Source: Felis catus
Lineage: Eukaryota
Length of the DNA: 64,000 nt
Reading direction: 5' to 3'
Assembly (NCBI RefSeq): GCF_018350175.1
Contig: NC_058368.1
Location: forward strand, 103,170,001-103,234,000
Numbering within the stretch: the first letter of the stretch is position 1; the number at the start of each line of letters is the position of its first letter. This document shows, piece by piece, positions 1-64,000 of the stretch. The position numbers were made by a program, and so were the translations under genes. The notes beneath the pieces were generated by a model that saw only the letters and a program-made list of their open reading frames with translations, did not search any database and was not told where the DNA came from.

Positions 1-182
1 AGAAGACATTTTAAAACAAATTAGCACCCTCCCCGAAAGCCTAGTGGCCTAAATGTGTTTATTACTTTGTTTGCTGCTTGGAAAGTTCTTCCTACAGGCC
101 CCCAGTAAGACTGGGGGGTTCCTGCAGAATGAAGCACGCCCTTCGTCCGCAGAGGAATATACACATCTGACAAAGACTTAAA

Positions 183-214
183 TCTTCTTCTTCTTCTTCT
201 TCTTTTTTTTTTTT
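183..214. repeat. (TCT)n plus poly-T simple repeat
   Basis: Directly visible. Confidence 0.9.
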
Positions 215-1266
215 CCTCTTGACACAGCGGCTGGTGACACATAAATGTACTTTTTTCTTTTGACAGAGTAATAAAAATCTCATTATCTCTGAATAGGCAG
301 CAATTTCGTTATCTAATCTTTTTACCAAAAGGTTAGTTAATTAATCAGAAACAAATCCTGATTATTATTTCAATAGAATTAGAAAGACAAATCACCAGAG
401 TACAGCTAAATAGGGCAGGCCTGCGGTTTCACCTGCCTCATTGCCATGCAGGCCCCGTGATTGTCAGGGCTCCACCAGGCAGACGGCCTTCGGAACAGCA
501 GCCAGCAGATGGCTGTGCGAGCGGCCAGCCTGCCTCTGCTCTAATGCCTGTGATCCCATTACCTCACTGAATCCGTTACCAGGGTAACTGTTAAATTGCT
601 GTGAAAGGCATGGTAATAAAGTAACCTGTCACATTGGCAATAAAAGGAGCAGAATTTTCCTGTTCACTGAACTTTGCAGCTCATCAATACTCACTTGATG
701 GAGAAATTCACCACTACTCCAGGGTCAGCCGCAGGAATCTTTCCATAAGGCTTCTGAAATGCAAACTAAAGTTCATGTAAACACACGAAAGATATAATTA
801 AAAGCTGGATTCTTGGCTGCACAGAGCTCACGCTTCTCTTTTCCCTGGAAGGTTATGGAAGCCTGAAGAACATCAGATTCCTCTCTTTGTTGTTGTTTTT
901 TTAATTTAAAGCATGCTAGACAAAAATAACCTTTGCTGGTGAAAGACAGCTGTGATTAATTCAAGACTGGGAAAACAAAGCACAAGGAAAAAAAAAATCC
1001 CTTGTTCCTAAAATCTGTCTTTTTCAGATCCTATCTTATTGGCTGTTCTCATTAAAGGGTCACGGTACTTAAAAAATGATTTGGATTTGAGTGTATTAAT
1101 AGTAAGAATGGAAAGCCTCGCTTTTAACAAGCATGAGGAGTTGAAAACAACAATCTCCCCACCTCCTCCCCTGCCCAACAGTTAGGGTCCTTGAGCTGTA
1201 ACTGTGAAGAGATAAATGCAAGCTGAATGGATGCATATGACTGTGTCCCCCCCCCCACAGTCCCAG

Positions 1267-1306
<40 letters not shown>
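1267..1306. repeat. Poly-C homopolymer (40 nt)
   Basis: Directly visible. It is the source of the poly-Pro and poly-Gly ORFs. Confidence 0.95.
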
Positions 1307-1307
<1 letters not shown>

Positions 1308-2344
1308 CCCCAACTGCTTCTGCAAATGCCCTTCAAGGGTTTCTGTGTCAAGGATTCCAGCAGTGACACTATCAGGTGTAAGATTTGCTACAATTAAGTG
1401 AGGTTCTTTAAGGGAAGAAAAGAGAAAACAGCAAACACTCAGCATTAAAGGAGAAGAAATAAGTAGAAACCCCCATTTATTTCAATTACATTCTGCAGCC
1501 GGCCCTATGAACATACATGGAAAGTGGGATATATCTATCTAGCCCTCATTATTAGCCATTTGCAGACTTCACGCTTTTGGCTCCATTTGGTGCTGTCATT
1601 AATTAGGCAGTATTAACCTTAGAATGCGTTAGAGCTTGCCTATTGAAATAACTTTGGGCACGCTTTTTTTTCCCCCTCCCTCCCTCTGACTTGCAAGTGC
1701 TTACAGCTTGCTATTAAAAAGCTGACAGTATTTTTTTGACCAGCCGGCAGCAGACATGAACCGTTCTGGTGGTAGCTGCAACCCATGAAAAGAAATGCCT
1801 CCAAGCAGGAGTTGTCCTCATTACAGAGTGCTCAGCATGGGATTAGAGCCGAGCATCTCTGGCTGGCCATGTCAGGGGGGCCTTGGATTGGTATCTTGGA
1901 AATGATGATGCTTTTCAGAACGAGGGAGCCATGTGCTGCACATGGAAAAGTGGGTGAGATTCCAGCCGGACTCAGGCAAGTGAAGGCTATGGCTTCATGA
2001 TATCCTAATGGATGTAAAGAATGAAATGTGTTCTGTCCTGTTGAAAATAATTCTCAAACGTGGAGTCACAGCATACACGTATACACACACACATACACAC
2101 TCACACACATACATAACTTGTAAAATGTGTATTTTACTGCCGATGCTAAAGAGGAGAGAAAGTGGAATTGCACAGGTAACTACTTGTGAACAGCCTCAAG
2201 CCGACAAATGGTGAGCTATCATGTAGGTTTTCCATGGGTGTCAGGACAGGAAAGGGCATATTTACTCCAAGGATTATCTAAGTTTGGGAGAATAAGAATA
2301 TAAATAATTACCAACTCTGAATGAACGAGGCCTGTAGATCAGAT

Positions 2345-2555
2345 TCCATAAATACCAATGGGGCCAGTGCACTGGAAGTCAGAAAATGAAAAATGGCGCC
2401 CTGTGGTCAACCGGATAATCTAGTCCCTCTCTGAAGATAATAGTATTTATTGCTCAACTGCCTTCCATTGTTTCTATGTAGCTGAGGGGCGTTCACTGTT
2501 GTCAAATATTTTGACTTTCAAGAAAATCCCCAGTCAGAAGTTTTATTAGAAAATT
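2345..2555 (+). mobile_element. Old hAT DNA transposon fragment (MER102-like)
   Basis: Resembles the MER102 segment gttgccagatcttctgatttttcaagagaagcc...ttttatgtgaaatct; highly diverged. Confidence 0.45.
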
Positions 2556-2562
2556 CTTATTT

Positions 2563-2780
2563 TGGGGGAGCCCGAGTGGCTCAGTGGATAAGCGGCCGAC
2601 TCTTGATTTTGTCTCAGGTCATCATCTAATGGTTCCTGAGTTTGAGCCCCATGTCGGGTTCTGTGCTCACAGCCTCCGACCCTCTGTCTCCTCGGATCTC
2701 TGCCCCTTCCCCCGTGCATGCTCTCTCTCTCTCTCTCTCAAAACTAATTAAACTTAAAAAAAAAAAAAGACAAAAAAAAA
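2563..2780 (+). mobile_element. Can-SINE (older carnivore subfamily)
   Basis: tRNA-like head gggg..gtggctcagtgg, (CT)n tract, A-rich tail, imperfect TSD agaaaattc(t/g)ta. Confidence 0.92.
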
Positions 2781-2796
2781 GAAAATTCGTACAGTT

Positions 2797-3151
2797 GCAC
2801 AAAGTACCACAGACGTTGCTGTTTTAAACAACAGAAATCTATTTTTTCACAGTTCTGAAGGCTACAAGTTCTAGCTCAAGGTGTCAGCAGAGTTGATTTC
2901 TTTTGAGGCCTCTCTCCTTGTTTTGCAAATGCCCACCTTCTGTGTTTTCTTCACATAGTTGTTCTGTGTCTGTGTACTAATGTCCTCTTCTTAAAGGATG
3001 CCAGTCACATCGGATTAAGGCCCTGATGACTGCATTTTAACTTAATTATCTCTTTAAGGACCCCATCTCCAAATATAGTCACATTTTGAGGTTCTGAGGG
3101 CTAGGACTTCTACATACGATTTTTGTGGAGGACACAATTCAGTCCAAAACA
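2797..3151 (-). mobile_element. MLT1A/B-like ERVL-MaLR solo LTR
   Basis: acaaagtaccacaga...aaacaacagaaat...cacagttctg...aaggtgtcagcag...ccaaatatagtcacatt...ggacacaattcagtcca hallmark motifs. Confidence 0.85.
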
Positions 3152-3199
3152 CCAACGTAGGTTCAAACACAACTTGACTGCAAGATGAATCCTGGAAGC

Positions 3200-3410
3200 C
3201 ATAATAATTATACAACGCTTACAATGTCAAAGGCACACCTGTGGGCCATTCACACTTAGGAACTTACTGGATTCTTACAGCATCCCTAGGAGGTAGGTAA
3301 TACTGTGATCTCTTTTTCACAGAGGAGACAGGAAGGGAGAGAGATTAACTCACTGATGCAGGATCTGGTGGAACTAGGATTGAAATCCAAGCAGCCTCTG
3401 ATGCTTCTAG
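3200..3410 (-). mobile_element. MIR
   Basis: Reverse MIR core: gaggtaggta...ttttcacagaggaga...ggattgaaatccaagcag. Confidence 0.7.
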
Positions 3411-4502
3411 GTTGTAGTTTCTGCTTAGAGATGTCAGAGCTTTCATGGTGAGAAAATACCCTACCTGGACCCTGGACCTGTAGAGCAGAAACACTGAACT
3501 GATGAGAGTCAGAATCCTATTACCCCTAAACATGGCAATCATCCTCATAAGATCAGCCTTACAGAAATGTCCCACAGAGGCACACCTGTTCTCAGACCAA
3601 TGGGTTTTGTTAGGCTTTTCTGCTGAACTCGCTGGAGTTGAAGTAACAAAGCCGTCTTTATCATCTAGAGAAGGTCCAGGGACGGAAGGAAAGCAAAGTT
3701 TGATTAACTTCACGCTCCACTGAAAAATATATCAGCGTGAGTCTCTGGGTATCTGAGATAATCACCGAGGCAAAGTTGGAAACTTTCTGGAAACACTGTA
3801 ATTTGTATTTGTTTGGGCCATTGTTGCTGCTTACCCCTTCCGCCACCATTAGCGGGAGAACCTGACCTGCAAAAAGAAAAGTCTCAGTCTGTTTGTTTTC
3901 CAGACCTCTAAAGAAAGGATAATGTGGAGATCACATCCTATTTGGAAGCTACTCTTAGGACACCAAGACCGTAAGATTCGGTGGTAGCCCGAAGGAGTAA
4001 AAACGCCCAAAGAGCTATATGTAAAAATCAGAATTCTGTAAGGAAGAAGCTGGGATTTTTCTATGGTAGCTGTGGCTCAACCGGGTGAAGAAACCTTTGG
4101 GCATCTTCCTACGTATTCTCTGTGTGTGGGTGTGTGTGATAGCTTTGTGGAAGGGTGAAGCAATAGAGCAAAATATAGTTAGTTTGTTTTTTTTTTTTTC
4201 CCTCACATTTTTTCTTCCTGTTCCAATGAAATGAAGCAGTTTCTCCACAGGGCCCATTATGCCTAGTTAATTGATTTTCCTAATCAGGCCTTTTGGAAAA
4301 ACTATTGAGCTCTGTGAACTTTTGGATGTTTTTCTCACTGCAGACTTGAGAGGCACACACCCACTGATCTTTGTATTTTTCGGCGATGTTCTTTGAACAC
4401 AGATTAAAGCAATTTTTTTTTCCTGCCTTCTATTTACATATCACTTTCTTCCCTGAGTAATTTTTCTTCCCTTCTCATGTACTTGCATTAAGACCTAGCA
4501 GA

Positions 4503-4730
4503 GGGGGCACCTGGATGGCTCAGTCGGTTAAGCGTCCGACTTTGGCTCAGGTCATGATCTTGAGGTTTGTGACTTTGAGCCCCACGTTGGGCTCTGTGCT
4601 GACAGCTCAGAGCCCGCATCCTGCTTCGGATTCTGTGTCTCCCTCTCTCTCCATGCCCCTCCCCTGCTCGTGCTCGTCTCTGTCTCTCTCTCTCTCTCTC
4701 AAAAATAAATAATAAACATTAAAAAAAAAA
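4503..4730 (+). mobile_element. Can-SINE (felid)
   Basis: Full head, (CT)n and poly-A; TSD aagaccta(g/a)cag. Confidence 0.96.
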
Positions 4731-7382
4731 AAGACCTAACAGGAACTGCAATTCTGGGTAAAGCCTCTGAAACTTAACAGTGAGGCTCTCATGTCTGAAA
4801 CTGTTATCACAGGTCCAAAAGGGAACACCCTAACAGTAATGCCTGTCAACCTAGAGCAAGCTCTCTTCTCTGAGAAAAGACATTTCATTTGCCAAGCAGT
4901 TATTTGATCATCCAAATCTACATTTTCTTTAACTTGACTGCAATCATGTCAGAGACCGAAGAGGACGAAGATTACAGAAGACAATTTTGATTTGGCATAT
5001 TAACCCAAGGTATAGGTTAATAGGTTAATGTGTTTTCTAAATGCATTTCTTCCCCTCAAATCCTCTTTGAAACAAGGTGCACTAAAACAAAAACAAAAAC
5101 CCTTATATACTAGCACTTAATATATATTGGAATGTGCATGGGTGTTCTCCTAGTCTATTATTTTTCCTTACCTCAATATGGTCACAAGGTAGTAAATTAA
5201 CTCTAGGGCTTTGGAACAGTGATGATGCTAAAACATCTTAGCTGCCAGCTTACATGTTTTCAAAATGGAATAGTTACCCATGCAACTGAATGGCTGAAAA
5301 GCATATTCATGTATGCATACATGTGTAGTGAAAAGACTGGAAACGTATTATTATATCATTATTTGGTTATTTCAGGATTATAAATAATTTTTCTTTTAAT
5401 CTACATTTATTTCTTATTTTCAAGCAATAGATACAGGTGTGAATGTAGATGACATCCACATCTGTATTTCCAGCCTCAAAATCTTTAAGCTTTCAGTTGT
5501 TTCCATCCCTCATCTAGCTATCCTAACCTGGAAAACTCTAAAGATTCCATGCTGAACTCATTATAGTGTCCAAAGATTCCTGTTTCCCCTATTTCTACTC
5601 ATATAACCATATTCCTTTCAGCAGCCCAAATCTAAAGGATGGCAAATCTGGTCTCTTGCTTCTCCCAGGAGATCAGTCAAGTCTAATGGGTAGTGTCACC
5701 TCAGGATCTATATGTTACAGTCTTCCTTGTATTATCTGCAGGACTAATACCCCATTCTGTGTAATTTCTTATCCAAACTTCCACATGAGCCATCAATTAG
5801 CCAACTGGCTATATATTTTTAAAACATATTTTCCCTCTCAAGTTATGATATCTGTAAAAGGTTTTATAAATAGTTCTGTCATAACCTCAATAGGGGTGAT
5901 TAAACATTATATAAAGTATTTTTCTTAGCTGTGCTAAATAATGATGAATAGTGCCCTCAATCTGTAATTTTTTTTTGAGAATTGTAGGCATTTTGAGCAG
6001 TAATCTTTATCTAGGATAATTAATTCTTTGTAAAATTTAATTCCATTTAGTGCTAGTTGGCTGTATCTGGTATTCTAAGATTTTTTTTTTTTTTTTTTTT
6101 TTTTGGATTTCACATTCTTCACTAGAACTTTCTATTAAGATATTTGAGCAAAAGATTAAAGGAAGTTCATACATACAGTCAAACTTAGTAACCATAGTAA
6201 TTGAAATTACTTTAATTTTTCAGTGGGTTTGATACAGGAAGATAAATTTACTGAGAATCAACCATGGGCATAAAATGGATTATGACATGGCCAATACGGT
6301 CCACATGAATTCTTAGGGATATGTTGGTAGAAAAGCATCTGATAAGTCTAAGTTTTATTTATGAAAACCTAAATGAGTCAAATCTTAGATAGCCTTTTTT
6401 TTTAACCTTTAAGCATTTAATAACAAGAGATTTTTAAAAAAAATATTTTATATTTGCCACACTCATAATCTTTCTAAAAGAAAAATTTTTAATCATTGAA
6501 TTATTCAGAGATTGAGTGGTTATATAACAATCAAGTAACAGATATTCTGGTGACTTCCTGTGTCTCTAGGGGCTATTAGGCAGGCAAGATGAAATACATC
6601 CTCCCTGTGGGATGTGCTTCCAACTTTCCCAAGGAAAATATCAAAGGAACATGTATCTATTTTCCTGCCTAAGAATCTGCTGACATCATCTGAATACAAT
6701 GAAACCACAAAAGGCAGATCTTCTTCCACACTGATTAAAACTTAGCTAAAAGGAGACTCTGTAATTATTGAATTCCATCCTACCTTAAATTTCCCACACT
6801 TTTCAAATTTAAACATAAATATTATTTACAAAACCATGGCACCGTTCGGATTCAACTTCTTTCCCCTCCTCTCTCTCTCAAACATCCAAACAAAAATCTT
6901 TAGATTCTTCAAAATTCAAGCTGGTAATGATTATTGGGTTAAAATCACATTTAGGACATTTTTTTCATTAAGAAATGCTTCCTATTTCTATTTGACAATC
7001 CAGAAATCCAGAACGGGTGAATAAAACAAGTTGGAGGGGGAAAAAAAAGCGCAACTCCACAAAACATGCTTGAGGCTTTTGAGAAAATTGCCTTGGTGTC
7101 CTTATTTATTAAGAATGTTTTCTTGAAAGAAAAAGGTAGGAAGCCTTAAATGATAATTTGCTCTTCAGGCTATCAGTGAATTCTGCCCAGACTATCTTCC
7201 ATTAACTTACATTTTAAGTTTCACCTCTCAGGGATGCTGATAACAAAGCTTTTTATTTTCAGAAATAATGTTCTCTCACAGCAACCTAACTTTAAAATTT
7301 ATGGAGATCCTGGCTGTGTTCAAACAGTTATTTTTCTGTTAACGTCGCAAGTTATTGCTTGGCAGCTATGTTTTTTACTGAT

Positions 7383-7616
7383 TTTTTTTAAAGTTCATTT
7401 ATTTATTTTTGGGAGAGGGAAAGAGAGGGAGCGTGAGAGAGCTCGTGTGGCGCACAAGTTGGGGAGGGGCAGAGAGAAGGAGAAACAGAATCCCAAGTTG
7501 GCTCCACACCATCCGCACAGAGCCTCATGCGCAGCCTGAACTCACGAACTGTGAGATCATGGCCTGAGCCGAGGTGAAGAGGTGGGACGCTTAACCAACT
7601 GCGCCATGCAGGCACC
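7383..7616 (-). mobile_element. Can-SINE (older)
   Basis: T-rich tail, (GA)n, gagatcatggcctgagccga...cttaaccaactgcgcca..caggcacc. Confidence 0.93.
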
Positions 7617-9472
7617 TACTTTTGTCTTATTTACATGTAATAGAAGAAGTAGAAGTCCATGGACATGTAGGCATAGAGGGATCTCAACATTTTAAAGGCA
7701 TCTCACATATCCCTCATATCTAAGGGCAACTGGTGTGGATTCTATATGCTAGTCAAGCTGTTGAAACTTTATTTTTCTACTTTTGCGTCTTATTCAAAAA
7801 GGTGCTGAAAATAATCAGGAGCAAGATCTTAGAAGGAACAAAAACGGATAAGGCTTCTAATGGTTTCAAACATAAGTGGTACCAATTTTGTGTGTGGAAA
7901 CAGAAAATTTATATCTTTAAATCCTGTATATGGAAAAGTATCCATATTCTACATTCACTCTACGGTGTTAATTTATATTTGTATTTTGTGTTTTAGAAAG
8001 TCAAGTACGTACAGTGCCTCGGGCATGCAAGCATTTTGATTATTAGTGATTCTAAGGGTTGTTCAGCATATTCAACACGGAGCAGGAAGAAAAAAAAATC
8101 TCAGGTTTTTATTGGCTCTGCTGTTTTACATTCGTTTTTGAATATGAATTCAAGCTCCCTAAAGAAATGAGATGTGTCAAGTAGGACTTTAAACACAGCC
8201 TCTTAAAAACATAGGGAATGATTATTTCAGCAAGTTTTAGTTTTTAGCAGCAACATATGCAGTGGCAGCTGGGTACTGGAGCTTGGAGACCAGGGATCCT
8301 TTGGAACCCAAGAAGGAAACTGTGACTTGCATGCAAAGTGCAAAAGAATCGCTTTTCCCTCGTTCTGAATTATGCTGAGACTTCAGGGGGATAAAAAAGA
8401 CAAAGAAACATATTGCAATTTCAGTCTGATGATCTTCTACCGAAAGCTAAGCAAATTAAGATGAAATTAATTCTATGGAAAATATCCCCCACCCCCACTC
8501 CTGCAAGTCATAGTGAAAAATCTTTCTTTCCTGCAGTAGGCAGTATAGTGTCTAGCGACATTTCTTTGCTCGTTAAATAGTCTCACTTTTATGGTGTCTT
8601 CTCAACATTTTCAAAAAAAAAAAAAAAATTCAAGGCTGTGGTGAAAGATCAAGGAGAAAATTTATTCTTCAGGTGTTGACTCTGTTCCGAAGTCACTCAA
8701 GCATTGCTCCACAGCTCTGTGGCAGCCTCAGAACATTTTATTCAATTACAGGCTTCAGCCATGGGGGATCATGTTTTAATCTGTGTATAAACAAAGGGAT
8801 AAAATAAAAACAGCACATTTACAAATTCTAAAGATGCTGCTTTTATAACCTGGTACCAGGAATTACTGCGATCACAGTACTCGCTTCCCATAGTGAGAAG
8901 GAATAGGGCACATCTGCACGTGAAGCCAGGCGTCCCCATCACACGTGACACACAATTAATGCGAAAATCACTATCCTCTAGGAGCAAAAGGGAGAAATCT
9001 GTGAATAACATACAGTCACGTACTTAATGTTAACTTTCATGGATTAAAAGATGCGCCTTTGCATATTACTGCCTTTCCAAAGAACCCGATTCATCCTGTT
9101 GCCTGGAAAAAGAATCAGAAAAGCTGTGTTCCACTTCTTAGTCTAGTCCCATTTTAGGTAGGCTTCTGGAATCTAAATGAGAAGCCATAATTCTGCACGT
9201 TTTTTTTTTTTTCAAAAATGAAAATTGCTTTGGGGAAGAGAGGTTGCCACAGTCAGTGTGCTAGTATCTAGATGCAAACTAGAGCCCATAAAATCCCCTC
9301 ACAATCTAATGACTTGTGGTAACCCACCTGCCAGCTACCTGAGCCATTTAGCACACCTCAATAAAAACTGTATTACTTTAACATCAAACGTGATTAAGGC
9401 TTTATGCTGGCATTTAATTAAAGCTCTCTGCATTTTGTTGCCATTGCCTCTCCTGGAGCATCAGCTTTGCAT

Positions 9473-9483
9473 GTTTTGTTTTG

Positions 9484-9514
<31 letters not shown>

Positions 9515-9515
9515 T
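9473..9515. repeat. (GTTTT)n microsatellite
   Basis: Directly visible. Confidence 0.9.
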
Positions 9516-9550
9516 AAAAAACAACATGCTAACTTAAAACATCCAGGAAA

Positions 9551-9767
9551 GGGGCGCCTGGGTGGCGCAGTCGGTTAAGCGTCCGACTTCAACCAGGTCA
9601 CTATCTCGCGGTCCGTGAGTTCGAGCCCCACGTCGGGCTCTGGGCTGATGATGGCTCAGAGCCTGGAGCCTGTTTCCGATTCTGTGTCTCCCTCTCTCTC
9701 TGCCCCTCCCCCGTTCATGCTCTGTCTCTCTCTGTCCCAAAAATAAATAAACGTTGAAAAGAAAAAA
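9551..9767 (+). mobile_element. Young SINEC_Fc
   Basis: Near-consensus ggggcgcctgggtggcgcagtcggttaagcgtccgac...; perfect 16-bp TSD taaaacatccaggaaa (9535-9550 and 9768-9783). Confidence 0.98.
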
Positions 9768-12194
9768 TAAAACATCCAGGAAAAAGATACTAGAAATGGT
9801 ATAGCATAGCCTATCAATGATAGTTTGTAAGTGTGTAAGGTAAAGAAAAATCTTCTACTGGTTTCTATATCCCTGCAATAAACCAAATGAAGGAGAATTC
9901 TTCCTTCCGAAGACTATCAGTCTGCAGTGCTGGCATACGTGTGTTTGACCACAGAAGATTGAAGAGTCTAGTTTTTACATGACCTTTTTTTTCCCCCTCC
10001 ACCAGGAGTGCTTTATTAATTTAAATTCTCATGAGAAAAAAAAAAGTCCATATTACAAGATGGATGCATGATTGGATGACCTTCCTCCCACTATTCCCCT
10101 GGACAGGTCAAAAGCTGTAGTAATTCCTGTTATTGTGAAATAATCAATCAACCAGTTCCTTTAGAGTAGGACCACTGTCACTGTGAACTCATATCTCTAA
10201 CAAAGCAGGGAGAATGCCTTCATGTTGGACAGACACCTCATCAATGCTTAAATCGGCAGTTGGCTTATTGGAAGACATTAGCCACGCTGGAGACAATCTT
10301 CCTACCTTTAATAGCCATCCTTTTCGACTAGAACATAGGTGTGCTGGGTTTAGGTCTCACCTACGGTCAGTCAGACCAGTTAGTTGGGCAATATTTGCTA
10401 AAGTGTAACAGGCCAGAGAATGAGACCAATGCGTGTCAACAATCCACATGTGAAATGATCTCAACCGTTACTGAGGCTTGCATCTGGTTCCTTCCCAACC
10501 GTAGGGAAATGGACCGCCTAGGGAGATTATCCAGAGATACATTTTGATATTTCATGGCCAAGAACTAAGGGGATGCCCTTCAAACAGCTGTGCTTAAGAC
10601 AGGAGACAATTCAATTCTGTTCACAGTACACAAATGCTAAACATTTCATCTCAGTATCTATTTCTCTTATATATGTATGAGATACTGCTAATATCTATAG
10701 TTGATACATAACATGAATGACATAAATTAGTATAGGCATAAATGAATACTAATGTCTGTGCTGGATAGAGAAAATGAATGATTTGATTTGCGTTATTGAT
10801 TGGTTTACAAATTATGTTTACTGTCATATAGAAATTGTGACTGCCTTGAACACGGCTAGTTAATTTGCTACATTAATCTGATAGCAACAGAGCTTAATTT
10901 CTCTGAGCCCTATCTAAAGTAAATATGCCTGGATTCTCCACCACTGGGGTAGTCCTGAGATGTTCCCGCTTTGGCAAAACTATTAATATCTACTGGCCTA
11001 AAACATAATCATCGCAATAACGCCCAACCCAGATATTTAATTAGTATTTCCAGGTAGAGGAGGGTGTATGACTTGAGCCTTCCAGCATGGCTTCAAAATC
11101 TCAGTAATGACTGGTTAAAGAAAACTTGTAATTCAAAAGCACCTATTCAACATCTTGCTATAAATAAATTTTCCGTATCTGTCTTATCAGCAGATGGAGT
11201 TAGGGCAGAGGCATGTTGCTGTGGAAGTATGGTAAGGAGCTGACTCAAGTATATAAAAGACCGCTTTTACGAGAAGTTGGATACGGCCTATGAAAATCTT
11301 TACTTATAAGTAATCTGAAACTTCTGCCCTCCGCATTGAAAACCTGTCGTACACGCACCACAAAAGATATATGGTCATCAAAAACCCAAACCCATGAACT
11401 TTGCTCAGTAAGTACAGAAAATGCAATCCAACTTCTTTGGGTTGACGTATGGATAAAAATCGGAAAGCAAACCTTCCGTGAACTTGTAATTAGTTTACCA
11501 TGCAAAGTGTTGACGAAAGCTTTAGTTCAACACCCTGGATTTCCCCCATGCTTGGCTGAATGGGAACAGTTCCTAGTGGCAATCATGCTGGGTCATGAAA
11601 CTAATTGTGCTTTGTGAGGGTGAAAATTCTCTGTTTCCGAGCAGGGGACACTGCCGCATGACGGATGAATGTTAGAAATGTGCTATGCTGTGCTCTTTCA
11701 TCTCTGTCACTGGATATTTATTCTGACTCGGCTTCTAAATTATTCATTTTCTTTAAGCAATCAATATTAATAATCTGATTTGCTCCCTGGCATTTTTAGT
11801 CACACTACTGTTTAACTGACTGTAAATAAAGGTCACTTGGAGGCTTCCTGCTGCTGTTCGGAAGGTCCTTGCCTAATTAATTCCCAACACTTTTTTCCCT
11901 ATGACTGTGATTAGCAGTTGCAATCAAGTTCGGCAATTAGCTGCCTCCTTGCGCCATGATTTGCTCAGTGCAGCCCCCAAGACGAGGCTCCATTTGGTCA
12001 TTCAGTCATTACTCTCAAAAGAAACCTGAGTAGGGAGGATTTATTTTTCACTTCAAGGTTTACAAATTTGCAGATAATTATAGAGGAGATTATCAAGCCC
12101 ATCTGCCAGCTGCTTTAGTAATCTCCTTGTTTAGGGTCCTTAAATCCTGAGCACCTTGGGAGCAACATAGCCCGCTGATACTCTGCAACCGGAA

Positions 12195-12385
12195 AGTGTG
12201 GGGTTTCAACCTAGGATCCGCCACTTAGGACTTAGATCTTGAGCAAGTTATTTACTATGTCTGCCAGTGAACTGTCGTATTTCCTCAGGGTTTGTAGTGA
12301 AGACTGAAGAACACTAAATTCTAATGAATGGATTCTACGGATATCTATTAGGAAATGGAAGAGTTCTAGGCAGACAGTCGTGAAT
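12195..12385 (+). mobile_element. MIR fragment
   Basis: gccacttagga...cttgagcaagttattta...ctcagggtttgtagtgaagactgaa. Confidence 0.6.
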
Positions 12386-12659
12386 AAAATGAGTATGTGG
12401 TGGGCAGACAGAATGAGTATATAAACAAACAAGCAAACCCATAAATGTTCATAAGGAAAAGGACGGGATACCATGAGAGAGAGGCTTTCCCTTTAGATTG
12501 GGTGGTCCAGGAAAGCCTTCCTGAGAAGGACATGAGATTTCATGTGTTCCAAGAGCAGAAAGTGAGTCTGAATGTCCATAGTACAGCTTGCTAGGTGGAA
12601 GGCATGGTAGGAGGTGAAGTTGAGGTGGTACCTTTGGCCAGTTAGCTCATTTGGCGAAC

Positions 12660-13125
12660 AGGATAGCAGAGTGGTTAAGTGACTGGGTTCAAATCCCAAA
12701 TGTGCCACTTATGAAATATATGACACTGATCAAAACATTTAACCTCTTAGGGCGCCTGGGTGGCGCGGTCGGTTAAGCGTCCGACTTCAGCCAGGTCACC
12801 ATCTCGCGGTCCGTGAGTTCGAGCCCCGCGTCAGGCTCTGGGCTGATGGCTCGGAGCCTGGAGCCTGTTTCCGATTCTGTGTCTCCCTCTCTCTCTGCCC
12901 CTCCCCCGTTCATGCTCTGTCTCTCTCTGTCCCCAAAATAAATAAAAAACGTTGAAAAAAAAAATTTAAAAAAATAAAAAATAAAAAAAAAACATTTAAC
13001 CTCTTGATGCCTCTTTTTCTAACTCATTGGACTGCTGAAGGCATTCAATATGCTAATCATACATAAAGCATTCAAACAAGGCTTGAAAACAGTAAGTACC
13101 CACTGATGTTGAATATTATCATTAG
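12660..13125 (+). mobile_element. MIR interrupted by a young SINE
   Basis: agcagagtggttaag..ctgggttcaaatccca..tgccactta...tttaacctct, resuming after the SINE. Confidence 0.75.
12749..12988 (+). mobile_element. Young SINEC_Fc
   Basis: Near-consensus, long A tail, perfect 17-bp TSD aaaacatttaacctctt (12732-12748 and 12989-13005). Confidence 0.98.
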
Positions 13126-13861
13126 GTGCTGATAATGAGTCTGGATTTCATTAAGTGCAGGAATAAGGCTCAGGGGTATTTTCAAATACTTTTAAAAGTC
13201 AGGAAGACTACAGTGTGAACAACAGGATTGTAAGGAAAAGAAGTAAAAACAAGGATTCTGATTGAAAAGCTACTTCAGACATTCAAATTCTTGACCAAAG
13301 TCGACAAAAGGAGACATGAAAAGATCTGCTGTGAAAAGATCTGTCTGTGAAAGGACAGAGGGCAAAGTGTCCCACATATGGTAAGAACTCCATAAATATC
13401 ATTTATCATGATTCTGATCATTTACTAGTCCACTGATAGCCCCTTCATGTACCTGCACCAGGTGATGATGGGTACCTGCTTAACCTATAAGTATAAGCAT
13501 TCATCTAAGTTATTACTTTCCAGTGATTTTCATGGTGTCAGATAGAGAAGAGCAAATGGGTTATAGGAGTATTCATTTCGGGTAGGTTTCTAAACTATGC
13601 GGGAGGCATCCAAAAAGGAATATTCTGTGTGTTATACCAGGTTGCGGCTGGCAATGTTAGTAGACCAAAACTAGCAGAGTGGAGGTGGGCGAGGGCTCGA
13701 GAGGTTCAGGGCTTGACTCATCAAATGTTAGGTCTAAAGTCATGAGACATGGTGATCCAGGTCAGGAATAAGGCAGTAACACCACGGTTAGGGGCAGAGA
13801 AGGCCCGGGAACCAGGGTGGGTAGCAAGATGAGTAGCAAGTCAAAGCACTCAAGCTGTAGA

Positions 13862-15110
13862 ATTCATTAATTAACTTATCCATTCACTTACCAATTTATG
13901 TATCAAATGATTACTATATGTCTATTTGTTCTTCTTGGGGCTGGGGCTTTAAAGAAGGGACAAAAATCTGTGGTTGCATGCAGCCTACATTCCAGAATGG
14001 GAAAGCAGATAAATATAAGGCAAATATGTCAAATAACTATTAAAAGATGATGAGGAAAACATAGAAAAATTAGATAGAAATGGAGTACTAGTAGCTTTTG
14101 ATAGCTTTCATATCACATGGTGAAATAGAAGCTACTAGAAGGTTCTGGGCAGAGGATTGACATGATTTATCTTTTAAAAGGACCCTCTGGCTCACAATAA
14201 AATGTATGGGGCAAAGAAGATCAGTTAGGGGCAAAACTCTGGAGGAGAGAGGATGGGGACTTGAACATGAATGGCTCAGTTCAGGGGCAGAGAACAAGCT
14301 GGAGTCTGGGTATGGTTTGCAGGTAGAATCAATTGGATTTACATCAGAGCTAAATGTGAGATGTGAGAGAAAGAGGTTAAGTGCCCAGCTCAGAGCAGCT
14401 TAGGAGAGTGGACTGTGCCGTCACTTGTGAACTCGCAACGGTCATATCAAAACCAGCCATGATGAGAACATTTACACCGTGAAAATCGGAAAACTCAACA
14501 AATATAGAGAGCTACACACGTACCCACATCTACGTTTATATACACACATTTATTTACACGAATACACACACATATATATGCACACACACACACACACATT
14601 CTTTTTTTTCCCCTTACGAGTTGATTGTGAAACATTTACCAGCACCTCACTGGGTGATTCAAAATGACTAATGCTTTTGGCCTGAGCAAGGGGAGAGTGG
14701 AGTTGCTATCAACCGGGATGGGGCATGCTTTGGGTGGACCCACATTCTTGAGGGGGACATCTGGAGTTAAATTTCAGATATTGTATGGGGATGGAGATTT
14801 GAATTTATGAATCCGCAGCATGTACATGGGACTTAAGGTCACGGGCCTGGATGAGATCATCCGAAGGAGGCAATCACCTGGAGAAGTTCAAGGGCTGGTC
14901 TCTGGAGTACTCAGACATTACCAGACGGCAGATGAGGAGGGGCTAGTAAAAGAGAATGAGAAGGAGGTAACTATGAGGGACACGTGATTTCCAAGGTGTC
15001 TGAATCTGATTATTCAGAAAAACACCATACGTTCCGCCATCATCTTTTACACTCTGCTGGGCGTGAGAAGGCAAGTGTACTTTGGGATTTGAGGGTGGTT
15101 TTGAAGGTAG
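13862..15110 (-). mobile_element. L2 LINE 3' portion
   Basis: Starts with a reverse L2 tail (attcattaa..cattcac); purine-rich L2 motifs such as catgatttatcttttaaaaggaccctctggct and gggcctggatgagatcatc. Confidence 0.75.
14420..14652 (-). mobile_element. MER63-like hAT element inserted in L2, with internal (CA)n
   Basis: gtgaaaatcggaaaactcaacaaat and the terminus aacatttaccagcacctcactg. Confidence 0.65.
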
Positions 15111-16332
15111 TGGTCTTGGTCCGCAGAGAGCACGGGAGACAATCACATCCTGACAGAGACACACACATCCACAGGTTGGCCCTAGTAGGAAACGGGGCGT
15201 TTCCGGAGAGCACTTAACTTGTTTAGGAGGGTCTGCATATTATCAGAAGCAATTTCAAGACACAGCAAACTCTTTTTGGTGAAATACTCTCTCTGAAGTG
15301 TCTAAATGGGCCTGCCAAAGAAAACTGCACTTTTCTAAGAAAATCATATCATTAAGCAGCTGAAGGAGGAGCCCATTTTTACTGCTGGCACCGGAGCTCC
15401 CTCCTTTCCTGACAGCTGCAAGCCAAAGCAAGTGTGCCCCTGCATGAACAGATTTCCTTTTGCCTTTCTGTTCTGTTGAGCTTGTTCATTTAATCTCACA
15501 AGGGATCTGACAGCTTTCTCCAGCTCCTAAAGCATTTCTTTAGCACTCATTGAAAAGCACACTAAGAGAGTAGAAAGACTCTTCTGGGGGCTCACACGCA
15601 GAGACCTGCTATGGGCTACGCGAGCAAAGTCTGCCCGCTTCCCAAGTATCTAATGCTCAGAATTAGGACTAGAAGTAACAATTCCAGCACTCTGTCTTTA
15701 TGACAGCTCAGCGAATGAATGCAAATGTTCAGTGTAACGCATTTACTGGACAGTGGATGATTCATATCATTGGGATGTGTTATAGAAAATGTCAAGTGCT
15801 TTTAATTTATGGACTGCATCTACAGTTCATGTGGCTATATTCGCTGCTTCTTGACATACAGAACAGGTGATAGGTATCTCCCCTAGTATATTCTTTGTGG
15901 ATGGGAAAGACAACTTGACAATCTACACAACTTTGCCATCAGATAAGCTCATTTTTGTGCTCACCAGATAATCAAAAGGTGCTCTTCACCCAAATGGACG
16001 TTTTCACGAGTGACAGTGCAAGGCAGAAGACTTGATAGAGAAGTTACTTCCACAGAGGACTCTGCAACTCAGGGAATTCATCACTGCTTCCTCACAAAGG
16101 CTGTCCACAGAGCTCACCTCCAGGGGCCTCCCCCTCTTCTGTCCTAATAGTCTCAGTCACGGACTGCTCAAGTCCGGCCCCTTCAGCTTCTCCTGCTGAC
16201 AGGGATGCCCCAAGGACTCGCTCCTCCCTACCGACTCACTTGGCCTTCTTCACGAAACCCAAAGCTGTCCCGATGACCATGGGGGAAACAAAAGGCTAAC
16301 TGAGATTCTGGGTTTTAGGACTAACAGAAGTC

Positions 16333-16535
16333 CATTGTCCCAGAGAATTTTCTGTGAGGAAGAAAATGCTCTACTTGCACTGCCTAATGAGATAGACACT
16401 AGGAACATGCAGCTGTTGGGCAAATGAAATGTGCATCGTCTATGTGAGGATCTGAAGTTTTTATTTTACTTTATTACAATTAATTTAAAATTTTAATGAC
16501 CACATGTGCCTAGTGGTTATCCTACTGGGCAACCA
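16333..16535 (+). mobile_element. MER3 (hAT-Charlie)
   Basis: Colinear with MER3: tgtcc..agaattttctgtga..gaaaatgctcta...taatttaaa...cacatgtgcctagtggtta. Confidence 0.8.
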
Positions 16536-16591
16536 AATAGATGCAAAGTCTCCTAAGCCTCTGTCCTGAGTCTGAAAAGTTGATTTCAATT

Positions 16592-16795
16592 TTCTTAAAA
16601 TTGTTTTAATGTTTATTTTTGAGAGAGAGAGAGCAAGCAGGGGAAGGCAGACAGAGAGGGAGATACAGAATACAAAGCAGGCTCCAGGCTCTGAGCTGTC
16701 AGCACAGAGCCCGACGCGGGGCTCAAACCCACGAACCGCGAGATCATGACCCGAGCTGAAGTCAGACGCTAACCGACTGAGCCACCTGGGCACCC
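16592..16795 (-). mobile_element. Can-SINE (cluster element A)
   Basis: Complete reverse Can-SINE flanked by tgatttca. Confidence 0.95.
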
Positions 16796-16803
16796 TGATT
16801 TCA

Positions 16804-17025
16804 TTTTTTAAAAAAAATTTTTAATGTTTATTTATTTTTGACACAGAGAGAGATAGAGCATGAGAGGGGGAGGGGCCGAGAGAGAGGGAGACACAGAATC
16901 CGAAGCAGGCTCCAGGATCTGAGCTGTCAGCACAGAGCCCGATACGGGGCTCGAACTCACAGATCGTGAAATCATGACCTGAGCCGAAGTCAGACACTCA
17001 ACTGACTGAGCCACCCAGGCACCCC
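16804..17025 (-). mobile_element. Can-SINE (cluster element B)
   Basis: Complete reverse Can-SINE. Confidence 0.96.
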
Positions 17026-17029
17026 TCAA

Positions 17030-17126
17030 TTTTTTTAAAAAATATATAACTTATTGTCAAATTGACTTATATACAACGCCCAGTGCTCATCCCAACAAGT
17101 GACCTCCTCCTCAATGCCCATCACCC
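17030..17126 (-). mobile_element. Felid/carnivore L1 3' end, heavily 5'-truncated
   Basis: ttattgtcaaattg...atacaacgcccagtgctcatcccaacaagtg..ctcctcaatgcccatcaccc matches the reverse cat L1 3' UTR. Confidence 0.85.
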
Positions 17127-17140
17127 TGACTTCAATTCTT

Positions 17141-17373
17141 TTTTTTTTAAAAAAAAATTTTAATGTTTATTTACTTTTGAGAGAGAGAGAGAGAGAGAGA
17201 GACAGAGCATGAGTGGGAGAGGGCAGAGAGAAAAGGAGACACAGAATCTGAAGCAGGCTCCAGGCTCTGAGCTGTCAGCACAGAGCCCGATGCAGGGCTC
17301 AAACCCATGGACTGCGAGATCATGACCTGAGCTGAAGTCAGACACTTAACCAACTGAGTCACCCAGGCGCCCC
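17141..17373 (-). mobile_element. Can-SINE (cluster element C)
   Basis: Complete; TSD accctga(c/t)ttcaattctt (17123-17140 and 17375-17392). Confidence 0.96.
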
Positions 17374-18247
17374 TACCCTGATTTCAATTCTTAATGGAAG
17401 ATCTCAGGATTGAGGTGTCCCCTAAAAATCTCCTTGGACAAGGCCAGGTTTGAAAGAGAAATCTGGGTCCCATCAGCTGGGCTCTAGGGATTTGGTGTCC
17501 ACTCCATCTCCAAGCTGCCACACCATTTACACATCATAGTTGTCTTAATATTAGGGGTTTAGGACTTGAGGTTACATGACTGCAGGAATCCTCATTCTTA
17601 CCTTATTTTGGGTCAGTTTACCTCTTGGGGCATAATTCTATAAAATGACGCCCTCTGGAATCACGCAACTTTGGTGTTACACAAAACATTTGGCAAAACT
17701 TTCCTGACTCAAGAGAAAGAACTCTCCCGCTTTTGGGGATTCTTCTGTTGTCTCATGTGGACATCAGTCAGGGAAGGGGAAATGGTGCTAGAGGCAGAGT
17801 GAGGGTGTGGGATCCAACCTAGACTAGGTCCCCACTTCATTGGGGATGTCACTTTCTAGCCACCTTCTATGTGCACATCCTGTCTCCCAAGAGAAGACCT
17901 ACAAGCCAGGTGGATCCTACTGTGTGACTCAGAGATAGCCTTGGCCCATGAGCTCCCAGAAAAGTATATCCCTTGTTCTCTAGTTCAGTCTTTTCCATGT
18001 ATGACCTAGCTAAGCTTCTCTGGACTTCAAGTGGAGAGAACTAAATAAAATGATGAAGTGTAATCATTAAGTACATTATTAGGAGCAGAAAAAATATCTT
18101 CTGGGGTCATAGACTGTCCTATTCTGTTGAGGAGCTGCAGTTGGCTTCACTAGGTCCATGACAGGAGAAGGATGCAGAGGGCAGGATGAAAAAACTGGAA
18201 GGGAGCCAGGGTGAACTACACAGCCCCTACTCTCTTCACCTGTTTTG

Positions 18248-18819
18248 GCCTAGAGACCGGCACTGGTTGATCAAGGGGCTTTTGTGTCTCGTTTTCCCTA
18301 CAGCTTTCATGGGAACCTTTACACCCTTTCACCTCCTTTGCCTCCCTCTGTAAAACTCTTTAAAATCTTTCTCTGCAGTTGTTCTACTTGGTCCTTCAAC
18401 TGTTTCAACGCTTTGACCAGATGACATAAAAATGTTCAGGATGAGGACTCGGTTGCTGACGTTGAATACTTAGGCTTCACTGGGCTGAGTAGAAGCTGAA
18501 TCATTGGTACAAGGTACAGGATTCATCTGTGGAGCATGAGTTGTAGGTGTCCCTGAAAGAGACGTGCTGCCCAGTCAATGAGATCGCAAAATCGTACCCC
18601 ACTCCGATGGCTAAGCTATTTGTATTAAGGATAACATCTACACATTATTATCAAGCATGGCTGAATAGAAGTCACAAAAGTATTCTTCTCCAGGAAGGGC
18701 AATGCCATGCCTGAGGACATCCATGCAGATATTTTCTTTGTGCTCGAGGAAAAGTCCATGAACACTTTTGCCAAGATTGCATCACGATGCTCTACAGTGC
18801 CCTGATCACACACAAGGAG
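18248..18819 (+). pseudogene. DNAJB5: DNAJB5 pseudo-exon covering the G/F-rich linker and CTD-I (penultimate coding exon)
   Basis: Homology starts at G|GC CTA GAG ACC GGC after a pyrimidine tract, with the acceptor AG decayed to TG at 18246-47. It ends at ...LYSALITHKE (18819). Stops include TAG 18544, TAA 18612 and TGA 18662, plus frameshifts. Confidence 0.88.
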
Positions 18820-19002
18820 ATAGGGTTTGCGTCAGGGTTTGTGTATGTCTACAGAGAAAAGAGGGATGATAATGGATGATGGGGCCATTTCTATTCCTTC
18901 CGACAACCCGGTCCATTCTTTTCTCTTCTCATTCTTTTGCTTCCTTTCCCACTTCCTCTACACCTAGCCTCTTCATTATTGTTTGCCCTATTTTTCCCCC
19001 AG
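18820..19002 (+). other. Retained 183-bp intron of the DNAJB5 pseudogene
   Basis: Non-coding interruption exactly between KE and (A)LC. The donor reads ATAGGG (GT>AT). There is a long pyrimidine tract and an intact acceptor tttttcccccAG at 19001-02. Confidence 0.87.
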
Positions 19003-19221
19003 GAACTGTGCATCTTCACCATAAACATGTCCACTTCTGATGGCTGACAGAATCTTGTGCTCTGTAATGATGTCATCGATGCAGGCCTAATGAAAAGACT
19101 CTGTGGAGAGGCTTCCCACTTCAAGGTACCCACCCAGTGGGAAGATATCATTGTCTCATTTAGCTATTTCCCAGAAAGATTGATATAAGGCATTTCTAAG
19201 CAGCACCTACCTTGTTCTTAG
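19003..19221 (+). pseudogene. DNAJB5: DNAJB5 last coding pseudo-exon (CTD-II to stop)
   Basis: ELCIFTINMSTSDG*QNLVLCNDVIDAGLMKRLCGEASHFKVPTQWEDIIVSFSYFPERLI*GISKQHLPCS* versus recalled DNAJB5 [62 protein letters not shown]...KQHLPCS*. Confidence 0.92.
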
Positions 19222-19800
19222 TCTCTGCCCTGGCTGGTTCAGTGTCCATCAAAGCAATGTGTTACTGCCTCTACCTCCAACATATATATACCCCAACCAA
19301 TGTCTACCCTATTCTATGGACTCTAGCCACTTACACTACTATAAGTATATAAAAAAAAAATACTGTTTTTAGGAGAATATATCTGTCCGTGATCCCCTTT
19401 AGAGCCGCGATGTCATGGGATGAGAACTGGCCTTGGCCAAGGATGAATTATCATGGCCCTGGCTTTCAATCTAGTTGACGTCCAGTAGTCAGAGAATAAC
19501 CTGCATACTGCTGGAAGAGGTGGTAAGCCAGTAAATAGCTTGTTCTCCTTCCCCTTCTATCATTGCTAAAACCTTTTTTCTTCGCCTTTTTTCTCTTAGA
19601 TTCTCCCCATGTGGAAAAGGAAAAGCAGAGAAGGCCTTCTTTTACCACCACCACCCTGGGTCCATAGTGTCCAACAGTCAGCCAAGGTACCGCATACATA
19701 ATCGCACACAGGTACCACTCACAGAGCTGTCTGTATCTTTTCTGGGGGTGAGATAGAAGGGGAAAGATAATCTGTGATGAGGGCCATTGAGCATGAGTCA

Positions 19801-20021
19801 TTTTTTTTTTAATTTTTAAAAAATTTACTTATTATTGAGAGACAGAGAGAAACAGAGCATGAGCAGGGCAGGGGCAGAGAGAGAGGGAGACCCAGAATCC
19901 AAAGGAGGCTCCAGGCTCTGAGCTGGCAGCACAGAGCCCGACATGGGACTCCAACTCACGAATGGTGAGATCATGACCTGAGCCAAAGTCAGATGCTTAA
20001 CTGACAGCCACCCAGGCGCCC
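19801..20021 (-). mobile_element. Can-SINE
   Basis: Complete; TSD tgagca(t/c)gagtca. Confidence 0.96.
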
Positions 20022-20982
20022 TGAGCACGAGTCACTTTCCTTTGGTGTTGGAAAGTTGTTAACAGCCCCACAGAAACACAGCTGAGAGCTCTTCACCTAT
20101 ACACACGTATCCCTGGACATTCTGAGCTTTCTACTGCTCTAGCGTATGTATGGGGGTGGAAGACAAGTGGTAAACTATTATGTGTTTTTATTAAATGTAG
20201 GCTAAGAGGTGGGGAGCAGGGCCCATCTCTTAGCTTAGTGCGGAAGTGGGGTTCTTGGGAAGAAGAAGCTATTCCCCACCATGAGATCCGGAGTCACGGG
20301 GTTCTCTCTATCTTTCTGAATGCACGCCCAAACTTCTAGTTTCCATTTTTGTGATAGGTAAAGCTACTTGGTTTCTTACCCTTGCTAGAGTCTACATGGG
20401 GAATGTGTGGCCCCGTTATGTTCATCTAACCCCAGCTACCTTCTATAGCTGAACAAGAAGGAGGAAAAAGACTGTTGAGCCAGGTCTTGGGATTAGGTCT
20501 TTTATGATTTTCTCATTTGATAAGCCCCTAAATTCTTTTTATATTGAGCTTCCAAAATAGATTTTTGGGGGAGGGGATGACAGCATTATGGGAAAAAAAT
20601 AAGTATTTAAGACATAGGATGTGATCGAGTGCAAACAATTCCATGAAGCACACGACTGGGAAGGAAAATTTACGAAACTGTATTGGAGAAGGTAAAGTTC
20701 CATATTAATGTGGAATTAAATGAATTGTGCATTGTCAGTGTCACTTTAATTTGTGCTGTTTGCATAAAATATTCAAATCAATACATCGTTACATCTGGGC
20801 ATACAAAAACCATTCACACTGAATCCACTGACACTGACTAGATCCGACTTAACTGGTGATGTATTTGTGTGTAAAAGCAGAAACAAGTCTGACACGCACA
20901 CTGCGATACAACAAGAGCATCTGAAACGAAGCAAATGATCAAGTGAAGCGTCTTCGCGATGTTCATCTCTACTTCATTTGCA

Positions 20983-21094
20983 AATTTATTAGACAAAACT
21001 TATTTCAATTCCTCAGCCATACTAGCCACATTTTAAGTGCTCAGTAGCCACATGTGGCTGGTGGTTAGCACATTGAACAGCATTAGATCTAGAA
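20983..21094 (-). mobile_element. MER3/MER33 fragment
   Basis: ttcctcagccatactagccacattttaagtgctcagtagccacatgtggctggtgg. Confidence 0.85.
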
Positions 21095-21509
21095 GAGAAC
21101 AGGATGTCTAGATTGCCTCACTGACGTGTCGGTGGTGGATATGGTGGTGAGATGGGACAGGAAAGACCTTGGAGTTATTCCCCATGTTTTCATTCATGAT
21201 TTCTGATAAAGAGAAGGAAAAAAAAAAACATCCTCTCTGGCATATACAGCAATGGATGGGCTAGTGTCTTATTCCTTGTGTTTCTTCCCTTCTAGGCACT
21301 TTCTCATGCCTGATGTGTTTCTGGACTATTCTCAAGGAGAGGAGTGCTATTATTATCATCATTTGATAGGACAACAAAACTAGCTTATCAACAGCGAATC
21401 GCTGCACAGCCTTAGGAGCTTACTTAAATTCTCTGAGTTTGTTTATATGTAAAAATACTACGTATTTGTCTCACCCACTTCCCAGGGCTGTGTCGTATGA
21501 GGGTAATGC

Positions 21510-21683
21510 TTTTGTTTGTTTGTTCGTTTATTTTGAGAGAGAGAACACAAGAGGGGTAGGGGCAGAGAGAGAGAGAGAAAATCCCAAGCAGCAGTGGGGT
21601 TCAAGCTCACAAACCGTGAGATCATGACCTGAGCTGAAATCAAGAATTGAATGTTAACTGACTAAGCCACCCAAGACGCCCCC
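21510..21683 (-). mobile_element. Can-SINE (older, internally deleted)
   Basis: gtgagatcatgacctgagctgaaatcaagaat...gccacccaagacgcccc. Confidence 0.9.
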
Positions 21684-22010
21684 AGTAATAGTGCTTTTAA
21701 ACATTCAAGTGTCTCTAATTATTTTGGTAATTATAACAGTATCATTGCACCAAGACAGTTTTTATTTCCTGGATATCTATCTTACCAGAAGAGATGAATT
21801 CCATTTATTTTTTTTTTTTTTTAAATGTCAACTCATTGCATATTTTAAATAAACAGAAAATAGGGAAAATTACTCTGAGACACTCGAGTTAATGCAAATT
21901 TTAATATCATGTCAAATTTGCTATAGGTATTTCTTCTTTCGTTTTAAGAAATAATATGCTGTTCAAAGAATAAAAGTCCCACCAGTACAGCATGACATTG
22001 AACAGGACAG

Positions 22011-22200
22011 CCTCTGGAGCCAGCTCTGCCACTTGTTAACTGTATGACTTTGAACAAGTTATTAAACTTCTCCGTTTCCTCACTTGAAAAGTGAGCATAA
22101 TAATAGAGTCTAACTCACATGGTTATTTTGAGAATAAAATGCATTTTAAGTATTTTTAAGGGCCCATGTTAAGTTCTGTATAGATATTAACAATCATTAG
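22011..22200 (+). mobile_element. MIR
   Basis: ctctggagccagctctgccacttg...tgactttgaacaagttattaaac...tttcctca. Confidence 0.8.
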
Positions 22201-22236
22201 TAGCACAAAGGTTTGTAATATGTGTGTGGTCTCGAT

Positions 22237-22452
22237 TTTTTTTTTTTTAACATTTACTTATTTTTGAGACAGAGAGAGACAGAGCATGAATGGGGGAAGG
22301 TCAGAGAGAGAGAGGGAGACACAGAATCAGAAACAGGCTCCAGGCTCTGAGCGGTCAGCACAGAGCCCGACGCGGGGCTCGAACTCACATACCATGAGAT
22401 CATGACCTGAGCTGAAGTCGGAGGCTTAACTGACTGAGCCACCCAGCCACCC
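22237..22452 (-). mobile_element. Can-SINE
   Basis: Complete; TSD tgtggtctc(g/a)attt. Confidence 0.96.
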
Positions 22453-22608
22453 ATATGTGGTCTCAATTTATATAAAAGGTAACCATGTATTTCCCCCAGT
22501 CAACATGTCTCTGTGATGCACCTATGTGAATACATTCAGACTGAATTAATTGATTTTCACTTATTTGTACCATTCCAACAAATGTTGATATTATAGATTA
22601 TTCACTTT

Positions 22609-22827
22609 CTTAAAAATTTTTTTTAATGTTTATTTATTTTTGAGACAGAGAGAGACAGAGCATGAATGGGGGAGGGGCAGAGAGAGATGGAGACACAGAA
22701 TCGGAAGCAGGCTCCAGGCTCTGAGCCATCAGCCCAGAGCCCGACGCGGGGCTCAAACTCACGGACCGCGAGATCGTGACCTGAGCTGAAGTCGGACGCT
22801 TAACCGACTGAGCCACCCAGGCGCCTC
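22609..22827 (-). mobile_element. Can-SINE (felid)
   Basis: Complete; perfect TSD tagattattcacttt. Confidence 0.97.
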
Positions 22828-23654
22828 TAGATTATTCACTTTCCACTGACAGTCATTTTTATGGTTTCTTTCTTTCTTTTTTTTTTTTTTTTGTTATTAC
22901 ATCCAGGTAATTCTTGTACATCTTTCCTGGCATACATGTCCAAATCCTATTTATTTTTGTATCACAGAAATTAGTGCCATTCCAGACACGGCAGGTCTTA
23001 ATGAGTCACTGTTAAAGTGAAATGGCTTTTCATGTGCTTAGATATTGGCTCCATAACTTGATGGCGAGCTTCTTGAGCCAAGAGTGATGTGTACACTGCA
23101 GATTGTCAGGAAGTTACCATGGCCATGGTGGAATGAGGTCATGCCTGTGGCTAGTACAGCACATCTCCATTAGAGGTATTGACGATATCTCCATATCTAA
23201 CACAGGAGGTTAACACAGTGAATGAGGGGCTTAGGCAGCTGCTCTGGGAGCACAGAGTAGACACGGAGAGGGAGTTTTTTTAAAAAAGAGCCTGATAGTG
23301 AAACTCATGCTCATATGCTATTTATCTTCGCCTTCTTTAATGTAGACTTTGACTCTCCAACTCAAAGAAAGGGAAATTACTCAAGTTTTCAGGACAGCTT
23401 GGAATTGGCAAGCCTCAGTGTTCAGAAGAAAGAGGGAAGCAGGAGAGGAGAAACTCTCTGCAGTTGCCCAGTGATATCTTGTCATGCCACATCCTCCCTG
23501 CCTTGCCTCATTCCACCTGCCTAAAATGCCCTTTCCCCTCCCTCTCTGGCAAAGCTCTGAACATCTACAATGTTATCTCATACAAGAAACCTCCAAGCCT
23601 GGGTTCAGTTCTTTTCACGTCACACTGTACTTTTCATATTGAGTTAAATAGGAG

Positions 23655-24140
23655 AAGGAGTCAGCCTCTGGAATTGATGGAGTAGCTCACAAGGAGCCAC
23701 TTGTCCTCTCCAGAATAACTAGAAGAGCTAGATTAAAACCAACCAGACGAAAGAAACTTCTGTTTGAAGGCACTGAGGAACTCCTGAGGCGGCAAGAACT
23801 TCAAGGGTAAAGGTCCTCAGGAGAAGGAAAACTCATTAAGGGAAACATGACATTTTGCGCTGCTTTTTCCCTTTGGAACATTTGGAGCCTTTGCCAATTT
23901 ACTGCATTGGTAATAAAACTATACAGAAAAGTAAGTAGATTATAAATACAAAACTCAGGCAACTGGTTACCCTAGAGGGGAAGGCAGGATGTGTTGAAAT
24001 AGGGCACATGGGTTTGGTTTTGTTTTCTTTCGCTCTTTTCTTTTTATTTTTTAAGAAACAAGCAGTATCCTATTTCTTAAACTAGACTGTGGTTACATAG
24101 CTAATAAGTTTGCTATTTTTCTTCAAATTTATATGCACAT

Positions 24141-24191
<51 letters not shown>

Positions 24192-24250
24192 TAAATAGAT
24201 ATACACATATATATCACATTATTTTGCATGTGTATTTAACATGAAGGGAA
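23655..24250 (+). mobile_element. Ancient L1M fragments (5'-UTR-like piece plus L1ME-like 3' end)
   Basis: Motifs tctgtttgaaggcactgag, aaaactcagg..tggttacc and tatttcttaaact...gtggttacatag. Confidence 0.5.
24143..24190. repeat. (AGAT)12 tetranucleotide microsatellite
   Basis: Perfect repeat, directly visible. Confidence 0.97.
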
Positions 24251-26243
24251 AAAAAAAGGAAAGAAACTCCTAACTAAAAGCTCTTATCCACAGAGAACAT
24301 ATTCCAGCCCCCAGCATGATTTTGTACTTCAGCAATTTCCTCAGAGCTGCTAGAAAACCTGCTCTTCTCATCTGTCTCTAGAAACTTCTGCTATTCCCAA
24401 GTGGTAATAAAAATCTCCAGGGCTGGAAGCTAAAAAGCTGTTATTCAGAAATAAGAGTGTTAAAGAAAGCTGGGTGTGTGGCCTCATTCTAGGAGAGATT
24501 AAAAAAGAAGATGAAGGAGGCAATGTTTAGGTTAGGGGGACAGAAGAAAGTGTGAGAAATCAATTTGACTGCAGACTCACCAGTATATAAAAATTCTTAA
24601 CACCTGTGTATCTCTGTACACATACACATATAAACATACAATAATGTGCACATCCGTACTGGAGCTGGGCTTTGAAGGTTGGAAAGAATGGATAAGAATA
24701 GGGCAAAATGAGATTAGGTAAAGGTGTGGAGATGGTGGCTGAGTTCATGAAGAGATAGAGTTTGTGAGTTCCTGACAGCAACAAGATGGGGACGGGTGGG
24801 GAATAAAATGTAAGAGAAGGAAAGAACCAAGGAACCAGTCAAGTTAACATCGCTTTAGGCATAGAAGACCCACAAATAGATTTCTATTGAAAATGAGAAG
24901 AGTGGCTGTGATCCCACACCCCAAGTTTCATGGGGCTTCCAGATTTTCAAATGGAGATTTTCCTTTCATGCCCTGCCTTACAACATTTGTAAAGAAAGGC
25001 GTGGAAGAAAAGTGTTACCACAAGGCAATTGCCTTTTAAGTGGGCGCACACCTTTGCAGCCTCCAAGCCTCCTTGAACACAATATGCTTCACCTAAGACA
25101 CGAGAAACTGTAAGTGCAAACGCGCAAGGCGGAGTTGTGGAAATCACCTTGAATAACTGTCAAGAAGGAAGATTGCTTGATCTTACACAAAGGCCTGGGA
25201 AAAAGCATACTATCTAATATTTCAGATATTTATCAGCAATCTATAGGCGATGCTTTTGACAAAATAGATATTCTTGGGGGAAATATGGTAATGGATCTAA
25301 GAAATATAAAAATCACCTGAACTGAATGATTTTCTTTTCCTTGAAAAAAATGGGTGGGGGTGGGCTCCTTGAAATGAAAATATCCCTGAAGATATTATAA
25401 AACACGACACTAAAATTAATTGTATGAGGGGCAGACAGGGAAGCAATGAGACTTTCTGATCAGTAGTAAAAATACAAGTGCCTACAACGTATATGAAGTA
25501 TCTACACGTAAGTGAATGAATACATATAAACACATATGTGTGTCCAAAGAAGGAGTGTGACATCTAATTTCTAAATAAAGACAGGTCCACATCAGAAAAG
25601 CAGTCTCATTATATCTGCTCCATCACACCTTGATAGTATTTTCTACCTGTAGGATTTATTATTACACATTATCATATATGCTTTCTCCTTTTTTTCTTAG
25701 ATACTTTTGGCAAGGTCAAAGATCTAGTATTACCTACTATCAGTAAGGCCTTATTTTGTGAATGATTTCAAGAGGTATTATAAAATTTCTTTAGCAATCC
25801 AAAACAAAATATTTGCCATATTCCATAGGCAAAAACAACAACAACTCATGGTGTTAAATTATTCCAACAAAGAAAGCCTGCTGCAATTCACTAAACCAGC
25901 CTCCCAACCCCCCCAGAAGCAATTCCAACAGCTATTTCCAAAATACATCTTGAATCCATGTGATCTCTTCACTTTTCTTTACAGAGATTGCCACAAACCT
26001 AATCCACACCACATTTTCTCTAGCCAGGGCTGGTCAAAACCTGCTAACTAGTCTTCCTGTTTTTGCCTCCTGTTCCCTCCAAAAATACAAATGTGAACGC
26101 TTAATAGGTTTCATATAAATTATTTGTATTTCTTATATAAAGTCGTTTTAAAAATTCTTCATATAGTACTGGATGATTGGCTTAAAGTACAAATCAGATC
26201 TTAATACTTGTCAGTTCTGAAACCTGGTAGTTATCTCCTGCAT

Positions 26244-26292
26244 TTAAAGTTTATTGATTTATTTTGAGAAAGAGAGAGAGAGAGAGAGAGAG
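26244..26292 (-). mobile_element. Severely 5'-truncated Can-SINE (tail only)
   Basis: aagtttattgatttattttgagaaagagagag.. with imperfect flanking repeat ..cattta. Confidence 0.65.
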
Positions 26293-26555
26293 CTCTCTAC
26301 ATTTACAATCTATATTTACCTTGTTTTACTTTTAGCCTGTTTACTTGTTACTGCCATGCACACTGAAATGTAAATTCTGTATTGGACGCTTTTTTTGTAC
26401 TGTGGTCAGTATTGTATCGCAAGTAGCTAGCTTGATTTCTGGTATAAATATGCATTTAATAATTATTTGCAAAGTGAATGAATAAACAATTAAAACTGGT
26501 TTATTTCTCTTTCTCCTCAGTATGTTACTTATGCTTAAAACTCTTCAATGACATT

Positions 26556-26777
26556 TGTGGTGCCTGGGTGGCTCAGTCACTTGAGCATCCAACTCTTGAT
26601 TTTGACTCAGGTCATGATTTCATGGTTCATGAGTTTGAGCCCTGCATTGGGCTCTGTACCAGTGTGGAGCCTGCTTGGGATTTTCTCTCTCTTCTTCTGT
26701 CTCAGCCCCTCTCCTGTGCGCTCTCTCTCTCTCTCTCTTTCTCTCTCTCAAAATAAATAAATAAACTTAAAAACAAC
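26556..26777 (+). mobile_element. Can-SINE (older)
   Basis: Complete; TSD aaactcttcaatgacatt. Confidence 0.95.
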
Positions 26778-27577
26778 AAACTCTTCAATGACATTCAACT
26801 GAATTTATAGTAAAATTTAAATCTTTACCGTCTGCATTTCCTGTATAATCTACCCATAAACTTTTCTTCAAATTCATCTTCTATCACTCTCTGTTTTACT
26901 CACAGTGTTTCAACTATATTGGCCCTGCTTCTCCTTAAACCATATTGGTATATGTATCTACCTAACACATAATCCTCCCAAATAGTGGCTTAACAATAAC
27001 ACTTATTATATCACAACCTCTGTTGATCAGAAAGTTGAGGTGGTTTATCTGGGTGTTCAGGCTTGAGATCTCTAATGGTGTTGCAATTAAGATGCTCACT
27101 GGGATCTCTGTCACTCGAAGGCTTGACTGGAGCCGGAAGATCCACTAACGCAGCTATTGGAAACAGGCCTCTCGGTCTTCACTGATTGCTGGTAGAAGGC
27201 CTATACCCTTACCACATGGTCTTCTTCATAGAGCATCTTGAGTACTCTCATACTGTGGCAGGTGGCTTCCCTCAGAGCAAGTGAGGAAAAAGAACAAGAC
27301 AGACACTACGATGGCTTTTATGATCCAGCCTCAGTAATCAGACTCTGTCATTTCCAAAATATCCTGCTGATAATAAAAGTCAGTCCTTCTCAATGTAGGA
27401 AAGGTACTACCAGGAAGCAGAGATAATTGGGGGTCATCCTGGAGGTTGCGTTGCAAAGCCTGCCCTTTGTCCTACAGTGAGCCACATATTCTCTACCTGC
27501 AAAATATACTCACTGTGCCCCACCCCTACCCAATGTCCCACTCCATTACAGTACCAGCTCAAAATCCAGAATGGTGT

Positions 27578-27787
27578 GGGGCGGCTAGGGTGGCTCAGTC
27601 AGTTAAGTGTTGAACTCTTTATTTCACATTAAGTCATAATCTCACAGTCATGAAATTGGGTCCCACACTGTGCTTTGCTTTGCACTGACAGTGTGGAGCC
27701 TGGTTGGGATTCTCCCTCTCTCCCTTTCTCTCTTCCCCTCTCCTTCTCTCTCTCTCTCAAAATAAATAAGTAAACATCAAAATAAAA
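27578..27787 (+). mobile_element. Can-SINE (older) inside MLT1-int
   Basis: Head, (CT)n, tail; TSD ccagaat(g/t)gtgt. Confidence 0.92.
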
Positions 27788-28625
27788 CCAGAATTGTGTC
27801 ATCTAAATAAAGGTTCCAGTGCAGATGAGGCTCCTCAGGTATAATTCCTTAAATGCAGCTCTTCTAGTACAGTTTCTTCTGATCTTAAGATCTATGAACT
27901 ATAGCAATAAGTTATCTGTCCCCTTATATGCCCAACATACAACGATGGGACACTCGGATAACCCTTTAAAAGGAAGGTAAATTGGAGACACATAGAAGTC
28001 ACTGAAATCCAGCCTGACCAATACTGGAAGTTCCCTTATTAGGGATCAGTCTTACTCCTGGTCAGGAATAACTTTGTATGGCTCCTAGTTCTGACCTCTG
28101 ATCTCCTGGTTCCTTTCTCCAACTCATCTTTCCTTTCCTACAAAGGTAGTCTATGTTTGCAGCTGCAAAATTTTCTGAGCCTGCTGCCATCAATAGCACT
28201 TGGGGGGAGGTTTCTTTTCATTTTTATATTGTCTCTATCCTTTTCAGTCCAAGTTGTCAGTGTTTCTACCAATATAATCATTTTTAAAACTCTATGGTTT
28301 ACTTGTGAATCACACTGGAATTCAAACCTTTAGATAAAATCCACAACCATAAACTTCTTTAAGATAAACCTTTCTCTACCTTGTCCTTGCCCGGATACTG
28401 CTGAGAGACAATACATTAGGTTTCTTAGCAAACCTACTGTTTGACTGAAGGTTCTCTGAGGTGCACTGTCAGCTCTTTATCTGGTCTTGGCAAATTCTCT
28501 TTACTGCCACCCCCTTGACTTTATCCTCAGACCATGTTTCCCTAGTAGGACCTTGGGTTTTACCTTTGCCTGGAAACCATTTCTTAATTTTAGCATTGTT
28601 TGCCAAATGGAGAAGTTTAGGGTTT

Positions 28626-28842
28626 AAAAAAAATTTTTTTAAATGTTTATTTATTTTTGACAGAGAGAGACAGAGACAGAGCACAATGTGGGGAGGGGCA
28701 GAAAGAGAGGGAGACACAGAATCTGAAGCAGGCTCCAAGCTGTCGACACACAGCTTGATGCGGGGCTCAGACTCATGAACTGTGAGATCATGACCTGAGC
28801 TGACGTTGGACCGTCACCTGACTGAACCACCCAGATGCCCCC
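28626..28842 (-). mobile_element. Can-SINE inside MLT1-int
   Basis: Complete reverse element; flanks agggttt. Confidence 0.94.
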
Positions 28843-29789
28843 AGGGTTTTTAAATACATTTTAGAGTCCTGTCTCTTTTTGTTTAACAATTTTTCCTTTA
28901 GATTTTGCTGTAATCAGGAAAATGTCCAGAAGTTTCCTTAGCTAGATCACTTGATTCATTAACCACATTTTCTGCTTTCCACGCAACTGCAGGTAACAGT
29001 GTTGCTAAACTCTCTACCAATATCCACCCAGGATCTTTTTTCCTTCATTCTGCTTTAAGCCCTCATGATCAACCTTTCGAAAGCCATCAGGCTTCTGCCT
29101 AAAGTCTGTTCAAGGTATGCGATCGCTTCTTTTCTCTTCCCATCTTTTCACTGCCTTGTTCCAAAGCATACTTATGTATTTGTTATAGTACCACTACACC
29201 TCCATTACCAAACTCATTAGTTATACTAGTTATTGACGGCCATGTAACAAAGGATCCCAAACTTAGTGGTTTAAAACAACAAACACTTATTTTTACCTCA
29301 TGTGGCTCATGAATTTGGGAGTGACTCAGCTGGTAAGTTCTGGCTTGAGGTCGCTCATGAAGTTGCTGTCATGATATTGGTCTGGGCTGCCAGTCCATCT
29401 GGAAGCTTACCTGGTGGTAGATGATTCACTTCCACTATGGCTAATGCATATGGCTGTTGGCAGACAGCTTCTGTTACTGACTGACTCTTAGCAGGAAACA
29501 TTAGCTCCTCGCCACACGGACCCACCCACGTTTACATGAGTGTCCTCACAACTTGGCAACTGGCTTCCCCAAGAATGATTGCTCCAAGGGAGCGAGATGG
29601 AAGCCTCAGTATCTTTTTTTGACCTGGTTTCATAAGTCACACGCCGTTATTTCTGAATCGTTGTGTTGGTTACACAAGTTAGTGCTAGTCATTTTGCCAG
29701 GATGCCATACAAAGGCGTGAGAATCAAGAGAAAGGAATCATTGCAGGCTTGCTAGCACAAAGATACTGCCTTTTTTGCTTTTGATTTTA

Positions 29790-30160
29790 TCGTTTTATCT
29801 TCTGCTTCTACCCGGGTCACTTTTGCTGTTTTCAGATCTTTGTATGGGTAACACGTAATCCTTTGAGTATCTGATCAAATGTTACCTCCTTAAACCATCC
29901 CTCCTTTCCCACCATATCTTGCATGTCCCCATAGTTTCTTTTATATCATGCTATTTTCTTCACATATTTATTATTATTTGAAACAATCATTCAAATGTAT
30001 TTGATTACTTATTTATCACTACTTTCTGTTTTCAACTACTGGAATGCGAACTTTCTGAGGACAGGAATCCTGTCTACTGTTTTTATTGCTCTATCATCAG
30101 TGCTTTGGGTGAGGCTGATACCTAAGATTTATCCAATAAATTTTGTTCAGTGAATAAACA
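29790..30160 (+). mobile_element. L2 3' end
   Basis: tcaaatgttacctcct...ctggaatgcgaactttctgaggacagga...caataaattttgttcagtgaataaa. Confidence 0.75.
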
Positions 30161-30942
30161 AAGCTATTCCATAAGGGTTATAAATTATTTACTTTCTTTT
30201 TAGAATGGTCTATTTCAAGAAAGGATTTCAGTCAGTGTGAAAAAACTATGGAATTATGCAATACAGAAAGACATGTAATTAACCGGAAACAGGTTCTGAG
30301 CTGCTTGGGAGTGAAATGCACCACAGTGTTAGACAGATCCTCTGTTTTCAATGGAGATTCTCTGTTTTCAAAATGGAGCCACATAAGAAGGGATTATCTT
30401 AGGCAAGCAGGGTTTAAAAGTCCTTACTTTTTTCTAACATGAACACAGGACACATACTAGGGAGCTAAGGCACAGAATTCACAGACTACAAACTCACATA
30501 GAACTGCATGTGAAGAAGGACGCAGACCTGGCAGAAAGCCAGGTTTTCAGAAAATGCTAGAAGGCCACCTGAGAGAGTCTTACGTTTAAGGTGAATGTTT
30601 AGCGATTGTAAATGCACAGGAAATCAAAACACTACACACTACCACACAGCTGTGTGATAAGATCGAGGGCCTACTGAAGAGGTACAACAGTAGTGAGCAA
30701 TACAAGAAATTCAAAATTGTCTACTTATTATCCTCTGACTCTATATCAGGTAATTTCATCAAATAATGATATCAGATAATTTCATCAACCTAGAGGTGGG
30801 AGATTCTGTATGTTCTGAATATGAATCACAGAAGTACACTTAAAACCAGATTAAGCACACACAGATTTTTTTGATTATTATAATCTGGAAAGACACTATG
30901 GTAGCTTCTCACTGAAAAACAAAAGGAAAAAGAAAAGAAAGG

Positions 30943-31110
30943 AGGGCTGCCCAGGTGGCTCAGTCAACTAAGCCTCAGACTCTTGATCTCGGCTCAGGTC
31001 ATGATCTCATGGTTTGTGGGACTGAGCCCCACACTGGGCTCTGTGCTGGTGGCGTGGAGCCTGCTTGGGATTTTCTTTCTCCTCTCTCTGCCCCACCTTT
31101 GCTCATGTGC

Positions 31111-31154
<44 letters not shown>

Positions 31155-31172
31155 TAAATAAATAAATAAACT
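30943..31172 (+). mobile_element. Can-SINE (older)
   Basis: Head, long (CT)n, (AAAT)n tail. Confidence 0.94.
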
Positions 31173-31300
31173 TAGTTTTTGCTTAGAAAAAGAAAAGAAA
31201 AAGAAGAAAAGAAACCCTGAGAAAATGGGCCTTGGATTATACAACTTGAGACTTCAGGCCACATATGTGTATGTCTATTTGCCTTTCTTCTCTGATTCTG

Positions 31301-31302
<2 letters not shown>

Positions 31303-31341
<39 letters not shown>
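31303..31341. repeat. (TA)n microsatellite at SINE tail
   Basis: Directly visible. Confidence 0.95.
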
Positions 31342-31342
<1 letters not shown>

Positions 31343-31345
<3 letters not shown>

Positions 31346-31584
31346 TTTTTAATGTTTATTTATTTATTTTTATTTTTTTACTGTTTTTATTTATTTTTGA
31401 GGCAGAGAGAGACAGAGCATGAGCGGGGGAGGGGCAGAGACAGAGGGAGACACAGAATCGGAGGCGGGCTCCAGGCTCTGAGCTGTCAGCACAGAGCCCG
31501 ACGCGGGGCTCGAACTCACGGAGTGTGAGATCATGACCTGAGCTGAAGTCGGACGCTCAACCGACTGAGCCCCCCAGGCGTCCC
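31343..31584 (-). mobile_element. Can-SINE (felid)
   Basis: Complete; flanking repeat tgattctgctt (31293 and 31586). Confidence 0.96.
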
Positions 31585-31914
31585 ATGATTCTGCTTCTTT
31601 TTAAGTAGTATTATACCCTTTTTCTGCTTCCTCAAAACCCACTACCACTTCTTAGGCATTTTTTTTTTCAAATTCCCTATAATTTAGATAATAGGCCAAA
31701 GACACCCCCCCCACCCCCCCACACACATACCAATGTCAGTGATAACACTCGACCAACTAAATTTCACCTTGGAAATTTGGAATTGACACAACAAGCTTCC
31801 TTCAGTTTTGAGTTTTGAACTTGTAAGTCACGAGGCTCCAGAGAAGCCATTATCAGCTGAAGTTGAGAAAAAGGAGAAAATATTCACATACAGTGGAAGA
31901 GATAATGAAAGACA

Positions 31915-33010
31915 GGAGTTCTGATTCACCCAGTGATGGTGAATTAATTTGTAGCACGTCCATCTTGTAACAGAAATGACTGCAAAAAAATGGCCAAAAT
32001 ATAACAGTAATCTCTTTGAAATATGATTGAGATATTAAAAGAGCCAGTGCTTAATCGGTCAACATGTCTGGAAGAAGAGAAACTCACTGTAGTAAGCATG
32101 ACACTCCATAATGCTTTTGCTTCAATCCATTTGCTGATTCATAAGCAGTGTTGCCTGACATACTAATAAATCAAGAGGAAAGTGATGACTGAAAGGTATG
32201 GAAGCTGAATGTAGCTGTCTAGTGTCTCATGGACCTGGGGAGTAAAATTTTGATGTTTAGGGCTAGCAAGGCAGCTCAACGTTGAGGGGCCAATATTTTG
32301 AAGAGAAGGGAAGCTCAGAGAGGTAAACGTGACATTCTAAGTCACTTTCCCCAGAAGCATTTGTCATTTGTAAATGAAACAGACTGAGAGTCTGGGGGAC
32401 CAAGCAAAAAACAGTTGCTAACAGGCTGAAAACCTTAGTTACCAGTAGTCTCATTGGACTGAGAGATAAAAATTGGAGCTAAGAGTCTACCAAAGTCCAA
32501 AGATCCTGGTGAAGAGCTCAGCCTTCAGTTGAGACGTCTGAACAACTAGATAGATCAATCCTTAAAAAGGCTAAAATCCAGTCCCAAACCAATTCTAGGT
32601 AAGACTGGATAAAGCTGACCTACTCCATTCTAACATTCTGAAGAAGCTAAAGAAAATCTTCTCTTATATCCAAAACCTCTCATTTTTTTCTTAAAAATTC
32701 TAGCCTCCAGTCAAAATTTCCAAGGCATATCAAGAGATAGGACCAAGAGAAAGAGCCCACAATAGAAACATAGATACTCCAGACTTTGGGGTTATCTCAT
32801 ATGGACTTTAAAACAACTTATCATAGTTATTTATATGTTTATATATATTAAATGCATATTTATTTATTTATAACTATGACAAGTTATTTTAAAGTCCAAA
32901 ATAAATATGACTTCAAAAAACAGAGGACAAGATGGAAACTTCCCTCTGAGAAAAGGAATCTCTGTCAAAGAAATTAAGTGACAATTTTGGACCTGAAAAA
33001 TACTACAATT
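31915..33010 (+). mobile_element. Ancient L1M 5'/ORF1-region remnant
   Basis: A-rich, with motifs such as ccagactttggggttatc..atggactttaaaacaact; very diverged. Confidence 0.4.
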
Positions 33011-33109
33011 AATATACTCTTAATTTCATCTTGGGTATGTAGTACTACAATACAGTGTAATTTTATAGTTTAATAACATATTATTGTGGTTCTAATTTGC
33101 ATTTTTCTT

Positions 33110-33720
33110 ACTGTGAGAATGTGGAGCAAGTAGAAAAGCCACCCCTTGTTTGGATATCTACCTTGGAAATGTATCTAGCACGACCTACTAGAGCAGAATG
33201 TACATATAACCTATGTCCAAGGATTTCTACTCCAAAGCATACACCCAACAGAAATGCACAAATATGGGCACCAGAGACACGTTAAAGATTGTATACAGGA
33301 GCACATTTTTTGTGATAGTGAAAGATGCAAAACAAGCCAAATTTCCAACCACAGTAGAAAAGATAAACTGTGGCGTATCTGCCAACAGAATACCACATAG
33401 TAAGGAAACCAAATGAAGCTACACATAACATTAAGGAGAACTCCCACAAAAATACTACTGGGTGACAGAGGCCAGGAATAAAAGACTACATATAACGCAG
33501 TTCCACTTCTAGGACATTCACAATCAGGCAGAACTAATTTATGATAGTCCACCCCTGGGAAGGACAACACTGATAAGTGGGAGAGGCAAAAGGAAGCTTC
33601 CAGCTACGGGTACTAGTCTTCTTATTAGTCTGGACGATGATTTCACTGGTGAGTTTATTTTGTGAAAACATAATGAACTGTATACTTAAGACTTTTATAC
33701 ATCAATAAAATAATTTATAC
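33110..33720 (+). mobile_element. L1ME-like 3' end
   Basis: gtgagaatgtggagcaa...ccttggaaa...gataaactgtggc...aatgaactgtatacttaag...tacatcaataaaa. Confidence 0.8.
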
Positions 33721-34949
33721 AGAGAAGAAGAAAAGAGTGAAGAGAGAAGTAAAGATATAAGCCTATGCAAGACCAACATGATATCCAGAGGTCATCCCAG
33801 GTTCCTACTGACTCTCCTGTTCATGCTTTGGTTGCTCTGAAGCCTAGTGTTTTCTTGACCTTTGGTTTTATGAGATCCTCTCCAACAATTTCCCTCTCCT
33901 CCGCCCCACATTTTTTTGTAATAAGCTTCCTAAACAAGCCGTGAAAGTATTCCCTTAACATGGGAACTTTTGGAAGGAACTATGGTAAACAAAGATTTGC
34001 TAAGAAAGACTGAACCCACACACTACAAAATAGAGCTATATATATTTTAATTCCATCTACTTAATGACAAGAAGCTATAAACTCTTTGAGCAAGATTTTG
34101 ACCTACAATCCCAGAATAACACAATTTTCAAGAAACTTTAATGGAAACAAGGATCAAAATGAAATTTGTGTAGAGCAATTTGCTTTTTAAGAGATTAAAT
34201 AAAGGAAATTTAGTAAAAAAAAATTATACATACTCTGAGCCTTTTCCATTGAGAGACTATTTTAATTAATTCAAAATAAGCAACTGGTCTATTGCCCAAC
34301 CTCTAGAAAGAACCTCTGGAAATTCATTTCCAAAAGAACATGATTGTGATTGGAAAAGAGATCAATTAGGTAGAGATTAAAGTGCATTAATATGAACATA
34401 GATTACTATGTTCATGACACAAGGTAATTGGCAATGACCATGAATGGTCCATAGTTCCTAAGAATATTCAGAATCAAATGATCAACAACATTTGACTCTA
34501 TTTGGTCCACATGTCTATTTGAAATAGTTTAATTCCAATGAAGTTTACAATTGATCATGTTTGTCTAAGGAGGTCTAACTTATATAGCTTTATATAGGTG
34601 ACTTTGTTGGAAACCCCAGTTGATCCTTTTGGATGAGATAATTAGAGCAATGAAATAACTCCAGCAAGAAACAAAGGCACGTGGAAAACACTGTGAACTT
34701 GAAATTCTTGAACATCAGGTCTTTTACTTTGTAAAGGGATTAGACTGCTGAGTTGTAAGAGGCTTATTGCAGCTTGTTATTAATTTAACATTTCAAATTT
34801 AACATTTCAAAGCAACTATTCACAAGATTCTATTTAACTGAATATTAATGTGCAAATGTTTAAGGCACCTCCACATAAAATATCTCTATTAACCCTCAAA
34901 AAATTGCTGTAAAAAAGGAAGAATAAATGTCATGCTCATTTTTTTCAGG

Positions 34950-35130
34950 TTACAGTTTGAGAGACTGACTCTTCATATCAGCTCAGGGCGTGATCACCAT
35001 CAAGAGATCGAGTCCTGCATCAGGCTCTGTGCTGAGTGTGGAACCGCTTGTGATTCTCTCTCCCCCTCACTCTGCTCCTCCCCCACTCATGTGTGCTCCC
35101 TTTTTCTCTTTCTCTCTCTCTCAAAACATG
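34950..35130 (+). mobile_element. Can-SINE (old, 5'-degenerate)
   Basis: gactcttcatatcagctcagggcgtgatc...gattctctctccccc...ctctctctcaaaa. Confidence 0.85.
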
Positions 35131-35696
35131 TCGAAAAATTTAACGTTTGGGTACTTTCCTCTAAGGACAAGGTGTTTGTAATGGGTAGAACTGGACCCAG
35201 ACGACAGATTTCTTCCCTTCTAATGAAGTGTTCTTGTCACAACTTTGTGTTGATGGATATCAGCTAGATATTGTACAAATTCATTTAGATCCATTCTCTT
35301 TATAAGAATAGACTTTTCTCTGTGTAGCTTAATATATTATCACCATTGATGAAACAAAACAAAGTTTATATTAATACAAAAGCAAGGAAATTGTTTATTT
35401 ACATTAACTCCTTTATTACTAGAACTTATAACTTCATGTCAGTAAACTTATGTTCCATATCTTTCCATCCAGAAGTAGAACAATTTAATATTTTTCATAT
35501 CAATACCAAACAGATTTTCTGTTGGATTTATTTTGGTCCCAACTGTGAAACTTCTGTGGATATGCAGAATGACAGGCCTCTAGGACACCTGTACACTGAG
35601 GATCATGGAGTGAAGGATATTAATTAGAAAGTGAGATGTTGGTCATTTTCTTCTGTTTTGTAAACCACTAGATCTCTACGCTAAGCTTCCATTTTC

Positions 35697-36146
35697 TTTT
35701 TTTTTAATGTTTATTTATTTATTTTGAGAGAGAGAGAGAGAGAGAGAGTACAAGCAGGGGAGGGGCGGAGAGAGAGACAGGGAGAGAGAGAGAGGGAGAG
35801 AATATCCCAAGCAGGCTCCACGCATTCAGCACAGAGCTTGACATGGGGCTCGAATTCGTGAACTGTGAGATGATGACCTGAGCCAAAATCAAGAGTTGGG
35901 CACTTTTTAAAACAAAAAAAATTTTTAATGCTTATTTATGTTTAAGAGACAGAGAGAGCCAAAGTGTGAGTAGGGGAGGGGCAGAGAGAGAACAAGACTA
36001 AGAATCCAATGTAGACTCCAGGCTCTGAGCTGCCAACACAGAGCCCGATGTGGGGCTCGAACTCACCAACCACAAGATCATGACCTGAGCTGAAGTCGGC
36101 AGCTTAACTGAAGAGTCACTTAACTGACTGAACCACCCAGATGTCC
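35697..36146 (-). mobile_element. Nested pair of Can-SINEs (inner element about 35906-36110)
   Basis: Two tails and bodies but a single terminal head; outer TSD ctaagcttccattttc. Confidence 0.9.
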
Positions 36147-36305
36147 CTAAGCTTCCATTTTCAACTGTTACTTTGTCATTGACTTTCTGAGTTTCTCTTC
36201 TCCCTGCTTCTCACTGAGCACTTCCTTCCCTGGTCTGCACTACAGTAGGCACACAAGGACAGGGCACAAGGAACAAGATGTTAAACAACATCAATAATAA
36301 ATAGA

Positions 36306-36520
36306 GGGGCGCCTGGGTGGCTCAGTCAGTTAAGTGTCCAACTTTGGCTCAGGTCACGATTTCAGGGTTGGTGAGTTCGAGCCCCACATCAGGCTCTGTG
36401 CTGACAGCTCAGAGCCTGGAGCCTGCTTGGGATTCTGTGTCTCCCCCTATCTCTACCCTTCCCCCGCTCACACTCTGTCTCTCTCTCTCTCAAAAATAAA
36501 CATTAAAAAATTTTTTTAAA
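36306..36520 (+). mobile_element. Can-SINE
   Basis: Complete; TSD aataataaat. Confidence 0.96.
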
Positions 36521-37860
36521 AATAATAAATTGAAACCTCCTCTTTAATGCAAAGAGACCAATTTTGAAACCAATGTCTTTCTAAAACTTGCTACCCATTG
36601 GACTCCCCCCCCCCAAGAAGATTTCCCCAACACGAATAGATCCATATTCTTTTGGCTAAACTTGGTCTATCGTATATTTCAGTTATTTATATCTGTCCCA
36701 TCTCATTTACTTGATGGCACAGCCACTAATGGCAGAGTTTTGGTTTTGCTCATTTTTATATCTAGCGGAAGGCCTGAGAGAGGAGCTTTAGCACAAGCCC
36801 ACCTTTAAGCCTACAGCTCAAGGCCTGATAAGGTAGATTTTGTCCTGTCCAAACATTTATTTGCCATCATTGCTCACTTTTTCTCATCTCTTTTTCAGGC
36901 ATCTGGCTCAGTATTTCTTACTGGTCAATTAGAGTGGCTTGAACTCTATTATTTAATCCTTCCCAAGCGAAGAGGCTTCTGGGAATTAGGGGTGGGGTTG
37001 GGGGTGGATGCTGGCAAGACACAAATCATGCATCCAGAAAATTTTAAAGGCTTGGCATGACCAGGAAATTGTAAGTATGCCATATTCAAGTGGATTTTTT
37101 TAACCTCCTAAATGTGTTTCTCCTGTTCCTAATCACAAAAGCCAGTGTAAACTATTTAATTCTGCAATTACAGGATGAAGGACTGAAAACAGCACAGCCT
37201 CAGGCAAGAACTGAGCACCCTCACACCATACCCTCATTAGTGAGGATGAATGTGCTATCTCTGGGCAACCCGTTATGTATCCTGTATTTGCGTATTAATT
37301 AAAAAGAAAGCTTGGTGGTACAGCATGAATCTATATGACAGGAAACCATACAATTCTCTAACTCCAAAAATTTTAAGGTCTAATTAAAAAGGCCTATATT
37401 TTCATACCATACTACGCTGCACATATGTTCAAGGCTCTCAGGCTCCCATGCTGCCTCTGAAACATGTTTTGTTTCATTCCAGGAAGATTACTGCTGTTAC
37501 AACACGGGTTTTGGATGGCGTTTGGAGAGCAGAGAGAGGAAGGGAGGTTTCTCAAGAAGAGAAGGGATTTCCATTGTTTCCAGAAAATTGTTAAAATGTG
37601 CGTGTGTACGTGTGTGTTTTCTACACATTTCTCACACATTTTCAAAACTCTGTTTCCCACCTCTGATTTTTCCCCCCACTTTCTGCCTAGCCTGCTCACT
37701 GCTAACATAAACAGATGGGATCCCCCAAATGCGAGGAATGTGATCAGACAGTGACTCCACAGGAAAAATGGAGGGCTTCTTTGCAAATGGCAGATAAAAG
37801 TGTTCCTAAATTCAGTTCAGAAAGCAGAGGCAGAGCTTTTTGTTCTCTCTCTCACTCAAT

Positions 37861-37863
<3 letters not shown>

Positions 37864-37906
<43 letters not shown>
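37864..37906. repeat. (TG)n microsatellite
   Basis: Directly visible. Confidence 0.97.
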
Positions 37907-37908
<2 letters not shown>

Positions 37909-39606
37909 AAACGACAGAAGCTGACTTAAAATGTAAAACCTGGCAATGTTTGGTTCCTATGATGATGCATAAAAGATTAGGACTTCAAGACTTCTATGCT
38001 TGAAGGAGGCTTTGAGACTGTTTTCCACAGGACAATTGGAAAAAGATGGAAAGGTAGTGTGTTTAAAACAGTATATACTGAAGTCGCACTGACACAGAAA
38101 GGACCCCCACAATATTGCCTGTTGCCCACTGACTCTCCTTGTATGTTTTTCAGCTCCTCATCATTAATTTGGAAAGGTTTTTATTTTCATATGGTGGCTA
38201 GGTGGGCTTTGCGACGTGCATGATTTGAGAGATAAAGGAAAAAGGGTCTTCTCTCCTCCAATTTTTATAAAAGAAACATTTCAAAATAAGACAAAGTGTG
38301 AAGTATGATCTCCTTATTCTTCCCAGACCCATTACCGCCTTCCGTCAGCACAGGCAATTTTGACTGTGTCAGGATATGAACCATTTTGGCAAAGGAGAGC
38401 TAAGTGCTTTTTAGGTTTAAATATTTAAATAAATGAATGGAAATCAGGAAGGCGTATTTTCCAAGTCGGTAAGACCATTTCTCAGAAATGTTGATCTACT
38501 CAGAGCTAGAGCCTCATCCATACACCTTAAGCATTCTAGAGTTTATGGCATCTTGTGAGCAAACACAGGTTGCCTTAACGTGTGACTTGTGTAGGTAATG
38601 AGAAACTTACCAGTGAAGAAATGGTGGTTTGCATCCATGACCTCCTATTTAGGGATGGCACGGTCCACTCTCCCCACACTGATTCCATCTACCTTCGGGG
38701 AGAAACAAAACTGGCACGGCCAGCCATCCTTGAGGTCCACAGTTTCTGAGAACCAGCTTAGCTTTCCAGTTTACACATGCCCCGAGATGTGAGCTCATAA
38801 GAAAGGCATGGATAATTATGTGTTGCAATTTTTGAAGGCCATTCTTCATGACATTTAATCTATACCCCTGGTCTCTTCAGTACAATACTGCTTTCAGACC
38901 AGTTACATGTGAGATCAGCAAACAGGGATCACTTAGGAGCAGGAATTTTTGGTTCAAAAATAAATATAAGGCTCGAAAGAAAGAGATTCCCCTCCCTCGC
39001 CACACACAAAATTATAGCTATTAGTGATCCTTAACCATGCTCAGCTCCAGCTCCTGCACCCCACCTCTGCCTAAGGTGCTTTAATTTGATCTTTGTTGTA
39101 CATGCTGCTTGAAAGATGAAGCCCTCTGGTGATAGCAATAATCAAGATAAAAGGGAGAGAGAAAACCTGAAACCAGAGTGGGCTCTTATTGTCCCTGCAC
39201 CTGTGCAAAGAAAAGAACCATGGTTCAAAGTGCACTATTAATCTTTCATATTTCCCTTTCTTTAAAACCCACCCTCCTTCCCTCTCTGGAATTTCTTTGT
39301 AAGGAAAACACCCATGTGTTCTCAGGTACCGTTTTTAGGTAAACTATTTTAAATCATAGCCACTAAAAAGAATTTTGCTCCCAGAGAAATGATATGCCGA
39401 ATGTGAGTAGTCACGCGGGGCCCATTTATACAGAGCCTTCTTAGGATTCAAAACATACACAATTCTTTAAAAAAATATTAAAATTACTTGCTACAGATTC
39501 TATGTTATAAAATAAAAGGTAATCAATACTATAACCCCCTTCATTTCCAAGGCATGTGTTGCAATTCTGGAAAAAAAAGAACTCTTAGTAAAAAGTAAAA
39601 CAATGC

Positions 39607-39815
39607 AGGGGCGCCTGGGTGGCTCAGTCGGTTAAGCGTCCGACTTCAGCTCAGGTCACGATCTCGCGGTCCGTGAGTTCGAGCCCCGCGTCGGGCTCTG
39701 GGCTGACAGCTCAGAGCCTGGAGCCTGCTTCGGATTCTGTGTCTCCCTCTCTCTCTGCCCCTCCCCCATTCATGATCTGTCTCTCTCTGTCTCAAAAATA
39801 AATAAACGTTAAAAA
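39607..39815 (+). mobile_element. Can-SINE (felid, low divergence)
   Basis: CpG-intact; perfect TSD aaaaagtaaaacaatgc. Confidence 0.97.
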
Positions 39816-40629
39816 AAAAAGTAAAACAATGCCACGCTGAAAAGCACGACAACTATTATTGTCTCGTGACAGTTTATCTTCGCTCCTGAAGACTCCAAAG
39901 CAACAGGCAGGCCTGATTTGCTTCTGTATCTATTACCACATAACTATAGGGAAGGACTCAACTCAGCCACACAGTCTGTTCTTTTCCTTATGTAAGCTGT
40001 TTTATTGCCATCATAATCACGGAGAGTGACCCTCTCTTCCATCTGTTGATTTTTTTCCTTTGCTGAAACAGTGCTTAGGTTTCAAAAATACTGATCTCAA
40101 AATCATTAACCTAGAAAGAACCTGGCCTTCATCCACTCCATTTATGGGATGTTAAAGCAGTCTCAAGGGTTTGCTAAAATAAACTAACAGGCTGTAGAGG
40201 AAAGGAACACACCATCTGGCCAAGCCAGTGAGGCTGAGAATATACAGTCTAGGTAATTACTTCAGGTGAATCTATTTCAACACATGAAATGACAAAAAGT
40301 TTGGGTATTTCTTTTTCTTCACTCTAATCTTCGCATAGTCTGAACGATGGACTAGTCAGATGGAAGAAAGAGGAATCCAGAGCTAATGTAAAGAAATGAT
40401 ATGTGAGCGGTGGGACCTTGGTGACGTATAATTCCTACAGACCTCTACCGTTCAGTGAAGATCGAAATTCTTGTGGTTTATGGACAGACTTGCCAGAGGG
40501 ACTGTGCATACAGACATTTTCATACACTGAATCAATCAGTATACTAAGAAGTCCAGGAGTGTGAAAGGAGACCTGGGTGGAAATCTATTTATGCCCCATT
40601 CATTTACATTTCGTAAGCATGGATGGCTT

Positions 40630-40633
<4 letters not shown>

Positions 40634-40675
<42 letters not shown>
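40634..40675. repeat. (CT)n microsatellite
   Basis: Directly visible. Confidence 0.95.
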
Positions 40676-40678
<3 letters not shown>

Positions 40679-41185
40679 GACTTAAGACAAAAGTTGCCCT
40701 GAGACCAAGATTTTATCAGTTAAGAAATACTCCTTGAGGGAAAACAGCTTACAAACAGCCACTTTATTTCCATCTTCCAGAATTAGGACAAATCTCTTCA
40801 TATTGCCTCCATTTTCTCATCTCCCAGCTACTTATGAAGCCAAACTGCTAGGGTTCTGCACCTGTCATTCAACTGCAACAGTAGCTTCTTTTTGCCAAAT
40901 ATAAATTCACACGATTTCACATTAAATTATGTAACTTCTCAGGATCATCTAACGTCACTGTCTCCTCTTTCTCACAAAATTATCTTATCCTTGATTTCAA
41001 GGCACCACAATCCACTTGCTCCTTTCTGCCAGGTTTTTTTTTTTCTTTCTATCCTCTTAATATCTATTTTCACAGGACCCAGGTTATGGATTTTCCAAAA
41101 GTTAATCATCTTTTTGATGACATTAGAAATCATCACTATGCAAGACAGAAGAGGTTAAGTAAAAGTCTAGTGATTAATCTATCTA

Positions 41186-41344
41186 CCTTCCTCCTTCCCT
41201 TCCTCTCTCCTGCCCTCTCCTCCCATCCTTTCCTCTTTCTTTCGCTCTTTCTTTTCTTAGAATTTTCTTTTCCTCCCCTTCCTTCCTTCCTCCCTCCCTC
41301 CCTTCCTTCCTTCCTTCCTTCCTTCCTTCCTTCCTTCCTTCCTT

Positions 41345-41420
<76 letters not shown>
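41186..41420. repeat. Compound polypyrimidine repeat (CCTT)n(CT)n(CTTT)n
   Basis: Directly visible. It is the source of the K/E/R/G low-complexity ORFs. Confidence 0.95.
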
Positions 41421-41518
41421 GAGTATGCTTGACACACAATGTTACATTCAGGTATACAACATAGTGATTGAACAACTCCGTATGTTATGCTATATTCACC
41501 ACAAGAGTAGCCGCCACC
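41421..41518 (-). mobile_element. Carnivore L1 (L1_Carn-like) 3' end
   Basis: ttgacacacaatgttacattcaggtatacaacatagtgatt...tatgttatgctat..tcaccacaag. Confidence 0.8.
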
Positions 41519-41899
41519 TAAAAGTCCAGTAATCCCGAATTTAAAAGGACAATATCAGTATGAATGTGGGATAGCTGTAATCACAGAGACCAACCCAGTA
41601 ACAATGAGTACCCAACTTGCGTCCTCTAAAAATCAAGATTTTCAGCCATAAAGAACTGGGTCTCCTAAGAGAAATGGTTGATTTCACATATAAAGCAGGA
41701 AATGTGTCCAAATTGCCCAGAAACCAAACTGAAGAGGCTTTTTGCAACATTAAATAAAATAATGGATCTATGTGGTAATCCCCTGTGATTGCTAGTATCA
41801 GAAAAACAAGACAAACAGACATTTTGTACCTCTTCATGGAAATATCTACCGCCGAGGGTAAAATATTCTGGTGCCCCCACCCCCAAAATCAAATCTGAG

Positions 41900-42745
41900 T
41901 CTGGAAAAATCCTACAGATCCAACCCCTAACTTACAGGAAACAACGAGGAAAGAGAGAATAATGGGGTAAATGACACCATGGGGATGCAATCAGAATACA
42001 GATTGTGAGACTCTCCCTAAGACCATAAATTTAGTTTATCAACAAATAAATTTCAAGGGGTAAAAAGGAGAGGAGAGAGAAAGAAACACAAGAGAAAAAT
42101 CAACTAATTATAATGTACGGACATTATTCAGAACTTGATTTGTAAGAAATTTACAGATAGGCAAGGAAATTGAAACACTGGCTCAAATTTTAGAAATTTC
42201 AGAGATTTCTATTGTTTGAGTTGTGATAATGGCGTTGTGATTATATTTTTATAGAGTCCTGTCAACTTTTTTTTTTTAATTTTTTTTTCAACGTTTATTT
42301 ATTTTTGGGACAGAGAGAGACAGAGCATGAACGGGGGAGGGGCAGAGAGAGAGGGAGTCACAGAATCTGAAACAGGCTCCAGGCTCTGAGCCATCAGCCC
42401 AGAGCCTGACGCGGGGCTCGAACTCCCGGACCGCGAGATCGTGACCTGGCTGAAGTTGGACGCTTAACCGACTGCGCCACCCAGGCGCCCCATCCTGTCA
42501 ACTTTTAAAATTCTATACTGAACAATTAATGATGGAAATTATATGTGATCTAGGATTTGCTCCAAAATAATCCAGTAGTGTTAGTGGCGGTGGCAGGGAG
42601 GAGGGAAGCAGGGAATGGAAGGACAGAGTTGAAACAAGACTGTCCAGGAACGAATGGTTGTGGAACCTGGGTTAAGAAATCATGGGACTCACTGTACTCA
42701 TGTCTACTTCTGTGCACATTTTAACCCATAATAAAAAAAAAATTT
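41900..42745 (+). mobile_element. L1MC-like 3' end interrupted by a SINE
   Basis: gacaccatggggatgcaatcag, gtgataatggcgttgtgattat, ggatttgctccaaaataatccag, ending cataataaaaaaaa. Confidence 0.7.
42271..42491 (-). mobile_element. Young SINEC_Fc
   Basis: Near consensus; perfect TSD tcctgtcaactttt (42257-42270 and 42493-42506). Confidence 0.98.
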
Positions 42746-43140
42746 TTAAACCCATATGCTGATGTTGACAGTATCTGTACTAGTCTTGCCTCTCATCTGC
42801 ACACAGGAGGTATATATCACTATCCCTTGATACTTAAGGGCTTATAGGAAACTCAGATTTAACGTATATAAAATACAACTCAAATACCACAAGTCTCACT
42901 AAAATAATAAAATGACAAGAACAATAAAGGCTGTTTTCTGTTAGTGTTTCCCGTCACAGTAATTTTTGCAGCATACACCTCAATAGCTCAACCTCGGTGG
43001 AAGTCTTGATTCTTCCCTCTGCCAAACCTCTTCATCCAGACTATTCCCATGACTCGTTAGTTCTAACTCCAGCAATTATTAGAATGAATTCAAATTAATC
43101 TCCTCTGCCCCCTTCACAATCTAAGCTACCATCATCTTTT

Positions 43141-43322
43141 TAAACATTTTTATTTATTTTTGAGAGGGGGAGAGAGAGTGGGGGAGGGGTAGAGAGAGGG
43201 AGACAGGGATCTGAAGCAGCCTCTGCACTGAGAGCAGAGAGCCCAATGTGGGGCTCAAACTCACATACTGAGATCATGACCTGAAGTCAGAGGTTTAATC
43301 GACTGAGCCATCCAGACACCCG
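43141..43322 (-). mobile_element. Can-SINE (older)
   Basis: TSD gctaccatcatcttt. Confidence 0.93.
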
Positions 43323-44049
43323 TAGGCTACCATCATCTTTCACAGAGACTAATGCCACCTAGATATTGGTTGTGGTGAAAGAGAAGTAGAGGAATACAAG
43401 TAACAAAAAAACGCTCTCATTCTCCATCCCTGGCTCTAAGATAGAACAAGCTCCTTATCTTGGCATTTTTCATGCTGGAGGTGGCAGGTGTTAGAGTCTA
43501 TGATGTGACCTCCGTTAGCCTCTAATTTGTCCAGTGCTGGACCCATATCACTAATTGATTGCTTTTCATAAGAGAAGACAAAGACACTGAATCAGACATC
43601 AAATGTAATCCTAGCAAACAAGATGGACACGTTTGTGGTTCTACAGTTTGTCTAGGGTCCAAGGTTCCTACACTGTCTCGTCCTTGTTCTCCATCAGAAC
43701 AGACCCTCACCAGTCCCTTCCCCTAAGGCTTTATATTCTGAGAAGCAAAAATCCTAAGATTATGGTCCCAACTGCTTTATCTCACTTAAAGTTTCATTTA
43801 ATTGACACTGGATGTGGAAAATATTTACGGCCTGATTTTGTGAACCGGCAAAAAAGCACATCTAATTTCTTGGTTTAAAAGAGCATATTAACAACCCAAG
43901 CCTATGTGACATCACGATATTTACAATTAGTACGATTGCGATTTTGCCTTTTTTTTTTCAAGACAATAATCATAACTATTCATTAGGCAGTTTCTTGTAT
44001 AAAGAATTAGGTAAAATTATGAGCCATTAATCCATAAAGGGTCATCGTG

Positions 44050-44285
44050 GGACAGTGGGAACTCTTAGGACACAGGACTGAAATCTAACTTGAGCATCAC
44101 TAGTCCCATGCATTTAGACAAGCTACAGAAATGCTCTCTGTCTCTAGTGCTGATTTGGAAAATGAAAATAATAATAAAACCACTCCACAGGTTTATAGTG
44201 AGGGTTAAACTAATTAGTAAAAGTAGAATGGTTACAACGGTGCCTGTCATCTAGTGAGCACTGAATAAGAGCAAGTTATTATTAG
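44050..44285 (+). mobile_element. MIR
   Basis: ttggaaaatgaaaataataata...gtgagggttaaa...gtgcctgtcatctagtgagcactgaataa. Confidence 0.7.
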
Positions 44286-46803
44286 TTGCAGTACGACCCT
44301 AAAAGTATTTAAGACATTTATTAGAGAACAAACATGACAGTCCATAAACCATCTGTGTTACTGTCAAAGAGAAAATAATTGATTAGACCCGAGGTCTGGG
44401 CTGGTACAGTAACTCATGTGTTACTAAGTTTCCAGCCTGAAGGTTTTACATAATTGGAGCGGTCTGTGCTTCTTGTCAAAGCAGAACTTGGTGTTGTCTA
44501 CCTCTCTCAACAGCAGATACAAAGGACCCCCTACCGGGAAGACACGATTTGGAGATTTCAGAGAGAGATAAAGATATCATAGTTTATATCCCTACAGGGA
44601 CGTGAATTCCCCTTTTAGGCCACTCTGATCATAATAAAGTGATACTTGCAGAAGCTTCTGATATATAGCAGGTGTAGAATACAATGGGGCATCTTTATTT
44701 TCCCATACAGTTACATTTCTCAAAGCACAAATGCATAAGGAGCCTGAATAGCCACCTCCCAACAGTTTTCAAAGCATGTTCTGGAGACCACTTCTCTAAT
44801 GCTTCAACCCCCACTTCAACCCTTACCCCTGCCAGCAAAGATTTCCAAGTTTTTAGCTTGGGAAAACCTGTGTCTTTACGTGTAGGAAAGGTCTACAGTG
44901 CTCAAAAGCATATTAAATGAAGTGGGGAAGAAAGTTGCTTCCATTTTAAGTTATCTGTTTATCTCTTGGCTCCCAGCTTTGTTCTGCAGTGCTGGGAACC
45001 ACATTTACAAGGCTTCCTTCCCTAAGGGCAGAGCTGCTGGAAATTGGAGGATACCAACAGGGGAGAACCCAGGATGTTCTCACGCCCCTTCAGTCGGGTC
45101 TCCTTCTGGGGCTGTACCTCCACAGTGATTCCAGGCCCATTGGGAAAAAAACCCTTCCCTTCATGATCCCAGCGCTAAATAAAACACAGCCCCAGAACGG
45201 GTCCAGCTCCTTCTAAGTGGCCTCGGATCTAGAAGGGCCACTTGGTGGTGATGGCACTTTCTGTTGTGGCTAATCTCTGCGATACTCCACAATCCAGGGA
45301 TGTTTCCTCAGCTCTTCTACAACTTGTGTTAATAAATTCCTCTATTACGGTCCTGTTTTTTTTCTATTTTCCTATCACAACACTGATGATGCTACGAGTA
45401 TTTCCCAATGTATATAAGTATGAAAAAGTTTTGTGTTGTAAAGCTGTTTCCACACTTAATGGGAACAGTCAGAGCTGTTGGGGAGTGTTCAACTCACTCA
45501 AAAGGCAAAGCAGATTTGGATAGGTCAGACATTTTGAAAAAAGAGATACATTTCATTTGTGCACACACACACATGCGCGCGCGCGTGCACACACACACAC
45601 ACACACACACATCTTTATCTCCCTTGATGAAATTAAGAATTGCTCAGTGGAGTCCACCCCACTTTGTCCTATGTAGTCAGGACCTTTATCTCATTTCAAA
45701 TAATGGCTTTTCCCAAAGGAAGTGTCTCCTTTCAGGATATCATAATAAGCTAATGGACTGAGTGATCAATGTTGTGTGCGGTGGAACATTAGAAATGTGC
45801 CATAAAATATGGAAAACAATTTAGCCACCCTCTAATGCAGGCAATTCTTGTAAAAACTATACACGAAAAACATGTACCCAACCATTTTTTTCATGCCTTA
45901 TGACAAGATTAGATGCAATAAAAACCTTGTCTTAGCAAATCAGCACGTTAGAGGATGCTGTCAGCAATAACTTTGCAAAGACATGTCCATTACCAAAGAG
46001 GGGCATTATCCTAAATTTACTCTCATTGAAGATTGATGTCTGCTATAAGCCACCATCTGTCTCTAGATTCTGTGGTATTACAATGCTGTCACTCCGCACA
46101 GTGGGAGCAGTTTGCGGCTTCTTGTTTTCTTTCCACTTTTTTATCGTTTCAAATTGGAAGACAGACAGGCAATTGTCAGAACAAAGCAACAAAGTACGAC
46201 TGACCGTGTGAAGTGTAGGGATCAAGTCCAAAGTACTCTTTCTTCATAAGATGAACAATGCATAAAATGAATTGTTTGCATGTGATTACCTTACAGTGAT
46301 TTATCCTAGTTACCATCAGCTATTTTATGGCAAAAAACTCTATTTCAGCACATTTGGGCAATTTCACAAATTCCCCAAACTAAATACTTCAGTGACATTT
46401 TTACCAAGAAAGTAAGAATTTTCCTCATTCGAGTGTGTTTTGTTTTGTTTTGATTTTAGGGGTAAAAGAATAGATGTTCTTTGTCCCAATGCTGCTTATC
46501 TACTGAATAGCACAGGTCTCTCCAGTTTTTTGATTCCTTACCAGGAATAAATGTTTGACTGTTCAGTTCCAAAAAATATTTATAAAATATAAATAAATGC
46601 CATACAACGTATACAATGTAAAATGATATAATATAAATAGAAAATAATGGGATAAAAAGAAATGCACATAGGACTTTGATTATTTTGACCCACATTCCTT
46701 GAATCATTTCTCCGGACCACTGGATGGAGACCTCACAGCAGTCAGCCTATGTTGAGAATTCAGTTTTGATGCAGAAGTTCCACTTAAATCTTGTCTACTG
46801 GAG

Positions 46804-46942
46804 ATAGGCTTGCCAGATAAAATGCTGAACACCTAGTGAAATATTGATGGGATGTACTTATACTAGATAATTAGTCATTATGTATTGCAAGGCAAATTTA
46901 ATTGGGCATCAGAGTTGTTTGTTTACTAAATCTACAAATTCA
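46804..46942 (+). mobile_element. MER53-like hAT element
   Basis: taggcttgccagataaaat...gtacttatacta...aaatttaattgggcatc...tttactaaatct. Confidence 0.75.
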
Positions 46943-47219
46943 TCTAATTGTCTAAGGATCTACCTAATACTTTCCCTGCCTCATCTTATCTACCTCTCTC
47001 CCCAGCTTTGTCACCAGGTCTGTGGTTATTGTCTATTAGCAAAGAACTGATAGGTCTAAAGCCATGTACTCTGCTGTGACTTCTTTAAATGATATGCAGT
47101 GAGTTCTATGTTTTCAGGGTTATCCCACACGGTACCTGTCTAAATAGGACACCACAAAGCCAGTCTTTGTATATCATTTAATTGGTTGTGTGTGTGTACA
47201 TGTAGGGTTGACTGAGGAG

Positions 47220-47748
47220 ATTCATTCATTAATCATTTATTCAATGCCGGCATATTTTAGGCAATGGGCCCAGGACTTGTGGTATTAAGCAGCAAAAGAC
47301 GCGATTCTGTTTCCCTCAGACTAAATGCCAACACCCTAAAAACGATCTATGTGGCTTTACACTTCTGGCCCTGTGGCAGCCATGAAAATGCACCTCCCAG
47401 CTCTCAGGATATAACATTCTTCCCCAAATATCTCCATGGTCCATTCCCTCACTTCTTGTAGATCTTATTCTCAAACGCCTTTTGTGTGTGTGTGGCAGAG
47501 CAGAGTGGGAGAGCTTTCAATTGGCCAACTTTTAAAATTACACTTCTTCCTTATTATCTCTATTACTTTATTTTTCTCCTTAGCATTTACCATGAACATA
47601 CTCTATGGTTCACTCACAGTCTACGCCTTTCTACCCTATGGATATACAAATTCCGCAAGGGTAGGATTTTTGTTTGGTTTGTTCATAGCTAAAGACCAGT
47701 GCCTGGAACAGAGTAAATGTCCAATAAAAACCTGTTGAATAAATGAAT
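47220..47748. mobile_element. L2 fragments (short - strand tail, then + strand 3' end)
   Basis: ttcattcattaatcatttatt at the left; cagtgcctggaacagagtaa..caataaaaacctgttgaataaatgaat at the right. Confidence 0.7.
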
Positions 47749-48109
47749 CTCTGCTCTCAAGAAGTTAGAGGTCTCATGGAGGGGACATAAACCAGGGAGA
47801 TACCTCACAGGGCCCTCTTGGAGATGGGAGGGTAGAAATATAAGGTAAGGCAATGCTTGTGCCGAATCACGATAATTCAGTTTGGCTCAGGTATCCCTAT
47901 GCAGGCAGAACTGGGTGTCATGCTCAGCAAACAGAACACAAGGTAACCAAAGGCAGACAGGGAGTGTCAAAAGCAGGAGAATGAAAAGGGGGAGGGGCAA
48001 GACTAGGGGAGAGTTTTTCAAAAGGGGAAACAAGAACAAATTGCCTACTAAATAAATTGATGTAGAACACTAGTGTTGGTTTCACGGCTGCTGAAAGTAT
48101 TCACAGCTA

Positions 48110-48300
48110 AAATAATCATGATACACATTATCGTTTACTTAATAACTACTATGTTCCAGGTTTACTGCTTATACACGTACCATGTGAGGCAGAGAAATCA
48201 TACAGAGAAATCCAAATTTATAGGTGAGGATATTGCAGCTTGGACAATCTCAAGAGGAAATCAGTGGCAAGGGACAGAAGTAGGAAGCAGATCCTGAAAC
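48110..48300 (-). mobile_element. MIR
   Basis: tttacttaataactactatgttccagg...tttataggtgagga. Confidence 0.55.
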
Positions 48301-48929
48301 AGCCTGGGAATTTTCCTTTACACTAAGCCTTTTTTCTAGATTCCTACAGCAATTATATGTATGTCCCTTGTTCATAGTACCAAGAACACTGTGTAACCTC
48401 TTTTTTGCTTGTCCTCTGGATATAAAATGACGAAGACTTGAATTTAATTCTATAAAAAGCCAGCTGGTACAATTCACCACAGGTCACCAATCTGGATGAG
48501 AATAGCAAAGCATACTTCTGGCTTACCTCTAAAAACAAATTGAGCTTCCAGGATCTGTACTGAGCAGTGTTTTGGCCACTTGCCTAAGATCCTTCCCTAA
48601 AACCATGAGTTCTAGATTCAAAAAAGAACTGTGGGCCTTAAAAAGTTTTTCTACATGTTCTTTTCTTAATCCTTTCTTCTTCCACCTCATCCCTTACCTT
48701 GAAACTTGGAAGCCATATATGTAGTATATCTTGGCTATGATGGCGTTTCAGAAGGTCACGATCCACTCTCACATCTTACGTCTAAGATTTTTTCAATCTC
48801 CAGGCTAATCTGGAGGTGATATAGCCCTTGTTGACAATGCATGGTCTAGGCAAATACATGTTTCTCATAGTTGGCTTTCTATACTTAAAGACATCTTAGG
48901 AATATAAAGTTGCCCTAGCAACTAATTAT

Positions 48930-49095
48930 TGGTACAGTGGACTAGGCTGAAATCAGGAATCCTGAGCTCTTGTCCTGGCTGTGCCTCTAAGAAGCTGTGT
49001 AATCTCAAGTAATTTACATTTTCTGGTCTTCAGTCAGCTTCATTCTAAAACAAGAGGCTATACTGAATTAATTCCAAAGTCCCTTCCACAGTTGA
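48930..49095 (+). mobile_element. MIR/MIR3 fragment
   Basis: ggactaggctgaaatcaggaatcctgagctct..cctggctgtgcc...ccaaagtcccttcca. Confidence 0.6.
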
Positions 49096-52000
49096 GAAAC
49101 TTCATAAACGTTTGTAATGAATCCTGCTTGTTGGCTATTTTTCCCATTTGCTTTTGGAAACTATACAATTCATGGGGTTAAGACAGTATTTATGGTTTCA
49201 TTTGCTGGTGAGAGATACAAAGTACTTTTCTCTTCTGTGTGACTGCCCTTGCATTGTAGGACAGCAATAGTGGACTTCCACCGATGGCTTGGTGAATATC
49301 ATGAACTTTTATTTCTTTGAGGGCTTCTGCAGTCTCATCAATGGAGGCCTGAATGATAAGGCAACATCAGAGAGACGGAGTTCCTTCACAGTTCTGGGTC
49401 AGAGGTACAAATATCCATGGGATCTTAGCTGTGGCACTACATGAATTAAAATGAAGTAATGAATTTGCAGTGTGTTCCATGGCTTTAAGTTACACCTGAC
49501 CTTCAAATCACATTTAACAGAGTGCAATCACAGATCACAAGTCACAGAGGTTTCAGTAATTTTCTCTTCCATCAAGGAAAACTGATTGAATCAAATTTAG
49601 CTTTATATGGTGCTCAGAATTTAGAGAACTCTAGAATGTCCCTGTGAGTTACAGAAATCCATTAAAATGTGAGAATGTTAGAGTTTGGAGTATTTCACAT
49701 AATTTTAATGTGCACCTATACATACGAGTTTTATTTGTAGATGATATATAACGCATAGCTTTATTTACAGATATAGCTCATCTTAGGACATGAAAATCTC
49801 AAGAATTAAATGACTGGACAGTGAATCACTATGAAAGCACCAGGGTACCTCTTTGTTCAAGACAACTGTTAGGACTTCCATTTAATGATGAAGTATTTTC
49901 GTATTATGAATAATTCTCTGTACTCCATTTATTGGCTTCAAAAATTAGTGTGCTATGGCATGTTTTGGAAGAGTGGGATTCATCTTCATATTTCTCCAGT
50001 GCTTTATAACTCTGTTCTCTTCTTCATTCCTTGCTTCAAGAGGGAAGGCCAGTAGCTTTTCACAGTATTCCTTGGAGTGTGTTAGGTTGCTTAGACTTCC
50101 CAGAGCGACATATCCACGCAACAAAGAAACCTTTATTTAAATGCTTATTATTTAAAAAATACTATTACATAGTTTCACGGTAACAGCCTCTCTCTTTTTT
50201 CGTGTGTCTTACCAATGACCCCATCTCATCAAGAGTTAGAGGGGAGGGAGTAAAAGTGAAAAAGGCATCAGAACCTTCATTCTACAACAGGAATATAGAG
50301 TGATGCTCACAGGAAGACTGTAGTACTGGAGATTTAAAAAATATATATATAGTACATTATTAATATGCACTGCTCATCACGGAAAACTTAATAGATGACA
50401 ACATCTTTTAATAATAGTATATTATTCCACTCCCATTCTGCATAGTTGAATTTGGGAAGGAGGGTTATGAGTTATTTAAATGTGACATAAGGACAAAAAT
50501 TTTCCTAAAAGATTCTTCCTGAATGCAAAGAGATGAGACCAGATATATGCATTCATCCATTAGACAATATCAACTTTTTGTTCTAATTTCATATATTAGT
50601 TTCTATCAAATCTTAACCATTGCTACTTTTGGAAATCTGTTAACTACTAGACTTATTTCAAATTCAAAAAACACTATGCTAAACAGCACCTTTGTAGCTT
50701 ATAAAAATTAATGCAAAACATAGACCAATTATACAAATTTAGTAAAATAACTTGACAGAAAAAAGATGGCACAGGATTGTGTGGTTGTTTGGAAAGTAGC
50801 AGGGCTAAGAAGAGGCTTTATTTATTTTAATTTATGTGGTGTAAGGTGGACCTGAGCAAACTCATAAAGGAATTGGTATCGTAGAGGAAAGGTAATTAGG
50901 GATTCAAGCGAGAAAACAAGTAATAGTTGGATCAGGTCTCTTTACTAACTGGGATGGAGATGGAATCACGGGTGAAGGTTGAGGGCCGACATTGGAAACA
51001 AGATCCAGAGGGGAAAGGCTAGATAGTGAAGACAGGGATTTTCAATAAGTATTCCCAATAATGAGCTGATATTTGGGTTAAAGTCTCAAATTCTCCATAA
51101 TCACCTAAGTGCTAAAGTAGGATCTACTGGCAGAAGCTACAGGACACAGACTAAAATGCATCCCAAGGAAGCTCTTGCTAGCAATAGGATCCGTACATGA
51201 ACAGAAAGAGTGATCTCAGGAGGTACTGGATTCCAGTCCTTGCCACATGTCTAGGAAACCTACCCGGCAGATGGCTGCAGGGAAGACACAAGAATGGAAT
51301 GAGGAAGGGACATGCCAAGCTGCATGAATAAAAGCTTTCAATTACCAGTAGAGACACTCAGAAGGCCCAGTCAAGGAGAACCCAGTCTTCTTGGGATGAC
51401 CTTCTTCAGTCACTTGGAAAAAGGAGTCAGAAAGTAAGTAGAATGAGGTATTTTAGCTACAGGAATGACAAAGTGGGTACAGTAGCAATTTGTAGGGAAA
51501 ACACTGAACCTAGAAAGAAAGTGATGGCCTGGAAGAACTGCATTGGAAGGGTTAGAAGACCAGACATCTCAAGGATGTCAAGATCAATGAGTATTATCTC
51601 TCGAAAGGATCTTTCTCCTCCCTGCAACTTGCAAGTCCTACTCCCAACCAGTTACTTCTAACCTATTTAATCAGGTGTTATTCAAGAACTTTAGGTGGTA
51701 AATTCATTGAAAACTAGCCTGAAATGATTCTGGTCATAAACCAAGTCAGTTACATTTTATTTTTAGGAAGAAGGCTTTAGGGACAATGATCTCCATAGTA
51801 ATATCATTAATAGTGTCAATTAGCTAAAAAGATATACTCCCTCCCATCAAAAAAAAAAAAAAAAAGCTTTGCTACATTCATTTCTTGATAGGTTCTTTAA
51901 TGCATTTTCTCATACTCTGTGAGTCAATAATTTCAAAAAAAGAAAAAAGAAAACTCAACAATCTCAAGTTATTGCTAAAATAAGCAGACAGTTTTTATAA

Positions 52001-55000
52001 CACCTAAATTGTAAATACATTTTGAACCACTTCTGAGTTTAAGTTCCTTCCCAAATGTCCTGATACCTAATTTTTCCCTGTAAGACAAACTTATTAAATT
52101 GGAATTAGAAGAAATGGATAGAAATAAGCTTGAATTGATAAATTCTTTCACCACTGATAACCATTAAAAAGTATTTTGCATTTCAACCGAAGGCAAAAAG
52201 CCACGAAACAATTGTGTTGAGGAGGTGGCTCCAAGAACACTTCACCAAAGCAGAAAGTGAATCAAAGACTTTCACTGGGAGACTATACTCCCCCAAATAG
52301 TTGCCTGCTGAATTTGAGACGGTTTGTGGAAACAAAACTCAAGATAAAATAGACTCTTGTCCTGTTACATCCATCATTAGTGAGTATTTGGTTAGATATC
52401 CACCTAAGAGAGCTAGACTTTTACTCCTACGGAGATAAAATTTGATGTTATACAGAACCCAATCAGTCGAATTTTGCAAAATGCCATGGTCCATAAGACC
52501 CAATGCTGTAGATAAATCATGGGCCCTATAATAAATGACCCTTGCATCCATAGGCTTATAGATAGCAATTGTCACTTTTAAAACAAATGCTTTAGTGGCT
52601 GAATGAGATAAGAGGAAAACCGATTTCTGTAATAACAATGTGCTAGTGTGTCAGCACATACTCAACCCATGATTTATAAAATCATGGTTTTTATAAAAAC
52701 CATGGGGGAAATGGAGGGGGAAAACGTGCTAATATGTCTTGAAGAGCTACAGAGATAAACATACATTTGAATCACAAGGTGCCAGGATTTTACCAAGACT
52801 ACAACATCATGGTCTTTCCCTGAGAAAATATATATGTCTGCATAAGAAGATGAACATTTTGTAGAAAAAACAAACAGTTGATTCAGGGGCATTTAGTTGT
52901 CACCCTTGTTGAGCATCTTTGTTTCTTCTTTTCAAAGCCATTAATCCGGTAAAAATAAGAGCTGACTACATACCTGATCAACTCAATAACAGGAAACTTT
53001 CTCTTTCCCTATAGGTAACGGGGGATTTGGGTGGAAGATGAAGACATGGAAACGAAACCGGGGAGCAGCGAATCTAGGTAGCTTTTGTCCTGACCACAAT
53101 TATCAGATATCACAGAGTGTCCATATTAGTAAATATTGTTTAAATCCAATCACTGCCACAGTTATTTAAAAGAAGGCCCTTCCTACAATAAGGGCCTTTA
53201 AAAGAAGGCCCTTCCTACTCTTATTGTAGGACAAATTATCTAATAATTTGTCCAGGGGAAGCACACTTTACTTCTTCAACTAGATTATAAACGCTTCAAG
53301 GTTCAACACCTAATTATGCATTTCCCCTCCTGGTCTAATAGTCTTGTTCATAAAAATAAAATTGCTTGAAAAACTCTTGTAAACAAGATTGGGAAGCCTG
53401 CCAAGGAAACCTCTTCCTCCAGATCACTGCTATTTCTTAGGTATCATGTTTTAGTGATAGTAAAAGCCAAGACTCAGCCTTTTATTTTGAATAATTCAGA
53501 TGAATTCTTTAGTTTCTCAGAACAGATGCTTTACTAAACCCACACGTAAACTATGAACCAAATTTTTAAGTTCTCGGTATCTTGCTAGTATAGTCCCTTG
53601 CCTACTGGGTAGGGTCACAAGAGAAAAACACCATGAGGATCATTATCTCTGACAGTGTAGAGCTGCACACTTCCTACTGAGAAGATTCTTTCTAGCTTCT
53701 CTTTATGCTATACTTTCAAGGCTGGCTCTTTGCGGTCCATTAGGAAATGTGGCTTCAGAAATTTTGGTGTTTACCCTGCAGGTACAAGACCTTGCAGGTA
53801 TGTGCAGGGAGTCCACAGCACAGGTAAATCAGATTGATGTTTATTAATGAGAAAGTGTCTCCTCATCTGGATTTAGCACAGAAGCCACAGTTCTTTCTAA
53901 CATGTGACATACTTTTGTGCACACATAGACTTACTCTTCTCCAGAATAGTCATTTTTAAGTCTCAGAATTTTTTCTGCATGAAGGGCAGGCTACACTGCA
54001 ATCTTATTCCTGGATTAAGTCAACCACATTTTCTGAATTCAGCACCCATGTGAGCACTTCAATGTGCTGTTTTTAAATGTTTAACTTTTGTGTACATTCT
54101 TCCTATATTATGTACAGAATATCATTCTACGATTAACTTAGTTTAAGATGATCCACATATAAAACCTTGACCACCTCTCTGAGACCAGGCTATTTTGGAG
54201 TAATGATATTGTTCTGAACTTGAAATCTGCTGAAGTCTAAACAATTTTTTAAAACTTTACTATACATCATTATACAATGTATTATGTAATTTAAATGGTG
54301 AATTTAACGGTATGTAGAGTATATCTCAGTAAAGTTGTGTAAACAAATAGCCTGGCATTATTTCCTCTTTGAGTTTGATATGAATGAGGTTTTCCCAGGT
54401 TTTACGCTGGGCTAAATTCCCTGTCTGTTGGTAGATATTCAGTAAGCGCCTCCCATAAATGAGTTTGCTTTTACATACTCCATCTCATCCAGTTTGGGGA
54501 ATTCCACTGAACCACCTCCAGAAAAACCAAATAAATTGATGAGCTATCTGCAGCAACTCGGGTACCATGGAGAATAAATTAAAAGTTTTCAAATGAACCC
54601 CATTTGGCTTTAGTGGTGAGCAATCTTGCTCTATTTTAACTGAGAAACCCACAAAAGAAAACAAGGAAAAAAATTAGGGTTTTCAAGGAAAGACTATGGA
54701 TCATGCTGTGTATTAAGATGTACAATCACCTATACAAGAGTAAACCTAGATTAACAGGGAGACAGCACGGAGTTGGTGGACCCAGCTATGGCCCACAGCG
54801 AAACATCTGGACAGTAGGAGGTCCTGGGTAGAGTCTGCCAAAGGCATTAAGTGGTGAATGTCAGGTAGGTCCCAAACTTGGGCTCACAGCAGTACTCTGG
54901 GCATTCCGGAAAGAATGGCTACTGACTAACAAGATAGGTTACTGACATAGAGACAAGAGCGCAGGAATAAAAAATGGGAAACCGTGCCAAGTGGATTAAA

Positions 55001-56155
55001 TACCACTAAGAGGCTGACTACAAGGCACATCGACAGACTCCAGCTTCTAATACTGAGACAGAAGGTTCAAGTGAGCTAAGCCACAGGCTGACCTGAAGTT
55101 GATTTGCCTTACCTAGACTCCTTCAATTTTCCCTGATTTGTTCCAGAACCCTGGCTGGGGATTCAGGTAGGAGTAAGTGGCCCCAGCTGTAGGGAATAGA
55201 ATGACATACCCCCGGGGGCCCAACACATCATTACAGTGTCTGTAGCTGGGATGTGCAACCACTCATTCACAGACTCGGGAAATATTTAGGCTGATTGAGA
55301 CCTGCTTGCTTCCCTACCCTCCCGGCAACTTGACTCTTATCTCCCCTCCCTTCTCACACATGCATTGTGGAGTCTGGGAGCGGACACTTTCTAAAGCTGA
55401 TTTGCCTACAGTAAAATTTGGGTTGGGTCACACTTGTTTGTAACATCCAGATGAATGTGCTATGTTTCGATCACTGGAAAGGAACTTTCTATGACATGGT
55501 GTTCACGCTTATATCTAAAACCCAAACTTTAAAAGTTACAAAGCCATAACATGGAGCAAATAGTTTGTCAATTTATAGACTAAATTTGAAAAGATCACCC
55601 GTCTCTCTCACTCGCTCTCCCCACTAATGTAGGCGAAATGCTGATAATGAACTTCAACCCAGTACTACTTTTAAATCAGTCCTCTTCATGCACATAAACC
55701 ACAAAATCTCATGCTTGCAAACAATCACATTAACAAGATGAATTCAAAAGTTTCCAATCTTACCAAAATAAGAAAAACACAGAGAAAACTAAAATCACCA
55801 CAGAGTGAAAATGCTACTTATTTATAGCCTGTGAGTCCCCAAAACCAAAATGAAAATATGTAGGATGAGCTTCCAAAAACAATTCTGCAAGTCAATACAA
55901 TAAATCAGGCCCAGATGTCACAAACACAATAAATCAATTGAAACTGCCAAACCACTTTTCTCAGCCTACTGGATTTAATTAAAACCACCACTCAGTGCAT
56001 GAGAGGCCTTCTAATACAGAAGATACTATCACTCAGGCTCAACCATCTACCCAAGCCTGATGTAGGAGATGGAGTTTGTTAAATTTTCATCTACAGGCCT
56101 GTTGAACATGGCAGGGTTTAGTTCAATCTATGGCAATGCACTGCAGTCCCTTTTA

Positions 56156-56353
56156 ATGTTTTTTAATGTTTTATTTATTTTGGAGAGAGAGACAGAGCAC
56201 AAGAGGGGGAAGAGCAGAGAGACAGGGAGACACAGAGTCCGAAGCAGGATCAGGGCTCTGTGCTGACAGCCAAGACATGAGGCTCGAACCCACAAACTGT
56301 GAGATCATGGCCTGAAGTCGGAAACTTAACCAACCGAGCCACCCAGGCGCCCC
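56156..56353 (-). mobile_element. Can-SINE
   Basis: Internally deleted; TSD ctgcagtccctttta. Confidence 0.95.
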
Positions 56354-57727
56354 TGCAGTCCCTTTTAGATGCTTTTTCTCAGCCTCCCAACGTGCTGATT
56401 AAGAATGCTATCAATCAGCTTTTGCCATTGGAACACAGTAATGCCAGATAAACGCTGCAGAAATACTGACTCTCTGGTCCTCGTTTTTGTGTCAAAAATA
56501 CAGCACAGTCATTGAAAACAGACAAGCATATTTAATCAAATGTATAAGACAAGTGGTGACTCGGTGCTTGGCGTTCTCGATTCTTCAGTGACTCTTCTGA
56601 AGACAACCCAACTGTAGCTCATTGTCTATAAATGTCTGTTCCCAAACAACCAGTAAATGCCACTCAGGAGAAAGAAAGAATGAGGGTGGGGGGTTGGGGG
56701 AAAATGAAGCACTCACAAGTGATTATGAATTCACGAGGCTGACAAAGGGCACCGGTTTCCAGGCATCTTCCAGGACTGGAGGTGAGGAATCTCACTGGCC
56801 CTTAAATAAAAAAGATCCCTTGAGTTTAGCACAGAAAAGACAGAGAGACACCCAACCAAGAGGTTGTTTTAACTTGAAGGATCACATTATTTATCACGAA
56901 CAATCTCTAAACTCAGTCAGCAGAAGCCTTCCTGGCACTCTCCTTGTGTATACTTGGCTCTATTTTATAAAGACAGAACAGACTATGTTTGGCATTTTTG
57001 CCTTGAGTTATTGACATGTTTTAAATTATGCTGTTTTATGTCCATTCTTAATAGAACAGAAATCTGCTACAAACGATCTTTATTAACAGACCGCCTCAGG
57101 TGCTGAGACTCTCGATTTAACAATGTCTCCAAACAGACAGGCAGGGAGCTTGTTAATAGGCTTTTCCAACCCTTTGGCTTCTGTGAGACGTAAGTGGATT
57201 ATGGAGGTTTGTTTGTCAGGCTATCTTTTTACATCACTGTCTGAATAATTGCCACAAAGGCCTATTGCTTTGGCCTAATTAACAAAATGTACAAAATCCT
57301 GAACATAGAACTTTTATTGATTAGCCATCTCCATGGGAAGCTTTTGAACCCCCATGACTTCTGGCCCCAGACAGATGCTACTCATGATGTTACACAGTGG
57401 ACCATAGTCTTTTAATATAACAAGGACTCATCTTACCACTCTGGACTATTCAAAAAGTGCCACAGGAAACCACGTGTATTGGTAATAGTTTAAAAATCAG
57501 TGTCCTTGGGACGAGATAAATTTTTACGTAAATGTCACCATTTACTATAAAACAATCCTATCTGTTCCATTTTTTTTTTTTTTTTCATAGAAACTGATCC
57601 TTGAAGGGGTGGTTTGAATTATAAAAACTGTATGGTTAAGAAGCAAAGTCAGTTTTATCTGAGTGAGGAAAAATATGTGGATAAAACAGAACTTGAAGGG
57701 AAAGTCAAAAACATGGAGTAGGCATGC

Positions 57728-57880
57728 ATTAATTTATTATTCAGTCAGTTTTCATTAACTGAATAATTATTTCAACAAATACTCCAGGGCTTGTGTTCCA
57801 GAGGACAGTTTTAGGCACTGGGACTCACCTCGAGGCAAGAAGACAGTATCCTTGCTCTTGTGGAACTTTTAATATCAAGG
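57728..57880 (-). mobile_element. L2 3' tail fragment
   Basis: ttcaacaaatact...gtgttccag...gttttaggcactggga...ccttgctcttgtggaactt. Confidence 0.65.
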
Positions 57881-58170
57881 CTAACAGATGTTTTAAAAGC
57901 CCAGGTATGGAGGCTCAACAACTATTTACACCTTAGACTGCACTTAACTTTTCTTTAAAAAAAGTAAAAAGCCCATGAGATAAAAAATTCTGTTTGATGA
58001 CGTAGCAAGTGAGATCAGCCATGGGAAATTAAGCCATGTGCATCATTTTATGTAATATTCAGAAGGCACACATGGAAAAAGGAGCTACAAACATTTTTGG
58101 GAGTTTGAGAAGACAAAGAACTCAGTCTTTGATCGATTTAAATGGAAAGCAGGACCAATGAAAATTTCTT

Positions 58171-58397
58171 TTTTTTTTTTTAATTTTTTTTTTTCAACGT
58201 TTATTTATTTTTGGGACAGAGAGAGACAGAGCATGAACGGGGGAGGGGCAGAGAGAGAGGGAGACACAGAATCAGAAACAGGCTCCAGGCTCTGAGCCAT
58301 CAGCCCAGAGCCTGACGCGGGGCTCGAACTCACCGACCGCGAGATCGTGACCCGGCTGAAGTCGGACGCTTAACCGACTGCGCCACCCAGGCGCCCC
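58171..58397 (-). mobile_element. Young SINEC_Fc
   Basis: Near consensus; perfect TSD tgaaaatttctt (58159-58170 and 58398-58409). Confidence 0.98.
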
Positions 58398-58861
58398 TGA
58401 AAATTTCTTAATGAAGTTACACATACGGATAGGTTAGAAAGTTTTGACTAAATTTATGTTTTTTGTTTTTTAAATCACCCAAGTAACTAGGTAATGACTG
58501 TGAAGCAACAAACATTAAATTCAAACATTTGAATGAGCTTTGGCTGGGAACTCAGCTAGAGAAACATACGTAGGGTTGAATTAATTTAGAAAGCTTCAAG
58601 ACCCTAGGAGTCAATTACATGACAGCAGTAATCTCTCTCTCTCTCTTTTTTTTTTTTTTTTTTTTAACTTGTAGATGATATCTTGTCTAATCTTGGGAAT
58701 ACATGCTGAATTTCGGAGAAAAATTTACTGTGGACAAGTTTACATGTGAAGTTATAAGCATACACATTTGTCAACATGAAGGTGAATTTAACAGAAATGA
58801 GATGTGCATCAGCCTCTGCTCAATGCTAAGTATTAAGATGAGTGTCAGCAGCTATCTTCAA

Positions 58862-58962
58862 ATATATATAAATATATATATGTGTATATATCTATGTGTA
58901 TATATATATCTATATCTATATATGTACACACACATATATTTATATATATATATATATATATA
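58862..58962. repeat. Imperfect (TA)n repeat
   Basis: Directly visible. Confidence 0.9.
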
Positions 58963-59164
58963 AAACCCAACATCACAGTAGAGGAGGACCAAAAGGTTAG
59001 GGAGGTCAAGATCAATGTGCTAAACAGAATATGACAGCTTCTTGACTATTCTTCAGGTGAGGATAGATAATGCCGGGAAAAGACAACCTCTACTGTATCG
59101 GTGGCTCCTTCCAGAAGCCACTGGGAAATTGAAATAAAGGCAGAGATGTTCTTTTAGATCGACA

Positions 59165-59405
59165 GTAGTAATAATAGTGACATCGACAATTAATAGAAAC
59201 CATACTTTATTAAGAACTTACCTTGTTCCCCATTTACTTTGCTCGTGGTTTACATTCATGAACGTCATTAATCTTAACACTACAAGAGTGGGTATTACTG
59301 TCAGCTCTATTTCACACGTGAGGACACAGAGCAGCAAACTGCTGCAGATCACAAAGGGAAGGAGAGGCAGTGTCAGTATTCAAACCTAGGACCAACTCCA
59401 AAGCA
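59165..59405 (-). mobile_element. MIR
   Basis: tttattaagaactta...cattaatctt..gtgggtattact...gtgaggacacagag...attcaaacctagg. Confidence 0.75.
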
Positions 59406-62400
59406 CCTTCCCTTATCCACCGCGCTCAATCTGCCAGGGCCTTGCCTGATACACGGGCATTTTTTGGTGATTGTGGAGTGGGGGAGGCCGCGATGAATCA
59501 CTCTGCCCAGCCAGTCGTTCTCCCTGTGTTTCGCAAGAGATCATGTTTAAGGTAAACTGGTTATCACGTGCCTAGACACCAGTGATTTACAATTACTTCT
59601 TTATTAAGAAAACGTTCACTGTGTGAGTGGTCTCTCTCTGAAAAAATGCCAACAAAGAGGCCTTGTCAGTTTTTTGGCAGAGGCACATCTAAACACATAA
59701 AAACAAGTTTAAACACTATCATTTATGCATAATTCTTTCTTGGCATCATCTCCCACTTGCCACAATTTGCAGCCAGAAAACACTTATTTCTACTTTTCTT
59801 ACTCTAGAAATAATCCAGCCTTAAGTGGATCTAATTCCTCCCCAGAAAAGAAACAGCCCTGTCAGGACTTGGTTGTGTGTGCCGTTTGAGACTTCAAGGT
59901 TCCCATTTACCGCACAGCTGCACGGATTCTGAAAGCTGGTGCTAAGCCAGAGCTCTGTACCCACTGAGATCTGTAGTCTGGAATGATAAACACACAGCTG
60001 CCTGTGGTGAGGGCCACAGGCATAATAGATGGCCACGTCTCAACCAGAGCCAGGCAGCACCAACACAAATCATTAATCCGACCGCTTATACGTTAAATAT
60101 CACAAAATGTGTACAAAATGGGGAGCTGTCTCCATGGCAGGCAGTGACAGGTGGGGGGAGAGGTGGAAGCAATTTAAGGGAAGAGGAGAGAAAAAGTGGC
60201 TCTAAGTCTTCTGTAAAATCCCACTACAGAGCTGATTTACTGCCACGCAGCCCTCTTCCGGCAAATAGTTCATAAAGCCTATGACCTGAGTACTTGCCCA
60301 CGGGACCACAATAACATTTATCTAGCATAAATTAATGTGTTTCAACCACTAATTCAATTTGGCCGTCTCATTCTTTGGGTTTTGGCAAAGCCTAGCCTTG
60401 CTATAAAGTCACTTGGTGACTCACACGAATGGCTGTGTTTGCTAAGGACTCACACACCACTAGGAACAAAGCGTGCTATTAGTCGAGCAGTCATAAAAAT
60501 ATACCTCCAGAGCACATTTGGAGCTGTGCTAATTGAAACTTCCTCTTTAGAGGAGCCTGATCAAAACCAGCTGTAGGAGTCAAGCAGCAGCAGATTTCAA
60601 CATTGCATTCAAAGCCCAGCGGATTCAGAAGGAGCTGCGGGACTCAAATAAGAGGGCACAGCGGCCTGAACACGCGCTCTAATTGGCTCCTGACACGACA
60701 CGCTGCAGAGCGAGCTTGTGACCGGAACCTGGCGAGCGCTGGAAAGAAACTTCTCCGCGAGCAGAACTTGGAAAGAGAGCCCCGTCGTGCAGTTCTCGTA
60801 AAATCCCAGATCTGCCAACCTTCTCAAGGAACATGTGGGAAAACCCACAAAAGGCTAGTAAATTTAAGAAAGTGAAGCGGGATATTGTTCCGAAATGGGA
60901 AAAACAAGAGCTGAAGTATCTCCATTGGCAATGCAGCCTTTTAAGAACATCCCATTGGTATTAAAAACAAAAACAAAAAAAGCCCAAACCATCCAACGCA
61001 CAGAGGAGCAAACGGACAAAATCCAAATAAAAACCAAAAACCTGGATGAAACACGAAAACACAGACCCTACTGAAAGATGAGGATGAGAGCTCTGTCATC
61101 CTCTCTGGCTGTACGTGAGTTTCTCATTCCAAGAAATAAGGAGCGCATTCTACCGATGGGCGTAGAAGCAAAATCCCTCCGTAGGTTTGCGGCAGATGTG
61201 GAAACATCACGCACTTTCTGTTAGCTTCACTTGAGGGCAGGTGAGCCACTTGTAAAGGAAACAGTTGCTGATACATAAATATAAATAGCATATTCCACCC
61301 ATCAACTATGTGAATTTTATTTAATTTAGATGAGTGGAGTGCCCGGAAATATTAAAAGCAAGTTTTGTTTTATAACACCTTTAAGTAGCATATAAATTAG
61401 AAAGGACTGCTGGTCTCTTTAATTTATTTACTCATCAATTTAATGGAGTGTCTAGTCTGGGAGCTATGTCACAGTGATTTGCAAAGATAAAGGGTGGGGA
61501 GGTTTATTTATGTAGATGTGGGAAGGATCGTTATGTTTTATGCCACAGAAGGATGAGAGTTAACTCTATGTAATATATGAAATATAATGATTTTTCTAGG
61601 CAACATAATTACAGCCCCACCAGTAACAACCATGAAAGTTGAAGATTTGCTTATTTTCACCATCTTTTTGGAATAGATTAAGCGGCTAAGCTCTTTTTTT
61701 TTTTTCCTTTTATCACATGTAAAACATATTACACTGACTCACGGGGTATAAAACCAAAATAAAAACAACCTCACAGAAGTAGAAATTACTTATCTAAGTA
61801 CGTCCCTGTTCCCTTTTCGTGCATAAAAATTTGTATCCAGCATTTAGCACTCACTGATGTAAAATGTGGCCTCTGGTGTATGTGATATGGTATTCTGAGT
61901 TTGTGTAGATATGAGCAGAAGGTAGGTCTGGTGCTTTTTTATTATTCATATGACTTGTCAGATAGTGAATCATTCTCAATGCATAATGCAATTCACAGTT
62001 GGAATGCTGTACCCTTGATTTTATTTATCTTGTTTGTCCAAGTACTATAGACATTAGGGAGGCTTCAATTTAGTGCTCTTAAAGCTGATGAAGGAGGCTG
62101 AAGAATTTGGAAAATTTTCTAAAGATAAATCAAGATTAAGTGATGAAAAAAAGAAAAGAAAACCTGTAAATAAGCCAAACACAACAATATTCTGATTTAA
62201 AATGGGGTCTGAAAAGAAGTTATTGACCCAGCTTATCCCAATTTTCTCACTAAAATATTTTCTTTAAAAGTCAGAAAGGATAAATCCTCATATGTTATCA
62301 CCACCCCTGAACTTGGAGTTAACTAATACCAGAATCAAGGAGTTTCCAATTACCTAAGAATTAAGACAACACACACACACACACACAAATGATTTACAGG

Positions 62401-63444
62401 TTCCATACAATTATAAACAGTGGAAATAAGTCCCTCAAAAGTAATTTAAAGCCCCTCGTTTCTTTCCTATTTCTTCAGCCCTGGCTCAGAAAAATTGTCT
62501 ACAGTAACGTCAAGCCAGGCAGCTGTTCTTGGGACTGAGGGTGCTACATTCTGAGGCAGCACTATGCTGTCCCTTCCCTGACCACAAACAGAAAGAGACG
62601 GTCCACTGAAACTTGCAGAAATGCAGGCAGAAAGTGGGTGGGTTGTCTGGGAAGTGGTGTTACACATTCAGGAATTAAAATACAAATGCAGGGTCAGGAC
62701 CAAGCAAAGAATTCATCTCAGATCAGTGGGACTATAGTAGACAAAAAGGTACTGAAGCCTGGGAATTAGGCTAGGAGTTGAACATGCTCTTCTCTCTGAG
62801 AGGAGGAACAGACCAGGAGCCGTGAGAGTGTGCACAGGGTAAGCCCAGAGAATTCTCTCTTTACTCTAGGATAAATTTTAAAATTTTGTTATGAAGCATA
62901 TAAAAAAATATTACATGACAAGAAAAAAATTTAGCTTTCTGAACACTCAGAAGAAGAGCAGATCTCTGAGATGATGAGCTACAAGAATTAAAATATTAAC
63001 TTAGAATATTATTTGGTAGCCTCAGGTGGCAAAGGTGGTTGGTCCCTCATTCTTCCTGGGCTGCACAGCTACAACTATATTTCTCAAACTCCCTTAGAGA
63101 GGTGTGGTCAAGACTAAGGTTTCCTCACTGGAAGGTGAGCACACATCCACTTTTTTTTTTTCCTAGTGATTAGAAAGAGTGATAAATAAGAAGGACGAGA
63201 ATAGAAGTCCAGGGACCAATGAGGGTTAGGAGACCCATGTATTTGTGCAAGGACCCCGAAAGCTACACTCCAGGAGTAAGACTGATTTGGATATAGACAA
63301 GCTGTTGCAGAAATGGACACCAGCTTCAAGTCACTTTAATGCAATTTCAGTGACTGAAATGATCGCTAGTTCTAGTAATTGTCTATCTACTAAAACCAGA
63401 TGGAAAAATTACATCATATTCATCCTTAACTGATTTCTCCCAAG

Positions 63445-64000
63445 TGAAGTTCATTGAGGTGAAATGTACATTCAGTTAAATTCTCTCTTTTTAGTTCTAT
63501 GTTTTTTGATAAACACACTTGAGTAACTGGTCCATGAGAAGGATATAAAAGTTCCCTCGTGTCCCTTTGTGATCAATTCTGTCCACCAACCCCTTGCCCA
63601 CAGCAACCCATTTGATTTCTGTCATTGTGGTTTTGTTTTTTCTGCAATGTCATGTAAACGGAATCATGCAGTGTGTTGACTTTTGAGTCTGGGTATTTTC
63701 ACTTAGCATAATGCATTTGAAATTTATCTCTGTATTTACATAAGTCATTTTTTTTCAACTTATTGCTAAGTACTATTCCACTGTGTGGATGGAATAATAA
63801 TTTATCATTCATCAGTTCATGGGCATTTTAATGGTTTCTAATTTCTGGCATTTTAAAATACAGCTAATACATATATATCTTACATACCCATTTATACATA
63901 TAAATATCTCCAATTTTTGTGTGCATATATATTTTTATTTCTCCTGGATAAATTCCCAGAAGTAGAATTCCATATGGTAAGTATATATTTACTTTTTTAA
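63445..64000 (-). mobile_element. L1M (L1MB/MD/ME-like) 3' end, running off the window
   Basis: attgaggtgaaat...ggaatcatgcagtgtgt..ttttgagtctgg..ttcacttagcataatgcatttga...cccagaagtagaatt. Confidence 0.85.

Follow-up and report, generated by a model that had tools for sequence, protein, structure and literature searches.

Background

Unprocessed (duplicated) pseudogenes usually lie near their parent gene, and semi-processed pseudogenes are described as a class in the same source (PMC4151081). Templated insertions are divided into two classes, class 1 being made by L1 ORF2 and showing a duplication of the target site (TSD) along with poly(A) and an endonuclease site, and class 2 representing a patch left by break repair; intronic sequence is named among the donors (PMC5110952). 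A report on intron gain in retrogenes (PMC3002245) is not applicable here. DNAJB5, a class B Hsp40, is encoded at 9p13.1 in humans (PMC8004706).

The window, that is the whole stretch of 64,000 nt of cat DNA analysed here, contains at 18247-19218 a region homologous to residues 71-348 of DNAJB5, or 80% of the protein, interrupted by stops and frameshifts. It is almost certainly a pseudogene that derives from the 3′ half of DNAJB5, lacks the J domain and has kept intron sequence at both splice junctions.

Identity of the DNAJB5 copy

The initial annotation had described a colinear, stop-riddled match to about 80% of a class B Hsp40. Frameshift-aware alignment to a DNAJB5 protein of 348 aa (P0012) confirmed this match over residues 71-348, with six stops and seven frameshifts. 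Residues 71-271 align at 18247-18819, where 82 of 186 are identical and four of the stops and all seven frameshifts occur; residues 273-348 align at 19006-19218 (40/71 identical, 2 stops), and a terminal TAG follows at 19219-19221. The first block is a decayed middle coding exon on the plus strand (18248-18819, residues 71-271), which encodes the G/F-rich region and the first part of the C-terminal domain and matches DNAJB5 at 233 of its 322 codon-fixed bases. The second is the decayed last coding exon, also on the plus strand (19003-19221, residues 272-348 and the stop codon), with two internal stops and 102 matches among 128 codon-fixed bases. A tblastn search of the 64-kb window, the check proposed at the outset, recovered the last exon with an E value of 1.8e-12, which excludes chance. 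Four read-through pieces of the pseudogene gave no match in Pfam.

DNAJB5 had been named as the parent in the initial annotation, with a better hit to another DNAJB paralogue as the result that would speak against it; DNAJB5 stayed the best match. In a large protein collection, the last exon found 10 proteins among 11 candidates. All five of these that bear a gene name are DNAJB5 (53% identity), and one further match, a 'hypothetical protein', is identical in sequence to the named ones. At the 23 last-exon positions at which DNAJB1 and DNAJB5 differ, compared by eye, the window agrees with DNAJB5 at 11, with DNAJB1 at 2 and with neither at 10; this comparison covered DNAJB1 and DNAJB5, with mammalian DNAJB4 outside it.

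Intron sequence at the two junctions

Between KE and (A)LC the copy is split by an insert of 183 bp (18820-19002, plus strand) that ends in a pyrimidine tract and CAG; its acceptor CAG is intact, and the donor GT has decayed to AT. The comparators for introns and UTR were products of gene callers that had read through DNAJB5 introns, back-translated into base-level score matrices, rather than DNAJB5 DNA. These read-through products locate the real last intron of DNAJB5 at KE/ALC. When the insert was aligned globally to the 11 of the 19 local-test comparators that hold a complete intron, all 11 alignments, panda included, scored above the best of 60 block shuffles. The local test was more divided: for eight of the 19 comparators, no more than 1 of 300 block shuffles scored as high; four were marginal (6-15/300) and seven, the panda intron and a bird-like control among them, were not significant (>10% of shuffles); the comparators are mutually related and do not represent independent trials. 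The insert had been predicted to be the last DNAJB5 intron, and a failure to align with that intron had been set as the finding against it; the 11 end-to-end alignments identify 18820-19002 as this intron.

A middle segment of the insert is present in primate-like introns (159-160 nt) and missing in the named introns of bat and panda (129 nt). Its score was reached by 6, 33 and 24 of 1000 shuffles with three long introns and by 2 with P0125, as against 64, 649, 74 and 107 of 1000 with four short ones. This pattern gives moderate support to an origin of the pseudogene that would predate the deletion of the middle segment from the DNAJB5 last intron. The fossil keeps a longer, and probably more ancestral, last intron than the living bat and panda genes. 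Two UniRef models of DNAJB5, P0006 (bat) and P0027 (giant panda), read in frame through the 129-nt last intron and possibly represent real intron-retention isoforms.

On the 5′ side, homology at the protein level does begin abruptly at GLxTG, as had been noticed; at the DNA level it continues into the preceding intron. The intron downstream of the J-domain exon was recognised by its 3′ end at 18111-18247 (plus strand), with its acceptor decayed to TG, so that intron homology extends at least 136 nt upstream of the middle exon. Alignments anchored at the junction reach 18179 (P0115) and 18111 (P0081, P0114 and P0118); the latter position is where the comparators start, and the length of the upstream homology is therefore a lower bound. 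For all eight mammal-like read-throughs, the alignment score was reached by none of 142-147 random window stretches, and for four non-mammal-like controls by 127/145, 3/147, 10/142 and 120/138, the taxon labels of unnamed comparator proteins having been assigned from their exon residues. DNAJB1 has the same junction, as seen from the DNAJB1-PRKACA fusion chain, which matches DNAJB5 until the residue before the middle-exon junction. Two of the three splice sites of the copy are hence broken (acceptor TG, donor AT).

A search for the J-domain exon on both strands of the window gave at best 26 bits, compared with 64-79 bits for three control segments of 70 codons, and no trace of the upstream N-terminal exon of DNAJB5 was detected in the window. 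Slightly further upstream, a stretch of 50 nt (18033-18082) matches 46952-47001 at 72% and overlaps with its end the upstream candidate TSD described below; this match looks like an old repeat of the MIR type.

The 3′ end and the flanks

Downstream of the stop codon, the first ~110 nt of the DNAJB5 3′ UTR were recognised at 19222-19331 (plus strand). The anchored alignment to the UTR read-through of P0125, a decayed intron-keeping copy, peaks at 19331, and the read-through of P0033, which was given little weight because its tail is error-rich or chimeric, agrees with an end of UTR homology at about 19335. Both comparators continue for at least 20 codons past the peak, and with both the similarity beyond the A run is weak, being reached by 9 of 100 null draws in each case.

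The position at which UTR homology ends is followed by an A-rich tract (19332-19360, plus strand) that closes with A10 (19351-19360) and is a candidate for a decayed poly(A) tail; its first part is shared with a distant related copy, P0122. In the ~55.7 kb of non-SINE sequence of the window there are 27 clusters in which 19 or more of 30 nt are A, about one per 2 kb, and seven runs of A10 or more. At this frequency of A-rich tracts, coincidence with the end of UTR homology has a chance of a few percent, and it was noticed after the fact. An exact AATAAA is absent from the 10-30 nt before the tract, where an intact hexamer is not expected at 26% decay.

A possible target-site duplication is formed by a candidate upstream copy of a decayed direct repeat at 18069-18099 and its candidate downstream copy at 19358-19384 (both plus strand), for which 18069-18099 is the best partner. 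The pair scores 11 over 31 nt with one gap of 5 nt and one of 1 nt. This score is reached by 12% of 1886 random stretches of 711 nt and by 0.4-1% of random 60-nt stretches, and the other 60-nt bins over 16521-18560 score at most 9.5. In repeat finding with exact seeds, the candidate was not among the 20 largest families. The match is not significant unless a 5′ boundary is given, and at 27-31 nt the repeat exceeds the usual TSD length of 5-20 nt (PMC4151081).

Decay, age and related copies

At codon-fixed sites, 115 of 450 positions differ from the parent (25.6%, Jukes-Cantor 0.31), with an excess of G>A (30/142) and C>T (19/81). Since the DNAJB5 protein is almost invariant across mammals, these differences belong to the copy. 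Allowing for CpG decay, a distance of 0.31 would fit an origin near the placental radiation.

Related copies were found at fixed-site distances of 2.8% (P0001) and 18.1% (P0122), and probably lie at the same genomic site, as judged by shared derived sequence, not by their flanks. By neutral distances, these values would fit another felid and a non-felid laurasiatherian, respectively. P0122 likewise has an AT donor. A relative 18% away with the same broken donor argues that the copy is old, and the sharing of both this donor and the start of the AT-rich tract indicates that it was already dead in the common ancestor. The copy is thus likely older than the cat family. P0001, P0025, P0026 and P0122 were also considered as open orthologues and are best read as the pseudogene translated with TGA as W, P0001 having W at all three window TGA codons; as such translations, they provide no evidence of an intact gene.

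The stretch was found in full in 14 runs of one organism. Contigs of other individuals, some of low depth, show single-base differences at 18287, 18379, 18824, 18998, 19189 and 19211, and the contig with the P0026 allele differs from the window by one base over 18674-18904. The locus is polymorphic in the manner expected of neutral DNA.

Two further mammalian sequences deserve mention. P0125 is another decayed DNAJB5-like copy (50/77 identical in the last exon) that keeps a long last intron and 3′ UTR. It is not supported as an orthologue, the window being nearer to DNAJB5 at 15 of 23 sites and P0125 at 4, with 4 tied, and it probably represents an independent event in another mammal. P0080 (XP_062937764.1), from the colugo Cynocephalus volans, is a 'DNAJB5-like' model of 480 aa in which a coiled-coil N-terminus, presumably resembling that of golgins, is joined to DNAJB5 from the same exon onwards, without a J domain. 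Either this is another, far younger copy lacking the J domain, or the gene model is chimeric.

Expression and coding signs

Reads were compared from 4 of 24 listed runs. In a bulk oligo-dT run, none of 12.9 million reads matched, and in a single-cell run 2 partial reads, under 90%, were found among 12.9 million; both runs are of unspecified tissue, each sample represents 1-2% of its run and no positive control accompanied it, so that this is a weak test of transcription. Two metatranscriptome runs yielded unspliced contigs that span the intron as well as its flanks; we attribute them to DNA carry-over and not to expression, and they carry the alleles that account for P0025 and P0026.

The window shows no further sign of coding: of the 144 stop-free frames outside SINEs, 10 had weak Pfam matches, none at the curated cut-off, and Rfam gave no match. 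Features of a functional gene for a class B J-domain protein are lacking throughout the copy: it has no J domain, no open frame and no full set of intact splice sites.

Surroundings of the copy

About 6.4 kb of the window consists of SINE-like repeats. A cluster of three SINE copies of carnivore type, two of them head to tail, lies at 16580-17394, ~0.7 kb upstream of the pseudogene. At 330-800, repeat-free non-coding sequence reads, as an impression only, like a conserved developmental enhancer. A nearly pure run of C of ~55 nt at 1250-1310 may stem from an error of sequencing or assembly, or may represent a G-quadruplex tract on the minus strand.

Route of origin

Introns are lost wholly or mostly in processed pseudogenes. 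Here both visible junctions are unspliced, and no spliced junction occurs in 18111-19331, as the removal of at least one intron in a semi-processed pseudogene would produce. In structure the copy agrees with an unprocessed pseudogene, keeping the exon-intron arrangement of its parent and carrying disabling mutations. The view taken in the initial annotation that this is no ordinary processed retrocopy is thereby supported, and the two routes that it named, a DNA-level duplication and the retroposition of an unspliced pre-mRNA, are the right pair, which the present data separate incompletely.

We tentatively place L1 retroposition of an unspliced DNAJB5 pre-mRNA first, only just ahead of a copy at the DNA level. 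An A tail located ~110-130 nt beyond the stop codon would have served as the priming site of L1 ORF2p; reverse transcription would then have crossed the last intron, still unspliced, and the middle exon before ending within the preceding intron (5′ truncation). The resulting insert, ~1.25 kb long, bounded by a target duplication that has since decayed and likely placed far from the parent DNAJB5, would have been subject to neutral decay from roughly the placental radiation onwards. As it had no promoter, start codon or J domain, it would have lacked function from the start.

A sense fragment with an intronic start, an end in an A-rich tract shortly after the stop codon and a repeat-like flank resembles in shape a 5′-truncated L1 product. 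The peak of UTR homology at 19331 coincides with the start of the sense-strand A-rich tract, though the comparators run on, and the imperfect direct repeat that follows the tract is best matched by sequence that lies just upstream of where homology is first detected. The bat and panda models that read through the last intron are compatible with its retention in a transcript. Against retroposition stand the length of the candidate repeat and its 5-nt gap, together with the share of random 711-nt stretches that do as well, and the missing AATAAA. The weak similarity beyond the A run, if real, would make this run internal to the copied sequence, and after 26% decay A10 would probably not have survived as an unaltered tail. 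Since no junction is spliced, there is no positive mark of an RNA intermediate; with neither a hexamer nor a clean TSD, a DNA-level copy is almost as likely. In such a dispersed duplication, a piece of genomic DNAJB5 would have been copied into a double-strand break, or replication template switching would have moved it, and the A-rich tract would be host sequence or a later expansion by slippage. Unspliced junctions are the default for a DNA copy, the 5′ boundary lies beyond the comparators, and weak similarity may continue past the A run. Other mammals also have DNAJB5-like copies without the J exon or with an intron (P0125 and the colugo P0080), and insertions without TSD or poly(A) form a described class (PMC5110952). 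Under a duplication of DNA, an A-rich tract just where UTR homology ends is a chance event of a few percent, and with no J exon or N-terminal exon in the window the copied block must have been short or partly deleted. A more specific reading, which we regard as improbable, holds that L1 retroposed a wholly unspliced nuclear pre-mRNA, or a transcript starting in the intron after the J exon, close to the base of placental mammals, that its tail and target duplication can still be read, and that P0125 and P0080 are independent products of the same germline transcript. If true, some dispersed 'unprocessed' pseudogenes would be RNA-derived.

The copy might instead descend from a once-functional J-less paralogue of DNAJB5, for example one fused to other exons as in P0080 and lost early. 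The annotated colugo model, which joins an N-terminus that recalls golgins to the same DNAJB5 exon, gives this idea some colour, and we consider it very unlikely, because the donor was already broken in the distant copy P0122 and none of the 144 stop-free frames outside SINEs reaches the Pfam cut-off. Moreover, the amino-acid-changing sites are 26% diverged, close to the ~30% in the intron, which gives no sign of long purifying selection. Least probable is that the parent was another class B paralogue or that the insert is an unrelated later insertion in a processed copy. DNAJB1 does match the last exon in PDB, with stops written as X (E 2.6e-4), and the seven local-test comparators matched by more than 10% of shuffles include the panda intron. 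Both ideas run against the diagnostic residues (11 versus 2), all 11 full-length alignments of the insert to DNAJB5 introns and the homology to the upstream intron. Between paralogues whose split dates to early vertebrates, introns would no longer align.

The locus was further considered as a counterpart of human DNAJB5P1 carried along with SPATA31 duplications, an idea that was rejected, as no SPATA31-type Pfam family was found in the 144 frames. No literature on DNAJB5P1 was found, the supplements of two papers were also without a match, and a search for SPATA31 together with DNAJB5 returned unrelated papers only, among the matches listed. Among the matches listed for DNAJB5 and pseudogene, none concerned such a locus by its title or the start of its abstract; annotation tracks may already mark it. 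Mammalian DNAJB5 DNA was also sought in metagenomes, in which 80 loci were kept at 34-58% identity, none at the level of DNAJB5, and by a pattern scan of viral and prokaryote collections, which gave 0 matches.

Meaning of the copy

A function of the copy is not likely, and its value is that of a molecular fossil, curious but ordinary. It may serve as a presence/absence marker for early mammal phylogeny. Were its junctions confirmed, the copy would show cleanly how L1 copies a pre-mRNA that has not been spliced, a route which annotation would class under DNA duplication.

Comparison with known systems

Compared with the DNAJB5 gene itself, the copy agrees in residues 71-348, in the positions of both junctions and in intron and UTR sequence, and differs in lacking the J domain and an open frame and in its broken splice sites. 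It shares with unprocessed pseudogenes the exon-intron structure of the parent and the disabling mutations. These are often part of a larger duplicated block, whereas here a fragment of at least 1.2 kb stands apparently on another chromosome. Semi-processed pseudogenes are alike in being dispersed partial gene copies that keep intron sequence; however, at least one intron has been removed in them, and no junction is spliced in our case. The TMF1 copy shows that L1 can copy incompletely spliced RNA and has a clear poly(A) tail, whereas the tail and TSD described here are candidates. The templated insertions are similar in that a short piece of a distant locus, introns included, is inserted elsewhere, and their two classes correspond to the two routes weighed above (PMC5110952). 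Those insertions, as described there, are young human polymorphisms with readable junctions; in contrast, the DNAJB5 copy is shared across species, has decayed by ~26% and fits neither class firmly.
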